From NCBI GenBank assembly GCA_029553545.1, contig JAKPKU010000141.1, positions 2,418-66,417 of the forward strand: a DNA stretch of 64,000 nt, in the 5' to 3' direction. Shown in pieces: positions 1-64,000 of the stretch. The notes under the pieces are model-generated. The model searched no databases. It was not told where the DNA came from and saw only the letters and a list, made by a program, of their open reading frames with translations. Numbering within the stretch: position 1 is the stretch's first letter; every line of letters begins with the position of its first letter. The stretch comes from Candidatus Cloacimonadota bacterium. Lineage in GTDB: Bacteria; Cloacimonadota; Cloacimonadia; Cloacimonadales; WRIO01. Made by a program: the position numbers and the translations under genes.

Positions 1-1154
1 GGATATTTAATGGTATTGGCTTATCCGTATTTAGCTTGCTATTTAATCTTTATTTAAAAGAGCACGGATTTACAGAATCTCAGATAGGACAGATACTCTC
101 TTGGGGCTCGCTCGGTTCAGCCCTGGTAGCGATTCCTGCGGCTATGCTTTTAGAGAGGGTGCATGTTAAAAAGATCTTAATCTATTCAACAGTTCTTGCC
201 TGTTTATCTTATTTCTTTTCTATTTTTAGCAAGACTCTCTCTTTAATCTTTGTATTTATGTTTTTTGCAAACTCTTTTATCACTGTCTATCGTGTGTCTA
301 TTGCACCTTTTTTTATGCGAAATAGTACCAAGAGTGAGCGCATCTACCTCTTTAGTGTAAGCTCAGCTCTATCGATGTTGTCCCAGCTTTTTGGCTTTAT
401 CATTGGTGGTTATCTGCCTAAACTTGTACTCTTTACCAAATTGACTGACAGTTTGTCATTAGCTTATGAAATTGCCTTATATATATCTATTGTTGGAACA
501 ATGGTGTCTATTTTCCCATTTTTATTCATTAAACAAGCAGCAATACCAAAGAACCCAACAAATTTGTTCGCCAAGATAAAGAGCTACAATTGGCCCATTA
601 TCAGCCGCTTAATGATCCCCAAAGTACTTGTTGGTTTTGGTGCGGGGTTGGTGATACCCTTTATGAATCTTTACTTCAAAAATGAATATGATCTCGAATC
701 TGAGACAATCGGCTTTTTCTTTTCCATCATGCAGGTTTTTCTCTTTATAGGCATGATGTCTGCGCCTTTTATCACAAAGAAGTTTGGTATGATGCAGAGT
801 ATTGTGCTCACCGAGCTATTGTCTATCCCCTTTATGTTTATTTTGGCTATGTCACGCTATTTGCCACTTGCTGTGATCGCTTTTATCATGCGTGGCACAT
901 TGATGAACATGAATTTGCCTATTAGTTCAAACTTTGAAATGGAGCTTGTAAAGCCTAATGAACAGTCTTTTACCAATGCGATATCGACCCTCGGCTGGCA
1001 AGGGGCTTGGACTGTCAGTGCATGGGCTGGTGGGCAAATTATCGAGAAATATTCATTTGAATTTTCTTTTTATGTTACAATTCTTGCCTACTTTTTATCA
1101 GCAGTAACCTATTATATTTTCTTTAAAAAGAAACCTATAAATGCACACAATTAA
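1..1154 (+). CDS. MFS-type transporter, 5' end cut by window edge
   Basis: The reading frame is open from base 3 (IFNGIGLSVFS...), so the listed TTG at 36 is probably internal. The product is a polytopic hydrophobic protein with MFS-like organisation. Stop at 1152-1154. Confidence 0.65.
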   Translation, partial: IFNGIGLSVFSLLFNLYLKEHGFTESQIGQILSWGSLGSALVAIPAAMLLERVHVKKILIYSTVLACLSYFFSIFSKTLSLIFVFMFFANSFITVYRVSIAPFFMRNSTKSERIYLFSVSSALSMLSQLFGFIIGGYLPKLVLFTKLTDSLSLAYEIALYISIVGTMVSIFPFLFIKQAAIPKNPTNLFAKIKSYNWPIISRLMIPKVLVGFGAGLVIPFMNLYFKNEYDLESETIGFFFSIMQVFLFIGMMSAPFITKKFGMMQSIVLTELLSIPFMFILAMSRYLPLAVIAFIMRGTLMNMNLPISSNFEMELVKPNEQSFTNAISTLGWQGAWTVSAWAGGQIIEKYSFEFSFYVTILAYFLSAVTYYIFFKKKPINAHN

Positions 1155-1209
1155 TATGATTGGAATAAATTGTGCTATTAAAACCAGAAAATATTAAATT
1201 GGAGGACCT

Positions 1210-3516
1210 TTGAAAAAGATATTATTATCATTAATAAGTATATTTATTTTTATATCATTATTTGCACAGCAACCACCCCCTGCATATTATCATCGCTACG
1301 ATCAGATGAAAGCAGTGATAGACTCATTAGTAGCAATTGCACCAAATTATATTAGAGTCGATTCTATTGGTCATACGCAAGTTCTTCAACAGCCTATTTG
1401 GGCAGTGAAAGTCAGCCAAAACGTTAATGTTGAAAAAGATGTGCCAAGATTGCTATTTGTCGGTGACATACATTCTGAAGAAATAATGGGGCAAGAAATT
1501 GTCATGTCAAATATCAAAGAGTTTGTGCAAAAAAGAAATCAGCAACCATATCGCGATTGGCTTGAAATGCTTGAAATATGGTTTGTCCCATGCATGAATC
1601 CTGACGGGCTTACCATTGTAATGAGTGGGCAGGATCTGACCTATAGAAAAAACTTGAGAGATAATAATCTCAATGGTATATTTGATTTTGTGCCAGGGCA
1701 AGGGAATGACATCGATGGTGTTGATTTAAACAGAAACTTCGGCTCTCACTGGGTGCACGGGGATTCACTTTATGCCCCTTCAGGGTATGAAGTTTATGAT
1801 TATTATAGAGGTCCTGCACCTTTTTCTGAAAGCGAATCTGTTGCTATTAAAAACTTTATGGAAAAATATCAGTTTGTTTACTCAGTTATGTGGCATTCAA
1901 GCCGTACGGGCAACTTATCTGAGAAAGTATATCCTCCATTTAACTTTAAAAATGTAAGACCTGCTCCAGACTTGGATATTAATTCAAATATTGGACTCAA
2001 CTTTGCAAACAAAATACCAAGACAATCAGGTTCTGGGTTTTATGAAAACGCTCCTTCTTTGGGTAGAGTAAGTACTTCAAATATATGGGCTTATCTCGCA
2101 TTGGGGACAATTCAATTAGTCGTAGAATGCGGTACATCTGATATTCAACCAAATCAGCAGGTATTAAATTCTACTATTGAACGTTGCACCGAAGCTGTTA
2201 AGTGGATGTTAAATAGAGCTATGCCAATAAGTGAGCAGAGTATTGAACTCTCTTGTTTGACAGGTAATATCACAGATGCTGTGACAGGCAATCCTTTAAG
2301 AGCTGAAATTATTGTACATGGAAGAGATTCTAAACAGTTAATGCCACGTATGTCAAATGCTGAATATGGGCGTTTTTGGCGACCATTACTCGCAGGGAAC
2401 TATACTGTTACTATCCAAGCGAATGGCTATGAAAGTCAGACTTTGAACAATATTACTGTCAACTATGGAGGCTGGAAAAGACTCAATGTCGCACTCAATC
2501 CATTGCCAATTTATCGAGTTCATGGTAGTATAAAAGTGAATAATCAGCCTGTCAATGCACAACTTATCATTTCTGACATAGTTCCAGATACATTATATTG
2601 TGAAAATGGCGTGTTTGACACATATATCAGTGAAGGGGAGCATACTTTTACTATTTTTACAGATAATAATAGTACACAAAAAACGCTTAATATACAAGGC
2701 ATGAGCTATTTCACATTTAATCTTAATGATGAAGAAGTTATTTTCAATGAAAACTTTAATAATGGCTTAGCTGATTGGGATGTACAAGGTCCTTGGACAA
2801 CTGTATTTGATGAAAATAGACACTTTGCTGCAGACAGCTGGGGTGGAAAAGGACTTTATCAGTCTGGGTGTGATGTTTGGATGATCAATTCCGAAGCTAT
2901 TAGTTTGCCTGATAACACAAATAGAGATGTAAATATGATGGTAAAACATCGCATTTACACTGAGTGGGATCATGATTTTGTGACTATTGATATTTCTACG
3001 GATAAAGAGAATTGGACGACTTTGTTTACTCGAGCAGGGCAATATGATAATTGGCATAATACATTTATCTCACTTAATGATTATCGTGGGCAAAGCGTAT
3101 ATTTCCGCTTTAGATTAAAAGATGGTTTGGAAAATGATACAAACATGCCTGAGTTGACAGATCCTGGTTGGGATATCGATAATATCTGTATTTCATCTTT
3201 TACACCAGATTTTGTAAATATTGACTCTCCTACTGTGGTTAAACCTACTATCCAACTGAAGGGCAACTATCCAAACCCCTTTAACCCAGAAACACGCATT
3301 ACTTTTGCCATCGACAAAAATAACGTTAAGCATGCTCAAATAGACATCTTCAATATCAAAGGGCAGAAGGTGCAAACCTTGCCCATCAACATTGACGACC
3401 TAAAAAATCAATATGTTGTTTGGAATGGTAATAAAATAAGTTCTGGTGTCTATTTGTATCGTTTGAACGTCGATGGTATTACATACGGTTACAAGAAGGC
3501 AGTTTTACTAAAATAA
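1210..3516 (+). CDS. M14 zinc carboxypeptidase with T9SS-type C-terminal sorting domain
   Basis: TTG start 4 nt after GGAGG, followed by a signal peptide. M14-like motifs are present: HSEE (HxxE), CMNPDG, DLNRNF. The C-terminal ~80 aa (YPNPFNPETRITF...SGVYLYRLNVDG...VLLK) resemble a T9SS/FlgD-Ig-like CTD. Confidence 0.8.
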   Translation: MKKILLSLISIFIFISLFAQQPPPAYYHRYDQMKAVIDSLVAIAPNYIRVDSIGHTQVLQQPIWAVKVSQNVNVEKDVPRLLFVGDIHSEEIMGQEIVMSNIKEFVQKRNQQPYRDWLEMLEIWFVPCMNPDGLTIVMSGQDLTYRKNLRDNNLNGIFDFVPGQGNDIDGVDLNRNFGSHWVHGDSLYAPSGYEVYDYYRGPAPFSESESVAIKNFMEKYQFVYSVMWHSSRTGNLSEKVYPPFNFKNVRPAPDLDINSNIGLNFANKIPRQSGSGFYENAPSLGRVSTSNIWAYLALGTIQLVVECGTSDIQPNQQVLNSTIERCTEAVKWMLNRAMPISEQSIELSCLTGNITDAVTGNPLRAEIIVHGRDSKQLMPRMSNAEYGRFWRPLLAGNYTVTIQANGYESQTLNNITVNYGGWKRLNVALNPLPIYRVHGSIKVNNQPVNAQLIISDIVPDTLYCENGVFDTYISEGEHTFTIFTDNNSTQKTLNIQGMSYFTFNLNDEEVIFNENFNNGLADWDVQGPWTTVFDENRHFAADSWGGKGLYQSGCDVWMINSEAISLPDNTNRDVNMMVKHRIYTEWDHDFVTIDISTDKENWTTLFTRAGQYDNWHNTFISLNDYRGQSVYFRFRLKDGLENDTNMPELTDPGWDIDNICISSFTPDFVNIDSPTVVKPTIQLKGNYPNPFNPETRITFAIDKNNVKHAQIDIFNIKGQKVQTLPINIDDLKNQYVVWNGNKISSGVYLYRLNVDGITYGYKKAVLLK

Positions 3517-3531
3517 ATGAAATATAATATT

Positions 3532-3557
3532 AAGGGCGTGCTTCCCGCCCTTTTTTA
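3532..3557 (+). terminator. Rho-independent terminator after the M14 peptidase gene
   Basis: AAGGGCG-tgcttc-CGCCCTT stem-loop followed by a T-run. Confidence 0.8.
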
Positions 3558-3620
3558 TTTGTATAATTTTCTGACTTAAAAACATGCCTTCTTTGTCCTC
3601 CTTTTTCTAATAAAAAATGT

Positions 3621-3700
3621 CCTTTGGATCTCCTTTAGATTCCTATAAGATTACCTTAAGTTCTCCAAGATAGCAAGGGGAATGCAAGAGGGATCAAAGC
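3621..3700 (-). repeat. Copy A of the conserved intergenic hairpin element (core only, inverted, right arm deleted)
   Basis: The reverse complement reads ...GCATTCCCCTTGCTATCTTGGAGAACTTAAGGTAATCTTATAGGAATCTAAAGGAGAT. This shares long exact stretches with copies at 33221, 53739 and 23361. About 11 nt (GAATGTAAAGG) of the 3' arm are missing. Confidence 0.8.
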
Positions 3701-3886
3701 AGATAATTATATGTAAATATAGATAGTTAGCCCTGCTGTTAAATTGTTTATAAATATCAAGCGAGAGACATGTAATTTTGAGGTAAAAAGAGCCCTTCTT
3801 TTGACCTAAAAAAATAATATTATTATCACTTTTCTTCATTGAAAAAATAAGGGTTAGAGAAAAAATCTCATTCTAAAATAAATATC

Positions 3887-3914
3887 TTGACTTAAAAAAA
3901 CACATTTTTAAAAT
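3887..3914 (+). promoter_or_regulatory. Sigma70-like promoter for the 3960 gene
   Basis: TTGACT, 16-nt spacer, TAAAAT, about 45 nt upstream of the ATG. Confidence 0.45.
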
Positions 3915-3959
3915 GAAATAAAAGGCATAGTAAATAGTTAAACTATGTAGATTTTTAAG

Positions 3960-6900
3960 ATGAATAAGGTGGAAATGAAAAAGCATATTCTTATTATTTT
4001 AATATTACTTGCAGCGATTAGCTTAAATGCATATAGTTATGGGCAAAACAAGGTTCAAAAGTCAAAGATTGATTGGAAAGTCTTGGAAACAAAGCATTTT
4101 GATATTCATTATACAAAGCAAGATGACCTGTTTGGTCAGACAATTGCCTATATTGCAGAAAGCGCCTATTATCATTTAAACTCTTATTTTAAAATGCCTT
4201 TACAGAGGCGCGTGCCTATCATAATATATCAGTCAAAACAAGAATTTCAGACTACAAATATAATTTATCCTCTTCTAACTGAAGGTGTTGGCGGCTTTAC
4301 CGAAAGTGTGAGGAATAGGGTCGTAGTACCATTTGACGGTAGCTATAAGAAGTTTGAAGAAGTGCTTATTCATGAGCTTACCCATGCTTATGTGAATGAT
4401 ATTTCTGGTAGCTTTTTGAGGAACCCTCTATTTGATAATAACTTTAGCTATTTGCCATTTTGGTTTTCTGAGGGGTTGCCAGAGTATTTGTCTATCGGAG
4501 GCGACGATGCATATAATAATATGTTTGTGCTCGATCTGGTGCTCAATGATCGACTTTACCCTATAAATAATATCTCTGGTTATTATGCGTATCGGCTTGG
4601 CGAGGCTTTTCTTGTATGGCTTGGAGAGGAATATGGCGAAGATATGCCAACGAAGTTCTTTTATCAATTAAGAATTTCCAGTGACCTTGATGCAGCATGT
4701 CAAAGGATGTTTGGACAGAAGTTTAGTGATATAGAAAAGCGTTTTCATCTATATTTAAAGAGAAAGTATTATCCAATTATTGAGAACCATTTTATGCCAA
4801 TGGAGAAGTGTGAAAGGCTTACAAATGCTGAGGATTTTAAAGCAAGCATGAATTATTCTCCACGCTTTTCACCAAATACAGGTAAGGTTGTTTTCTTTTC
4901 AGATAAAATGGCAAGAACGGGTATTTGGGAAGTCTCACCTTATGAGCAAAAGAAAAAACCTAAAAAGATAATGCAGGGCGAGCTTGATTCTCGTTTTGAG
5001 GAGTTTCACTTCCAGCGTAGCAATATCAGCTATTTTCCAAATGGAGAAGATATCGCTTTTGTAGCTAAGACGATCGATGGCGACAAGATTTATATTTATA
5101 ATATCAAAAAAAAGAAGGTAAAATCAAGTATTCAACTTGATCAATTTGATGCAATATATGAGATAGATGTCGATAAAACTGGCGAGCGAATAGCCTTTTC
5201 TGGACAAGCGAATAATAAAAACAATCTGTATATTTATGATTTAAAGGATCAATCATTGACGCAAATAACAGATGATCATTATAAAGACGCACAGCCACGC
5301 TGGTCGTATGATGGAAAGAAGATCGTCTTTACTTCTGAGCGTAGTTTTAAAGAAAACTCAAAATATGACCATGTGTTTTCTAAGCTCAATTCTAATATTT
5401 TTATATATGACATAGAAGATGCAAGCTTTTATCAAGTGACTTTTGATGACTTTAATAATAGCTTCCCCTTATGGCGTTCTAATAATGAGGAGATCTTGTA
5501 TGTGTCTGAAGAGAATGGTGTTAGCAATTTAAAAGCAATAAATATTATTAACAGCACCATGGCATCATTTGATACTTTTTATTCAGGAGTTTTGGATGCT
5601 GATTTATCTTCAGATGATGACATGCTTGTTTTCTCTTGTTTTAATGGGGGTGCTTGGGATATTTATTTGTTAAATATGCCTTTTGGTTTTTTGGAATACC
5701 AAGCTTGTGCGCCAATACAAAGTTTTAGTCCTATTGATGATTTTCAAGATCGTTTTAATATTCAAGATTATGTATTGTTTGGTAAGAGCCCTGAAGATGT
5801 AAAAGAAAAAAAACAGAAAGACAGTCTATGGCAAAAGCCTGAGAGCATTGAAAAAGACAGCTTAGCATTTTACCGCATGAAGAATATCGAGGCACTTGCT
5901 AAAATAGATGAAAAGCCCGACAGCACGCATTATTCCTCGCCATTACTAAGAGACTATTCACCGAAACTTAAGATAGATAGCTTTTGGGGAGGAATGGCAT
6001 ATTCATCATCTATTGGTACAATGGGGGTGGTACAATTAGGGTTAACTGATCTGATGGGTAACCACGCTTTGGGTATAAATGCGGAGATTAATGGTGATCT
6101 CAAAGATTCTAATTTTATCTTATCATATTTGTATTTGCCCTATCGTATTGATTATGGGTTGGCTGTGTATAAAACAAGCGATGATGCTATCTATTATAAT
6201 AGGCAACTTGATGAATACTATCGGTTGACAGAGAGGCAGTTAGGCGCCTATGTCTTACTACGATACCCATTTAGTAAGTATTTTAGAATTGATTTGGAGC
6301 AGTCCGTGTATGAATATCAAGAGGACTGGGATATTTACAGTTGGGATGATGAGGATTGGCATGATTTGTTTATTGATAAAACAATGAATGCCTCGCCTGC
6401 CATTTCATTTATTTATGATAATGCGCTGTATAGTAGTACAGGACCAGCGTCTGGTATTAGAGCTTTTTATCAAGTTAAAAAGAATTTTGCAAAAGAGAAT
6501 TATGACTTTCTAACAAATTATGCTGATATAAGGTTTTATAAATCATTGACTGAGAGATTTTCTTTGGCAAATAGATTTATATATGGGCATAGTAGTGGTG
6601 GGTTTCCTCAAGGCTTTAATTTATTGGGATTTAATGGCGTCAGAGGCAATGAGAAAGAAAAGATTGGGACATCAAAAGCTTTGATGTCAGCAGAACTACG
6701 TTACCCATTCATTGACTATATAAAGTTAGGTTTTCCCTTGCCTATAGCGCTTGGTGATATTAGAGGAGCTATTTTCACAGATATTGGCTCTGTTTGGAAT
6801 AAAGGAGATAGCTTTCAAGGTATGAAAAACGGTAAGCTGCAGGATTTAACTCTTGGTTTTGGTTTTGGTCCACGAATGAATATTGGCTATTTTATTTTGA

Positions 6901-6980
6901 AACTGGATATTGCTTGGAAGAGTGATTTAATTAATCATGGTAAGCCCTCATATTATTTTAGCATCAATCAAGAGTTTTAA
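3960..6980 (+). CDS. Outer-membrane fusion protein: MA-clan metallopeptidase-like domain + TolB-like PD40 beta-propeller + Omp85/D15 beta-barrel
   Basis: Signal peptide; a second ATG at 3975 gives MKKHILIILILLAA. HELTHAY (HExxH) is followed by FSEGLPEYL. The central part has PD40/TolB-like repeats (FSPN..KVVFFSD, IAFSG.., PRWSYDGKKIVFTSER). The C-terminus has Omp85 barrel motifs (GVRGNEKEK, AELRYPF, GAIFTDIGSVW) and a terminal aromatic F. Confidence 0.7.
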   Translation: MNKVEMKKHILIILILLAAISLNAYSYGQNKVQKSKIDWKVLETKHFDIHYTKQDDLFGQTIAYIAESAYYHLNSYFKMPLQRRVPIIIYQSKQEFQTTNIIYPLLTEGVGGFTESVRNRVVVPFDGSYKKFEEVLIHELTHAYVNDISGSFLRNPLFDNNFSYLPFWFSEGLPEYLSIGGDDAYNNMFVLDLVLNDRLYPINNISGYYAYRLGEAFLVWLGEEYGEDMPTKFFYQLRISSDLDAACQRMFGQKFSDIEKRFHLYLKRKYYPIIENHFMPMEKCERLTNAEDFKASMNYSPRFSPNTGKVVFFSDKMARTGIWEVSPYEQKKKPKKIMQGELDSRFEEFHFQRSNISYFPNGEDIAFVAKTIDGDKIYIYNIKKKKVKSSIQLDQFDAIYEIDVDKTGERIAFSGQANNKNNLYIYDLKDQSLTQITDDHYKDAQPRWSYDGKKIVFTSERSFKENSKYDHVFSKLNSNIFIYDIEDASFYQVTFDDFNNSFPLWRSNNEEILYVSEENGVSNLKAINIINSTMASFDTFYSGVLDADLSSDDDMLVFSCFNGGAWDIYLLNMPFGFLEYQACAPIQSFSPIDDFQDRFNIQDYVLFGKSPEDVKEKKQKDSLWQKPESIEKDSLAFYRMKNIEALAKIDEKPDSTHYSSPLLRDYSPKLKIDSFWGGMAYSSSIGTMGVVQLGLTDLMGNHALGINAEINGDLKDSNFILSYLYLPYRIDYGLAVYKTSDDAIYYNRQLDEYYRLTERQLGAYVLLRYPFSKYFRIDLEQSVYEYQEDWDIYSWDDEDWHDLFIDKTMNASPAISFIYDNALYSSTGPASGIRAFYQVKKNFAKENYDFLTNYADIRFYKSLTERFSLANRFIYGHSSGGFPQGFNLLGFNGVRGNEKEKIGTSKALMSAELRYPFIDYIKLGFPLPIALGDIRGAIFTDIGSVWNKGDSFQGMKNGKLQDLTLGFGFGPRMNIGYFILKLDIAWKSDLINHGKPSYYFSINQEF

Positions 6981-6991
6981 TAGGAGAGAAG

Positions 6992-7873
6992 ATGAAAAAT
7001 AACCTTAGCTTAAAAATATTAGCAGTCGTAATTGCTTGTATCATATGGGTTCAAGTTAATCTACTAAAAGAACAAAGCATAGTTATGACAATCCCGCTAA
7101 TAGTAGTCGATTTGCCAGATAATATATTTGTAGATAAGAATGAAGTGTATAAATTGAAATTTCAGATAAATGGGAGCGGCATGGATTTGTTATCTTTTTA
7201 TATATCAAACCCTGCGATTGAATATGATGGATCTTCTTTAAAGGTAGGCAGTAATAAGCTATCTGCAGAGAATTTAGTCCCTTATTTTAGAAAATATGAA
7301 AATATTAGATTTGTACCAATTGACGAAATCGAGAGGACATCAATATATACAGAAAGAGTGATTCAAAGAAAAGTTGGCGTTTTGATCACCTATGAATCAG
7401 AGGAAGCAAAGGCGTATTTTGAAGCAAGCAATTTAGAGCTCAATGAAAATAGCGTTATAGTATCTGGACCAATTGAAGATGTACAGAAGATTGATATAGT
7501 TGTAACACAACCAATAAGCATTGCAATGATTAAAGGAAAAAAGAAAATAAAGCCAAGTGTTTCTTCAAATAAGGTATTGTATATTCCTGAGCATTTTAGC
7601 TTGGTAGAACAAAATCAGATTATTGCAAAAAAGACCTTCTCTAATATTCCTATTGAGATTTATGACAAGGAAGTTAGCTTCTTCCCAAATACAGTTACTG
7701 TGATTCTTGAAGGTAATAAAGACTATATTGAGGCTGTGAAAACTAAAGATATTAAAGCAAAAATCAAGAAATCTAATGGTAAAGTTGAAATTACCGTAAA
7801 TAAATACCAAAGTCTTAAGGTCGTTGATTATTCACCTAAAAAAGCTATGATAAATAAGAAGGCAAAGAAATGA
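6992..7873 (+). CDS. YbbR-like/CdaR-like single-pass membrane protein (tentative)
   Basis: N-terminal TM (LKILAVVIACIIWV) followed by repeated beta-rich modules. Translationally coupled to tsaD through an ATGA overlap. Confidence 0.4.
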   Translation: MKNNLSLKILAVVIACIIWVQVNLLKEQSIVMTIPLIVVDLPDNIFVDKNEVYKLKFQINGSGMDLLSFYISNPAIEYDGSSLKVGSNKLSAENLVPYFRKYENIRFVPIDEIERTSIYTERVIQRKVGVLITYESEEAKAYFEASNLELNENSVIVSGPIEDVQKIDIVVTQPISIAMIKGKKKIKPSVSSNKVLYIPEHFSLVEQNQIIAKKTFSNIPIEIYDKEVSFFPNTVTVILEGNKDYIEAVKTKDIKAKIKKSNGKVEITVNKYQSLKVVDYSPKKAMINKKAKK

Positions 7874-8886
7874 AAAATGAATATATACTTGCTATAGAAA
7901 GCTCTTGTGATGACACATCAATTGCTATAATTGATACTAATTATAAATTGTATGCAAATATTATTTCTTCACAGCTTGCCCATAATGATTTTGGGGGAGT
8001 AGTTCCAGAATTGGCTTCAAGGCTTCACTTAAAGAATATCTCTTATTGTATGGATATGGCTTTGCAAGAGTCTCAGATCAATTTAGAAGAAATCTCAGCT
8101 ATTGCTGTTTCTATTAATCCTGGTTTGATAGGCTCATTGTTGGTAGGTACTTCTTTTGCAAAAGGATTAGCATGGTCTTTAGGGGTTCCATTAATCTCTG
8201 TTAATCATATGCTTGGGCACGTTTTTGCTAATAAAATAGCCAACCCTGACTTGCAAGCACCTTGGCTGGCGCTGGTGATATCTGGAGGGCATACGGAGCT
8301 CGTTGAGTTTGAATCAGAGAGTAAATTTCAAATAGTAGGCAATACAGTTGATGATGCAGCTGGCGAGGCTTTTGATAAAATAGCTAAGATACTAAACCTG
8401 GGATACCCTGGGGGACCTGTGATCGATAAATTGGCAAAAGAAGGCGACCCTAACTTTCATAAGTTTCCACAAGCTATGAATATAAAGGACAATTATAATT
8501 TCAGCTTTAGTGGCTTGAAAACATCTGTTTTGCAGTATATTGGAAAGCAAAGTGATGAATTTATTCAACTTCATTTAAATGATATTGTAGCTTCCGCTCA
8601 GCATGCCATAGTGAGCATTCTGGTGAAAAAGACCATTGCTTATGCCACAAAGAATAATATTAAAAAGATAATCGTTGCAGGCGGTGTTTCTGCAAACAGT
8701 TATCTCAGAGAGCAGATGCAGGCAGCGAATAAGAAACTCAAGGCTGATATTTATTTTCCACCAATCAAGCTATGCATGGATAATGCTGCGATGATAGGTG
8801 CTGCAGCAATCAGGAAGTACCTGAATAAAGAATTTGCAAAGCTTGATTTAAATGCTTTTTCTACTAAGGGAATTAAAGAAGTTTAG
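7870..8886 (+). CDS. tsaD: tRNA N6-adenosine threonylcarbamoyltransferase
   Basis: ILAIESSCDDTSIAI, HMLGH, SGGHTE, GGVSAN motifs typical of the TsaD/Kae1 family. Confidence 0.92.
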   Translation: MKNEYILAIESSCDDTSIAIIDTNYKLYANIISSQLAHNDFGGVVPELASRLHLKNISYCMDMALQESQINLEEISAIAVSINPGLIGSLLVGTSFAKGLAWSLGVPLISVNHMLGHVFANKIANPDLQAPWLALVISGGHTELVEFESESKFQIVGNTVDDAAGEAFDKIAKILNLGYPGGPVIDKLAKEGDPNFHKFPQAMNIKDNYNFSFSGLKTSVLQYIGKQSDEFIQLHLNDIVASAQHAIVSILVKKTIAYATKNNIKKIIVAGGVSANSYLREQMQAANKKLKADIYFPPIKLCMDNAAMIGAAAIRKYLNKEFAKLDLNAFSTKGIKEV

Positions 8887-9794
8887 TTTACAAACCTTCT
8901 GGAAATAGTTAGGATACTGATAACTAATACAGCGGCAGCAACCCATTGTTCAAGAGCAAGCTGGTTTTTATGTAAAACTAAATCAAGTATGACAGCAGTG
9001 AGAGGGAAGAATAATTCGCAAATAGTCGCTATGCTTGCCTTTACCCTGAGCATACCGTAATAGTATAAAAAGATAGCGCCTGAACCTACTGTCAAAGATA
9101 TTGTGACAATAACTATCCAGTGAGTAAGAGTGGCTTGTGTGATATTTGTAATGGTGCCTGTGCTTAAAACCCAAATTAGCATAAAAATAGCGGTAAACCC
9201 GTATCTATAAAAAGTTGCAGTCGTGAAAGAATGTCGTGTCGCAATTTTTCTACTAATGACTGTGCCTGAAGCAAAAAAGAATGCAGCAATGATGGCAAGT
9301 AGATAGGCTTGTAATGCTATCTTTGATGTATCAGCTTGCGGTAGGACTAACCCGAAGGACATAATATAAGCAGAAATAAGGGCAAGCAATGCCCAGAAGA
9401 TAAAGCTACGGCTTACTTTCTCTTTTAAGAATATGACAGATAAGAAAATTGCGAAGATTGGCTGAAGCTTTTGTAGCAAAACGACTATTGTTAGCTTTTG
9501 GAAGTTCATTAAAAATAATGCTTTTACTATTGCCAGTGTGCCTAATGAGCCTCCCATTATAGCCAGCAAGCTAAAGAGAAAGAAGTCTTCTTTTGTAAAG
9601 CTCTTTAGCTTTTGGTATTCTTTATAAAAAATGATGCTCATCAAGGCAAAGGGTAAAAAATGTATGATAAACACTACAAATGAAGTATTTAATGCATAGA
9701 GCTGTGGCGTGAGGATAACGCCATCTACACCCCATAAACTGGCAGCAAAACAGATGGCGATAATGTGTGGGATAATGCTTTTTTCTCTGTTCAT
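8883..9794 (-). CDS. EamA/DMT family transporter
   Basis: Ten-TM-like hydrophobic profile with duplicated EamA-type halves. Confidence 0.7.
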   Translation of the reverse strand: MNREKSIIPHIIAICFAASLWGVDGVILTPQLYALNTSFVVFIIHFLPFALMSIIFYKEYQKLKSFTKEDFFLFSLLAIMGGSLGTLAIVKALFLMNFQKLTIVVLLQKLQPIFAIFLSVIFLKEKVSRSFIFWALLALISAYIMSFGLVLPQADTSKIALQAYLLAIIAAFFFASGTVISRKIATRHSFTTATFYRYGFTAIFMLIWVLSTGTITNITQATLTHWIVIVTISLTVGSGAIFLYYYGMLRVKASIATICELFFPLTAVILDLVLHKNQLALEQWVAAAVLVISILTISRRFVN

Positions 9795-10769
9795 TTATTC
9801 CTTCATTCCAGAAGATGAATAGCTTTCGATGATGCTCTTTTGGGCAAAGAGGAAAATAACTATCAGCGGTAAAATGCTAAAAGACGAGGCTGCCATGAGC
9901 AAAGTGGTTTGCGATGATGCCTCTTGTGAGAAATAGCTCAATCCGACTTGGAGGACTCTCAGTTCAGGGCTATTGGTCATTACCAGAGGCCACATGAAGC
10001 TATTCCATGAACCAATAATTGAGAAGACAGAGGCAGTCGCAATAATGGACTTTGATAGTGGCAAGATGATGCGGTAAAGTATCTTGAAGGGGCTACATCC
10101 GTCAATTGCGGCAGCATCGAGCAAGTCCTGTGGAATGGTTTTAAAGTGTTGTCTCATTAAAAAGATAGTGAAGATATTTGCTATCCATGGTATAATGAGT
10201 GCATTATAGGTGTTTATCCAGCCGAATTTGTTTAATAGAATATATGAGGGGATGATGAAAATAGGCTCTGGCACCATCATCATGCTGATAAGAAAGTAAA
10301 AGATGAAGTCTTTACCATAAAAATGCATTCTGGCAAAGGCATATGCTGCGAGAGCAGAGGTAATGAGCGTTCCAATCAATACCATGATAGCTACATAAAT
10401 TGTATTGAAAAAGTAGATATTGAAAGGTACTTTTCGGAATGCTTCAGCGTAGTTACTCCAATGGAATTTGAGTCTTTTAACCTCTTTTATCTCAGCAGTT
10501 GGGACTTTTAGATAAGACTTCACAATCTTAGCTTTATCGTTCATTAGATTGACTACAGTGCTGTCTTTATCGCCAATGACTATTGATACTTGATATTCTT
10601 TGCCCTCATGTGTATAGGATTGATATTTTACAACAGGATTAAAGCCAGAGGCACCTTGGTTTACTTCAAGCTGAGAGCGAAGAGATACGCCAAGCATCCA
10701 CACAAAAGGAACTATCATAGTCAGTCCGCAGATAACTAAAAGGGTGTAGATAAAGATCTTTTTCATCAA
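9795..10769 (-). CDS. Carbohydrate-type ABC transporter permease (MalG-like) with enlarged first periplasmic loop
   Basis: EAA-loop region (DAAAIDGCSPFKILYRIILPLS), six-TM layout, and a long loop between TM1 and TM2. Confidence 0.8.
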   Translation of the reverse strand: MMKKIFIYTLLVICGLTMIVPFVWMLGVSLRSQLEVNQGASGFNPVVKYQSYTHEGKEYQVSIVIGDKDSTVVNLMNDKAKIVKSYLKVPTAEIKEVKRLKFHWSNYAEAFRKVPFNIYFFNTIYVAIMVLIGTLITSALAAYAFARMHFYGKDFIFYFLISMMMVPEPIFIIPSYILLNKFGWINTYNALIIPWIANIFTIFLMRQHFKTIPQDLLDAAAIDGCSPFKILYRIILPLSKSIIATASVFSIIGSWNSFMWPLVMTNSPELRVLQVGLSYFSQEASSQTTLLMAASSFSILPLIVIFLFAQKSIIESYSSSGMKE

Positions 10770-10777
10770 GTCTCCTC

Positions 10778-11746
10778 CTAATAATGAACGTGTTTCTTTT
10801 CAAAGTGTTTTTGTAATAAGGTCAGACTGAGTATTATCACAAATAAAACAAGTGCAATAGCGCTCGCATAGCTTAAATCTTGAAGTTCAAAGCCTTTTTC
10901 AAAGATATAATAAACAATCACTTTTGTTGAGCCATCAGGTCCACCAATAGGAGGTCCCGTCATCAAGTAAACTTGAGAGAAGACTTGGAAGGTAGTAATT
11001 GTCGTCATCATAAGCACATAATAGGTCGTGGGGGAGATAAGAGGCAAGGTTAGCTTAAAGAATTGCCTTGTTTTGCTGGCACCATCGATCTCTGCAGCTT
11101 CATAATAACTTTTGGAGATGCCCTGTAAACCAGCTAAATAGATAACAACATTGTAGCCAATGCTACGCCATACAGTAACTATAATAATTGCAAATAAAGC
11201 CAGTGAAGGTCCGCCAGCCCAATTTGGTAAATCTATGCCTAAAGGTTCTAATAATAAAGTGAAAATGCCTTTGCTTTCAGCGAGCCACTTGAGTGGTTTG
11301 AAGCCGAGTATTTTTAAAAAGGAGTTAGCAAGGCCTGTTTGTTGATTAAAAATGATTTTCCAAATAATGGAAAGAGACACTAAAGACGTAACAAAAGGAA
11401 TGAAATAGACAGTACGGAAGAAACTACGTAAAGCCTTGATATTATTGAGTAAAACTGCAAATAGAAGAGAGAAAACAATAGTGAGAGGAACAACAAAAAT
11501 TACAAGATAAAAGGTGTTTAACATAGATTTCCAAAACTCTGGATCATTGAGGAGTCTTTGGTAATTAGCAAAGCCAATGAACTTGCCTGGTCCTGTAATA
11601 GTCCATTCAAAAAAGCTAATGATAAATGAGCCTACAATTGGAATAAATCTGAATAATATTATACATATCAAAGCTGGTAGTATATATATCCAAGGTCGTG
11701 ATTTATTAATTAGTTTGAGCATTGCCTCTCCTTTTATTTTACTCAT
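10778..11746 (-). CDS. Carbohydrate-type ABC transporter permease (MalF-like)
   Basis: EAA loop (EAAEIDGASKTRQFFKLTLPLISP) and CUT1-type permease layout. Confidence 0.8.
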   Translation of the reverse strand: MSKIKGEAMLKLINKSRPWIYILPALICIILFRFIPIVGSFIISFFEWTITGPGKFIGFANYQRLLNDPEFWKSMLNTFYLVIFVVPLTIVFSLLFAVLLNNIKALRSFFRTVYFIPFVTSLVSLSIIWKIIFNQQTGLANSFLKILGFKPLKWLAESKGIFTLLLEPLGIDLPNWAGGPSLALFAIIIVTVWRSIGYNVVIYLAGLQGISKSYYEAAEIDGASKTRQFFKLTLPLISPTTYYVLMMTTITTFQVFSQVYLMTGPPIGGPDGSTKVIVYYIFEKGFELQDLSYASAIALVLFVIILSLTLLQKHFEKKHVHY

Positions 11747-12611
11747 TTTCTCTTATCCAAGTTAGTACTTTTTTAGCATATTGCATATAATGGTCACAAG
11801 CCTGAGCGTTTTTCTGATGCAAGTCCATTAAGCGTTGAACAACGGCTTCAGCCACTTTTATCTTATCATATTCTTCGGACAAGTAATATTCTGCAGGGTA
11901 GTTTTCCCAAATGTAAAAGATTAGTTCTGCAAAGGCTTTGCAGCGTGCCTCTTGATTCTTATTTGTTTGATTTTGATGTTGACGATTATAGTATTTCGCT
12001 TGGCTTTTGATTGGGTAAAAGCGAATACTCAGTGCATTTTTAATTATAAAAACAGTGTCTGCAAGATTGACCAAATTGTCATCATAAAGCTTATTGGCAA
12101 AGGTTTTCCGTCTGATGAAAGCACCGGCATGAGGGATGCCGCCAACGAGATTATTATAGAATAAATAAATTAGGTTTTTACCACTGTTTGAAGATTGGTC
12201 AACATATTTCCATATGGAGTTTGTTATTTGCCCTGTTTCGTCAGCGATTGTTAAAAAGTGTGGGTAATAGTAATCTTCATCAGGGTTTGCGTCAATAATT
12301 TTTATTGCTGCTTCAATGTAATCTGGGCTAATAAAGTCGTCAGAATCAACAAAGCAGATAAATTCGCCATTTGCATGTTGAATGCCTGTGTTTTTAGCAC
12401 TCCAACAACCACTGTGATTGGTCTTTATATGTTTAATTCTTTGGTCATCAAAACTATTAGCAATTTCGCTTGATTTATCAGTAGATCCATCATCAATAAG
12501 TAATATTTCGACATTTTTATAAGTCTGAGCAATCAAGGACTTAATGCAATCACCGAGAAAATCCTGGCGATTGTAATATGGGCAAATAATACTAATGAGT
12601 TGATCTGCCAT
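11739..12611 (-). CDS. Family 2 glycosyltransferase
   Basis: N-terminal SIICPYYNR...LLIDDGSTD...DSDD motifs of the GT2 fold. Confidence 0.8.
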   Translation of the reverse strand: MADQLISIICPYYNRQDFLGDCIKSLIAQTYKNVEILLIDDGSTDKSSEIANSFDDQRIKHIKTNHSGCWSAKNTGIQHANGEFICFVDSDDFISPDYIEAAIKIIDANPDEDYYYPHFLTIADETGQITNSIWKYVDQSSNSGKNLIYLFYNNLVGGIPHAGAFIRRKTFANKLYDDNLVNLADTVFIIKNALSIRFYPIKSQAKYYNRQHQNQTNKNQEARCKAFAELIFYIWENYPAEYYLSEEYDKIKVAEAVVQRLMDLHQKNAQACDHYMQYAKKVLTWIRENE

Positions 12612-12622
12612 ATGTGTATTTT

Positions 12623-13315
12623 TTATTCAGGTTTAAACAGATTTTCTATATAATTAATCATATTTTCATTTTGATTTTCTTTGGCAATATCTAAAATAGT
12701 TTCATTATCGTTGGTTCTTGCATAAATATCGCAACCAGCTTTAACTAATAGCTCTACATAGTCAATACGCCCAGCATTAACTGCTATATGAAGGGGGGTC
12801 TTGCCGCTTTCTGTCTTTTGGTTGACATTAATACCAGAATCGATAAGTAACTTTAAAGTTTCAAGGCTACCTTTCATCGCTGCTTTATGTAATGCGCTTG
12901 TGCCATCAACTCTACTCGTGTTAATTTCAGCACCATTATCAATTAGTAATTTTGAGATTTCATAATGCCCCTGATACGCTGCAGCATGCAAGATAGACTG
13001 CCCCCATTCAAAAGTTTCATTTACATTGGCACCACTTGCGATAAGCATTTTGGCTATTTCTAAATGCCCGTAAAAAGTTGAATCGTTTAATGGAGTGTAT
13101 TGGTTTTGGCTCTTTGCATTGATGCTGGCACCATTATCAATCAAGAATTTTGCCATTTCGGTAAAGCCTCTTTGTGCGCTGAGATGTAGAAAAGTATTTC
13201 CTGCTTCGTCAGGCATGTTAATGTTATCGGCATTGATAGCCTCTTTGACTTTGTCAAATTTTTTATCAAGTAAATCTTGGTGTATTGGGTATTTTAAAGC
13301 GTAATTATCAAACAT
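12623..13315 (-). CDS. Ankyrin-repeat protein
   Basis: At least five ANK repeats (G.T.LH.AA..G...(I/V)..LL..GA..N). I prefer the ATG at 13315 (MFDNYALKYP), which is preceded by GGAGGAAAAC, over the track start at 13429. Confidence 0.8.
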   Translation of the reverse strand: MFDNYALKYPIHQDLLDKKFDKVKEAINADNINMPDEAGNTFLHLSAQRGFTEMAKFLIDNGASINAKSQNQYTPLNDSTFYGHLEIAKMLIASGANVNETFEWGQSILHAAAYQGHYEISKLLIDNGAEINTSRVDGTSALHKAAMKGSLETLKLLIDSGINVNQKTESGKTPLHIAVNAGRIDYVELLVKAGCDIYARTNDNETILDIAKENQNENMINYIENLFKPE

Positions 13316-13661
13316 GTTTTCCTCCAATATCATAATGTTAAAAATGTTGTTTTTTGTCAATGAAAATGTTTTGTTTTGATTTAAGTGAAACGTAAAATAG
13401 TAATTATGAGGCTGTTGCATAGTGATCAAAATAACTTATTAAAAAAGAATGAGAAATTATAGAGGTGTTGATTAATGCACAAACTTGGTTTTCAGACTCG
13501 AAGCAAGCTGAAAATTGAGAGCTGAGATATGAAATGTAATCGATCTGAGCCCACTAAGGAGAGTTGTTTGTAAAAAAATCACCTCTAAACCCGCTCGTAG
13601 TAGGCATCTGCCGATTTAGATGAAAATAGTTTTCAAAAAACCCCATTTTGTCCTGCCAATA

Positions 13662-13738
13662 TATATAGAGGGGTTGATTTAATTTATGATTCTGCTTTAT
13701 TCTTTTATAAGCTATTTTGGTTACTATGCAATACCCTC
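13662..13738 (+). repeat. 5'-module-only relative (X) of the intergenic element family
   Basis: TATATAGAGGGGTTGATTTAATTTATGATTCTGCTTTATTCTTTTATAAGCTATTTTGGTTACTATGCAATACCCTC. By eye it is about 80 percent identical to the reverse complement of 29898-29976. It shares TTTATTCTTTT(T)ATA with copy C and CTATTTTGGT with copy D. Confidence 0.65.
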
Positions 13739-13923
13739 TAATAATATTGCACAGATTTAATATCTCTTTTTAAGCAGAAGATGCTTATTGTTGGGTATTT
13801 TTTGTCAAGTATTATAGCATTTTATTGATTGTTAAAAATAAGAAAAGTAGTACTTGACAGCAATGACATAGCAGAATTTATTGGGTTTGGGTTAGGAATA
13901 GTATATGTTTTTGGGGTATTATA

Positions 13924-15669
13924 ATGCTTAAAATATTAAAAAACGAGTCTCTAAAAAAGATAAAGCCATTTGTCATTGAACAAAAATGGAAGTTTATAAT
14001 TGCCTTTATTGCAATGCTTTTAACAAGCGCAGGGCATTTAGTTGATCCATTAATTCTGGCACATATTATAGATGTTTCAGTTCCCAATAAAGATATATAT
14101 GATATGTTTAATTGGGGAGGTCTGTTTACAATAATTGTAATACTAAGTGGTCTTTTGTCATATTTTCAAATAATGATATTGGCAAAAGCAGGAATTAGAG
14201 TGATTACAAAGATAAAATATGAGGTTTTTCAACACTTAACAGCAGTATCTGTAAGTTGGTTTGACAAAACACCTGTTGGAGAGCTTATTTCTCGTATCGA
14301 AAGCGATGGCGAAAGAGTTAAAGAGCTTTTTTCAAACTTCTCAGTAATGATTTTTGGTAATATTCTTTTCTTTATCGGAATGGTTATTGTCATGTATTTG
14401 AAAGATTGGAAGATAAGCACAGCGCTTTTAATACCTATCATATTTGTTGTAGTGAGTGCGGTTTTTATCATCAGATATCTATCACGCTATTATCGTCGAT
14501 CTCGCGTTTTAAATGCACAAGTGACAGGGAGCTTGACCGAATATATTCAAGGAATGGGTATTGTCCAACTATTTAACCAGCAAGAGAGAGTCGCTTTGCT
14601 GATAAACAAAGATAGCAAAGAAAAGCAGATAATTGATACCAAATCATCTTTTATTGAATATGGGCTTTGGGGCTTTTTTGATTTTGTTATTCAAACAGTT
14701 TTTATTATTACTATTATTTTACTGACTGTGCCTAAAGTGTTAAATCATGTAGCAACGATTGGTACGCTTTTGATATTTATTCAGTATTCAGTACGCCTGT
14801 TTTGGCCCATCATGCAGATTACAGAGAATATTAATCAGATTCAAAGAGCATTTGTATCTTTAAAAAGAATGTTTCAATTGCTCGATCTGCCAATAGAGGA
14901 CTCTGCTCAAGAGATAACTAATATAGAATTTAATCATGAGATTGAGTTTAAAGATGTGTGGTTTAAGTACAAAGAAGATGAGTGGGTGCTGAAAGGAGTA
15001 TCTTTTAAGATAAAAAAGGGTGAAAAAGTTGCTCTGGTTGGACCCTCTGGTAGCGGTAAGACAACAACGATAAGCTTACTCTGTCTTTTTTATAAGATTA
15101 ATAAAGGGCAAATCTTAGTCGATGGGATTGATATTTATTCGCTGAATCTCAAAGAATGGCGTAAAATGACAGGTTTAGTCTTGCAGGATATTGTTTTATT
15201 TCCAGGCTCTTTACTGGATAATGTGCGCATTTATAATGATGAAATAGATGAAGAAAAGGTGCTTGAGGCAATTAACTTTGTTCATGCAGGCGATCTGCTG
15301 GCACGCTTGGATAATGACTTGAATTTTGAGATTAAAGAACGGGGGCTCAATCTATCAATGGGTGAAAAACAGTTATTAAGCTTTGCACGTGCATTGTCTT
15401 TTAGTCCAGAGATAATCATTATGGACGAAGCAACAGCATCTATTGATGCCAAGACAGAGGCTCAGATTCAATATAATATGGATAAACTATTACAAAATAA
15501 GACTGCTGTAATTGTGGCACATCGTTTATCATCAGTTCTCAATTGTGATAATATTATGATGTTTGATAATGGCTGTATCATAGCTCAGGGTACGCATGAA
15601 AGCTTGATTGATACTTGCTCTGACTACAAGAGATTAGTTGAACTACAGTTTTTGAAAAAAGAGGCATAA
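13924..15669 (+). CDS. ABC exporter half-transporter (TMD-NBD), partner 1 of a heterodimer
   Basis: Six-TM exporter domain; Walker A GPSGSGKTT; degenerate signature LSMGE; Walker B IIIMDEATASID. Confidence 0.85.
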   Translation: MLKILKNESLKKIKPFVIEQKWKFIIAFIAMLLTSAGHLVDPLILAHIIDVSVPNKDIYDMFNWGGLFTIIVILSGLLSYFQIMILAKAGIRVITKIKYEVFQHLTAVSVSWFDKTPVGELISRIESDGERVKELFSNFSVMIFGNILFFIGMVIVMYLKDWKISTALLIPIIFVVVSAVFIIRYLSRYYRRSRVLNAQVTGSLTEYIQGMGIVQLFNQQERVALLINKDSKEKQIIDTKSSFIEYGLWGFFDFVIQTVFIITIILLTVPKVLNHVATIGTLLIFIQYSVRLFWPIMQITENINQIQRAFVSLKRMFQLLDLPIEDSAQEITNIEFNHEIEFKDVWFKYKEDEWVLKGVSFKIKKGEKVALVGPSGSGKTTTISLLCLFYKINKGQILVDGIDIYSLNLKEWRKMTGLVLQDIVLFPGSLLDNVRIYNDEIDEEKVLEAINFVHAGDLLARLDNDLNFEIKERGLNLSMGEKQLLSFARALSFSPEIIIMDEATASIDAKTEAQIQYNMDKLLQNKTAVIVAHRLSSVLNCDNIMMFDNGCIIAQGTHESLIDTCSDYKRLVELQFLKKEA

Positions 15670-15670
15670 G

Positions 15671-17467
15671 ATGAAAAATAATCATGTAAAATGGATTATG
15701 GATTTGTGGGCAGACCATAAACTACATATAGCATTATTGCTCTTTATGACACTTTTATCAACATCTGTTGCAGTAGCTTACCCTTTTGTTTTTAAGTATT
15801 TGCTCGATGTTTTGCAAAAAGTAACCGCTGATAATACACCGTACAATGAGGCGATGGAGAAAATATATAAGATCTGTTGGATTATTGCTGCAATTGGTGG
15901 GGTAAAATTAATAAGCTCTTTTTACCCAGCTGTTCGTGCAATGATGAACTCGCTTTTTGAATATGTATTGAGAAATCGCTATTTTAAACATATGTTGGAA
16001 AAAGATTTCAACTTCTTTATGCATTTTAGAACAGGTGATTTAGTTACACGTCTTACAAGTGATATTCAAGACTTTCCACGTATAGGCTGGTTTATTTGTA
16101 GTGGTATTTTCCGAGCATTTGACTCTTTTATCAAAATATCTTTCTGCCTTGCAATGATGTTTTTTATGAATTGGAAATTGACTGCTGTAGCTGTAATTCC
16201 TTTGCCATTAATGGTGGTCGCCTTTTATATAACTTCAGAAAGACTGCATAAAAACTTTAAGAAGAACCAAGAAGCTATTTCTGAGATCAATAATCAGCTT
16301 GAAATGACTTTTTCAGGTATAAGAATTATCAAGTCTTTTGTGTGTGAAGAAAAATATAATCGCTTTTTTAGCAATTCATTAGAAAATAGGTTCAAAACAG
16401 AGATGAAAGTAGTGAAGATAAACACTCTCCTTAATCTTGTTTATGAGTATATCGACTATTTTGCAATGATTGGTGTAATCTTATATGGAGGCTTCTTGGT
16501 AGTTAAAGGAGAGATCACGATTGGTACTTTTTATGCCTTTTATACATATTTGTCTATGATGATTTTTCCAATACTGGATTTACCACAGCTTTTTATCTCT
16601 GGCAAGCAGGCATTTGTTTGTATCGATAGATTGGAAGAGATAAAGGATTATCAATCAAGCAAAAGCGATCAAAGTACGCAGCCTACGCCAATTAACTCTG
16701 CAATAAATCAAATTCGCTTTGAAGACATTACTTTTAACTATGAGAGTCGAATTTACCCCGCTTTACAGGGCATTAATTTTACAATTCATAAAGGGCAAAA
16801 ACTCTTAATTGTGGGTCCAGCAGGCGCAGGTAAATCAACAGTTTTGGGGCTTTTAACAGGCTTGTATAAAGCTAATTCTGGTAATGTATTTATCAATAAT
16901 CAAAACCTTGATGAACTGTGTATCAAAGATTTACGAGATAAAATTGGTTATGTACCCCAAGAGCCATCTTTGTTTTCAGGTACGATAAGAGAGAATATTC
17001 TTTTTGGGATTGAAAATCCAGATATGGATCTTTATGCAAAGATTATTGATGCAGTACAAATGAAAGATGAAATAGATCAATTTTTACTTAAAGATTTAAG
17101 TAGAGTCGGGCAAAAAGGTCTGTCATTATCAGGAGGTCAAAAGCAAAGAATCGCTATAGCACGTGCATTGATGAAAAAGCCTGAAATACTTATCTTAGAT
17201 GATATCACAGCAAGTTTGGACGCACAAAAAGAGGAACTACTCTGGGGGCAGATCTCTTGCTTATTTGAAGATATTACCGCTTTAATAGTATCACATCGCC
17301 TTTCTTCTTTGCGCTATGTTGATATGGTTTTGTTGCTTGACTCTGGAAAGATAATTGCTCAAGGCAAACATGATGACTTGATTGATACTCATCAAGACTA
17401 TAAAGATTTTATTTTGCATCGTAATATTGATCGTCAACCCAGCCCCTCTATTCCCGCTAATTTATAG
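15671..17467 (+). CDS. ABC exporter half-transporter (TMD-NBD), partner 2 of a heterodimer
   Basis: Walker A GPAGAGKST; canonical LSGGQKQR; Walker B ILILDDITASLD, with the catalytic Glu replaced by Asp. Confidence 0.85.
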   Translation: MKNNHVKWIMDLWADHKLHIALLLFMTLLSTSVAVAYPFVFKYLLDVLQKVTADNTPYNEAMEKIYKICWIIAAIGGVKLISSFYPAVRAMMNSLFEYVLRNRYFKHMLEKDFNFFMHFRTGDLVTRLTSDIQDFPRIGWFICSGIFRAFDSFIKISFCLAMMFFMNWKLTAVAVIPLPLMVVAFYITSERLHKNFKKNQEAISEINNQLEMTFSGIRIIKSFVCEEKYNRFFSNSLENRFKTEMKVVKINTLLNLVYEYIDYFAMIGVILYGGFLVVKGEITIGTFYAFYTYLSMMIFPILDLPQLFISGKQAFVCIDRLEEIKDYQSSKSDQSTQPTPINSAINQIRFEDITFNYESRIYPALQGINFTIHKGQKLLIVGPAGAGKSTVLGLLTGLYKANSGNVFINNQNLDELCIKDLRDKIGYVPQEPSLFSGTIRENILFGIENPDMDLYAKIIDAVQMKDEIDQFLLKDLSRVGQKGLSLSGGQKQRIAIARALMKKPEILILDDITASLDAQKEELLWGQISCLFEDITALIVSHRLSSLRYVDMVLLLDSGKIIAQGKHDDLIDTHQDYKDFILHRNIDRQPSPSIPANL

Positions 17468-17564
17468 TATTTCAAATCTTTTTAATAAAAAAAGAATAAA
17501 TAATAAAAATAAAGCTTGACAGTTTAACCTAATTTTATAATAATATCTAATTAGGAGGATGATT

Positions 17565-18260
17565 ATGAAACATCTAATGATTTTGATAAGTTTAATATTG
17601 CCTTGCTTGCTTTTTTCTGTAGCAATTAAAGACATACAATTTACTATGGACGCAGGTTTTGATGGCACATATCCCTCTTCTTATCTAAATCAACAAGTTA
17701 GCGTAGAGGGTGTCGTGATTGCGAAGGACTTTTTAGGTAAGTTTTTTGTAATATCAGAACCTCAAGGTGGACCATGGAGTGCCATTAGTGTGATGAGTAA
17801 CAGCGCGCGAGTTGAAATTGGCAATAAAGTTCAAGTCGATGGCAAAGTGCTTGAATTGCATGGAATGACATGCATTCGCCCATCAGAAGTAAAGGTTTTG
17901 AGTACAGAGGAAAATTTACCACTTGCTTATCCAGTCACTTTGTATGAGCTAAATAAAAGTGAAGCATATGAATCAGTTTTAGTCAAAATAGTAAACGTCA
18001 ATATCTCTAAATCAAGAAGAAATGATTTTCAATACAGTGTCAGTTCAAATACAGACACAGCATATTTAAGTGATGGTTTTGGCTATTTTAATAAATTAAA
18101 GAATAAAGATTTTAATAATACACTAATCAGTGTAACAGGTATCGTATCTTTTTCTAATAATCGTTTTTCTCTAAACCCAAGAGATTTAAATGATTTAGTG
18201 TATCAAGTTACAGGTACAAAATCAAATTCATGGGGTAAAATCAAGTCCCTATATAGATAA
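17565..18260 (+). CDS. Secreted hypothetical protein with two OB-fold-like modules
   Basis: AGGAGG sits 6 nt before the ATG at 17565 (the track start at 17559 is less likely). Signal peptide MKHLMILISLILPCLLFS. The protein ends ...SWGKIKSLYR. Confidence 0.6.
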   Translation: MKHLMILISLILPCLLFSVAIKDIQFTMDAGFDGTYPSSYLNQQVSVEGVVIAKDFLGKFFVISEPQGGPWSAISVMSNSARVEIGNKVQVDGKVLELHGMTCIRPSEVKVLSTEENLPLAYPVTLYELNKSEAYESVLVKIVNVNISKSRRNDFQYSVSSNTDTAYLSDGFGYFNKLKNKDFNNTLISVTGIVSFSNNRFSLNPRDLNDLVYQVTGTKSNSWGKIKSLYR

Positions 18261-18277
18261 ATAATACGGAGGATGAA

Positions 18278-18667
18278 ATGAAGAAGTTTTGGAAAAGTTT
18301 ATTTACAATTGCAGCTATCTCAGGTGCATCTTATGTCGGATATAAGGGTTATAAAAGAATAAGCTCAGTCACAAAACTAAGTAAATCTTTGCCAGATTAC
18401 TTAGAAAATGTTATTGGTGAAAAACCTAAAGTATCAATATCAATGACATTGAACCAGATTTCAATTAGCCTTGGAATTAGTCAAGAAGCTTATGATAAAG
18501 AATTAGAGCTTGAGTCATTAATCAGAGAATATATTGAAGACTTTTACCCATCTTTAGCTAAGGTAAAATCTATAATAAATACTTATATTAGAGATAATGA
18601 TGACATTGAAGATGACTTTGATACTGATATGGATGACGCTGCTGACTCAGATGGGGATGATGAATAA
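18278..18667 (+). CDS. Small membrane-anchored hypothetical protein with poly-acidic C-terminal tail
   Basis: GGAGG RBS, N-terminal TM, and a C-terminus DNDDIEDDFDTDMDDAADSDGDDE. Confidence 0.55.
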   Translation: MKKFWKSLFTIAAISGASYVGYKGYKRISSVTKLSKSLPDYLENVIGEKPKVSISMTLNQISISLGISQEAYDKELELESLIREYIEDFYPSLAKVKSIINTYIRDNDDIEDDFDTDMDDAADSDGDDE

Positions 18668-18674
18668 TTTTTGA

Positions 18675-18700
18675 GGTCACAGATTTCTGTGACCTTTTTT
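18675..18700 (+). terminator. Rho-independent terminator
   Basis: GGTCACAG-attt-CTGTGACC perfect 8-bp stem followed by TTTTTT. Confidence 0.85.
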
Positions 18701-18729
18701 CTTTAATACTTTAATAATAAAGGTTTTCT

Positions 18730-20622
18730 TTGAAAAACATCTTAAAAATATATAAATTTGTCCTTAAATACCCTACTGATTTGATTATGGGGGTGGTATC
18801 TCTAATATTTTTCTCTGCTTTTAGTGGAGTAAGTATAACTTTGGTCATACCTGTTTTTGATCAAATATTCGTAGTAAAAGACCCAAGTATAATCCAATAT
18901 CACACTTATCAAGAGTTTATTCAAGTTATAAAAGAACAGTTTCAGTATTTATGGCAAAGCTCACCTTTCTCTTTTTCACCAAGCTATTTTGAAGCATACT
19001 GGAAAGAATTGCGTAGTATTATGGACTATGCAGATCCTATGATGCTTCTGTGGGTCGTTTGCGTTGCTTTATTTGTTATTTTCTTTTTAAAAAATATATT
19101 TTACGTGATCAATCGCTTTTACTTCGTGAACCTAAGAGGCAAGACAATTAATGCTGTGCGTAATTACTGTTATAGGAAGTATCTAAATCAGTCATACTCT
19201 TTTTTTAATCAAAATAGAGTTGGTGACTCCATTGTTAGAATGGTCAATGATATCGAAATTGTCAATAATTACTTTATTGACAATGCATTAAAAGTGTTGA
19301 AAGAGTTGTTTTCAATCTTAGTTTTTGCATTTATAGCCATAAGATTGAATCCAAAACTATTCTTATTGAGCATTGTTTTTCTTCCAGGTTTCAGTTTAGG
19401 TGTCGGTTATATCTCAAAAAAGATTAAGAAGTATGCAAAAAGGCTGCAAAGCGAGCTTTCTAACATGTTTTCTAATATTGAAGAAGTGCTGAATAGCATG
19501 CGTATTGTGAAGGCGTTTTGTAGGGAAGACTTTGAATATAAGAAGCTTGTACACATTAACTTCAAGTACTTTAAGTTCTGGCGTAAAGCTCAAATTTATG
19601 GTTCATTTGGTCCACCATTAAGTGAAATGAGCACTGCAATTACAGGCATTGCCTTGATTATTTTGGGTGCCCAAAGCATTCTGTCAAATACAAGCACATT
19701 TACCTTTGGTGATTTTACAGCATTTCTGTTCGCAGTATTTTCTATGCTACATCCATTAAAGGCAGTCACAGCCTCATTTACAGACATAAAACGAGCAATG
19801 GTTTCTGTAGATAGAGTGGGTGAGATAATGAATCTCTCTTCTGAGATTGTTGAAGATAAACATGCCATTGTAAAGACAAATTTTCTTGATAGGATAGAGT
19901 TTAAGAACGTTTCTTTTGCTTATATAGAAAATCAAGAAGTATTAAAGAATGTTAGTTTTGATATTAAAAAGGGTGAAAAAGTGGCTTTCGTTGGTGCAAG
20001 CGGTAGTGGAAAAACAACTATAGCAAACCTGATAAACCGTATGTATGATCCAACAGCAGGGGCTATTTTTATAGATGGCGTGGACCTCAAAAAGCTCAAT
20101 ATTCGCCATTTGAGAAGCATGTTTGGTATTGTTACTCAAGAATCAATTTTATTCAGTGAGACGATAGAAAATAATGTTAAATATGGTGCATTCGATGAAA
20201 TCGATAGAGAGCAAGTCATCAAAGCATGTAAATTTGCTTATGCAGATGAATTTATTGAGACTTTGCCTGATAAATACGAGACAATGATAATGCCACATGG
20301 ATACAACTTTTCTGGCGGACAAAGACAAAGAATATGTATTGCCCGCGCAATCGTAGATAACCCTGAAATACTGATATTTGATGAGGCTACAAGCTCTCTG
20401 GATACGAGCTCTGAAAAGAAAGTACAAAGTGCAATTGACCAGGCAGCAGGCGAGAGAACTGTTATTTTAATCGCTCATCGCTTGTCCACTATTCTCAGCG
20501 CTGATAAGATTATCGTACTTGAGCAAGGAAATATCGTTGGTATCGGCACACATGAAGCATTGCTAAAAGAGAATGCCCATTATCAGCACTTCTATAATCT
20601 GCAATTTAATCATAAAGAATAA
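18730..20622 (+). CDS. MsbA-like ABC exporter (TMD-NBD)
   Basis: TTG start; Walker A GASGSGKTT; FSGGQRQR; Walker B ILIFDEATSSLD; H-loop AHRL. Confidence 0.8.
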   Translation: MKNILKIYKFVLKYPTDLIMGVVSLIFFSAFSGVSITLVIPVFDQIFVVKDPSIIQYHTYQEFIQVIKEQFQYLWQSSPFSFSPSYFEAYWKELRSIMDYADPMMLLWVVCVALFVIFFLKNIFYVINRFYFVNLRGKTINAVRNYCYRKYLNQSYSFFNQNRVGDSIVRMVNDIEIVNNYFIDNALKVLKELFSILVFAFIAIRLNPKLFLLSIVFLPGFSLGVGYISKKIKKYAKRLQSELSNMFSNIEEVLNSMRIVKAFCREDFEYKKLVHINFKYFKFWRKAQIYGSFGPPLSEMSTAITGIALIILGAQSILSNTSTFTFGDFTAFLFAVFSMLHPLKAVTASFTDIKRAMVSVDRVGEIMNLSSEIVEDKHAIVKTNFLDRIEFKNVSFAYIENQEVLKNVSFDIKKGEKVAFVGASGSGKTTIANLINRMYDPTAGAIFIDGVDLKKLNIRHLRSMFGIVTQESILFSETIENNVKYGAFDEIDREQVIKACKFAYADEFIETLPDKYETMIMPHGYNFSGGQRQRICIARAIVDNPEILIFDEATSSLDTSSEKKVQSAIDQAAGERTVILIAHRLSTILSADKIIVLEQGNIVGIGTHEALLKENAHYQHFYNLQFNHKE

Positions 20623-20625
20623 AGC

Positions 20626-22476
20626 ATGGGCGGCATTTCTGGTTTAATACTCAAAAAAGACCTTGATATTAGAGCAAACCTGCAAAGAATGACCGAGATA
20701 ATTGCTCATCGAGGACCAGATAAACAAGACTTCTATATCTATCAGAAAACTGGCTTTGGTTATAGAGGAAAAGCGTATTCAGACAGTGATCTTACAGCTT
20801 CTCAACCAATGAATTACTTGGATAGATATACTATTGTTTTTGATGGCAATATTTATAATTATCAAGAGTTAAAAAGCACACTTTTAACTGAAGGCTATGC
20901 CTTTGATACCAACTCAGATACAGAAGTGATTTTAGCGGCTTATGATCATTGGGGTAAAGGGTGTTTGGACCATTTTATTGGTGCATGGGCTTTTGCGATT
21001 CTTGATAAAAAAGAGAGTATTATTTTTTGTTCACGCGATAGGTTTGGCATTAAGCCTCTTTATTATTCAGACAGTGCCGATTACTTTGCCTTCTGTTCTG
21101 AGATTAAGCAGTTATCAGTTTTGCCCATGTGGCAGGCTAAGCTTGATAGGCAAGAAGCCTATGAGTTTTTATCTTGGGGTAAAAGCCACACAAATGATCA
21201 CACTTTTTTTGCTAATGTAAAGAGTTTGGTTGGCGGGTCTTATTTGCTTTATGATATAAAAAGGCAAACTTATTTTGTGGACTTATGGTATCATTTAACT
21301 CCTAAAAAGACCGTAAATATTGACTTTGAATCTTCCAAAGAAGGGCTTTATTCTTTATTAAATAGCTCAATCAAGTATTGCATTGATACTAATGAAAAGC
21401 TCTGTGCATCACTATCAGGCGGAATTGATAGCTCCACTATTACAGTGATTGTGGAAGAAATATTTAAAGAAAACAAGCACGCAATCCCTTTAGAAACAAT
21501 ATCATCTGTCTCCACTCATAAGAAATACGATGAAAGTGATTTTATAAAATCAGTTATAGAATCTGGCAATTACACTCCTCATTTTATTTATGCTGGATTT
21601 GATGATTTGGTAAGAGATTTTGATAATATTATTTGGCATCAAGAGGAGCCTTTTGCATCTGCAGGTACTGTCGCTCAATGGTTAATTGCCAAGTCTGCTA
21701 AAGAAAAGCAAATAAGTTTCATTCTTGATGGTCAAGGTGCAGATGAAATATTGGGCGGCTATTTACAGTCATTTGGTAATCTTTTTTTAAATAATTTGCT
21801 TTCATTTAAGATATCGCCCCTTTGTAATGACATCATGGGAGCAAAATCAATTCATGGTTACAGTGCCGTTGATATCATAAGGTTAATTCTTACAAGCTTA
21901 TCTAATAAACAACTTTATAGCTTTTTTATCAACAAAACTATGCTTGGTTCCCAATGGATCAAGGATAAGAGAGATATTGCCCTCTATCCCGATTGGAAGA
22001 AGATTAATACGAGTTTACGAACAGAATTGATCGATCAAATAACCTTTACAAAACTGCCTGTATTAACGCATGGTGTCGATAGAAATACTACAGCGCATTC
22101 AGTAGAATCACGTTTACCATTTCTTGATCATCGGCTTGTGGAATATGCATTAGCTTTACCAGATAATTTCAAAATCAATCAAGGTAAAACTAAATATGTA
22201 TTACGTGAGGCTATGAGAGGTAAATTGCCTGACTTAATCACTGATCGCCATGATAAGAAAGGTTTTATTACACCTGAAGAGATTTGGGTTAAACAAAACC
22301 CTGAGTTCTTTTTAAATGAGATAAAAAACACCGTATCGCTTGCCAGCGCCTTTATTGAGCCAAAAATACTAAAATACTTTGAAAAGGTGATATCAGGTAG
22401 CTTAAAATATAATCATGACTTGTTTTCTTTTATTAGTTTTGGGCGATGGTTACAAAAGTATAACATTTCAATTTAG
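20626..22476 (+). CDS. Asparagine synthetase B-like amidotransferase paralog lacking the N-terminal catalytic Cys
   Basis: The GATase-II-like N-domain starts MGGISG instead of MC(G/S)I. The PP-loop SLSGGIDSS is intact. An in-frame stop lies 3 nt upstream, so no alternative start is possible. Confidence 0.8.
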   Translation: MGGISGLILKKDLDIRANLQRMTEIIAHRGPDKQDFYIYQKTGFGYRGKAYSDSDLTASQPMNYLDRYTIVFDGNIYNYQELKSTLLTEGYAFDTNSDTEVILAAYDHWGKGCLDHFIGAWAFAILDKKESIIFCSRDRFGIKPLYYSDSADYFAFCSEIKQLSVLPMWQAKLDRQEAYEFLSWGKSHTNDHTFFANVKSLVGGSYLLYDIKRQTYFVDLWYHLTPKKTVNIDFESSKEGLYSLLNSSIKYCIDTNEKLCASLSGGIDSSTITVIVEEIFKENKHAIPLETISSVSTHKKYDESDFIKSVIESGNYTPHFIYAGFDDLVRDFDNIIWHQEEPFASAGTVAQWLIAKSAKEKQISFILDGQGADEILGGYLQSFGNLFLNNLLSFKISPLCNDIMGAKSIHGYSAVDIIRLILTSLSNKQLYSFFINKTMLGSQWIKDKRDIALYPDWKKINTSLRTELIDQITFTKLPVLTHGVDRNTTAHSVESRLPFLDHRLVEYALALPDNFKINQGKTKYVLREAMRGKLPDLITDRHDKKGFITPEEIWVKQNPEFFLNEIKNTVSLASAFIEPKILKYFEKVISGSLKYNHDLFSFISFGRWLQKYNISI

Positions 22477-22646
22477 ATTTATTATTAGCAATATTATCAA
22501 TAGAAACACGATATTTTATACGATAGCCTCAAATATGATTTACTTCATTATAGGTATTTACAATAAAGAATGTATGTGTAACTTATTAAAAGATAGCTGT
22601 TTTGCTTGATAGCAAAAAGAAATAATAATAAATATACAAAAAAGTA

Positions 22647-22675
22647 TTGACAAGAAAAGGGGCGTTTCATAATTT
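22647..22675 (+). promoter_or_regulatory. Sigma70-like promoter of the tRNA array
   Basis: TTGACA, 17 nt, TAATTT, about 30 nt upstream of tRNA-Ser. Confidence 0.55.
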
Positions 22676-22706
22676 GAACATAATTGATTAATAGATGTGA
22701 AGGCAT

Positions 22707-22792
22707 GGAGGAATAGTCCTAATTGGTAAGGCAGCGGTCTTGAAAACCGCCGGGTTATGCCCATGGGGGTTCGAATCCCTCTTCCTCCGCCA
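22707..22792 (+). tRNA. tRNA-Ser (anticodon UGA)
   Basis: Acceptor GGAGGAA/TTCCTCC, anticodon arm GCGGT-CTTGAAA-ACCGC, long variable arm, T-loop GGTTCGAATCC, encoded CCA. Confidence 0.9.
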
Positions 22793-22818
22793 TTTTAAAG
22801 TGTCCAACAAACATAGTT

Positions 22819-22911
<93 letters not shown>

Positions 22912-22928
22912 GAATGATAAAACTTTGC

Positions 22929-23003
22929 TGGGTAGTCGCCAAGTGGTAAGGCAACGGGTTTTGGTTCCGTCATCCGTAGGTTCGAATCCTGCCTACCCAG
23001 CCA
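22929..23003 (+). tRNA. tRNA-Gln (anticodon UUG)
   Basis: U1-A72 acceptor TGGGTAG/CTACCCA, anticodon arm ACGGG-TTTTGGT-TCCGT, encoded CCA. Confidence 0.88.
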
Positions 23004-23008
23004 TTAAT

Positions 23009-23082
23009 TGGGATGTCGTCTAATGGTAGGACACCGGTCTCTGGATCCGTTTGTCGGGGTTCGAATCCCTGCATCCCAGCCA
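23009..23082 (+). tRNA. tRNA-Gln (anticodon CUG), anticodon stem with two mismatches
   Basis: Acceptor TGGGATG/CATCCCA, good D and T arms. The anticodon arm CCGGT-CTCTGGA-TCCGT has only three Watson-Crick pairs. Confidence 0.7.
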
Positions 23083-23110
23083 TCTATTAAATGCTAATAA
23101 TTAAATATGT

Positions 23111-23132
23111 CCGATTTATATCGGCTTTTTTT
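23111..23132 (+). terminator. Probable terminator of the tRNA array
   Basis: CCGAT-ttat-ATCGG stem followed by C and TTTTTTT. Confidence 0.5.
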
Positions 23133-23177
23133 ATGCTCAGATTTTTTAAACTACAAATTTGACAATGCTATGCCCCC

Positions 23178-23452
23178 TTGATTAATGAGGGTGTTGAATA
23201 GAAAGTTAAAACAACATGTAAAAATTATAGCTTGCAAATTGCCTAATTTTCCTATTAAAAAAGGTATAATAAAACACAAAAATACCTGTTATAAAATCTA
23301 TTTTCTCCTCTTTTCATTAATTATTTACTTAGTTTTATATATCATTATTTAACATATAGATGCCTGTGTGACTCCCCTTACATTCCCTTTGCTATCTTGG
23401 AGAATGAAAGAGATTCTTATAGGAATTTAAAGGGAATGTAACTGAGATTAAT
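23178..23452 (+). repeat. Copy B of the ~275-nt intergenic element (full length; core 23361-23450)
   Basis: Carries the landmarks TTGATTAAT..GAATAG..TTGCCTAATTTT..ACAAAAATACC..TTTTCTCCTCTTTTCA, then the core TGCCTGTGTGACTCCCCTTACATTCCCTTTGCTATCTTGGAGAATGAAAGAGATTCTTATAGGAATTTAAAGGGAATGTAACTGAGATTA. Confidence 0.85.
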
Positions 23453-23572
23453 TATGAATTTATAAGATATAGAAAAATAACTGTTTTCTTTTAATAACGA
23501 TGATTGTTAAATTTGTAATTTGAAGATTATGCACCCCCTGATTAATCTAAATACTAAAAAGCTACTTTTTTA

Positions 23573-23601
23573 TTGACATAAAAGCATTTTGCAGATATTG
23601 T
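23573..23601 (+). promoter_or_regulatory. Sigma70-like promoter for the 23619 operon
   Basis: TTGACA, 17 nt, TATTGT, followed by an AGGAG RBS and the ATG. Confidence 0.55.
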
Positions 23602-23618
23602 CTTAATTAGGAGAATAA

Positions 23619-23963
23619 ATGCTATTTATATTTATAATATTACTAATACTTTTATTAGTGTTGAATTACTTCGATGCCTTTACTACACGCAGAATTGTCG
23701 AGGCTGGCAGCCACAGGAATGAGCGAAACCCCATCGCAAGGTGGCTAATAAAGAAGTATGGGGTCTTTAAAGGAATAATGATTATTAAATCAATTATTAT
23801 TTTACTTTTGCCATTGATCTTTTATGCATATGTTTTATCGCAGAGAGATACTGTTTATACTCTTGTTTTAGCTAATGCAATCTACTTGTTTGTGGTAATT
23901 AACAATATCAATGTGGCAAAAAAGATGAATGTATCTTTAAAATTTGGAAAAGATGAGGTATAG
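23619..23963 (+). CDS. Small polytopic membrane protein (DUF5658-like)
   Basis: LNYFDAFTT...ERNPIARWLI motif pattern and three to four TM segments. Confidence 0.55.
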   Translation: MLFIFIILLILLLVLNYFDAFTTRRIVEAGSHRNERNPIARWLIKKYGVFKGIMIIKSIIILLLPLIFYAYVLSQRDTVYTLVLANAIYLFVVINNINVAKKMNVSLKFGKDEV

Positions 23964-23969
23964 AGAGTT

Positions 23970-26825
23970 ATGAAGAAAGCTATTTTAATAATAATTTCAT
24001 TAAGCATTATGACAATGCTAATCGCACATCCAAAATTTATGAAAGTCAACCCCAATAGTAGCCCTATTAATTATGCACGAGCTGATTCTTTGCATGGCTT
24101 TGATATTATCGCTTATGATATATGGCTCAAAATTGACGATATTGCACAAAGCGTTAATGGTGCTGTTAATGCACAAGTAACTGCAGAAGAGAATTTGTCT
24201 AATATTAGCTATGAGCTTGAAGGGCTGACAGTTGATTCTGTCTATGTAAATGGTAGTTTAGCAAATTTCACACATAATAATGGTTTAATTAATATTAGCC
24301 TTAATATTGCAAGTGGCAGTTCCTTTACTACGAGAGTGGTTTATCACGGCAATCCTATCTTATCAAATGATGGGTACAATAATGGCATGACTTTTAGAGC
24401 TAATCAGATTTTTACTATTTCGGACCCAAATGCTGGTAGATATTGGTGGCCCTCATACGATCATCCATGGGACAAAGCTAAAGTGGATTTGCATGTGAGA
24501 GTACGTTCTGATTGGAAGGTGGCAGCAAATGGTATTCGTCAATCAATAGAGAATCATAGTGATAATACCTCTACGCACCATTGGCTTGGCTCAAATCCAA
24601 TGGCAACTTATTTAGTGAGCATTGCTTGCGCACCATATGAAGAGATCACAGGCACTTTCCAAGATATACCATTGCATAATTTTGTGTTTGCAAATCAAGT
24701 GGCAGTGGGGCAGACGATGTTTGCAAAACTACCACAGATGATGCAAGCTTTTTCTGATGCTTATGGTCCATATCCCTTTGAAAAATATGGTAATGCTGTT
24801 GCAAACATTAACACATTTGGTGCAATGGAACATCAAACGATGACCACACTTGGCTCTTCCATCATGGGAGGCACACTGGCTAATGATTATGTCGTAGCTC
24901 ATGAGCTGTCTCATCAGTGGTTTGGTAATTGCCTAACACCTCTCACTTGGAAAGATGTATGGCTATCTGAAAGCTTTGCCACTTATTCCGAAGCAGTTTA
25001 CACAGAGGCAGTATTCGGTTATGAGGCATTTTGCAGCTATGTGCAGAGTTCTTACCATAATTATTATTTAAACTTTGCCAATTCGAATGGCGATAGGGTA
25101 ATATACGACCCAATTTATTCAGAGTACTTTTATCCAATGGTTTATGAAAAAGGCGCTTCTGTTTTACATATGCTACGTGCATGGGTCGGCAATGAGACTT
25201 TCTTTAATATCTTGCAAACTTATTTCCAAACATATCACAATCAAAATGTCTGTACTGCCGAGTTTAAGGCTATTGCAGAAGAAATATCTGGTCAGAATTT
25301 AGATCAATTCTTCGATCAATGGATTTTTAAAAAGGGCATTCCAACAATAGACTATATTGTATTAAAAAAACCAGATAATAGTGCCTTAAAAACTGTGGCA
25401 AGAACTGTCTCTAATGAAGCTAATAATCATTTCTATATGAAGGCTCCAATGAGAATAGCTTCTTCTGCAGGCATAGATTCTGTCCTTGTAGATATTACAC
25501 CTGAGGGGGCAATTTCTAATATCAACCTAAATTCTGTAATATCATCTTATGCATTTGACCCAAAGAATTGGATGCTTACGCGGGGGAATACAGAGCATTT
25601 TGTTGTCCTCAATGACACTTTTGCAAGTGAAAGTTCAGTAATTATTAATTGGAGTGGCTTGGAAGAGTGGACAGGTATAAATACCTATAATGTATATCGT
25701 TCTACTAATGCAAATAATGGCTATGAGATGATTAACAATGAGCCTGTTGAAGGCTTAATATATGTAGATAATTCTGTTTCAAATGGTCAAGAATACTTTT
25801 ATAAGATAACAGCTTGTTTAGGTGAGTTTGAGACAGAATATTCAAATACTATGAGCGCTTTACCACTCGATTTCCCACTTGATCAAGGGCTTTTAGTGGT
25901 TGATGAAACGAGTGATGGCAATGGCAATATTTTAAGCCCTACCGATCTTGAAGTAGATAGCTTTTATGATAGAATTATCAATAGCGATTTTACCTCATGG
26001 GATGTTGCTACGCAAGGTTTGCCAAGTATCGAGGTAATGAGGAATTATTCGATGATTATTTGGCATGATGACGACACAGTAACATCGCTAATTGATGAGA
26101 CTACTCAAAGGGCTTTTGCTTCTTATATTCTTTCTGGCGGAAAGCTAATTCTTTCTGGTTGGCGTACAGCAAATAGCATAAATAATCCTTATCTTTTGGA
26201 GCGTATAAATGGGCATGGTAATACTTTAGTCAATGCAATTTCCTTTAATGGCGCTATTTCTCCGACTTTGCCTGAATTAAATACAGATATAGACAAGTTA
26301 AATGCAAATTGGAACGGTAATATGCCTTCGATATGCGTATTCCCAAATGCCACAAGCATCATGTATAGAGCACAATTTGCTAATAATTCAACTTGGCAAA
26401 ACTCACCAGTGATTGTTTCTGGAGAGAATATTATTGTGTCTGGTTTGCCTTTTTATTATATGCAAGAAGAGGCTGTACATGAGTTGGTTAGCTTGATTTT
26501 GGATGATTGGTCTGTAGATAAAGATGATATTGTCAAGCCTTTAGCGAAGCTTATCGTTGATATTTATCCAAACCCTGCACGACTGAATCAAGACATCTCT
26601 TTCAAGATCTCTAATCAAGACAATTCCCCGATCAGGCTTTCTATTTATAATATTAAAGGGCAGTTGGTGAAAAGAGAAATAATTCAGGTAGAAAAGAACC
26701 GCGATTATCTATTGCAATGGGATAAACGAGATAAAGATCAACAGGCATTACCTTCAGGCATTTATTTTATTAAAGCCCAATCTGACAAAGAACAAATCAT
26801 TAAAAAGCAAATGATCATAAAATAA
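23970..26825 (+). CDS. M1 family aminopeptidase with FN3-like domain and T9SS-type C-terminal domain
   Basis: GAMEH exopeptidase motif; HELSHQW...WLSESFATY zinc site; C-terminal IYPNPARLNQDISFKI...SGIYFIKAQ sorting-type domain. Confidence 0.85.
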   Translation: MKKAILIIISLSIMTMLIAHPKFMKVNPNSSPINYARADSLHGFDIIAYDIWLKIDDIAQSVNGAVNAQVTAEENLSNISYELEGLTVDSVYVNGSLANFTHNNGLINISLNIASGSSFTTRVVYHGNPILSNDGYNNGMTFRANQIFTISDPNAGRYWWPSYDHPWDKAKVDLHVRVRSDWKVAANGIRQSIENHSDNTSTHHWLGSNPMATYLVSIACAPYEEITGTFQDIPLHNFVFANQVAVGQTMFAKLPQMMQAFSDAYGPYPFEKYGNAVANINTFGAMEHQTMTTLGSSIMGGTLANDYVVAHELSHQWFGNCLTPLTWKDVWLSESFATYSEAVYTEAVFGYEAFCSYVQSSYHNYYLNFANSNGDRVIYDPIYSEYFYPMVYEKGASVLHMLRAWVGNETFFNILQTYFQTYHNQNVCTAEFKAIAEEISGQNLDQFFDQWIFKKGIPTIDYIVLKKPDNSALKTVARTVSNEANNHFYMKAPMRIASSAGIDSVLVDITPEGAISNINLNSVISSYAFDPKNWMLTRGNTEHFVVLNDTFASESSVIINWSGLEEWTGINTYNVYRSTNANNGYEMINNEPVEGLIYVDNSVSNGQEYFYKITACLGEFETEYSNTMSALPLDFPLDQGLLVVDETSDGNGNILSPTDLEVDSFYDRIINSDFTSWDVATQGLPSIEVMRNYSMIIWHDDDTVTSLIDETTQRAFASYILSGGKLILSGWRTANSINNPYLLERINGHGNTLVNAISFNGAISPTLPELNTDIDKLNANWNGNMPSICVFPNATSIMYRAQFANNSTWQNSPVIVSGENIIVSGLPFYYMQEEAVHELVSLILDDWSVDKDDIVKPLAKLIVDIYPNPARLNQDISFKISNQDNSPIRLSIYNIKGQLVKREIIQVEKNRDYLLQWDKRDKDQQALPSGIYFIKAQSDKEQIIKKQMIIK

Positions 26826-27886
26826 TGGCGTATCTTGAATTACAAAATATAGCAATTGAATTTAGTGATTTTAAGATTGAAGACATAAATATCCAGCTTG
26901 ATAAGGGCAAGTTTCTCGTCTTACTTGGGCATAGTGGCTCAGGAAAAACATCGCTAATTCAAGCCATCTGCGGCATTGTACCTATCGCTCAAGGTAAGGT
27001 ATTATTAAATGGAGTTTGTATTAATGATTTGCCTATCCACAAGCGTAAGATAGGTATGGTCTTCCAAGATTTTGCTCTCTTTCCTCACCTGAATGTATTT
27101 GAGAATATCGCCTTTGGGCTTAGAATTAAGAAAGCTAAAAACATAGATAAAAAAGTTCAGGACCTGCTTGAACTAATTGAGCTTCCAAATTACTCAAAAA
27201 GAAGAGTCTATGAGCTATCTGGTGGAGAAAAACAGAGGATAGCATTGGCAAGAACCATAGCTGCTGAACCAGATATTATATTATTTGACGAGCCCATGAG
27301 TGCTTTAGATGAAAGCCTTCGAGATCGTTTGCGTGCTACCATAAAAAATGTAGTTAAACAGATGAATATAACAACAATTTATGTGACTCATGACCAAAAA
27401 GAGGCATTCTATTTGGCAGATTATATAGGTATTATGCATGCAGGACGATTGATTCGCTATGATACAGGAGACAATATTTGGCAACAGCCACAAAATCAGC
27501 TCACAGCTGACTTTTTAGGTGTTCACAACCAGTTTGATGCGACGGTAAAGGCTAAAAATCATGAGAGTAATATGTTCTTTTACAAACTCGATGTCAAAGG
27601 AATAGAACTCTCGATCCATTCAACACAAAAGCTTGAATTAAACCAAAGAGTGAAGATCTGTTTTAGAGCTGAAAGTGTATTCTTATCTTTTAAAAATGAA
27701 GGGGTAAACTCCTTTGAATCGACAATTCTGGATTATAAAATCTTTGGTTCAACGATAAGCTTTACATTGCAAGTGCAAAACCTCAATATTTTAGGCAAAA
27801 CTTTTCGTATTATTAATCTTGAAAACTATTCAAATCAGACCCTGTATTGCACAATTCCTGAGCATGCAATTAGTATTATATATTAA
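26825..27886 (+). CDS. Importer-type ABC ATPase (PotA/MalK/CysA-like) with C-terminal regulatory beta domain; no cognate permease nearby
   Basis: Walker A GHSGSGKTS, Q-loop FQDFALFPH, LSGGEKQR, Walker B ILFDEPMSALD. The start overlaps the upstream stop (TAATG). Confidence 0.85.
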   Translation: MAYLELQNIAIEFSDFKIEDINIQLDKGKFLVLLGHSGSGKTSLIQAICGIVPIAQGKVLLNGVCINDLPIHKRKIGMVFQDFALFPHLNVFENIAFGLRIKKAKNIDKKVQDLLELIELPNYSKRRVYELSGGEKQRIALARTIAAEPDIILFDEPMSALDESLRDRLRATIKNVVKQMNITTIYVTHDQKEAFYLADYIGIMHAGRLIRYDTGDNIWQQPQNQLTADFLGVHNQFDATVKAKNHESNMFFYKLDVKGIELSIHSTQKLELNQRVKICFRAESVFLSFKNEGVNSFESTILDYKIFGSTISFTLQVQNLNILGKTFRIINLENYSNQTLYCTIPEHAISIIY

Positions 27887-27887
27887 C

Positions 27888-29609
27888 ATGAAAAAGCTAT
27901 TTCTACTGCTACTTGGTATTACATTATTTAGCATTATTCAAGCAAAAGAATGGCTGTTTTTCGTCTATATGGCAGCAGATAATGGGCTATATCAATATGC
28001 AATCGACGATATAAACAAGCTTGAAGCTGGCATTCAAGATAATATGGAGATAATAGTCTTTATCGATCACTTAACTGGTTCTGACAAAGAAGGCGCAGAG
28101 GTTTTGCGAATAGTAAAAGACACATCTTCACGGATTGTCTCGCCACGAGTTAAGTATTATGGAGATGTTAATAGTGGTGACTATCGTGTTTTAAACCAGT
28201 TTATGAAATGGGGGCAATCGCATTATTCTGGCAAGAATGAAGTCATGATTGTTTGGTCTCATGGTACGGGCTGGTTTAGAGGTGAGGCAAAGCACGTATG
28301 CCCAGACAACGATTATAGCTCAGCAATTAGTGTGTCAAATGGCGAATTAAAGAAAGCTTTTCATGGCTTGAGACGCAAGTTTGATCTCTTGTTTTTTGAT
28401 GCTTGTTTGATGGGTAATATGGAAACAATGGTCGAAATTAAAGAGTCTTGCAATTACTATATGGCATCAATCACAGAGATGCCAGCCTTTGGCTTGCCAT
28501 GGGTTGAGATACTAAATGAATGGAATAATTATACTGAAAAAATAGATAAGTACAATAGCATTATAACCCACTATATCGAGTCGTATGAGTTTGGGGGTAG
28601 TCATAACCCACATGGTGATTATTATTACTCTTTAGCATTGTTTTTGGCGCAAATAAGTGCATTAGAACCTGTATTGGATCAGCTTACTTATTTCTCTAAT
28701 ACTTTTGCCTCTGATGCATCTTTGCCTGTGTTTTCAAACGCACGCAATAACTGCTTGCCATTTAATGATATGCAAGCAGACATCGAGATTAAGCAGTATT
28801 TTGAGCTTTTAAAAGAGAGTAGTCAATATGGTAGCGGTCTGTGGGATACCTCTGATAATATGCTAAGTTTACTCGATATGCTGTTCATCAAATCAGGCTC
28901 AAGCAACTTGATAGTAAATGGTTATGCAAGTATCTGGTACCCTATTTATGAGGATGTTTTTTACGAGATTTATATCTATTTATATCATAATTTAGGCATT
29001 AATCAAACACAGTTCAGCAGATTCCTGAACTATACATTTGGAGAAGATACAAGACCGCCCAACTCCATTCAAGTATTAGATGTAAGTCAAGCTTTAAATA
29101 GCTTGTATTTAAAATGGGAGGCACCAATAGATCCATGTCCACTACAATACCAAATTGAGGTTTACGCTGATGGACAGCGTGTTTTGACTGATATAATTGA
29201 GAATACAAGTTTTACTTATACTTTTGATCATGAGGTGCAAAATGGTAAAATAGCTATTTGCGCAATTGATGAAGCAGGCAATAAATCTGCCTTTAATAAT
29301 GCAAATTATAATAAGAAAACAGAGCAGAAACGCATAGCTTATATCAGTCCTAATCCTGTTTACGATACCAATACAGCAAAGATTCATTGGCTAAGCGATC
29401 ATAATACTTCAAAAATGGAGATTAAACTATATACAATATCTGGTGATTTGGTAGGAACAAAAACTTTGATGAATCTTTCACAAGGAGAGCATGTATTCCC
29501 TTTAAATGAACTCATAAAAGGAGATAGAAAGCTATCCACAGGGTTATACACATTGGTTTTAAAAGGTGACGATTTTATGGTGAAAATTCAATTCGCAATT
29601 ATATGCTAA
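27888..29609 (+). CDS. C11 (clostripain-family) cysteine peptidase with T9SS-type C-terminal domain
   Basis: I prefer the ATG at 27888 (MKKLFLLLLGITLFSIIQA signal peptide). His/Cys dyad contexts VWSHGTGW and FFDACLMG. C-terminal ISPNPVY...TGLYTLVLKG domain. Confidence 0.8.
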   Translation: MKKLFLLLLGITLFSIIQAKEWLFFVYMAADNGLYQYAIDDINKLEAGIQDNMEIIVFIDHLTGSDKEGAEVLRIVKDTSSRIVSPRVKYYGDVNSGDYRVLNQFMKWGQSHYSGKNEVMIVWSHGTGWFRGEAKHVCPDNDYSSAISVSNGELKKAFHGLRRKFDLLFFDACLMGNMETMVEIKESCNYYMASITEMPAFGLPWVEILNEWNNYTEKIDKYNSIITHYIESYEFGGSHNPHGDYYYSLALFLAQISALEPVLDQLTYFSNTFASDASLPVFSNARNNCLPFNDMQADIEIKQYFELLKESSQYGSGLWDTSDNMLSLLDMLFIKSGSSNLIVNGYASIWYPIYEDVFYEIYIYLYHNLGINQTQFSRFLNYTFGEDTRPPNSIQVLDVSQALNSLYLKWEAPIDPCPLQYQIEVYADGQRVLTDIIENTSFTYTFDHEVQNGKIAICAIDEAGNKSAFNNANYNKKTEQKRIAYISPNPVYDTNTAKIHWLSDHNTSKMEIKLYTISGDLVGTKTLMNLSQGEHVFPLNELIKGDRKLSTGLYTLVLKGDDFMVKIQFAIIC

Positions 29610-29897
29610 ATAGAGATATATGACTATTCATTGTGCTATGTGTATAAGATGTGCATAACTCAGTAAAAACACGCTATAAATGCCGTAAATAAAGAAAAAG
29701 AGAGCTTTGAAATAGAAAATAAACTGTCAAAAAAGTTAAGAAAAATCGAGACAAAGAACTCTGAGTATTGTTAAAAAATATCAAATAAAAGAGTTTCATA
29801 ATCAACTTTTTTTTCTTTCAATCTTTATCTTTTAAAAAGGCATCAAATTTTATAAATACATCTTTGGAAGAATAAGTTTAAAAAGTTTTCATCGGCA

Positions 29898-29976
29898 AAG
29901 GCTATTGCATAGTACCCAAATTAACTAATAAGAGAATAAAGCAGAATAATAAATTAAAACTATACTCTCTGTATAA
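29898..29976 (-). repeat. 5'-module-only relative (Y) of the intergenic element family
   Basis: The reverse complement TATACAGAGAGTATAGTTTTAATTTATTATTCTGCTTTATTCTCTTATTAGTTAATTTGGGTACTATGCAATAGCCTTT aligns with 13662-13738. Confidence 0.65.
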
Positions 29977-29980
29977 ATGA

Positions 29981-30013
29981 AAAAGGAGCAGTTTTCACTG
30001 CTCCTTTTTTTTA
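29981..30013. terminator. Bidirectional-looking terminator hairpin between convergent genes
   Basis: AAAAAGGAGCAG-ttttca-CTGCTCCTTTTTTTT, with A-run and T-run flanks, immediately 3' of the minus-strand M16 gene. Confidence 0.75.
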
Positions 30014-30022
30014 TTAATAAGA

Positions 30023-32935
30023 TCAATCAAAAACAGATATAACTGTTTGGAATAGATCGAGGTTCTCTTTTATTTTGCCTTCACTGCCAAAAACGCAATA
30101 GCGGTTTTGATCCATTACACCTTCGACAACATCAGCAAGTTTACGAATATCTTCAAGTTGAGTTGCTAATATTTCATTGCGGTTCGTTTGCATATACTCA
30201 TTATTAATGTTTGAGAAGTAGCATCTGTCAGCATTCGCACCCTTTACAGACGGAGTTTCAGGTTGGTCAAAATCACTAATTGTTCCGATGATATACTTAG
30301 TCAGTTCTCTCTCATTTATATCAAGATTCCTCAAGAAGTTTGGAAGCATATCATATGTGTTTAAACTCTCTTTCAGATTAGGATCGCGATAAGAATTAGC
30401 AATTAATGTTCCTGAATAATTAATTTCAAACAATGCTCCATAAGCACCACCTAATACTCTGATATTGTTCCAGAGATAGTCTAACCTTGCGATGGTTCGC
30501 ATTACTCTCATAGAGCCATTATACTCATGATTAAGTGCTTTGAAATTGTATCCTTTGCAAACATATTGGACCTTGCCAGGAGTCAAGAAGGCTTCATTTT
30601 CTTTAATAAGTTCGAACTGATAATCGTTTTGTGCGAGCTTTTCTTGATTGATTTTTTGTATAAACTTATTATTCATTTCTTTAAAAGCTTTGAAATCTTC
30701 ATTAGGGGCGGTGAAAGAAATATATAAGTTGTTTGCATTAAAGATTTTCTGCGCTATGCTTTTCAGTTTATTTGAGATATTTTCTTTATTTTTGTCAAAG
30801 TCTTTTGCAATTCTTTTTAGGAAGAAATAATGTTCTACGCCGCTTATGTTTTCAGCATAAGCACCAACTTGTGAGAAATATGCAAGTAAGCGTCTGCTTG
30901 CATAAAGAGATCCACCATTTATCAAGCCCAATTCTTTGCTTGATTTTTCTTGGTTAATAATCTCAAGTATTCTTTCGTAGTCATCAAAGTCGGTATCTAA
31001 AACGATTTCTTCTATTATTTCGACAAGCTTATCCAGTTTACTTGAAAGTGCTTTTGCTGATACACAAAACTTTGACTCATAAATATTTGTATTATCTTTA
31101 TTGCCGTATATTGCTGTGCTAAAGCCAATGCCGCCAGTATGGATATTGATGATGTTTGACAAGTCAGCATAATTTCTTTTTTTAGTAGAAATAGAACCTA
31201 AAAGTGCGCTAAGCAGAGAAATGTATTGTATATCTTCTTGATTTATTGTCTTGGTCTCAAAATAATAATGGATATAAGTAATACCATTGGTAAACATTGG
31301 GTGATGTAAATAGCTCGATGCACCATATTGTTCCACTATTGTTTCATATGTTTTTTCTTTTTTATCGATATCTTTTAGAGACAATAAGGGGATTGTCTCT
31401 AAATCTTTAGGAGAATCAGGCTTTTGTTGCTTTTCTTTTAATTTCATGGAATCATAATTAATTTTCTCAAGATCTTGCTCAGATAAGCTATTCTTTATTT
31501 TCTGTAAATCTCTTCTCAAATTCTCGTTATTCAGTTCTGTCAGCCCTTTTTTAGGTTTCATAGTAACAATACAACGATGGTTATTCTTTAAAATATAGTG
31601 TTGGATGAGTGTTTCAAGGTAATTGGTTGTTAAGGCTTGTTTTACTTCAGATAGTCTGTTTTCATACTCTAAAGGCTCGATTGGATCGAAATCATGAGTC
31701 CAATTACACATAGAGTTAAAGATATAGAATAATCCTTTTGGAAAGCCTGAGAAATCAGCTTCTCTCAACAAGAACTCTTTAATATTGATTGATGCTTCGA
31801 TGAGAGACTTATCGATGCCTTTGGCACACAATTCGGTTAAAGTGTTTTCAATGATAGCCTCAAATTCAGCACATTTATTCTCTGCTGCATCTTTAACAAA
31901 TATAGTAAAAACAGGTTGTTTTGAGCAGCTATCAAAGTGTCCCATTACATCTTTGCCGATTCCAGCTTTAATTAATGCATTCTTTAGTGGTGCAGCAGGC
32001 GTATCCAATAATAAATGAGAAATCACTTCAAAAGCAAAGTTTATTTCTGGATTGTTTTTTGTGTCAATGAGGTATTGAACGCCGTACCAATGCTTATTTT
32101 GATCATTCTCGTCTGAAGAAATAGGATACTCTATCTCTTTGCGGGTAGGCTCTGAATGTAGTGTTTGTACGGAAACCCCAGTATTAATATCTTGTACTTT
32201 AAACTTGCTTAAAGCTTCATCATCAAGTAACTTGAGATAATCGTCAAGATTCAGTTTGCCATATAAATATATATAGGAATTTGATGGGTGATAATGTTTT
32301 TTATGAAACTCTATAAAATCAGCCTGAGTTAGTGCAGGAATAGCGTCTGGATCGCCACCCGATTCAAACCTATAGGGAGTGTCGGGAAATAAACCAGCGC
32401 TTAGTGCACGAAACATATTTCTCATTGGTGAAGAATATGCACCTTTCATTTCATTATAAACAACGCCACTAATCTCTAATTCTTTGCTTTCAGGGTTTAT
32501 TTCGTAGTGCCAGCCTTCTTGTTGCAATATCTTTTCATCTTTATAAACGTTTGGGAAAAAAACTGAATCAAGATATACTTCCATCAAGTTCTTGAAGTCT
32601 TTATCATTCATGCTCGCAACAGGATATAATGTGTAATCACTGGCTGTCATCGCATTTAAAAAAGTATTCAATGATCCTTTTAATAATTCAACAAATGGCT
32701 CTTTTGTTGGGTATTTTTTGGAACCACATAGTACAGAATGTTCCATAATGTGTGCAACACCAGTATCGTCTGTGGGTGGTGTTCTAAATCCAATTGCAAA
32801 GACTTTATTGTCGTCGTCTGCATCTATGTGAATTAAACGTGCTCCGCTTTTATCGTGGCTATAAATGCTTACATCAGCATTGATTTCATCAACATGCCTG
32901 GTTTCTCTAATGGTAAATCCATATTTGCTCATCAA
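30023..32935 (-). CDS. M16C insulinase-family metallopeptidase (PreP-like, ~970 aa)
   Basis: Inverted zinc motif HIMEH within GVAHIMEHSVLCGSKKYP; four-domain length typical of presequence-protease-like M16C enzymes. Confidence 0.85.
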   Translation of the reverse strand: MMSKYGFTIRETRHVDEINADVSIYSHDKSGARLIHIDADDDNKVFAIGFRTPPTDDTGVAHIMEHSVLCGSKKYPTKEPFVELLKGSLNTFLNAMTASDYTLYPVASMNDKDFKNLMEVYLDSVFFPNVYKDEKILQQEGWHYEINPESKELEISGVVYNEMKGAYSSPMRNMFRALSAGLFPDTPYRFESGGDPDAIPALTQADFIEFHKKHYHPSNSYIYLYGKLNLDDYLKLLDDEALSKFKVQDINTGVSVQTLHSEPTRKEIEYPISSDENDQNKHWYGVQYLIDTKNNPEINFAFEVISHLLLDTPAAPLKNALIKAGIGKDVMGHFDSCSKQPVFTIFVKDAAENKCAEFEAIIENTLTELCAKGIDKSLIEASINIKEFLLREADFSGFPKGLFYIFNSMCNWTHDFDPIEPLEYENRLSEVKQALTTNYLETLIQHYILKNNHRCIVTMKPKKGLTELNNENLRRDLQKIKNSLSEQDLEKINYDSMKLKEKQQKPDSPKDLETIPLLSLKDIDKKEKTYETIVEQYGASSYLHHPMFTNGITYIHYYFETKTINQEDIQYISLLSALLGSISTKKRNYADLSNIINIHTGGIGFSTAIYGNKDNTNIYESKFCVSAKALSSKLDKLVEIIEEIVLDTDFDDYERILEIINQEKSSKELGLINGGSLYASRRLLAYFSQVGAYAENISGVEHYFFLKRIAKDFDKNKENISNKLKSIAQKIFNANNLYISFTAPNEDFKAFKEMNNKFIQKINQEKLAQNDYQFELIKENEAFLTPGKVQYVCKGYNFKALNHEYNGSMRVMRTIARLDYLWNNIRVLGGAYGALFEINYSGTLIANSYRDPNLKESLNTYDMLPNFLRNLDINERELTKYIIGTISDFDQPETPSVKGANADRCYFSNINNEYMQTNRNEILATQLEDIRKLADVVEGVMDQNRYCVFGSEGKIKENLDLFQTVISVFD

Positions 32936-33044
32936 TTTCTCCTTTATCCTTTTTTACTATTTATTCAAAATAATGTAGCAAATAGCATGCCAAATTATTG
33001 TTTTTTAGTGTGATAAGTGATAATTCTTAAGACAAATTACCACA

Positions 33045-33308
33045 ATGTGGAGTAAAAAAAATATGCAATGATGAAAAATCATCTAGCCAAAAAGTTGCCA
33101 AATTTATTCTTTTTATACGGACAAAAAATATCCAAATAATCATAATCTCATACCTATTTTTCTCACTTTTCTCTATTTCTTTGGTCATGCTCCTAAATAT
33201 CTTTATTTCAGTGTGTTATCCTTGTGACTCCCTTTACATTCCCCTTGCTATCTTGGAGAATGAAAGGAGATCTTATAGGAATCAAAAGGGAATGAAAGGG
33301 AGATTTAT
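33045..33308 (+). repeat. Copy C of the ~275-nt intergenic element (core 33221-33308; 5' boundary approximate)
   Basis: Carries TTGCCAAATTTATTCTTTTTATA..ACAAAAAATATCC..TTTTTCTCACTTTTC, then the core CTTGTGACTCCCTTTACATTCCCCTTGCTATCTTGGAGAATGAAAGGAGATCTTATAGGAATCAAAAGGGAATGAAAGGGAGATTTAT. Confidence 0.85.
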
Positions 33309-33731
33309 TGTTGATTTTTCTTGATAAAAGAGATTGAGGATTTTGGTATAATTCTACTTCTTAATATCATGAAAAGATAATTCCTAATCTAACCGAGATG
33401 TCGTATATAGTTTGCTTCTAATATTGGCAAATACAAACTTCTCATTATTAACAGCTTAGGATAGATGCAAGTACATAGGATATGGTCTGCTATTGGTCAA
33501 TTCAAATAACAGTCCATCAAGCCTTATTTAGGCTCACAGTCTTGAAGAATAATAAATAAAACGTGAGTTTCGAGTGTTGCAAGTCTTTTTAGTATTATGC
33601 ATTAAACTTTTATTATGAATTATTTTATGCTTAGTCTTTAGCTATTTTGCGAGTTAAGGTAAATACGAATAGTTTTTGCTTGACATAATTGTTATTATTA
33701 AAAATAGTCAATTTGGAATATTGGAGGGTTT

Positions 33732-34523
33732 GTGCAAAAGATTAAAGATATTGCTATGAGCGTTTTTGAAATAGATGAGCAGGCATTGTGCTTTTGCTTT
33801 GGAGGTCATGAAATCTGTTTGAATTGTAAAGAGTGTCGTAAAGATCGCCAGTCTCAAGTTGTTGACGTGGATGATGATATTATGCTCAATGAATATCTCG
33901 ATCACACTCTTCTAAAGCCAGAAGCGCAGTATGCTGATATTGTAAAACTGTGTGATGAGGGACAAAGATATGGCTTTAAGTCAATCTGCATCAATCCATC
34001 TTTTGTGAGTTCTGCTAAACAAATAAATAGTGAAGTTAAAATATGTACAGTGATAGGTTTTCCTTTGGGTGCTCATACAAGTGAAGTGAAGCTTTTTGAA
34101 GCAGAGACAGCGATTAATGAAGGCGCATCAGAGCTGGATATGGTGATCAATATTGGGGCGCTCAAAGATCAAGAATATAGTAGAATTATTGATGAGATTT
34201 GGTCGATAAAACAGTTGTGTAAAGAAAAAGATTTGCTCTTGAAAGTGATAATAGAAACGGCTTTATTGCAAAAAGAAGAGATAATAATTGCATGTTTATT
34301 GGCAAAAAAAGCAGGCGCTGATTTTGTAAAGACATCTACAGGATTTGCCAATGGCGGTGCAACAGTAAGCGATGTAAGTTTAATGAGGCAAGTAGTGGGT
34401 ACAAAAATGGGGGTTAAAGCCTCTGGTGGAATACGTACGAGAGAAGATGCCGTCAATATGCTCAGATCTGGAGCTAATCGCATTGGCACAAGCAATGCCG
34501 TAAGCATGATGAATGAAAAATAA
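33732..34523 (+). CDS. deoC: Deoxyribose-phosphate aldolase, possibly with a 50-aa Cys-rich N-terminal extension
   Basis: LDHTLLKPEA, VCTVIGFPLG, DMVINIG, FVKTSTGF and GVKASGGIR motifs. The GTG at 33732 follows GGAGGG. A canonical-length alternative start is the ATG at 33882 (MLNEYLDHTLL). Confidence 0.85.
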   Translation: MQKIKDIAMSVFEIDEQALCFCFGGHEICLNCKECRKDRQSQVVDVDDDIMLNEYLDHTLLKPEAQYADIVKLCDEGQRYGFKSICINPSFVSSAKQINSEVKICTVIGFPLGAHTSEVKLFEAETAINEGASELDMVINIGALKDQEYSRIIDEIWSIKQLCKEKDLLLKVIIETALLQKEEIIIACLLAKKAGADFVKTSTGFANGGATVSDVSLMRQVVGTKMGVKASGGIRTREDAVNMLRSGANRIGTSNAVSMMNEK

Positions 34524-34544
34524 ATTTAAAGATAAATAGGATTA

Positions 34545-35933
34545 ATGATGAAAATATTATTAGCTGGTTACAATATAGATATTGAGTTGATAAAAAAACT
34601 TGAAAATCAAGAGTTAGCTACTCCCGAAACTATTTCAGCTGCTTATGCAAGAATAAGCAGGAGTGAAAAAGACGTCACGAGTTTACGCAATGAATCTCTT
34701 CAAGAAGTTGAAAAGGCAAGAAAGTCCAATGCAAATATTATTTATGAAATGGGGCATAGTTCCATTGCAGAGCATGCTATGTTTAACTTTGATTTAATTG
34801 GTATTTCGCGCTTGATGTCTGAGCTGATACATCGTAGCAGGCTCGCATCTTTTACTGAAAAATCTCAAAGGTATGTTACTCTCCAGGGTGATTATGTCGT
34901 ACCTGAAGAAATAAAAGATAATAAGGCATTATTAAACGAATTTCATGCAATGATAGAAAAGCAGAATCATCTCTATGAAAGCTTGTATAACAGAGGTGTC
35001 GATTATTTAAAGAGTACTGGTTTTGAAGGAAAAAGACGAGAACTTGAGGGTAAAGCAAAAGAAGATGCACGATATGTCCTTTCTTTAGCAACACAAACTC
35101 AAATGGGCATTACAATCAACGGAAGGTCGCTTGAAAGACTATTGAGAAGGTTAGATGGTTCGCCACTAATAGAAGCCAAAGCCCTAAAAGAGTCAATAGA
35201 AAAAGAAGTAAAACATATTGCACCATCCATAATCAAGTACACTAATTCAGATAGTTTTGGTGAGCTAATCAGCACAAAACCTACTGTTTTTGAGCAACAA
35301 GTAATAAAGGCAAATATAATTGACATAAGCAAAGACGCAGAAAAAAGCATCTTAATAGCACATTTGATGGACTTATCTGGCTACTCTTATATTCAAGCAA
35401 AGAGTATAGTTGAAAATATGAATCAAGAGGAGATTGCGTGTGCTTTTCAGTCTATATTTAAAGATTTAAAGTCATATCATAGTGTACCACGCTCGTTTGA
35501 AATGTGTGATATTACTTTTGAACTATCAATGAGTTCATCCTGTTTTGCACAGTTAAAACGCCACAGAATGGCATCGATTTACCGATCCTCTTACCATCCA
35601 TCTTTATCATATGTAATTCCACCACTTTTACGAGAGTTACATGCAGAAAAAGAAATAGAAGACTTGATGGCATTATCGACTAATTTATACAACAAATTTG
35701 AAGGCATTAAACCAGGCTTAGGGGCATATTGCATGACAAATGCTCATTATATCAATGTTTTAATGAAACTAAACTTACGCGAGCTGTATCATTTTGTTAG
35801 ACTTAGATCAGATATGCACGCACAATGGGAAATAAAGCAGCTATCAGATGAAATTGTACCATTGGTAAAGACACTTCTACCAAATTCCGCTCAATTCTTG
35901 TTTGGTAAAGATGAGTTTACTCGTGAGTATTAG
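34545..35933 (+). CDS. thyX: FAD-dependent thymidylate synthase, tandem two-domain form
   Basis: The first half has HRSRLASFTEKSQRY, a variant of the ThyX RHR..S.RY motif. The second half has RHRMAS and LRSDMHAQWEI. At 462 aa it is about twice a normal ThyX. Confidence 0.75.
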   Translation: MMKILLAGYNIDIELIKKLENQELATPETISAAYARISRSEKDVTSLRNESLQEVEKARKSNANIIYEMGHSSIAEHAMFNFDLIGISRLMSELIHRSRLASFTEKSQRYVTLQGDYVVPEEIKDNKALLNEFHAMIEKQNHLYESLYNRGVDYLKSTGFEGKRRELEGKAKEDARYVLSLATQTQMGITINGRSLERLLRRLDGSPLIEAKALKESIEKEVKHIAPSIIKYTNSDSFGELISTKPTVFEQQVIKANIIDISKDAEKSILIAHLMDLSGYSYIQAKSIVENMNQEEIACAFQSIFKDLKSYHSVPRSFEMCDITFELSMSSSCFAQLKRHRMASIYRSSYHPSLSYVIPPLLRELHAEKEIEDLMALSTNLYNKFEGIKPGLGAYCMTNAHYINVLMKLNLRELYHFVRLRSDMHAQWEIKQLSDEIVPLVKTLLPNSAQFLFGKDEFTREY

Positions 35934-36032
35934 TTGTTTTATGACACCATTTAGGGTTCTTGTTTATTGCTAAAAAATGTTCTTGACAAAATTAGCTGAG
36001 ATTAATTATTTTACAACATAAGTGAGGTATTT

Positions 36033-36926
36033 ATGAAAAATGTTAGACCGCTATTAATAATTGTTTTAATATTGCTTGCCGCAATTGTTATATTTACATT
36101 AATGCAGAATAGTAAATTAAAACAAGAAAATGACAAAGTAAAAGACTACTTTTCACAAACTCTTGAAGCGCTAAATGAGATTCAAGATTCTTTATCAGAA
36201 ATTGATACTCAAGATTTGATTGTTAAACGTATGGCAAGAAACCAAGAAGTCGACGGTCAAGTGATGGATAGTAAAGAACGGATTATGTCGTCAATTCAAA
36301 GTATTAACGATTATGTGGCTCTCAATAAAGAAAGATTAAATAATCTTGAGCAAAATTTGCAGGAAAGAAATATCAAAATTGATGGTTTGCAACGTATGAT
36401 TGACACGCTCAAAAAGAATATTGCTGAAAAAGAAGCCATCATTGTACAGATGAATGAAAGGATCGATGATCTTGAATTGCTGGTTGCCAAAGAACGAATT
36501 AAGTATGAAAATGAATTGGCAGAAAACTATGAAAAGATCAATCTCCAAAAAAACCTGATTGAAACCCAAGACGCTACAATATCAGAGCATGAAGCAACCA
36601 TTAAAAAGCAAACAGAAGAGGTAAACACTGTTTATTATGTGGTTGGAAAAAAGAAAGAGCTCATTGACAATGGTTTTATGACTAAAGGCGGCTTCTTTAA
36701 AAAAGCTAAAAAGTCTGGTGATTATAATATAGAATCAATGGTTGCTCTTAATCTTTTGGAGGAAAATTCAATTCAGTTGAATGCAAAATTAAAAAACACA
36801 AAAGTATTGAGTGATCAAAGTATTCATTCATATATTTTAGAAGAAAACAATAATGAAACGGTCTTAAAAATCACAGATATAAATGAATTTCGTAAAGTAA
36901 AATATCTTATTATACAAGTAGATTAG
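36033..36926 (+). CDS. Membrane-anchored coiled-coil protein, function unknown
   Basis: N-terminal TM, a long heptad-like region rich in E/K/L/N, and a C-terminal globular part (VYYVVGKKKELIDNGF...). Confidence 0.55.
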   Translation: MKNVRPLLIIVLILLAAIVIFTLMQNSKLKQENDKVKDYFSQTLEALNEIQDSLSEIDTQDLIVKRMARNQEVDGQVMDSKERIMSSIQSINDYVALNKERLNNLEQNLQERNIKIDGLQRMIDTLKKNIAEKEAIIVQMNERIDDLELLVAKERIKYENELAENYEKINLQKNLIETQDATISEHEATIKKQTEEVNTVYYVVGKKKELIDNGFMTKGGFFKKAKKSGDYNIESMVALNLLEENSIQLNAKLKNTKVLSDQSIHSYILEENNNETVLKITDINEFRKVKYLIIQVD

Positions 36927-36984
36927 TTGTTTACTTGATTATAAATAAAAAGCAATTCTTACTAAGAAAAAGTATGGAGGTAGT

Positions 36985-38826
36985 ATGTGTGGAATAGTGG
37001 CTTATGTAGGTGAAAAGAATGCAATTCCAATAATGATTGAAGGGTTAAAGAGATTGGAATATAGAGGCTATGATAGCTCTGGATTGGCTATATTTGACGA
37101 AAATAATGACGTAAAGATTTATAAAAAAGAGGGGAAAATTGTTGAGTTGGAAAGACATGTATCACATGTCATGACGAAGTACTCCCCAACAGTTGGCATC
37201 TCTCATACCCGCTGGGCAACTCACGGCGTGGTTAGTGAAGTAAATGCACATCCGTTTTGCGACTCCGAAGGTAAGATGGCACTTGCTCATAATGGGATTA
37301 TTGAAAACTATAAAGACTTAAAAACTAACTTAATTGCAAAAGGATATGAGTTTAAAAGTGATACAGATACCGAAGTTCTGGTCCATTTAATTCATTATTA
37401 TTATCAGCAAGATAAAGATCTAATGAAGTCTTTAAAGCAAGCATTGAAGGCAGTTGAAGGAACATATGGTATTGCAATCCTGCATAAAGACTATCCTGGA
37501 CAAATACTTTCTGCAAAAAAGGGAAGCACGCTAATCCTCGCAATTGGTAATGATGAGTTTTTCTTAACATCAGATATTAATGCTACTATTAAACATACAA
37601 AAAAGGTTATATATCTGGAAGATGGAGACATAGTAAAGTTAACTAAAGAAGGATATGAAATCACTAATAGTCAAAATATTCTTATTAATCCAGAGATATC
37701 TGAAATTGATTGGGATATAAGTGCCATTGATAAAGGCAAATACAAACATTTTATGTTGAAAGAAATATATGAACAACCAACATCTGTTCTTAATGCTTTC
37801 AGAGGAAGATTGGCAGAGGATTTATATACTGTTAGACTTGGTGGGCTTAGTCAGAATTACGCTGATTTACGTAATGTAAAAAGAATCCAAATACTTGCTT
37901 GCGGAACCTCGTGGCATGCTGCTCTTACAGGAAAATACATTATTGAGAATTTGACAAGAATACCTGTAGATGCTGAGTATGCAAGCGAGTATCGCTATAG
38001 AAACCCAATTGTTCCTGATGACACTTTGGTCTTTGTGATCTCTCAGTCTGGAGAGACAGCAGATACATTGGCAGCATTGAAAGAAGCACGTGCAAAGGGC
38101 GCAAAGGTGTTTGGTATTACCAATGTTGTGGGTAGTGCAATTGCCAGAGAAACAGATGGTGGAGTTTATATACATGCAGGCTCAGAAGTGGGTGTTGCCT
38201 CTACAAAAGCTTTTACCTCACAAGTTACAGTACTTGTTTTATTAGCGATTTTATTGGGTAGAATGAGACATATGTCACCAACTGATGGACTGACTCATTT
38301 AGAAGAATTAAAAAAGCTGCCAGAAAAAATAGAAAAGATTTTAACACAAAATGACCACATTAGAGAGATCTCAAAGAAGATTGCAAACTCCCACAATGCT
38401 CTTTATCTGGGTAGAGGTGTTGATTATCCTGTTGCCTTAGAGGGTGCATTAAAGCTAAAAGAGATATCATATATCCATGCTGAAGGTTATCCAGCAGCTG
38501 AGATGAAACATGGACCTATTGCACTGATAGATGAAAATATGCCTGTAATTGCTATTGCTTCAAAGGACTTTTTATATGATAAATTGGTGTCAAACTTGCA
38601 AGAAGTTAAATCCAGAAAAGGAAAGATTTATGCAGTCGCTAATGAGGGCGATACACTAATTGGAACAATCGCAGAAGAGGTCGTTTATGTACCTGAGACA
38701 CTACCTGCTTTACGCCCTATTCTCAATGTAATTCCTCTGCAATTAATAGCTTATCATGTTGCTGACTTGAAAGGACTTGATGTCGATCAACCACGCAACT
38801 TGGCAAAGAGCGTCACAGTCGAATAA
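36985..38826 (+). CDS. glmS: Glutamine--fructose-6-phosphate aminotransferase
   Basis: MCGIVAYVG N-terminal nucleophile, two SIS domains, C-terminal ...NLAKSVTVE. Confidence 0.95.
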   Translation: MCGIVAYVGEKNAIPIMIEGLKRLEYRGYDSSGLAIFDENNDVKIYKKEGKIVELERHVSHVMTKYSPTVGISHTRWATHGVVSEVNAHPFCDSEGKMALAHNGIIENYKDLKTNLIAKGYEFKSDTDTEVLVHLIHYYYQQDKDLMKSLKQALKAVEGTYGIAILHKDYPGQILSAKKGSTLILAIGNDEFFLTSDINATIKHTKKVIYLEDGDIVKLTKEGYEITNSQNILINPEISEIDWDISAIDKGKYKHFMLKEIYEQPTSVLNAFRGRLAEDLYTVRLGGLSQNYADLRNVKRIQILACGTSWHAALTGKYIIENLTRIPVDAEYASEYRYRNPIVPDDTLVFVISQSGETADTLAALKEARAKGAKVFGITNVVGSAIARETDGGVYIHAGSEVGVASTKAFTSQVTVLVLLAILLGRMRHMSPTDGLTHLEELKKLPEKIEKILTQNDHIREISKKIANSHNALYLGRGVDYPVALEGALKLKEISYIHAEGYPAAEMKHGPIALIDENMPVIAIASKDFLYDKLVSNLQEVKSRKGKIYAVANEGDTLIGTIAEEVVYVPETLPALRPILNVIPLQLIAYHVADLKGLDVDQPRNLAKSVTVE

Positions 38827-38927
38827 TTAAAAGGGCATATTGTTTTTGCAATTAAAACAAATACTATAATAAATGAAACAAGACTTTGCTTTTTGAGTTT
38901 TTATAATTAAAAAGAATTGGAGGGTAA

Positions 38928-39563
38928 ATGAGCCTTAGCTTATTAGAAATTGCATCAAAGGGCGGCATCTTAATGCTTGTTCTGTTGATTTTGTCTATCA
39001 TATCATTTATAATATTTTTTGAAAGATATTTCAAATTATTAAGACATAAGAGGGTTGATGATAAAACATTAGCAGAAGTCAGTAAAATGATTAGAGAACA
39101 CAAAGTCGATGAGGCGAAAAAGGTTGTCCAGCTGAGTAAGAGTTATTTAAGTACAGTACTCACTAATGGCTTGCAATATTTAAATCAAGACACTTCACAA
39201 GCTCAAGAAGCAATTGAGATTGAAGCTACCAAACTGGTAAGAGAATTTGAAAAGCGCACTAATTCACTTGCAACTATCTCTTCTGTAGCACCATTAATTG
39301 GCTTTTTAGGCACCGTCACTGGTATGATAAAAGTCTTTATTAAGCTGCAACAAGCACAGGCAGGTGTCGATATTCAACTCTTGGCTGGTGGTATTTGGGA
39401 AGCTATGTTGACAACGGTTGGTGGCTTGATTGTTGGTATCATAAGCCTTCTTTTTTATAACTATATTATTTCAAGAATAGAGTACACAGCAAATCAAGTA
39501 GAAAGCGATTGTAATCATATAATTCTTCAGATAAAAGGGTTAAATAATGAAACTAAAGCTTAA
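38928..39563 (+). CDS. exbB: MotA/TolQ/ExbB proton-channel protein
   Basis: GGAGGG RBS; three TMs; LGFLGTVTGMI and GIWEAMLTTVGGL motifs. Confidence 0.85.
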   Translation: MSLSLLEIASKGGILMLVLLILSIISFIIFFERYFKLLRHKRVDDKTLAEVSKMIREHKVDEAKKVVQLSKSYLSTVLTNGLQYLNQDTSQAQEAIEIEATKLVREFEKRTNSLATISSVAPLIGFLGTVTGMIKVFIKLQQAQAGVDIQLLAGGIWEAMLTTVGGLIVGIISLLFYNYIISRIEYTANQVESDCNHIILQIKGLNNETKA

Positions 39564-39969
39564 GAAAAAAGCAATTACTTCAGTTGCCTTAATATCAATG
39601 ACAGATATAGTATTTCTTTTGTTGATTTTCTTATTGATTTCTTCAAGCTTTGTGACTCATCAAGGAGTTCAAATTACCCTCCCAGACTCAAATTCAACGC
39701 AAAAGGAATTTACCGATAATATCTATCTAACCTTAACTCAAGATGATGAAATATTTATCAATAATCAAGAGAGTAACTGGCAAAGTGTAGTGGCTGATTT
39801 AAAGCAAATCATTGAAAATAAACCAGATATAGCAATAATGATTCAAGCTGATCAAGAGATCCCATTAAAAAAGATTATTGCTCTGATAGATGTCACTAAG
39901 CTCGCTGGTTCAAAACGCTTCTTTATAGCAACAAAATTACAGAATGTTGAGGGTGATAGTGAAAGATGA
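39547..39969 (+). CDS. exbD: ExbD/TolR biopolymer transport protein
   Basis: Single TM with the MTDIVFLLLIFLL motif and a periplasmic domain; overlaps the end of exbB. Confidence 0.85.
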   Translation: MKLKLKKKAITSVALISMTDIVFLLLIFLLISSSFVTHQGVQITLPDSNSTQKEFTDNIYLTLTQDDEIFINNQESNWQSVVADLKQIIENKPDIAIMIQADQEIPLKKIIALIDVTKLAGSKRFFIATKLQNVEGDSER

Positions 39970-40708
39970 GCAGTTAAGCTGGTTAATAGCAATCGTTTTT
40001 CATTTATTAGTTTTGCTTTTTATGCTGCTATTTACTATCTACTTTCCACCTATAAATATTATTGAAAAAATTGAAATTATTGCTCTTGATGACTATCAAA
40101 TGCAAAGCAATAATCTTGTTCAAGACATATCAGTTGAAGAGGGCTTGCCTGCTCAAAATAATGAGGGAAATAGTAATACTAAAGCACGCACTAATAGTCC
40201 AAAAATTAGCTTACCATCTTCTACTGAGAATTATGAAACAGCAGTAAAAGTACATAATCTCCCTATTAAAAGAAAAAAAGACCTTGATCAGTCTTTGTAT
40301 GAAAGCAATGTTGAAGATAATCTTTTTACAAATGAAAGCAATACGACTGGATCACTGTCTGATAAATCAGGTGGCGTTTCAAATATCACATCACCAAGAA
40401 GCAATTATGGAGGTAGAGACGCTGGTATTAGCGAAGGATTATTGAATTATCAGCTGGAGGGCGATGCCGTTAATCGACATGTTTTGAAAAAAGTGCTGCC
40501 AAAATACCCTGATAATATGCAAATAGATGGAACTGTTAGACTACAATTTATTGTTTTAGAAGACGGTAATGTTGGAGATATTACCATTGTTAAAAAAAGC
40601 GACCCTATCTTTGAAAATCTTGCTATTCAGGCTCTTAATAAATGGAAGTTTAATCGCTCTGATAAAAAAAACACAGGTATTATTAGTTTTCATTTTAAAC
40701 TGGAATAG
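39944..40708 (+). CDS. tonB: TonB-like energy transducer
   Basis: N-terminal TM, low-complexity linker, and a TonB C-terminal domain (P.YP......G.V.L.F.V...G.V....V..S). The GTG at 39959, preceded by GAGGG, is an alternative start. Confidence 0.75.
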   Translation: MLRVIVKDEQLSWLIAIVFHLLVLLFMLLFTIYFPPINIIEKIEIIALDDYQMQSNNLVQDISVEEGLPAQNNEGNSNTKARTNSPKISLPSSTENYETAVKVHNLPIKRKKDLDQSLYESNVEDNLFTNESNTTGSLSDKSGGVSNITSPRSNYGGRDAGISEGLLNYQLEGDAVNRHVLKKVLPKYPDNMQIDGTVRLQFIVLEDGNVGDITIVKKSDPIFENLAIQALNKWKFNRSDKKNTGIISFHFKLE

Positions 40709-40716
40709 GTTATGTA

Positions 40717-41919
40717 ATGCTTTACGAAATTAACATAAACAACCATGAGCAGAGCAAAATAGTCTTGTCTCAAATAAGCGTAACCCAAGAGGGTATTGAG
40801 CTTATGGCAGATAAACTATTGCATCTGAATATTAAATTAAAAAATATAAAGCTCGCAGCTGCCAATATTTTAAAGCAAGAAATGCTTTCTTTGGGGGCTG
40901 ATGCTGCAGTAGCAAAGGGTGTCGTTATCGGAAAAGATGAACTGAGTGATGCAGTTTTGTCTGGTAGCATTAATCAATTTAGAAAGCTCGTCTGTAAGCT
41001 GGAAAGGCAGTCCTGGTTTGGCTTATCTGAAATAAAAACAAGAATAAATACTATTATTCAACAGTACATTTCTGATAAAAAAGAGATTATGCACATGAGA
41101 GGACGTACTTTTTACTCTGGTAATTGCTATATAATGGGCATTCTTAATATCACACCAGACTCTTTTTCTGATGGCAATAAGTATTTTGAAACAAATATAG
41201 CAATTCAACGCTGCCTTGAAATGATCGACGAAGGTGCTGATATAATAGATATTGGTGGTGAGTCTTCACGACCTGGATCAGAGCCTATTGGGCATGAAGA
41301 AGAAATCAAAAGAATATTGCCTGTAATTCAAGAAATAAGGCGACAGTCTGATATTCCTATATCAATAGACACTTATAATTCTGAGACTGCAAGAGCCGCA
41401 ATAGATTCAGGTGCCGATATAATTAATGATATTTCTGCATTGAGACTTAATCATGATTTAATAAATGTAGTAAAAGAAAACATACATGTTCCAATAATTT
41501 TAATGCATATGCTCGGCGAGCCCAAAACCATGCAGGTTAATCCATATTATGATGATGTAATAAATGAAATAATGGTTTTTTTTGAAGAAAGAATTAACTA
41601 TTGTGAGCAAAATGGAATTGATAGACAGAGGCTTATTTTGGATCCAGGTATAGGCTTTGGAAAGAGATTGGAAGATAATTTAAGGATCTTGCATCACCTC
41701 TCTACATTTAAATCGCTGGGATGCCCTGTTATGCTGGGCGCCTCAAGGAAGAGCTTTATAAACAAACTATATCAATCTAAATCTGATGAAAGACTCATAG
41801 GGTCTCTTGGCACTTCTGCATTAGCATATCAGCAGAAAATGGATTTCGTTAGAGTTCATGATGTTAAAGAACATAAACAGCTTTTAACCGTTTTGAATAG
41901 TGTTGAGGCTCATATATGA
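40717..41919 (+). CDS. folP: Dihydropteroate synthase with ~130-aa N-terminal accessory domain
   Basis: Pterin-binding core motifs GILNITPDSFSDG, DIGGESSRPG, INDISA, DPGIGFGK. Confidence 0.88.
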   Translation: MLYEININNHEQSKIVLSQISVTQEGIELMADKLLHLNIKLKNIKLAAANILKQEMLSLGADAAVAKGVVIGKDELSDAVLSGSINQFRKLVCKLERQSWFGLSEIKTRINTIIQQYISDKKEIMHMRGRTFYSGNCYIMGILNITPDSFSDGNKYFETNIAIQRCLEMIDEGADIIDIGGESSRPGSEPIGHEEEIKRILPVIQEIRRQSDIPISIDTYNSETARAAIDSGADIINDISALRLNHDLINVVKENIHVPIILMHMLGEPKTMQVNPYYDDVINEIMVFFEERINYCEQNGIDRQRLILDPGIGFGKRLEDNLRILHHLSTFKSLGCPVMLGASRKSFINKLYQSKSDERLIGSLGTSALAYQQKMDFVRVHDVKEHKQLLTVLNSVEAHI

Positions 41920-42668
41920 ACTTTTTAATACCAGGTTTTACCGATATACTTGATATTATTATAGTGTCTGTGATTGTCTATAGCATAATTCAGCTTTTTA
42001 AAAAGAATAATGGTTATTATATAATAGTATCGCTTAGCCTTCTTGTAATATTTTATTTTGTAGTATCATACTTTCATCTTGAAATGATGTTTGGCATTTT
42101 GAAAGGCATACAGGATTATTGGATTTTAGGCTTATTAGTGATATTTGCACCAGAAATAAGACGTGCAATGACACAAACATTGCAAAGAAGGAATTTGTTA
42201 AACTTCTTTTTTAGAACAGATAAAAAAAGTAATTATGAAGCGATTATTGATGCAACAAGTGAGCTTGCAATGAGAAGAATGGGTGCCTTGATCGTGTTTG
42301 AAAAGAATCAAGCGCTTGATGATTACGTCTTTACAAGTGGCGAGATTATTGATTCAAATATTTCAACACGGCTTTTAGTCTCATGTTTTTGGCCCAATTC
42401 ACCTTTGCATGATGGTGCTCTGGTAATTAGAAAAAATAGAATATATGCAGCAAAAGTAGTTTTGCCACTGTCTAAAAATATAGATTATATTGATAAACTT
42501 GGCACAAGACATTTAGCTGCTATTGGGATTACCGAAGCAAGTGATGCTTATTGTATTGTTGCCTCAGAGCAAACAGGTAGAATATCTTTTACTGTAAAAG
42601 GTGAGATCAAAAGAGGTGTTTCTCCTGAAGAATTGCGTCAACTATTAATTGATGAAGAGAGAGTATGA
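41916..42668 (+). CDS. cdaA: Diadenylate cyclase (c-di-AMP synthase), membrane-anchored
   Basis: Three N-terminal TMs plus a DAC domain (GALIVFE, HDGALVI, GTRHLAAIGITE, SEQTGRIS). ATGA overlap with folP. Confidence 0.9.
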   Translation: MNFLIPGFTDILDIIIVSVIVYSIIQLFKKNNGYYIIVSLSLLVIFYFVVSYFHLEMMFGILKGIQDYWILGLLVIFAPEIRRAMTQTLQRRNLLNFFFRTDKKSNYEAIIDATSELAMRRMGALIVFEKNQALDDYVFTSGEIIDSNISTRLLVSCFWPNSPLHDGALVIRKNRIYAAKVVLPLSKNIDYIDKLGTRHLAAIGITEASDAYCIVASEQTGRISFTVKGEIKRGVSPEELRQLLIDEERV

Positions 42669-43315
42669 GACCTATAATAATTGGTATAACAGGCGGGATC
42701 GCATCAGGCAAGTCCACATTGAGTAAGCTTCTTTATTCTGAGGGGTATTCTGTGATTTCAACAGATAGGCTTGGGCATGAAGTGCTTTTATTACCAGAAA
42801 TAAAGATCAAATTATCAAATGAGTTTGGCAAAGAAATATTTGAGAAAGATCAGATTAACCGTGACTTATTAAGGAATATTGTATTTAAAGAAAAAAGTAA
42901 AATAGATCAGTTGAATAAAATAGTTCACCCAGAGATTTTTAAGTCAATGGATGATATAGTAAACCATTCTTCAGCTGAATATGTGTTTTTTGAAATACCA
43001 CTCTTGTTTGAGACTCACCTTGAAAAGTGTTTTGACTTTATAATACTTGTCTATACAGACAGGGAAATTCAAATTAAACGGCTAATTGAAAGGAATAGCT
43101 ATAGCGAAGAGCATGCTACTGCAATAATAGATTCTCAAATGCCATTGAATGAAAAAATAAGTAAATCTGACTTGATTATTGAAAATAATTATGACAAGGA
43201 TCATTTATACAGTCAAGCTTGGGATATAGTAAAGAACTTGTCTAAGCTTAAAAGAAAAGATATAAAGAAGTTTTCAGATAAATTAATCATTAGTGCAAAA
43301 TCTAATGACTCATAA
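42665..43315 (+). CDS. coaE: Dephospho-CoA kinase
   Basis: IIGITGGIASGKST P-loop and typical length; ATGA overlap with cdaA. Confidence 0.88.
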   Translation: MRPIIIGITGGIASGKSTLSKLLYSEGYSVISTDRLGHEVLLLPEIKIKLSNEFGKEIFEKDQINRDLLRNIVFKEKSKIDQLNKIVHPEIFKSMDDIVNHSSAEYVFFEIPLLFETHLEKCFDFIILVYTDREIQIKRLIERNSYSEEHATAIIDSQMPLNEKISKSDLIIENNYDKDHLYSQAWDIVKNLSKLKRKDIKKFSDKLIISAKSNDS

Positions 43316-43329
43316 AATACGGGGGTTAA

Positions 43330-45564
43330 ATGCGTTTTAAAGTATTATTAATTGTTTTTTTAATGTTTATGTTTAGTACACTTTGCTTTGGACAAAGCTA
43401 TTTGATTAGAGATATTGTCGTAGAAGGAAACCAAAATATAAGTAGAGATTTAATCCTCATGACAAGCTATCTCAAAATCGGCGATTACTATGATGCTGGC
43501 AATGTTAGCAAAACAATTAAATCTCTATATAAGCTAAATGTCTTTGAAGATGTAAATGTCTTTGAAGAAGAAATAGACAATGGGATTAGAATAAGAATCA
43601 ATGTGATTGAATTGCCAATTATTAAGAATATTTCTTATAAAGGGAATAGAACGCTGTCAAATACCAAGCTTGATGAGTTGATGCTCTTAAGAAAGGGGTC
43701 TTATTGGTCTCCGACAATTGCTTATGATAATAGGAAGATTGTCCTGGCAGAGTATGTTACAAAAGGCTTTAATAACTGCAAGCTGGACTATGAAGTTGAA
43801 GATGTAGGCAATAATCAAGTTAGTATTAAAGTTGTTTTTAATGAAGGAAAGAAAGTCAGCATTAGAAAAATAACAATTGTTGGTAATGATAACTTGACCC
43901 AAAAACAAATATTAAAGAAGATGAAAACTAAACCTAAAAGCTTTTTCCGTAGTGGTAAATTTGAAGAAGAAAAGTTTGAGCAAGATTTAGATGATATTGT
44001 TAATCTATACAAAAAAATGGGTTATATGGAGACAAAAGTTTTAAACGTAGAGCAAGAAGAAAAGGATGATAGATTTATTGATATTATCATCCACATAGAT
44101 GAAGGAATTAAGTATTATTTTGAGTCTGTGCAAATAAGTGGCAATGTTAGATTTACCTCAGAAGCTCTGATGGCAAATATTACCTTTAAAGAAAACGATA
44201 TCTTTAATCTCGAAGAGTTTAATAAACAACTATCAGGCATTTCAAGTATGTATTATGAAGAAGGTTATATTTATGCAGATTTCAATCCAAGAATTGATAA
44301 AGATGGCGATAAAGTAAGCGTTAATCTTGAAATAGTTGAAAACAATAGAGCAAAAGTTCATAAGATTCATATAAATGGAAATAGAAAAACCAAAGAGAAA
44401 GTCATTAGAAGGAATATGGAAATTGCACCTGGTGATTACTTTAAACAGAGCTTTGTAATTAAAAGCCAGCAAAATGTCTATAATCTTGGCTTTTTTGAAC
44501 CTGATATGAAGCTTGACTACCAGCCTATTAATAAAGACGGTGACGTTGATTTGTATTTAACAGTTAACGATAAAACAACTGGCAGCGCAAACGGGGGTAT
44601 AGGATATAATAGCCAAGATAAAATCATTGGGCAATTTAGTGTTAATCATAATAATATAATGGGAAATAACTGGACTGGTGGGTTAAGATGGGAAATAGGC
44701 GCTTCTGTACAAAATGTTGAGCTTAGCTTTACAAATCCTTTTTTCAATGACACAAAGCTTTTAACAGGTTTAAGTATGTATCACACTCGAAGAGATTGGA
44801 ATAGTTTTAATTATCAGATCTACACAAATGGTGGTGGAATACAGCTTGGGTACCCCTTAAGCTTTATTAACTATAGTAGAATTGTTGGTGGTTATTCATA
44901 TTATTCAAAGAAATATAATATTCAAGATTGGAATAGCGATTATTCAACGAGTTTAGCAAAGCTTGATTCTTTGGGCTGGCAAAATACAAGTGCTATCAGC
45001 GCAACTGTTAGCCGTGATAGTCGTGATAACTTTTATTATCCGACCAGCGGATCTCGGCTTATTCTTTATTCAGAGCTTGCAGGCGGTGTATTGGGTGGAG
45101 ACTTTAACTATTTCAAGCAAATTGCTGAAGCCAGTTGGTATACACAGACATTTTGGAAGCTTGTCTTAAGGACTAAGTGGAGAATGGGTTATGTCACTTC
45201 TTACGGTGGAGATAAAAAAGATGTTCCTCCAGATGAGAGGTTTTATTTAGGCGGTACTGGGGCTGATGGTATTAGAGGGTACGGAGATAGATCAATAGGT
45301 CCTATTGATGGTGGGAAAAGAGATATAATATTTTCAACTGAGTACACAGCGCCGATCTCTTCGGATCAGATTATTGGATTAATATTTTTTGATGCAGGGA
45401 ATAGCTTTAATACATTTGAAGAATTCAACTTTTTAGACTTTAAAAAAGGCACGGGGTTAGGTATAAGAATTCAAAGCCCATTAGGGTTGATAGGGTTTGA
45501 TTTTGCTTATAATTTAGAGTTAAAAACATGGGAACCCCACTTCCAATTCGGCACTAATTTTTAA
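43330..45564 (+). CDS. bamA: Outer membrane protein assembly factor BamA
   Basis: Signal peptide, about five POTRA-like repeats, Omp85 barrel (RGY....GP, FFDAGN), terminal F. Confidence 0.88.
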   Translation: MRFKVLLIVFLMFMFSTLCFGQSYLIRDIVVEGNQNISRDLILMTSYLKIGDYYDAGNVSKTIKSLYKLNVFEDVNVFEEEIDNGIRIRINVIELPIIKNISYKGNRTLSNTKLDELMLLRKGSYWSPTIAYDNRKIVLAEYVTKGFNNCKLDYEVEDVGNNQVSIKVVFNEGKKVSIRKITIVGNDNLTQKQILKKMKTKPKSFFRSGKFEEEKFEQDLDDIVNLYKKMGYMETKVLNVEQEEKDDRFIDIIIHIDEGIKYYFESVQISGNVRFTSEALMANITFKENDIFNLEEFNKQLSGISSMYYEEGYIYADFNPRIDKDGDKVSVNLEIVENNRAKVHKIHINGNRKTKEKVIRRNMEIAPGDYFKQSFVIKSQQNVYNLGFFEPDMKLDYQPINKDGDVDLYLTVNDKTTGSANGGIGYNSQDKIIGQFSVNHNNIMGNNWTGGLRWEIGASVQNVELSFTNPFFNDTKLLTGLSMYHTRRDWNSFNYQIYTNGGGIQLGYPLSFINYSRIVGGYSYYSKKYNIQDWNSDYSTSLAKLDSLGWQNTSAISATVSRDSRDNFYYPTSGSRLILYSELAGGVLGGDFNYFKQIAEASWYTQTFWKLVLRTKWRMGYVTSYGGDKKDVPPDERFYLGGTGADGIRGYGDRSIGPIDGGKRDIIFSTEYTAPISSDQIIGLIFFDAGNSFNTFEEFNFLDFKKGTGLGIRIQSPLGLIGFDFAYNLELKTWEPHFQFGTNF

Positions 45565-45583
45565 TGAAGGGTAAACTATTGTA

Positions 45584-47389
45584 ATGGCTAATATTGTTTT
45601 AAATAAGAAACTGTCATTATGTTTCTTCTTGTTAATTATATGTATGGCAAATTTATTTGCTTCAGATATTGATGTGTCTGCATATGTTGATGAAAACACA
45701 GTTGGTATTAATGATACATTTAAATTATATATTGAAATATCTGGTAGCATCACATCTTCTTTTGAACAGCCACTTTTGCCAAATATTCCTTTTCAAAATC
45801 TTGGTATGAGTCAATCGTCATCCACTTCGATTAGCGTTATTAATGGTAAAATGACTTCTGTAAAAAAACAAATATACATTTATACTTTAAAGCCACAAAA
45901 TATGGGCACATTTAGCATACCAGCAATTACGATTAAAATAGGTAAAGATACTTATAAGACGAATGGTGTAAACATTACTGTTGCTGAGCAAGGCACAACA
46001 AAACAGAATCAACCAACTCAAAGAACTACCCAAACGACAAACTTTAAAACATCCGGACAAATTAACAATGAAGATATTGTTTTTATCGCTATTCCTTCGA
46101 AAACAAGTCTGTATAAAAATGAAACATTTTATGTAGATTATACTATTTATACACGCTATAATTTACAGCCAACCAGATTAGGCGATGAACCATCATTTAA
46201 TGGCTTTTGGAAAGAAGATATTTCAGGTAATGCTAATATTGAAATGAAAGAAACAACTTGGAATGGGCAAAAATACTATTCTATTCATCTTAGAAGATTA
46301 GCTCTTGCACCTAATAAAACTGGCACATTGACAATACCATCACAAACCCTCTATGCGGATGTAATTATACCCTCAAATAATTTCTTTAGCTTTGCAGATA
46401 GAAGATCAATAAGCGTACAAACGAGCCCTATAAAAATAACTGTTAATGAGCTACCTGCACCTCCAAAAGGTGTCGAGTTTTCTGGTGCTGTTGGAGATTT
46501 TAAAATAAGCAGTAATCTCAGTCAAACCCAGCTAAAAGCTGGCGAGTCTGCAACTTTAACAATAACAGTAAGTGGAAATGGCAATTTACGACAAACAAAC
46601 AATCCAGTGTTTCCTGATGTATCAAACTTGCGAGTTTTAGGTCCAGAAACAGATACTCAGCACAATATTAATAATGAAGCTAATACAGCAAAGCGCGTTT
46701 TAAAATATGCTTTTTTACCACAGGATGAGGGGTTTTACAATATTCCATCTATAGATTTTACATATTTCAATCCTATTAAAAAACAGTATATTACTCTTCA
46801 AACCTCAGAGTTTAAGCTCCAAGCAGAAAGAGGCAATATTGTTGTCTCAACTTACTCAAATCAAAAGATGATCAATGCAGAAGGCAGTGATATCGGTTTT
46901 ATTGTTACAAATCTTCGTTTTAGTGGCTTTAAAATCCTTTTTAAAGAGACATGGTATTGGGGTTTGATTTTGTTTTCAATAATCAGTATTCCAGCACACT
47001 ACTTCTATAAATTAGAGCAAGATAAATTGTCAAATAATCTTGAATACTTCAGAACAAGAAAGGCAAAAAGAGTATTGAAAAAGTATTTAAAAAACACGAG
47101 TTTTGCCTATAAACATCAACAAAACAATCAGTTTTACGATTCTGCATATAAAGGCATATTGCAGTATTTGACAGATAAATTATCAATACCAAGAGGAAGC
47201 ACTCAAACAAGTATTTTGTCTGATTTAAGAGAGAAAATATCCGACAAAGAGCAAATTGAAAAATTAGAGTCTTTTTTGAATAAATGTACAGAATACAAGT
47301 ATAGCTCCAGCAGCGTTGATAATGTAGATATACATAACGATTATTTTGATTTGAAAAATATCGTTGATGGTTTGACAAAACAATTGTAG
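45584..47389 (+). CDS. batD: BatD-like (aerotolerance-operon type) membrane protein
   Basis: Signal peptide, large beta-rich ectodomain, one C-terminal TM and a cytoplasmic tail; followed by a BatE-like TPR/SH3 gene. Confidence 0.5.
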   Translation: MANIVLNKKLSLCFFLLIICMANLFASDIDVSAYVDENTVGINDTFKLYIEISGSITSSFEQPLLPNIPFQNLGMSQSSSTSISVINGKMTSVKKQIYIYTLKPQNMGTFSIPAITIKIGKDTYKTNGVNITVAEQGTTKQNQPTQRTTQTTNFKTSGQINNEDIVFIAIPSKTSLYKNETFYVDYTIYTRYNLQPTRLGDEPSFNGFWKEDISGNANIEMKETTWNGQKYYSIHLRRLALAPNKTGTLTIPSQTLYADVIIPSNNFFSFADRRSISVQTSPIKITVNELPAPPKGVEFSGAVGDFKISSNLSQTQLKAGESATLTITVSGNGNLRQTNNPVFPDVSNLRVLGPETDTQHNINNEANTAKRVLKYAFLPQDEGFYNIPSIDFTYFNPIKKQYITLQTSEFKLQAERGNIVVSTYSNQKMINAEGSDIGFIVTNLRFSGFKILFKETWYWGLILFSIISIPAHYFYKLEQDKLSNNLEYFRTRKAKRVLKKYLKNTSFAYKHQQNNQFYDSAYKGILQYLTDKLSIPRGSTQTSILSDLREKISDKEQIEKLESFLNKCTEYKYSSSSVDNVDIHNDYFDLKNIVDGLTKQL

Positions 47390-47407
47390 TAAGGAAGGTT
47401 ATTAAAA

Positions 47408-48172
47408 ATGAAGCATAAACTTTTGTTGATAATAGTCTCATTGTTCTTCTTTTCACTTTTAAGTGCAACTCAAACAAATATACAATTATTAAATCAGGCA
47501 ACAGAAGCTTATAAATCAAATGATTTTGATAAAGCATTGAGCATCTATAGCGAGCTTGAAAAGAAGATACAGAAGAACCCTGATATTTACTATAATATTG
47601 GTAATTGTTATTTTAAACTCAATAGAATCGGGCTTGCTATCTTATATTATAAAAAGGCTTTGGTACTCGACTCTTCCCATGCTCTTGCTAAGAAAAACTT
47701 GAATTTTGCTTTAAAATTTACATTAGACAAGCAAGACTTCGAAAATCAGAACTTTATTAGCAGCTTCTTTTCTCGGTCGTTTTTTTCATTGTCATTAAAT
47801 GCGCTTGCTTGGGTTTGTTTGATTCTCTTTATCGCTCTGATTGCTATTATACATGTGTTTTTAAGGCAAAGTGAGTCATATACGCATACCAAGAAAATGT
47901 TCTTAATTAGCTTAGTTGTTCTGAATATTATCTTTGTTGGGTGGAGTGCATCTCGTTTTTATATTTACAAAAATAATAAAGAAGCTGTAATATCATCTCC
48001 TAAAGTTGATGCTTATAGCGGTCCTGGAGAGAGCTTTACAAAGTTGTTTACTGTGCATGAAGGGCTAATATTAAAGGTCATCAAAGTTGATAATGCGTGG
48101 ACACAAATATCTCTATTTAATGGTTTTACAGGTTGGATCCGAACTTCAACTTATAAAGCTGTAGCTATATGA
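47408..48172 (+). CDS. TPR + C-terminal SH3b-like domain protein (BatE-like)
   Basis: Signal peptide, TPR units (YYNIGNCYFKLNRIGLAILYYKKAL), two TMs, and a C-terminal SH3-like segment (GWIRTSTY). Confidence 0.5.
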   Translation: MKHKLLLIIVSLFFFSLLSATQTNIQLLNQATEAYKSNDFDKALSIYSELEKKIQKNPDIYYNIGNCYFKLNRIGLAILYYKKALVLDSSHALAKKNLNFALKFTLDKQDFENQNFISSFFSRSFFSLSLNALAWVCLILFIALIAIIHVFLRQSESYTHTKKMFLISLVVLNIIFVGWSASRFYIYKNNKEAVISSPKVDAYSGPGESFTKLFTVHEGLILKVIKVDNAWTQISLFNGFTGWIRTSTYKAVAI

Positions 48173-49740
48173 CAGAAAATCAAGTTCAGAAAAAGCTCTT
48201 TAAAAACACGAGCATTATGTCTATTGCTGTGTTCTTAAGCCGAATTTTAGGGCTTGTACGTGATCAAGTCATGGCAGCTTTTTTTGGAACATCATATGTC
48301 AACGATGCTTTTAATATTGCTTTCAATATTCCAAATCTATTGAGGCGATTATTTGGAGAGGGCGCACTTTCTACTGCTTTTGTGCCAATATACAATGAGA
48401 TGGGAGTAAAAAGAGGCAAGAAGTACCAGTTACTATTTGCAATCAATCTTTTAAGCGTACTTTCAATAATCCTATTAGCTTTATCTGTTTTAGGGATGGT
48501 ATTAGCCCCTTTTATTGTAAAATTAATCTATCCAGGTTTACCGTCTGAGACCTCTGCTTTAGCTATAAAATTAACATATATACTTTTCCCATATCTATTC
48601 TTTATTGGCTTATCTTCCACAATGATAGCTATTTTGAATTCGCACGATTATTTTTTCATTACAGGCTTATCTTCCGCCTTGCTAAATATTGCCTGGGTCT
48701 CTGCTGTACTGATTGCTTCAATATACGTCAAAGATAGTAAGAATTTAATCTATTTTGCTGCAATTGGTGTGTTCATTGGAGGAGTGCTACAGACACTTAT
48801 TAATTTACCTTTTCTGAAAAAGATAGGGTATAAGTTCTTGATCATATTTAGAGTAAAAACAACCGCCATGGTCATGCTTTGGAAAAGACTTATACCTTCT
48901 ATGCTCAGTATGGGTGTAAGAGAGATAAACCTCGTGATGGACGCATTAATAGCCTCCTTTTTGCCTGCTGGTAGTATCTCTGCTTTGGGCTTTGGTAATC
49001 GGTTAATGCAATTACCATTGGGCGTTATTGGTATTTCAGCAGGTACAGCAGCATTGCCATCTTATTCGAAGAGTTTAATAAATAAAGATTGGGATGAATT
49101 ATCCTCTACTTTACGCTTTTCTATGCTTTTTATGATGTATATTATGCTGCCTATTACAGCGCTGATGATAGCTAGTGCAGATGATTTCATTGCTCTTCTG
49201 TTCAAGCGTGGTAGCTTTGATGCTAATGCTGGAATCATGACTGTAAAGGCATTTGTTTGTTATAGTCTCGGTCTTTGTTTTTTTGGTTTAAACCAAACAA
49301 TTACACCTGTCTTTTATGCTGCAAAAGACACAAAAACTCCTTTAATCATTGCCTCAATTATGTGTTTAACTAATATTCTACTAAATATCGCATTAATGTT
49401 CCCCTTGAAGCATGCTGGGCTTGCTTTAGCTACCTCTATTACAGCAGCTTTACAATTTATTATTATGATAGTAATTCTAAAAAAGAGGTTTTCGAAGCTT
49501 AGCTTTCACAAAATAAAGACTAATCTGTTAAAAATAGTCCTTATTACAATAATGCTTTTTGCTATTATAAAATCTTTATCGCTCTATTGGCAAGTCGATA
49601 GTCTCATGCAACAGTTGATAAAAGTGGCGTCAATAATTACATTATGGTTAATTATTTTTATTGCTTCTGGCTTTGTTTTTAAGCTTGAGTATTGGAACTC
49701 AGTTACTAATAGTTTATGCAAAAAGTTTCTGAAAAAGTAA
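48169..49740 (+). CDS. murJ: Lipid II flippase MurJ
   Basis: SRILGLVRD....FG......DAF..AF.IPN..RR.F.EGA motif and a 14-TM profile. Confidence 0.9.
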   Translation: MTENQVQKKLFKNTSIMSIAVFLSRILGLVRDQVMAAFFGTSYVNDAFNIAFNIPNLLRRLFGEGALSTAFVPIYNEMGVKRGKKYQLLFAINLLSVLSIILLALSVLGMVLAPFIVKLIYPGLPSETSALAIKLTYILFPYLFFIGLSSTMIAILNSHDYFFITGLSSALLNIAWVSAVLIASIYVKDSKNLIYFAAIGVFIGGVLQTLINLPFLKKIGYKFLIIFRVKTTAMVMLWKRLIPSMLSMGVREINLVMDALIASFLPAGSISALGFGNRLMQLPLGVIGISAGTAALPSYSKSLINKDWDELSSTLRFSMLFMMYIMLPITALMIASADDFIALLFKRGSFDANAGIMTVKAFVCYSLGLCFFGLNQTITPVFYAAKDTKTPLIIASIMCLTNILLNIALMFPLKHAGLALATSITAALQFIIMIVILKKRFSKLSFHKIKTNLLKIVLITIMLFAIIKSLSLYWQVDSLMQQLIKVASIITLWLIIFIASGFVFKLEYWNSVTNSLCKKFLKK

Positions 49741-51560
49741 TACAAAAGCTTAACTTTTTACCAGAAAGTCCTGGCGTATATCTTATGAAAGATAGCGAAG
49801 GCAATATTATTTATGTAGGCAAAGCTTTAGTTCTAAAAAACCGTATAAAAAGCTATTTTGCTTCGCAGCTATATGATGTAAAGACTCAAAAACTTGTTGA
49901 AAATATTGATGACTTTGAGTACATAATTGTCAACAATGAAAACGAAGCATTTATTCTTGAAGCAAATCTTATAAAGAAATACAAACCTCATTATAATATC
50001 CTGCTTAAAGATGACAAAAAGTACCCTTTTTTGAAAATCACTTATAATGAGCCTTTCCCGCGTATTTTTGTGACCAGAGACTTGGTAAAGGACGGGGCTA
50101 AATACTACGGTCCATATACTGATGTTCGTTACTTGCGCAGTACATTAAAGACGCTTGAATGGCTATTCCCACATAGAACTTGCTCACGAGTTATACCAGA
50201 AACAACAATTGCATTCAAAAGGGCATGTATTAATTATCAAATGAAAAAGTGCCCTGCGCCTTGTATTGGCAAGATCTCAAAGGATGACTATTTAGTAATA
50301 ATTCAGAGAATCGTGAGCTTTTTAACAGGTAAAAACCAAGATCTTATAAAAGATTTATCTGCTGAAATGTTGAATGCATCAGAAGATCTGAACTTTGAAA
50401 AAGCAGCAATTCTTCGTGACCAAATAAAAGAGATTAATAGAATACAAAGTTCACAAATAATGTATTTCTCAGATGAAAAAGACCGTGATATTATTTCTAT
50501 TTATCAAGATGCAAGCTTGTGTGCTGTCGCAGTATTGAAGATCATCAGTGGTAAGCTTAATTCTAAGGAAATATACTCTTTTAAAAACACTCAAAATGAG
50601 AGTAAAGCAAGCTTGTTTTCAGCATTTCTTAGCCAGTATTATGTAGATAAAACAGATAATTTACCACATCAAATTATTATTCAAGAAGAGCCTGATAATC
50701 TTGAAGAAATCCAGTCTTTTTTAGGAAAGATCATTATAATACCCAAAAGAGGTGAGTTCAAAAAGCTATCTATGATTGCTGAGAAAAATGCTTTCGATTA
50801 TGTTGAAAATCAAAGACTTGCCCATATTAGAAGAGCAAGCAGAACGGTATTTGCAGTGCAAGAACTAAAAGAAAAATTGAATCTTTTTACTCTACCACGA
50901 CGTATGGTTTGTTTGGATATTTCCACAATTCAAGGTACAGATACCGTGTCATCTTTAGTGTTCTTTGAAAATGGGAAACCATTAAAAAAGCAGTACAAGC
51001 ATTTCATTATTAAGACTGTCGATGGGCAAGACGATTATGCATCAATGGAAGAGACAATGAGCCGCTATTTAAATCATTTAAAAGACATTGGCGATGACGA
51101 TAAAGATAAATGGCTAACACCTGATTTAATCGTGATTGATGGTGGTAAAGGGCAACTCAATATCGCAAATAAAGTACTAATGGAACACAAAATGACAGAC
51201 ATTGAGATTATGTCTTTGGCAGAACGCGTGGAAGAAGTTTATTTGCCAAATCATCCAGAGTCTTTTATTTTGCCAAGAAACTCTTCTGCTTTAAGGCTTT
51301 TGATTGCTTTAAGAGATGAAGCTCATCGCTTTGCAATTACCTTTCATAAAAAAAGGAGAGAATCACGGACAATTAGCAGCCAGCTTGATAATATCAAAGG
51401 TATAGGCAATGAAAAGAAGCTTGCTTTATTGAAGCATTTTGGCTCAGTCGATGCAATAGCAGATGCAAATATAGAGCAATTATCTCAAATAAAAGGCATA
51501 GGCAAATCATTTGCTCAATTAATCTGGGATTATTTTCATCAAGAAAACAACAATAATTGA
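49716..51560 (+). CDS. uvrC: Excinuclease ABC subunit C
   Basis: GIY-YIG (PGVYLMKD...IIYVGKA), a UVR domain, an endonuclease domain and a C-terminal HhH2. Confidence 0.92.
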   Translation: MQKVSEKVIQKLNFLPESPGVYLMKDSEGNIIYVGKALVLKNRIKSYFASQLYDVKTQKLVENIDDFEYIIVNNENEAFILEANLIKKYKPHYNILLKDDKKYPFLKITYNEPFPRIFVTRDLVKDGAKYYGPYTDVRYLRSTLKTLEWLFPHRTCSRVIPETTIAFKRACINYQMKKCPAPCIGKISKDDYLVIIQRIVSFLTGKNQDLIKDLSAEMLNASEDLNFEKAAILRDQIKEINRIQSSQIMYFSDEKDRDIISIYQDASLCAVAVLKIISGKLNSKEIYSFKNTQNESKASLFSAFLSQYYVDKTDNLPHQIIIQEEPDNLEEIQSFLGKIIIIPKRGEFKKLSMIAEKNAFDYVENQRLAHIRRASRTVFAVQELKEKLNLFTLPRRMVCLDISTIQGTDTVSSLVFFENGKPLKKQYKHFIIKTVDGQDDYASMEETMSRYLNHLKDIGDDDKDKWLTPDLIVIDGGKGQLNIANKVLMEHKMTDIEIMSLAERVEEVYLPNHPESFILPRNSSALRLLIALRDEAHRFAITFHKKRRESRTISSQLDNIKGIGNEKKLALLKHFGSVDAIADANIEQLSQIKGIGKSFAQLIWDYFHQENNNN

Positions 51561-51699
51561 CTGTAACTATTTATGATTATGTAGTTAATTAACTAATACT
51601 TGACATAAAAATCAGAAAATATCATTTTTCTCTTGACTTTTTTATGCAAGAAAAATTTTATAACTTTAAATAAGGTTATTTATTCTTTGGAGGAAATGA

Positions 51700-53484
51700 A
51701 TGTTAAAAGGCTTAAGAAAAAATCAGAAGTGGATCACAATTGCAATAGCAATTATATTCATTTTAGGTATGGCAGTTATGGGAATTTCTGGGATATTCTC
51801 ACCTAAACCATATGTAGGCAAAATCTATGGTAAGAAGATATATTTTCAAGACTATGATAGATTGCTCAGACAGTATATATCCCAATATGCTCAACAAAAC
51901 CCAGGGCAAGAAATAGATGAGCAAACAATCCAACGTATTTCTGATGAGTTTTGGCAAAGACATGTGAGCCAAACTATTATGCAGAAGCAATTTAAAAAGT
52001 ATCATATTAAAGTTACTGATAATGATGTTGTTAACAAAATGAAAAACGATCCTCCTGCTGAATTGTTAAGAAACCCCGAGCTTCAAACAAATGGCGTTTT
52101 TGATCAGCAAAAATACCTGAACCTTTTAACTACAAATGAAGAGTTTGCAACATTGCTTGAAAACTATATGCGTGAAGTATTGCCATACGAATTACTTGAA
52201 AAGAAAATCAAGTCTATGGCAAAAGTTGTTCCAGATTCAGCAAGAATTGAATATATAGAAAAGAATAACAAGATTAGCGGGCAATTGATTTACTTTGATT
52301 ATAATACTATTCCTTCACAAACAGTAACAGATAAAGAAATCAAAAGCTACTATGATGCAAATAAAAACAATGAATATAAAAAAGAGCCATCAGCAAAATA
52401 TAAATATGTCAAGATTCCATTTGAGCCAAGTAAAGAAGATGCTGAACAGGCAAAAATTGAAATCGATAACATTTATAATGATATAGAAGCTGGAAATGAT
52501 TTTGCTGAGCTTGCAAAATCTTATTCTCAGGATCCTGGCTCTGCTGCAAATGGCGGTGATTTAGGCTTTTTTGGCAAAGGCGCAATGGTAAAAGAGTTTG
52601 AAGATAATGCCTTTGCACTCAAAGTCGGCGAAGTTTCTAAGCCATTCCAAACAAATAATGGCTGGCATATTTTAAAGGTTACAGGACAACAAAAAAATAG
52701 TAATGGCGACCCAGAAGTTCAAGCAAGCCATATATTAATTCCTATTAAACCAAGCGAACAGACAAAGATGGAAATTCGTGACAAAGCAGAAGACTTATAT
52801 GAATTAGCTAAAAAAGACGGCTTAGACAAAGCTGCAAAATCACTTAATATAGATGTTTCTGAAACAATGGAGTTTGAAAAAACAGCACAATCTATACCAA
52901 TGCTCGGAAGATACCCACATTTAATCTCAATTGCATTTAAAAAAGGCGTTGGATATGTTGAAAAACCATTAAAAATATATGACGGATCGTATGTTGTTGC
53001 TGAAGTTTCATCAAAACAAGGGCAACGCATAGATGATTTAGAAAATGTAACAGATGCAATTAAGTTTAAACTTGAAAAAGAAAAACGTATTGCAAAAGCT
53101 GCAGCCCTTGCTGAAGAGTTTGTAAAGAGTATTTCTCCTGATAAATTCTTTGAACAAGCTCAACTCGACGGCTGGAAGATTATCGACTTTGATAATATTA
53201 ATATAAGCTCATCAATCTCAGAAATAGGACTGAATAAAGAGCTGAATACAGCATTGTTTGATCTTAAATTGAATAAGGCATCTTCTGTTATTAAAACCCA
53301 AAATGGTGCATTTGTTGGCTTAGTAAATGTCAAAGCTGATGCTGACATGCAAGTTTGGGAATCAGACAAAACAAAGCTTACAGAAGAGTATAAAGTGCGT
53401 AAAGAAAACCAATATTACTCTGAATGGTATAGAAAAGTAATGGATGAAGCAAAAGTCGAAGATTTACGCTACTTATACTATTAA
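51700..53484 (+). CDS. PpiD/SurA-like periplasmic chaperone with parvulin PPIase domain
   Basis: N-terminal TM anchor, SurA-N-like region, parvulin core (ASHILI...[31 protein letters not shown]). Confidence 0.8.
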
Positions 53485-53503
53485 TAGATAAATAAATAAT
53501 TTT

Positions 53504-53533
53504 AAAAGCCTGGTTTTAACCAGGCTTTTTTTT
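53504..53533 (+). terminator. Rho-independent terminator
   Basis: AAAAGCCTGG-tttta-ACCAGGCTTTT followed by a T-run. Confidence 0.85.
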
Positions 53534-53556
53534 ATTCTTAAAATTTAATACATCAA

Positions 53557-53830
53557 AAAGTGATTACAAATAAGAATAGTAAAATTTAACAACTACCAAA
53601 AAAAACAGCTTCGAAATTGCCAAATTTTACTATTTTGGTAGATACAAAAAAGTACAAATATCCCTGTTAGCAGGTCTGTTTTTCTCTCTTTTCACTAATT
53701 TCCTACACTGTGTTGTATATGACTATTTATCAAACACATGCCTATGTGATTTCCTTTACATTCCCCTTGCTATCTTGGAGAATGAAAGGTAATCTTATAG
53801 GAATCTAAAGGGAATGTAAAGGAGATTTAT
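53557..53830 (+). repeat. Copy D of the ~275-nt intergenic element (full length; core 53739-53830)
   Basis: Carries GTGATTA..GAATAG..TTGCCAAATTTT..CTATTTTGGTAGATACAAAAAAGTACAAATATCC..TTTTTCTCTCTTTTCAC, then the core TGCCTATGTGATTTCCTTTACATTCCCCTTGCTATCTTGGAGAATGAAAGGTAATCTTATAGGAATCTAAAGGGAATGTAAAGGAGATTTAT. Confidence 0.88.
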
Positions 53831-54160
53831 AATGCGTTTTTATGACAGAAAAAAAGAGATGTCATGTTATCTGTAATTTTCAGCAATAAAGATTGTAGAT
53901 TATATAATCGAGAAAACTTCAAAGAAATAAAGAAAAATCTTGACAGATACTAATAGGTTTTGTTAATATCTTTTAAATGTATTAATTTACAAATAAGTAA
54001 TGTGTATTTATATTGGTAATCTTCAATTAAAAAGGGTTTTATGAATTTAGTTAAAGTGGAAATGTGGCATTTATTATTAGCAGTGATCTTTTCAATTCTT
54101 GCAGTTGTATTAAAACAATTAACAGTATGATCAAGGCAATTAGTACAAAAAGAGTTTAAT

Positions 54161-55912
54161 ATGTCAAAGTTAAAAAAGAATAAAGAATATATTAGTAATA
54201 ATGGGAATTTATTTAGAATTAATTCATTCAATGCGAATTATGAGCTACAGTATATTTGTGAAAACAGCAAAGAGCAGGTGCCATCTTTAAAAATATGTAA
54301 AGATGCAATTAACTGTCAACAAATCCACAGCGCATATACACCTATAAAAGAAGCTGCTTTATTGGCAGAGCATTTTAATACTGAAAAAGAGTATGTTTTG
54401 GTTACTGGAATAGGATTAGCTTATCACCTTGAAGCTTTACAAAGGAAATATCCTAATAAGATATTCTTTATTGTTGAATGTGATAAGCAGCTCTTCTTGC
54501 ATGTATTGCAGTACATAGATTTAGAACAATTTAATAATTGCTTTTTCTTTGTTGGCTACTTAGATTATCAATTGAATGATCTTTTTATACAAAGTGCTTC
54601 TAAGGCTATTCAACTTAATGAAATAGATGTTTTTGAGTTTAAACCATATTTACGTCTTCATCAGGATTATTATGGAATTATAATCAAAAGAATCAAACAA
54701 CAAAAAATATACAATATTAGCGATTTGTGGAAATATCCAAAATTTACAAATACGAGCCTTGGGCAAACAAAAATACTCTTTATAGATTCATCTTATGTTT
54801 TGACAAAAGAATGTTTATTTGCAATACAAAAGACGGGTAATTTAGTGCATTATGTTCATATAGATGAAAAGCAGTATGCTTATGAAGAGTTTATTAGAAA
54901 TCTAATGAAAGATATAAATGACTTTAAACCTGACTTTATTTTAACTATCAATCATCTTGGCTTTGATAAAGAAGGGCACTTGACAGAGCTGCTGAGCGAG
55001 ATGGAAATACCTTATGCTTCATGGTTTGTGGATAGTCCCAATGTAATATTGTCGTGTTTTACACAAAATATATCACCTTATTGTTCAATCTTTGTTTGGG
55101 ATGAAGATTATATACAAGATGTTTTAGATGCAGGATATCCACATGTTGATTACTTGCCTTTGGCAACCTCTACAAGCATCTTCAAGCCGCTTGCCATTGA
55201 GAAAATATATGATGTGTCTTTTGTTGGTTCGAGTATGGTTTATGCCACTCATAAGAATATGAAGTCATTCGTCCATCGCCCAGATTTGTTAAATCTTTTA
55301 GAGCCTGTGTCTGATGCTTTTTTTAAATTGAAAACACGCCATGTGGATCATGCGCTGCAAAGCTTGGGCTATAATGATGAGATATTTGAAGATATTGAGC
55401 AAAAAGAGGACTTTTATGCTGCAGTACTGTGGAGATCAACACAAAAATATCGTTTATCTGGGATATTAAAGCTTGAGGAATTTAATCCAGTAATTAGTGG
55501 GGATGAAAACTGGCAAAGGCTTTTACCTTTTAGTTTTAATACTATTTCTGAAAGATGGTATTATGATAATTTGAATGACTTTTATAATCAAAGCTTGATC
55601 AACTTTAATATGACAAGTTTGCAAATGAAAAATGCAGTTAATCAACGAGTTTTTGATGTTCCTGCAACAAACAGCTTTCTTTTAACTGACTATAAAAAGC
55701 AGCTTCATGAGGTATTTGATCTCAAAGAAGACATTGCTGTGTTTGAAGATGTAGAAGAAATACCTGACTTATGTAAGTTTTTTCTTGCTAATAAATCACA
55801 AACTCAAAAAATGGCTAAAAGGGCAATGAATAAAGTATTAGCCCATCATACATATGAGCAAAGAATTGTCAAAATGATTGATATAATGAAAAATAGATAC
55901 TTTGGTGCATAA
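54161..55912 (+). CDS. CgeB/DUF3880-type glycosyltransferase-like protein with Maf/DUF115-like N-terminal region
   Basis: The N-terminal IHSAYTPIKEA...VTGIGLAYHLE pattern resembles the Maf/MptE-like family. The C-terminal half resembles the CgeB/YkvP glycosyltransferase-like fold (FVGS....R, NQRVFDVPA). Confidence 0.5.
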   Translation: MSKLKKNKEYISNNGNLFRINSFNANYELQYICENSKEQVPSLKICKDAINCQQIHSAYTPIKEAALLAEHFNTEKEYVLVTGIGLAYHLEALQRKYPNKIFFIVECDKQLFLHVLQYIDLEQFNNCFFFVGYLDYQLNDLFIQSASKAIQLNEIDVFEFKPYLRLHQDYYGIIIKRIKQQKIYNISDLWKYPKFTNTSLGQTKILFIDSSYVLTKECLFAIQKTGNLVHYVHIDEKQYAYEEFIRNLMKDINDFKPDFILTINHLGFDKEGHLTELLSEMEIPYASWFVDSPNVILSCFTQNISPYCSIFVWDEDYIQDVLDAGYPHVDYLPLATSTSIFKPLAIEKIYDVSFVGSSMVYATHKNMKSFVHRPDLLNLLEPVSDAFFKLKTRHVDHALQSLGYNDEIFEDIEQKEDFYAAVLWRSTQKYRLSGILKLEEFNPVISGDENWQRLLPFSFNTISERWYYDNLNDFYNQSLINFNMTSLQMKNAVNQRVFDVPATNSFLLTDYKKQLHEVFDLKEDIAVFEDVEEIPDLCKFFLANKSQTQKMAKRAMNKVLAHHTYEQRIVKMIDIMKNRYFGA

Positions 55913-56796
55913 TGAACAGTAGAATAAAAAATATGATTAAGAAAGGCGTAAAAATGAAATATTCAAAACTCTATATTGTTTTAATTGCAATAATATGTTT
56001 AATAGGAGTAAAAATGCTTGACGGGAAAAATGAAAAAACAAAACAAAACGACAAAGTAAAGGTAGTAATGAAAACCAATATGGGCAGTATTGAGCTTGAG
56101 CTTGATAGAAGTATTGCCCCAAAAACAGTTGATAATTTTGTTGGACTTGCAAATGGCACCAAAGAATGGAAAGACCCTCAAACAGGAGAAATGGTGAAAA
56201 AACCTTTCTATGATGGACTTGCTTTTCACCGTGTAATCAGTGACTTTATGATTCAAGGCGGCTGCCCGATAGGAAACGGTACAGGCGGACCTGGTTATAC
56301 TTTTGAAGATGAGACATATGTTTATGGCGATGATATTTATGGCGAAATCGCAAACCCTGATGATGCTTATAGAGTATATACCGATGTAATAGTACCTTTT
56401 TTCCAGAGAAGTCAACAAGATGATACTTTTGACGAAGAGCTCATTGCTATTATTACTCAATGTCAGCAAGAAAATAGCCCTGCACCAATTATGACTAAAC
56501 CATATGAATTTTACTATGAAAAGACTAATTCTCAGCCACTAAAAGCAGCGAAAGGCTTGACAGCAACAGTTGATTATGGCACAATCTGTATGGCAAATTC
56601 TGGACCTAATACAAATGGCTCTCAATTCTTTATTGTTACAAAAAAAGAAGGCTGTAGCTGGCTCAATGGTAAACATACTGTGTTTGGTAAAGTAACAAAA
56701 GGTATGGATATTGTTCACAAGATTGAAGGCGTTGAAAAAGGCGCAAATGATAAGCCTGTTAAACCTGTTATTATTGAGAAAGTAACAATTAAATAA
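55912..56796 (+). CDS. Cyclophilin-type peptidyl-prolyl isomerase with a ~90-aa insertion, secreted/anchored
   Basis: FHRVISDFMIQGG, GTGGPGY.FEDE, MANSGPNTNGSQFFI, HTVFGKV. The alternative start at 55954 (MKYSKLYIV...) follows AAGAAAGG. Confidence 0.88.
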   Translation: MNSRIKNMIKKGVKMKYSKLYIVLIAIICLIGVKMLDGKNEKTKQNDKVKVVMKTNMGSIELELDRSIAPKTVDNFVGLANGTKEWKDPQTGEMVKKPFYDGLAFHRVISDFMIQGGCPIGNGTGGPGYTFEDETYVYGDDIYGEIANPDDAYRVYTDVIVPFFQRSQQDDTFDEELIAIITQCQQENSPAPIMTKPYEFYYEKTNSQPLKAAKGLTATVDYGTICMANSGPNTNGSQFFIVTKKEGCSWLNGKHTVFGKVTKGMDIVHKIEGVEKGANDKPVKPVIIEKVTIK

Positions 56797-56825
56797 CTTT
56801 AACCCAGACTTATGAGCTTGGTAGC

Positions 56826-58595
56826 ATGATGAAAAACGACACAATTCGCAGTATAATTAAATATTCTTCATTGCTGATTCTTTTTCTATTTGCTTTTTCT
56901 TTATTGTCTGCTCAGTATGACGAAAAGGCAATTATGCTCAACCAAGCTCAGTCTTTTGAGAACCTTAATCAATTAGCAAGGGCACAACAGATCTACCAAG
57001 ATCTGTTAAGAAAATACCCCAATGATCAGATTATTGTACAAAGGCTATATCAAAGCCATTTTCGCTTATCTGAATTTGATAAAGCAGACAATCTAATTGA
57101 AAGTAAAAAAGCTGTCGTGTCAAAAGTGTTTTATACTCAAAGCAAGATAACACTTTTATGTAAGAATAATAGAATAGAAGAGGCAGAAGCTCTTGCCGAT
57201 TCTTATATTAAAGATAATCCTAATCTGGTTAATAATTACCAGTTTGTAGCAATTGTCTTTGAACAGAATCAACTGCATGAGCTCGCATTGAAATATTATT
57301 TAAGTGCCAGAAAAATATCAAATAATGGGAAGCTCTATGCTTATGAAATAGCGAATGATTATTTCCAACTGATGGATTATAAATCTGCGATCAAGGAATA
57401 TGTTGTAAATTTGGAGCAAAATAAGCCTTTTTTATATATTACAAACTCAAGATTTAAAGAAATAATTGAAAAAGACTCAACACTAATATCTTTAATAGAG
57501 AAATACTGCGCCTCAAGTAATATAGAAGAAGTAAGAGAGTTATTAGCTTTGAGTTTGGTAGAGTTAGCACGATATGATGATGCTATAAATGTGTATAACT
57601 CTTTGAGTATAGACAAGTTTATCAAGTTTGCTGATGATTTGTATGCAAAAGCGTTTTATCAAGTGGCATTGCAAGCTTATGAGATGATTACTGAGAAACT
57701 AAATAATAATCCTGTGCAACTTGCCGAGATTCAGTATAAAATCGCCCTTGTTTATTATAATAAAAAAGATTATGATCATGCAAAAAGCTATGTAAATCAG
57801 ATCATTCAAACAAAAGAATTATCAAACAATCAGCTAAAGTTTAGAACAAAAGTACATTTTGAGGCAAGATTATTGTATGCTAATATGCTAATAATAGAAA
57901 ATGTGAAAAAAGAAAAAGTACTCGAAGCCTATGATGAAGCTGAGAAGTTTATCTTTAATACCAACGATAAAAAGAATATATCCTTTCAAAAAGTCCACTA
58001 TTTGACTATGAAAGAGTATTATAAAGAATCAGAAAATTTATTAAATCAAACAGTTCAAAATGAAGAGTATGGCTCGCCAATCATCTCAAAAAGCCTATAC
58101 TATAGGTATGAATTACATTTGATGCAAAATGATGATAAGGCAGACTCATTAATGACAGAGTTTATTATCAATTCGCCTGGCGATAGCGCTACCAATGATA
58201 TGCTGTTTTTGTCAGTATTTGTAAATAGCTTAGCAAAGGATAAAAAGCAAAGCTTTTTAAAAGCTTATAGATTAAAGCAAATATACCAAGATGCCCAGGC
58301 AATTGAGGAGCTAAGAGTTTTAACAAGTGATTATCAAAATGACGAGTTAAAGCTTTTACTTGCAGAGTGGTTATTGGATGATTTTCAAATAAGTGAGGCA
58401 AAGACAATATATGCAGGAGGCTTTACAAATGAAGTATATACTGATTTTGCAAAGCTTGAATTAGTACGTTTAGAGGAAGAACAGGGAGTGAGAAGAAGTC
58501 ATATTACTGATTATTTGATAAGTAATCCAAATGGTGCTTTTTCTCCACTTTTTAGGCAGCTGCTTATCAAGGGTTATACAAATAAAGGAGTGTAA
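56826..58595 (+). CDS. TPR-repeat protein, secreted
   Basis: Signal peptide and multiple TPR-like helical pairs throughout. Confidence 0.6.
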   Translation: MMKNDTIRSIIKYSSLLILFLFAFSLLSAQYDEKAIMLNQAQSFENLNQLARAQQIYQDLLRKYPNDQIIVQRLYQSHFRLSEFDKADNLIESKKAVVSKVFYTQSKITLLCKNNRIEEAEALADSYIKDNPNLVNNYQFVAIVFEQNQLHELALKYYLSARKISNNGKLYAYEIANDYFQLMDYKSAIKEYVVNLEQNKPFLYITNSRFKEIIEKDSTLISLIEKYCASSNIEEVRELLALSLVELARYDDAINVYNSLSIDKFIKFADDLYAKAFYQVALQAYEMITEKLNNNPVQLAEIQYKIALVYYNKKDYDHAKSYVNQIIQTKELSNNQLKFRTKVHFEARLLYANMLIIENVKKEKVLEAYDEAEKFIFNTNDKKNISFQKVHYLTMKEYYKESENLLNQTVQNEEYGSPIISKSLYYRYELHLMQNDDKADSLMTEFIINSPGDSATNDMLFLSVFVNSLAKDKKQSFLKAYRLKQIYQDAQAIEELRVLTSDYQNDELKLLLAEWLLDDFQISEAKTIYAGGFTNEVYTDFAKLELVRLEEEQGVRRSHITDYLISNPNGAFSPLFRQLLIKGYTNKGV

Positions 58596-58598
58596 AAT

Positions 58599-59603
58599 AT
58601 GAGAATCAAGCTTTTAACTTTGCTACTCATTAGCTTATTGATTCTTTCGTGTAAACTTAGTGATTTTATAGGCGATGATATTTATCCTGATGATATTGAT
58701 TGTTTTGAATTTGTGCATAATGCACCTGTGTATAGCAATGCCCTTTCTTCACATCTAACTTACCCTTATTTATTTGTTGCAGACGGCAATGCACGTTTGA
58801 CAGTTTTTGATATTATGGTGCCGTGGAGCTTTAATTCGATATCAACAGTTGATTTACAATCTCAAGTTTACAGTCATATTTATGAGATGGATCGTGATTC
58901 AAGAAATGTATTATACGCTGCAATGGGTACTTCAGGCTTATATTCTTTCAATACCTCTTTCCCATACACTGTTGAAATCCAGAGTTTTAAAAGAGACGTC
59001 TATGCAAAAAGTGTTAGCATTGATGAAGGTAATTATTTTGGTGATTTATTGGCAGTTTGTGGCGATAACTTTTGGAAGGTTTATGAAATAATTGGCAGTG
59101 GTCAAATCTTTGAGTTAAGTGGCGTGAGCTCTGTTAATGACCGACAATACAAAAAAGTTCACTTGAAGTATCCATTTTTGTACTTAGCTTCTACCAGTGC
59201 ACTTGATATTTATGATATATCAAACCCCTCGAACCCACATTTAGCCAGCACAGAAATACTCTATGATTTTAAACAATTTCAGTTTATTGGTGATAGACTC
59301 ATTGTTATGACAAATGGTAACTTGTATTTTTATAATATTTCTAATCCTTATTCAATTGGACGGATTGCAACATATGCATTTAATCTGATCCCCTCTACTT
59401 TTTATTTTCAAGATGGCACTCTTTTGGTTGCCTATAACAATAAAAAACTCTCCTGCTATACGATATCATCGCAGTATAATATAAACCATGTTTCAAGTAC
59501 AGAACTGAATTACTTTATAAACGATATTAAGTACTATAATGAATACTACTATTTATCATGTGGTAACTACGGCATTGCAAACATGAAGATTAATATGTTT
59601 TAA
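58599..59603 (+). CDS. Lipoprotein with LVIVD-type beta-propeller repeats
   Basis: Lipobox LLILSC, with recurring Y(L/A)(F/Y)(V/A)A.G..GL..(F/Y)DIS.P repeats. Confidence 0.45.
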   Translation: MRIKLLTLLLISLLILSCKLSDFIGDDIYPDDIDCFEFVHNAPVYSNALSSHLTYPYLFVADGNARLTVFDIMVPWSFNSISTVDLQSQVYSHIYEMDRDSRNVLYAAMGTSGLYSFNTSFPYTVEIQSFKRDVYAKSVSIDEGNYFGDLLAVCGDNFWKVYEIIGSGQIFELSGVSSVNDRQYKKVHLKYPFLYLASTSALDIYDISNPSNPHLASTEILYDFKQFQFIGDRLIVMTNGNLYFYNISNPYSIGRIATYAFNLIPSTFYFQDGTLLVAYNNKKLSCYTISSQYNINHVSSTELNYFINDIKYYNEYYYLSCGNYGIANMKINMF

Positions 59604-59611
59604 ATAAGAAA

Positions 59612-61726
59612 ATGCTTGATAACTCTTTTACAAATCTATTTCCATTAACTAATCCTGTTTTAATCTTCTCAATAATACTTTTTGTAATTCTAATAACTCC
59701 TTATATTTTCAAAAAAATAAAAGTACCTCATATAGTAGGTTTGATTGTTGCAGGAGCAATAATTGGACCTCATGGACTCAATTTACTCTTAAGAGATTCC
59801 AGTATAGAGTTATTTGGAACAGTAGGGCTTCTTTATATTATGTTTACAGCTGGGCTTGAAATTGATCTTGCTGATTTTAAGAGAAGCAGTCATAAGAGTA
59901 TGATTTTTGGCACATATACTTTCGCTATACCTATGCTCTTAGGCTTTTTTGTGTTTTTATATGTTTTTAAATACCCGCCTATTTCAGTGATTTTAATAGC
60001 CAGCTTATTTGCTTCACACACTTTAGTAGCTTACCCAATTATCACAAAGTATGGCGTCTCAAAAGATAAAGCAGTGACAATAGCAATTGGCGGGACTTTG
60101 ATCACTGATATATTGGCGCTTCTGGTTCTATCGATAGTAGTAGGAATGTCCAAGTCTGGTATTAGTATAAATTTTTGGACGCAATTAGTAATCAATATGA
60201 TTGTTATGGGCGTAGTAATAACGCTTTTTATTCCCTATATTTCGAGAAAGTATCTAAAAAATGTTAATGACAATGTGTCACAGTATATTTTTGTATTAGC
60301 GATAGTCTTTCTATCTGCTTTTTTTGCGGAGATAACAGGCTTTGAAGCTATTATAGGTGCCTTTTTAGCAGGACTTGCTGTCAATCAATTAATACCACGT
60401 AAATCACCTTTAATGAATAGAATCGAGTTTATCGGAAGCGCTCTTTTTATTCCTTTCTTCTTGATTGGTGTAGGTATGTTAATTGACTTTAAGGCAATAT
60501 TTACTGATTGGCTAACAATTACAATAGCTATTACAATGATATTGATAGCATCAGTTTCTAAGTATTTAGCTGCACTGTTTACACAAAAGACTTTTAAGTT
60601 GTCTGCAGATCAGAGGCGTGTAATCTTCGGGTTGAGCAATGCAAGAGCTGCTGCAACTTTGGCTGCTGTTTTAAAAGGCTATGACATTATCATAGGCATT
60701 ACAGAGGCTGGCGAGCCAATAAGGTTATTGAATGAGAGAATACTTGATGGTGCAATTTTAATGATACTTTTTACTTGTATTATTGCTTCTATTTCAGCAC
60801 AAAAAGGGGCTTATAATATTTCTCTGCAAAATAAAGAAAAAGAAGACGATGATTCAGCACAGAATAGCTCAAGAATCTTAATTCCTATTAGCTTAGAAGA
60901 GAACGTTGAAGAATTGTTAAACGTAGGTTTATCCATAAAAGATAATTCACCACATAGTAGATTATATGCATTGAGAATACTGATGACATATGAGCAAGAT
61001 ACAGCACTTGAGTCACAAGCAAAGGCATTGCTAAACAAAGCTTCTATGTTTGTTGCAGGTGCAGGGCAAGAAGTTAAAGAGCTATTACGTTATGATTTTA
61101 ATGTTGCAAATGGTATTTATAATGTAGTATTAGAACAGAAGATAAGCGATTTGGTAATAGGACTGCATCATAAGAAAGGCTTAACAGATACTTTTTTAGG
61201 TAATATTACAGAGGGTGTTTTATCAAAATGTAATACAAATATTTTCATCTATCATCCGAGTCAGCCGTTTAATACTATCAAAAGGCTGGTATGTGTATTC
61301 CCAGAGAATGCCGAAAAAGAGCTTGGTTTTACATCTGTAATAGATAGACTCTTGAACTTATCAACCAACAATGGCATTAAGCTTGTTGTATTTGCTGATG
61401 ATCTTACGCAAAGAAGAATTAATGAACTTAAAAAAGACAATAGCATTGAAATAGAGGCTATTCCTTTCTCAAATTGGGAAGATTTTTTGATTGTCTCTTC
61501 CAAAGTTCAAGAAAATGACGGCTTATTTATCTTTATGAGCCGAATGGGCAATATTTCTTATGATATTGAAATGCCAAGAATATCGAAATATTTGAATAAA
61601 TACTTTATGAAAAATAGCTTTGTTTTAGTATATCCATCGCAGTATGGGGTTGAGAATAAACCTATCACAAAGAATTATCAACAGTTTGCATTAAAAAAAA
61701 TGTTTGACAAAAAAGAAAAGACTTAA
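59612..61726 (+). CDS. CPA2-type cation:proton antiporter with C-terminal USP-like regulatory domains
   Basis: Na+/H+ exchanger TM core (about 12 TMs; GLEIDL and GAFLAG motifs) plus a ~300-aa cytoplasmic alpha/beta tail. Confidence 0.75.
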   Translation: MLDNSFTNLFPLTNPVLIFSIILFVILITPYIFKKIKVPHIVGLIVAGAIIGPHGLNLLLRDSSIELFGTVGLLYIMFTAGLEIDLADFKRSSHKSMIFGTYTFAIPMLLGFFVFLYVFKYPPISVILIASLFASHTLVAYPIITKYGVSKDKAVTIAIGGTLITDILALLVLSIVVGMSKSGISINFWTQLVINMIVMGVVITLFIPYISRKYLKNVNDNVSQYIFVLAIVFLSAFFAEITGFEAIIGAFLAGLAVNQLIPRKSPLMNRIEFIGSALFIPFFLIGVGMLIDFKAIFTDWLTITIAITMILIASVSKYLAALFTQKTFKLSADQRRVIFGLSNARAAATLAAVLKGYDIIIGITEAGEPIRLLNERILDGAILMILFTCIIASISAQKGAYNISLQNKEKEDDDSAQNSSRILIPISLEENVEELLNVGLSIKDNSPHSRLYALRILMTYEQDTALESQAKALLNKASMFVAGAGQEVKELLRYDFNVANGIYNVVLEQKISDLVIGLHHKKGLTDTFLGNITEGVLSKCNTNIFIYHPSQPFNTIKRLVCVFPENAEKELGFTSVIDRLLNLSTNNGIKLVVFADDLTQRRINELKKDNSIEIEAIPFSNWEDFLIVSSKVQENDGLFIFMSRMGNISYDIEMPRISKYLNKYFMKNSFVLVYPSQYGVENKPITKNYQQFALKKMFDKKEKT

Positions 61727-61751
61727 AGACTTATTAAAAAAGGAAGTTCTT

Positions 61752-62576
61752 ATGGAAAGAAATGGACACCAAAAAGTAGGAGTGTATGTAGACGTCTCGA
61801 ATATAGCACAAAATGGCGGGTTTGGCATGCACTATGATGTATTAAGAGAGTTTGCTTGCCGCAATCATGGCGTTGCAATGAGATTGAACGCATATGTCGC
61901 ATATGATGAAAAAAAGGCAGAAGAAGACTATGATTACAAGGTCAAATCATCTAATTTTCACTCAATTCTACGTGACTTTGGATTTAAAGTAATTGTTAAA
62001 AAAGTAAAATGGTACTATGACGAAGCAAACAATAAATATGGCAAGTCAAACGCTGATTTAGATATGGCTGTAGATGCATTACTCCAATCAGATAGGCTTG
62101 ACTATGTATTGCTTGCAACTGGTGATGGCGACTTTGTGCAAGTTGTCAAAGCACTTCAAAACAAAGGCTGCCGCGTTGAGGCATTAGGCTTTAAAAACGT
62201 CTCTGGCTCTTTAAAAAAAGAGGCTGACGTATATACATCTGGTTATCTTGTTCCAGATTTATTAACAACAGAAAGTGAGTCATCCAAGCCTTGGGGATTA
62301 GAGGGCAGTCGAGTTCGTGGTATTTGTTATAATTGGTTTATTGAAAAAGGCTATGGTTTTATGAGATATTTAAGTAGTATTAATGGCGGTTTATGGGTTA
62401 CAGATACACGAAAAGCTGACTCACCTTATGAAACAGCTTTTGTTCATGAATCTCAAATGTCAGAAGTTATCGACATCCATAATTTGCCAAATAGAGAGAC
62501 TATCTTTGAGTTTACAGTGACTAAAAGGGGTGAAAAAGGCTATCAAGCAACAGATTTACGGTTAGTCAATCTCTAA
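61752..62576 (+). CDS. NYN (LabA-like) nuclease domain fused to a C-terminal cold-shock-like domain
   Basis: I prefer the ATG at 61752, preceded by AAGGAAG. NYN motifs VGVYVDVSN, D..M..D and LATGDGDF. The C-terminal G.CYNWFIEKGYGFM...AFVH... resembles a CSD with an insertion. Confidence 0.7.
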   Translation: MERNGHQKVGVYVDVSNIAQNGGFGMHYDVLREFACRNHGVAMRLNAYVAYDEKKAEEDYDYKVKSSNFHSILRDFGFKVIVKKVKWYYDEANNKYGKSNADLDMAVDALLQSDRLDYVLLATGDGDFVQVVKALQNKGCRVEALGFKNVSGSLKKEADVYTSGYLVPDLLTTESESSKPWGLEGSRVRGICYNWFIEKGYGFMRYLSSINGGLWVTDTRKADSPYETAFVHESQMSEVIDIHNLPNRETIFEFTVTKRGEKGYQATDLRLVNL

Positions 62577-62662
62577 AAAAGAAAAATTATAATGGCAAGT
62601 AAATCTGCTGAGCACTAATATATTAGGCTTTTTATAAAAAAAACAAATATATTAAAATCATG

Positions 62663-62691
62663 CTTGACAAAAAATATATACTTTAATAATT
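62663..62691 (+). promoter_or_regulatory. Sigma70-like promoter of tRNA-Leu
   Basis: TTGACA, 17 nt, TAATTT, the same -10 as the Ser/Gln array promoter. Confidence 0.55.
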
Positions 62692-62701
62692 TGCTTAAAG
62701 T

Positions 62702-62787
62702 GCGAAAGTGGCGGAATTGGCAGACGCGCTGGACTTAGGATCCAGTGGCCATAGGCCTTAGGGGTTCAAGTCCCCTCTTTCGTACCA
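62702..62787 (+). tRNA. tRNA-Leu (anticodon UAG)
   Basis: Acceptor GCGAAAG/CTTTCGT (G1-U72 wobble), anticodon arm CTGGA-CTTAGGA-TCCAG, long variable arm, T-loop GGTTCAAGTCC, encoded CCA. Confidence 0.88.
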
Positions 62788-62828
62788 TTTTAATATACAG
62801 TGAAAAGAAAACTGCAAAAGAGGAAAAC

Positions 62829-64000
62829 ATGAAAACAGAGATTAAAAAAGTAAATTCAAATACTTGCGAATTAATAGCAACAGTAGAGCTTGAAGTTGCA
62901 AACAAGAATTATCAAAAAGTGTTTAATAAAGTTAAAAATAGACTTGAAATACCAGGCTTTAGAAAAGGTAAAGTACCCAATTCTTATATCGAGACTCATT
63001 ATTCACAATATATCAAAGAAGAATATTTTGATAGTTTTGCTGAACAATATTATAAAGAGGCAATTAAGGATTCTGAGGCTCAACCTATTACTGCTGCTGA
63101 ATTTAAAGAAGCTCGTTGGGACACAGGTCAAGATGCTATTTTTACATTTCAATTCCATGTTTTTCCAGATGATTTTGAACCTATTTATAAAGATATCGAA
63201 GTACCTTATAAAGAACCAGTTTATGACTTTGATAAGCAAATAGATAACTCAATTAATCAGCTCTTAGAGTCAAATGCTGAGAAAATACCTTTTGATGAGA
63301 ACTCAACAGTAATTGAGGGTGATGAAATAACTTTAGAATTTCTTGAATTAGATCAAGCACCAGAAGAATTTCAAGAAAATAATAAAGTTGTCATTACAGC
63401 AAAGAATTCAGAAAACTTAGCTGACATCACTAATCAGGTTATAGGCAAAAAGATCAATGATAATATCGAGGGAGAGTTTGAGATAGATGAAATTGCTACA
63501 ATGTATAAGTTTAAAGTAGTTGATGCTTTTAGAAAAAAACTACCCGAGCTCAATGATGATTTTGCTAAAGCTAACGATTATGAATCTGTCGAAGATATGA
63601 AAGCAAAAATGATGGAGATTTTCAAGCAAGAAAGCGATAGAGTTGTTGAAAATGAGCTCAATAGATCTATTGTTGATGCAGTTGCAAAGCTCAACCCTCT
63701 TGAAATACCAGATGCTTATTTTATCAATAATGGACGTTATATGCTTGAAAGAAGCTATCAAGCAAGAGTCGATGATATTGACGAAGACACACTTTTAAAA
63801 TTTGGTAAGATGTTTTCAGAGAACCAAACCATTTTTGACTTGGTAGTAGAAAAAATTAAAAAGGTAAAAGAACTCCAAATTACTGATGAAGATAAAGATG
63901 ATTATATCAAAGATTTAATAAAAGATCAAAATCAAACTTTAGAAGAATACAAAGAAAACTTTAAAACTTTTATAGATAGTGATAACTTTGTTGATCAAGT
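62829..64000 (+). CDS. tig: Trigger factor, 3' end cut by window edge (not in ORF track because it is open-ended)
   Basis: My own translation from the ATG at 62829 reads MKTEIKKVNSNTCELIATVELEVANKNYQKVFNKVKNRLEIPGFRKGKVP... and later ...LPELNDDFAK. The frame stays open as far as I translated it (to about 63570), the open-ended frame is absent from the ORF track, and the track ORFs at 62890 and 63003 are off-frame. Confidence 0.88.
   Translation, partial: MKTEIKKVNSNTCELIATVELEVANKNYQKVFNKVKNRLEIPGFRKGKVPNSYIETHYSQYIKEEYFDSFAEQYYKEAIKDSEAQPITAAEFKEARWDTGQDAIFTFQFHVFPDDFEPIYKDIEVPYKEPVYDFDKQIDNSINQLLESNAEKIPFDENSTVIEGDEITLEFLELDQAPEEFQENNKVVITAKNSENLADITNQVIGKKINDNIEGEFEIDEIATMYKFKVVDAFRKKLPELNDDFAKANDYESVEDMKAKMMEIFKQESDRVVENELNRSIVDAVAKLNPLEIPDAYFINNGRYMLERSYQARVDDIDEDTLLKFGKMFSENQTIFDLVVEKIKKVKELQITDEDKDDYIKDLIKDQNQTLEEYKENFKTFIDSDNFVDQ

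What the first reader, a model, noticed from the sequence alone, without database searches (positions are those of the whole stretch)
53557..53830. Unrecognised ~275-nt intergenic element present in four gaps, ending in a highly conserved ~85-nt hairpin core
Three full copies lie on the plus strand: 23178-23452, about 33045-33308, and 53557-53830. One core-only copy lies on the minus strand at 3621-3700. The 3' core is nearly identical in all copies, with consensus TGTGA.TCCCTTTACATTCCCCTTGCTATCTTGGAGAATGAAAGG.ATCTTATAGGAATC.AAAGGGAATGTAAAGGAGATTTAT. The ~190 nt upstream is clearly homologous but much more diverged, with shared landmarks TGATTA, GAATAG, TTGCCAAATTT, ACAAAAAATATCC and a pyrimidine box TTTTCTCNCTTTTCA. 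In the 96 nt preceding the core, copies B and D differ by 24 substitutions and 0 indels. The distance from TTGCC to the element end is about 213 nt in all three full copies. Length is therefore conserved while sequence drifts. No transposase, reverse transcriptase or other ORF is associated. Every copy sits in an unusually long non-coding gap, two of them directly after terminators. I do not recognise it as tRNA-like, 6S, SRP, tmRNA, RNase P, a known riboswitch or an IS end. Candidate explanations are a family of paralogous small RNAs, a structured regulatory cassette, or an old MITE-like repeat maintained by selection on its hairpin.
Basis: seen in the sequence. Interest (0 to 1): 0.78.

Follow-up and report, generated by a model that had tools for sequence, protein, structure and literature searches.

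The report
Mobile DNA repeat with ultraconserved core
The repeat is a small non-coding jumping-gene relic (a MITE, about 355 bp) found in one lineage of uncultured Cloacimonadales bacteria; that makes it an ordinary kind of element, but its central ~60-85 bases, which look like a promoter inside an inverted repeat, stay almost unchanged while the rest of each copy decays.

Summary
The four copies and their near-identical core are real. The pattern gave 0 matches in 100 shuffles.

The unit is larger than reported, about 355-375 bp. It continues roughly 100 nt past the hairpin. It has the marks of a non-autonomous transposable element (MITE):
- terminal inverted repeats, GAGGGTGTTGCATAG...CTATGCAACACCCTC;
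- 5-bp AT-rich target-site duplications in 5 of 10 copies that keep both ends;
- copies 97% identical at unrelated sites with different duplications;
- a second repeat family and a 72-bp mini-element that share the same ends;
- one nested insertion.

No ORF shows coding constraint, and no transposase partner was found. Rfam gives no hit. The hairpin shows no covariation: 88.3% of cells pair, the same as in shuffles.

The core is conserved at the sequence level. It is about 90% identical across copies, against 53-58% for the terminal repeats. No detected copy has a changed central motif.

The only promoter-like site that sits in the same register across copies lies inside the core: TTTACA-17-GAGAAT, in 25 of 39 copies. 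A Shine-Dalgarno sequence and an ATG follow in the distal arm.

My best reading is a MITE carrying a promoter and leader module, possibly inherited from a parent transposon. That the element is a MITE is near certain. What the core does is inferred only. The family is confined to one Cloacimonadales lineage. This is a new member of a known kind, of moderate interest.

The parts
53560..53912 (+). Copy D, the finding: an old type-1 MITE copy with decayed ends
   Evidence: nhmmer profile positions 17-353 map to 53575-53912. The 5' end region is about half mutated relative to the TIR consensus.
53749..53826 (+). Core inverted repeat: arms 53749-53768 and 53807-53826, separated by 38 nt
   Evidence: the repeat finder I1: 20-nt arms, 90% complementary. 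RNA fold gives -30.5 kcal/mol, z = -4.8. No covariation.
53755..53783 (+). Sigma-70-like promoter motif inside the core: TTTACA (53755-53760), 17-nt spacer, GAGAAT (53778-53783). The predicted start is near 53790.
   Evidence: Found by the promoter scan. It sits at the same alignment column in 25 of 39 non-redundant copies. The window's tRNA promoters are TTGACA-17-TAATTT.
53785..53822 (+). Weak period-11 array (consensus AAAGGGAATCT, 3.5 units) in the distal half of the core
   Evidence: Tandem Repeats Finder: score 41, 70% matches.
53818..53834 (+). Shine-Dalgarno-like AAAGGAG in the distal arm, plus ATG at 53832-53834, followed by a 14-codon ORF with no coding signal
   Evidence: Read from the sequence. 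ORF relics are listed. Codon positions show no periodicity, 0.73/0.68/0.71.
53713..53732 (+). Conserved upstream block TTGTATATGACTATTTATCA, about -77 to -58 relative to the predicted start
   Evidence: About 85-90% column identity across 39 copies.
53678..53696 (+). Pyrimidine box TGTTTTTCTCTCTTTTCAC, preceded by a CCTG...CAGG mini-palindrome
   Evidence: Conserved block. The mini-hairpin is not supported by pair counts: 51% paired, the same as shuffles.
23187..23541 (+). Copy A: a complete 355-bp type-1 MITE. TIR-L is 23187-23201 (GAGGGTGTTGAATAG). TIR-R is 23528-23541.
   Evidence: It is 82-85% identical to L056, L004, L037 and L039 across the whole element.
23182..23186 (.). TTAAT, the left copy of the 5-bp target-site duplication of copy A. 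The right copy is at 23542-23546.
   Evidence: Caveat: the direct repeat extends to about 14 nt because a TIR-R-like fragment (CTATGCCCCCTTG, 23166-23179) lies just upstream.
33042..33388 (+). Copy B: an old type-1 copy. It is about 51% identical to the other copies outside the core and 85-91% identical inside it.
3565..3869 (-). Copy C: a strongly decayed type-1 copy. Its -10 motif reads GAGAAC and the hairpin is not stable.
   Evidence: nhmmer gives 122 bits over profile positions 7-335. Fold z = +0.1. Sequence.
13405..13739 (+). Type-2 MITE: a different interior with the same terminal repeats and the same ~45-nt terminal module
   Evidence: There are 32 hits in the fetched loci.
29898..29970 (+). 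A 72-bp mini-element made of the two shared end modules only (degenerate)
   Evidence: A clean counterpart lies at about L052 598-669.

Best explanation
**What it is.** The repeat is a non-autonomous DNA transposon (MITE) of about 355-375 bp, specific to one lineage of Cloacimonadales.

**Shown**
- It is bounded by terminal inverted repeats, GAGGGTGTTGCATAG...CTATGCAACACCCTC, with weaker end similarity extending to about 30-45 nt.
- It makes 5-bp AT-rich target-site duplications and carries no gene.
- It has moved recently, presumably using a transposase supplied in trans.
- That transposase also moves two other size classes that share the same ends.

**Inferred**
- The ~85-nt "hairpin core" is the element's internal control module, not a structure-selected RNA.
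- A sigma-70-type promoter (TTTACA-17-GAGAAT) sits in the proximal arm and centre of an inverted repeat.
- The distal arm carries a Shine-Dalgarno sequence, followed by an ATG.
- A transcript started at this promoter would lack the proximal arm and have a free ribosome-binding site.
- A transcript reading in from outside would contain both arms and fold the site away. This is the logic of IS10/IS50 protection against external promoters.
- The module may therefore be the promoter and leader of the parent transposon. In the MITE copies it now emits a short leader-like RNA of about 100-120 nt or feeds transcription toward the right end.
- Its central ~60 nt are held by sequence-specific constraint (RNA polymerase and/or a regulator, or the 5' end of the RNA), because they stay invariant in copies whose terminal repeats have decayed.

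**Sub-confidences:** MITE, about 0.93. Core as a promoter/leader module, about 0.4. The overall confidence of 0.55 is for the combined statement.
For: **MITE**
- Terminal repeats are seen in the best-kept copies.
- Perfect 5-bp duplications occur in 5 of 10 copies that keep both ends: ATAAT, TCTAT, AATCT, AGGTA and TTAAT.
- L004 and L037 are 97.2% identical, yet their flanks are unrelated (about 60%, the same level as between the other, unrelated loci) and their duplications differ.
- L054 is about 98% identical to L037 but carries a 295-nt type-2 insertion.
- The same terminal 15-mer bounds a second family and a 72-bp mini-element.
- Copies are always intergenic and occur in either orientation relative to neighbouring genes.
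- The genes downstream are functionally unrelated.
- There is no coding signal.

**Core**
- The only promoter-like site in register across copies is TT[TG][AG]CA-17-GAGAAT inside the core, in 25 of 39 copies.
- The organism uses canonical TTGACA-17-TAATTT promoters at its tRNA genes.
- AAAGGAG plus ATG follows, and the distal arm pairs with the proximal arm.
- The conserved zone runs from about -77 to +45 around the predicted start.
- Column identity is 92% in the core, or 90% without the 21 positions used for fishing. It is 53-58% in the terminal repeats and 61-75% in the rest of the element.
- Core identity stays near 87% whether the rest of the element is 46% or 83% identical.
- nhmmer found no copy covering the core region that lacks the exact central motif, in 510 kb of lineage contigs plus the window.
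Against: - No transcript data exist, so promoter activity and RNA ends are untested.
- GAGAAT is a mediocre -10 motif: it lacks the T at -12 and has no extended TG.
- The promoter spacer and the first ~20 transcribed bases are invariant. A promoter alone does not require that.
- No autonomous parent element with this module upstream of a transposase gene was found in any fetched sequence.
- The sequence after the ATG shows no codon periodicity, and many copies have stops at codon 3-4.
- The arms show no compensatory changes, so fold-back pairing is not demonstrably selected.
- About a third of copies face a convergent gene, so the element is not generally a promoter for a downstream gene.
- In the few orthologous pairs available, the core is only slightly more conserved than the rest: 2.9% against 3.8% differences.
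- The type-2 family also has an interior better conserved than its ends. Part of the core-versus-ends contrast may therefore be a general property of these elements.
Confidence: 0.55

Rival explanations
1. The cargo is a trans-acting small RNA gene. Each copy would express an RNA of about 100-120 nt from the core promoter. Its invariant 5' end (AAUCUUAUAGGAAUCUAAAGG) would be a seed or protein-binding region with several GGA motifs. Transposition would then have spread a family of paralogous sRNA genes that the host keeps.
For: - The highest conservation lies at the predicted promoter and the first ~20 transcribed bases.
- A weak hairpin plus T-run sits at a consistent offset of 38-53 nt past the core in about 18 of 39 copies. 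It is a strong terminator in L050 and L011.
- Copies occur in any orientation, as independent genes would.
- The core is retained in copies that can no longer move.
Against: - There are no expression data.
- The terminator scan is not discriminating: 64% of shuffled sequences also give a hit.
- There is no covariation anywhere.
- Tens of copies per genome is far more than known sRNA families have.
- No Rfam family matches.
Confidence: 0.2
2. The core is a DNA site for a sequence-specific protein, such as an operator for a transposon or host regulator, or an internal recombination/resolution site. It would be built from one inverted and three to four direct ~11-bp units (GGnAATnTAAA).
For: - Conservation is of primary sequence, not of pairing.
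- A period-11 array sits in the distal half, with an inverted unit in the proximal arm.
- Each half is invariant but the two halves differ, which indicates a directional site.
- From my own knowledge, some Tn3-family transposons, which also make 5-bp duplications, carry such sites next to one end.
Against: - The array is weak: TRF score 41, 70% matches.
- Conservation does not follow the 11-bp unit. Different positions are invariant in different units.
- The inverted units are 38 bp apart, unlike known recombinase core sites.
- No recombinase or regulator partner has been identified.
Confidence: 0.15
3. One reading: a structured RNA hairpin, either cis-regulatory or an mRNA-stabilising or terminating stem, kept by selection for folding.
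For: - The fold is strong in 3 of 4 window copies, with z from -2.6 to -4.8.
- Three invariant G-U pairs in the inner helix would be C-A mismatches on the other strand.
- The loop length is fixed at 11 nt.
Against: - Outer-stem pairing equals the shuffles: 88.3% against 88.3%, and 292 of 500 shuffles reach the observed value.
- Among variable pairs, G-U-type and C-A-type changes are about equally common.
- RNAalifold gives a covariation term of only -0.14 kcal/mol.
- Function through a stem would not need an invariant sequence.
Confidence: 0.08
4. The core has no function. Its uniformity would come from concerted evolution (gene conversion among copies) or from many recent copies of masters that share the core.
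For: - The core is the longest near-identical tract shared by copies, so it is the best substrate for conversion.
- In the orthologous pair C/L008 the element differs at 17/288 + 5/82 positions while the flanks differ at 2/400. This hints at non-vertical change.
- Some copies are young.
Against: - Copies with about 50% divergence outside the core keep about 57 central positions unchanged.
- The boundaries of the invariant block are the same in all copies. Conversion tracts would not produce that.
- The terminal repeats were also identical at insertion, yet they decay.
Confidence: 0.1

Closest known systems
[quoted passage not shown]
   Same: - Small (262 bp there, about 355 bp here) and non-coding.
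- Long terminal inverted repeats.
- Insertion into AT-rich sites with 5-bp duplications.
- Mobilised in trans.
- Forms mosaics and size variants that share the same ends (paper read).
   Different: - The terminal repeat begins GAGGG and, by eye, does not show the Tn3-family GGGG...TAAG pattern (that pattern is from my own knowledge).
- No Tn3-type or other transposase partner was found.
- The interior carries an ultraconserved module.
Neisseria Correia elements (CREE). Siddique et al. 2011 is cited in the reference list seen.
   Same: A multi-copy intergenic MITE whose interior carries promoters and folds into a long RNA hairpin when transcribed, so that insertions alter neighbouring gene expression.
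   Different: From my own knowledge, Correia elements are 100-155 bp, have TA duplications and 26-bp repeats, and are uniformly similar to one another. Here the element is 355 bp with 5-bp duplications and very uneven conservation.
IS10/IS50 protection from external promoters (fold-back inhibition; Davis, Simons and Kleckner 1985, own knowledge)
   Same: The layout is the same. The element's own promoter lies inside an inverted repeat, and the ribosome-binding site lies in the distal arm. Only read-through transcripts can fold the site away.
   Different: This is a resemblance in how it would work, not membership of the family. There is no transposase ORF here. No overlapping antisense RNA is predicted, because the minus-strand motif would start about 4 nt away, back to back. 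Nothing has been tested.
REP/BIME, ERIC, BOX and RUP intergenic repeats
   Same: Abundant, palindromic intergenic repeats that often cluster or abut one another.
   Different: Those repeats are shorter. REPs lack terminal repeats and target duplications and depend on RAYT (tyrosine-type) transposases. None has this sequence.
Families of paralogous sRNAs (for example Bacteroidetes FopS, RF04319)
   Same: Multi-copy intergenic units with a conserved central part in the FCB group of phyla.
   Different: The only Rfam signal was a sub-threshold hit to the neighbouring gene's terminator (20.8 bits against a gathering score of 56). There is no homology and no transcript evidence.

Membership tests
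MITE (non-autonomous DNA transposon) | Terminal inverted repeats | tested here: met
   GAGGGTGTTGCATAG / CTATGCAACACCCTC, with 0-2 mismatches to consensus at each end in L037, L039 and L004. In window copy A the left repeat has 1 mismatch and the right repeat 5.
MITE (non-autonomous DNA transposon) | Target-site duplication of fixed length | tested here: met
   Perfect 5-bp duplications in 5 of 10 copies that keep both ends, and one more with 1 mismatch. This fraction fits the 12-25% divergence of those copies.
MITE (non-autonomous DNA transposon) | Small, multi-copy, no transposase gene | tested here: met
   The element is 338-368 bp. There are about 47 distinct cores in public metagenome contigs and 4 in the window. 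Only short ORF relics are present, and they show no codon periodicity.
MITE (non-autonomous DNA transposon) | Evidence of mobility (same element at different sites; insertion polymorphism) | tested here: met
   L004 and L037 are 97.2% identical with unrelated flanks and different duplications. A type-2 element is inserted into the L054 copy but is absent from the 98%-identical L037 copy.
MITE (non-autonomous DNA transposon) | Autonomous partner with matching terminal repeats | tested here: inconclusive
   None was found in 510 kb of lineage contigs. Hits to the terminal 15-mer in viral contigs are chance matches.
TIME (Tn3-family-derived MITE) | 5-bp AT-rich duplication | tested here: met
   ATAAT, TCTAT, AATCT, AGGTA and TTAAT. 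Compare AAATT, AAATA and AATAT in PMC4133298.
TIME (Tn3-family-derived MITE) | About 38-bp terminal repeats homologous to Tn3-family repeats | tested here: inconclusive
   End similarity extends to about 30-45 nt. The sequence starts GAGGG, and I see no GGGG...TAAG frame. No Tn3 repeat library was available for comparison.
TIME (Tn3-family-derived MITE) | Mobilisation by a Tn3-family TnpA | not testable with these tools
   No transposase has been identified.
Any Rfam RNA family | Score at or above the family gathering threshold | tested here: not met
   The window yields only tRNAs. The best sub-threshold hit on copy D is the Phe leader at 29.4 bits against 55. There is nothing in four other loci or on type-2.
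Structured ncRNA (generic) | Base pairs kept by compensatory change | tested here: not met
   Core: 88.3% paired against a shuffle mean of 88.3%; covariation score 0.066 against 0.063. Small upstream hairpin: 51% against 53.5%.
Independent sRNA gene | Own promoter, discrete transcript, terminator | tested here: inconclusive
   A promoter-like motif is in register in 25 of 39 copies. A terminator-like feature is only weakly supported. Whether a transcript exists cannot be tested here.
IS10/IS50-type fold-back control (how it works, not membership) | Promoter inside the inverted repeat, ribosome-binding site in the distal arm, transposase ORF downstream | tested here: inconclusive
   The first two features are present by sequence. 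The ORF is absent or decayed.

The most novel reading that the evidence does not exclude
The invariant core is a domesticated module, either an sRNA gene or a regulator-bound promoter. Transposition would have copied it to tens of intergenic sites, and the host now keeps each copy under purifying selection. That would be a MITE-built regulatory network in an uncultured syntrophic phylum. It would be recognisable because the cargo outlives the transposon ends.
Probability: 0.25. Interest if true: 0.6.

Novelty: new member of a known kind. Interest (0 to 1): 0.35.

Why it matters
It explains several unusually long non-coding gaps in this genome as transposon insertions rather than unknown RNA genes. 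That prevents a false "new structured RNA" call.

It documents a previously undescribed MITE superfamily in Cloacimonadales, a lineage known only from metagenomes. The superfamily has three size classes with shared ends, and it makes 5-bp duplications.

The uneven conservation, with an invariant ~60-nt centre and decaying ends, points to a mobile promoter or regulatory module. Such a module may influence neighbouring genes. If transcription is confirmed, this would be a clean natural case for studying how transposon cargo is retained after the transposon dies.

Tried and rejected
1. **Rfam.** I scanned at gathering and E-value thresholds on the window, copy D, type-2 and four loci. There was no family hit; the weak miRNA and Phe-leader hits only reflect a long hairpin.
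2. **RNA covariation.** RNAalifold on 39 copies found only the core hairpin, with a covariation term of -0.14. Pair counts for the core and for the CCTG/CAGG mini-hairpin equalled the shuffles.
3. **Closing-helix reading of the complementary ends.** I rejected this in favour of terminal inverted repeats, because of the target duplications and because other repeat families share the ends.
4. **Coding potential.** The 20-codon frame across the core lacks a conserved start and stop (read from the sequences). The ORF after the ATG shows no codon-position periodicity and frequent early stops. I therefore did not spend a protein-database search on it.
5. **5' leader of paralogous operons.** Rejected: the downstream genes are unrelated and about a third are convergent.
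6. **Other sigma or promoter types.** I checked sigma-54, sigma-32 and the Bacteroidetes TAnnTTTG type by eye. None fitted, and the tRNA promoters are canonical sigma-70.
7. **Terminator scan downstream of the core.** It is too permissive in this AT-rich DNA, with 64% of shuffles giving a hit. Only the consistent position is suggestive.
8. **Partner transposase.** No long element bounded by the terminal repeats appears in the fetched loci. The viral-contig scan with the terminal 15-mer gave 70 chance hits with no extended module. The core is absent from viral contigs and plasmids.
9. **Empty orthologous site.** Relatives whose PpiD protein is 58-69% identical lack the element entirely (nhmmer, E up to 10). 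Synteny downstream is broken, so this is not a true empty site.
10. **Literature.** No paper contains the core or terminal-repeat sequences. Nothing turned up on repeats in Cloacimonas.

Full report

Yes, with corrections.

- A 38-nt core pattern occurs 3 times with up to 3 mismatches, against 0 in 100 dinucleotide shuffles.
- A profile built from many copies finds exactly four copies in the window: 53575-53912, 23184-23537, 33042-33388 and 3869-3565.
- The cores differ at 7-12 of 85 positions.
- The core folds into a long hairpin in three copies (z = -4.4, -2.6, -4.8). It does not in the minus-strand copy.

**2. Where it comes from**

- Window proteins carry type IX secretion sorting domains.
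- The neighbouring PpiD-like protein has its best relatives in Candidatus Cloacimonadota. One is 98% identical, on an 86.6-kb JGI contig; the next are at most 69% identical.
- An exact central pattern was found in only one of 185,579 species-representative genomes, a Cloacimonadales MAG with two contigs. A third hit was a chance match inside a gene.
- The same pattern was found in 60 metagenome stretches, of which 58 are true.
- Relatives whose PpiD is 58-69% identical have no copy in about 60 kb of unique sequence.
- The family is therefore confined to a narrow lineage. Contigs that carry it have roughly one copy per 15-45 kb.

**3. The unit is a MITE, not a 275-nt element ending in a hairpin**

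- Alignment of 40 non-redundant copies shows that homology runs about 100 nt past the hairpin. It also shows that the two ends are reverse complements: GAGGGTGTTGCATAG... and ...CTATGCAACACCCTC.
- I first considered a closing RNA helix. Several results point to terminal inverted repeats instead.
  - Of 10 copies that keep both ends, 5 are flanked by perfect 5-bp direct repeats: ATAAT, TCTAT, AATCT, AGGTA, and TTAAT for window copy A (23182-23186 and 23542-23546). One more has a single mismatch.
  - L004 and L037 are 97.2% identical but sit in unrelated flanks with different duplications.
  - The same terminal 15-mer bounds a second family with an unrelated interior. That family is at window 13405-13739 and has 32 hits in the fetched loci. 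The 15-mer also bounds a 72-bp mini-element made of the two ends alone, at L052 598-669 and window 29898-29970.
  - The L054 copy is about 98% identical to L037 but is split by a 295-nt type-2 insertion. L002 carries another such insertion.
- Copies are always intergenic and occur in either orientation. With both neighbours known, 12 regions are divergent, 7 are tandem with the element co-oriented, 6 are tandem with it anti-oriented, and 5 are convergent.
- The genes downstream are functionally unrelated.
- No autonomous partner was found.
- The 5-bp AT-rich duplications and long ends resemble Tn3-derived TIMEs (PMC4133298). I could not show that the terminal repeats are homologous to Tn3-family repeats.

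**4. The hairpin core: what is and is not conserved**

- Column identity is 92% in the core, or 90% when the 21 positions used for fishing are left out. It is 53-58% in the terminal repeats and 61-75% elsewhere.
- Pairwise core identity stays near 87% whether the rest of the element is 46% or 83% identical. About 57 positions never change and about 25 vary freely.
- Every one of the 64 detected copies that covers the core has the exact central motif, although nhmmer would have found mutated ones. The invariance is therefore not only a result of how I searched.
- The conservation is not of pairing.
  - With the hairpin imposed on 39 copies, 88.3% of cells pair, equal to the shuffle mean; 292 of 500 shuffles reach that value.
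  - The covariation score is 0.066 against 0.063.
  - The inner 9-bp helix never varies.
  - Among variable pairs, G-U-type and C-A-type changes are about equally common.
  - RNAalifold finds no other conserved helix, and a candidate mini-hairpin upstream fails too.
- Rfam has nothing.
Selection, or some other homogenising force, acts on the sequence.

**5. Most likely mechanism (inferred)**

- The only sigma-70-like site that sits at the same alignment column across copies lies inside the core. It is TTTACA (or TTGACA/TTTGCA), a 17-nt spacer and GAGAAT, present in 25 of 39 copies (window 53755-53783).
- The organism's tRNA promoters are canonical TTGACA-17-TAATTT.
- The -35 motif lies in the proximal arm, and the predicted start lies in the variable "loop".
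- The distal arm carries AAAGGAG, followed 7 nt later by ATG.
- The conserved zone spans about -77 to +45 around that start.
- This is the layout by which IS10 and IS50 shield transposase translation from outside transcription (own knowledge). The element's own transcript lacks the proximal arm, whereas read-through transcripts fold the ribosome-binding site away.
- I therefore read the core as a promoter and leader module, possibly the parent transposon's control region. In MITE copies it is now followed only by decayed ORF relics.
  - Those relics show no codon periodicity (0.73/0.68/0.71), and many have stops at codon 3-4.
  - A weak terminator-like hairpin sits at a consistent offset and is strong in L050 and L011.
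- What this reading does not explain is why the spacer and the first ~20 transcribed bases are invariant even in immobile copies. That leaves three rivals open:
  - a trans-acting sRNA with a 5' seed;
  - a protein-binding site, for which a weak period-11 array exists;
  - gene conversion.
- Three cautions apply.
  - Copy C, its orthologue L008 and copy L027 have GAGAAC at the -10 motif; copy C also has an unstable hairpin, so not every copy is maintained.
  - Orthologous pairs are too few to show selection in place: 2.9% against 3.8% differences.
  - The type-2 family also has an interior better conserved than its ends.

**6. Comparison and verdict**

- The element meets every testable defining feature of a MITE. 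It is undescribed: no database or literature match was found.
- It works like other cargo-bearing MITEs such as Correia elements. Its target duplications and long ends resemble TIMEs.
- It is a new member of a known kind. Its one unusual property is an ultraconserved internal module that outlasts the transposon ends.
- Interest is moderate (0.35).

Noticed in passing
window 13405-13739 (also L054 487-778, L002 ~704-1017, L010 215-504): A second MITE family ("type 2", about 290-330 bp) has the same terminal repeats and ~45-nt end module but an unrelated interior. A ~90-nt interior stretch is about 90% conserved (for example TAGGCATCTGCTGATTTAGGTGAAAATAGTTTTCAAAAAA) and looks structured. Rfam has no hit at E up to 0.1.
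   Followed up: partly
window 29898-29970; L052 598-669: A 72-bp mini-element consists of the two shared end modules only: GAGGGTATTGCATAG...AACAACACCCTC. It is the smallest member of the superfamily.
   Followed up: partly
L039 3271-3835, L056 11721-12228, L007 13623-14101, L004 6790-7337, L046 989-1690, L021 2420-2907: Type-1 and type-2 elements very often abut or nest. In L039 the type-1 duplication TCTAT overlaps the last two bases of a type-2 end. This suggests that insertion is targeted to the ends of related elements.
   Followed up: partly
window 23166-23186 and 23528-23546: Just upstream of copy A lies a fragment resembling a right terminal repeat (CTATGCCCCCTTG). As a result the direct repeat flanking copy A is about 14 nt, not only the 5-bp TTAAT. 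Both share the unusual CCCCCT(T)GA variant. This may be the remnant of a tandem or partly deleted copy.
   Followed up: no
window 3565-3869 versus L008 3109-3387: In this orthologous pair the element differs at 22 of 370 positions while 400 nt of flanks differ at only 2. The element changes much faster than its surroundings, through relaxed constraint, hypermutability or gene conversion from other copies.
   Followed up: no
window 53785-53822 (same place in all copies): From the -10 motif onward, the core and the sequence after it read as successive 11-mers of the form GGnAATnTAAA. TRF reports period 11, 3.5 units and score 41. One inverted unit lies in the proximal arm. This may mean phased protein contacts or bent DNA.
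   Followed up: partly
window 22640-22680 and 62660-62700: The tRNA genes (a cluster of four at 22707-23079 and one at 62702-62784) are preceded by textbook TTGACA-17-TAATTT promoters. This Cloacimonadota lineage therefore uses canonical sigma-70 promoters, not the Bacteroidetes type.
   Followed up: yes
window 23447-23458 and the same position in L056, L037, L039, L014, L035: In the youngest subfamily the Shine-Dalgarno sequence is followed by a conserved three-codon mini-ORF ending in TAA (ATG AAT TTA TAA, TTG AGT ATT TAA and similar). This is a start-stop or minigene-like arrangement of unknown meaning.
   Followed up: no
window 3651-3839 (-): The 62-codon ORF listed here lies inside decayed MITE copy C and is most likely spurious.
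   Followed up: no
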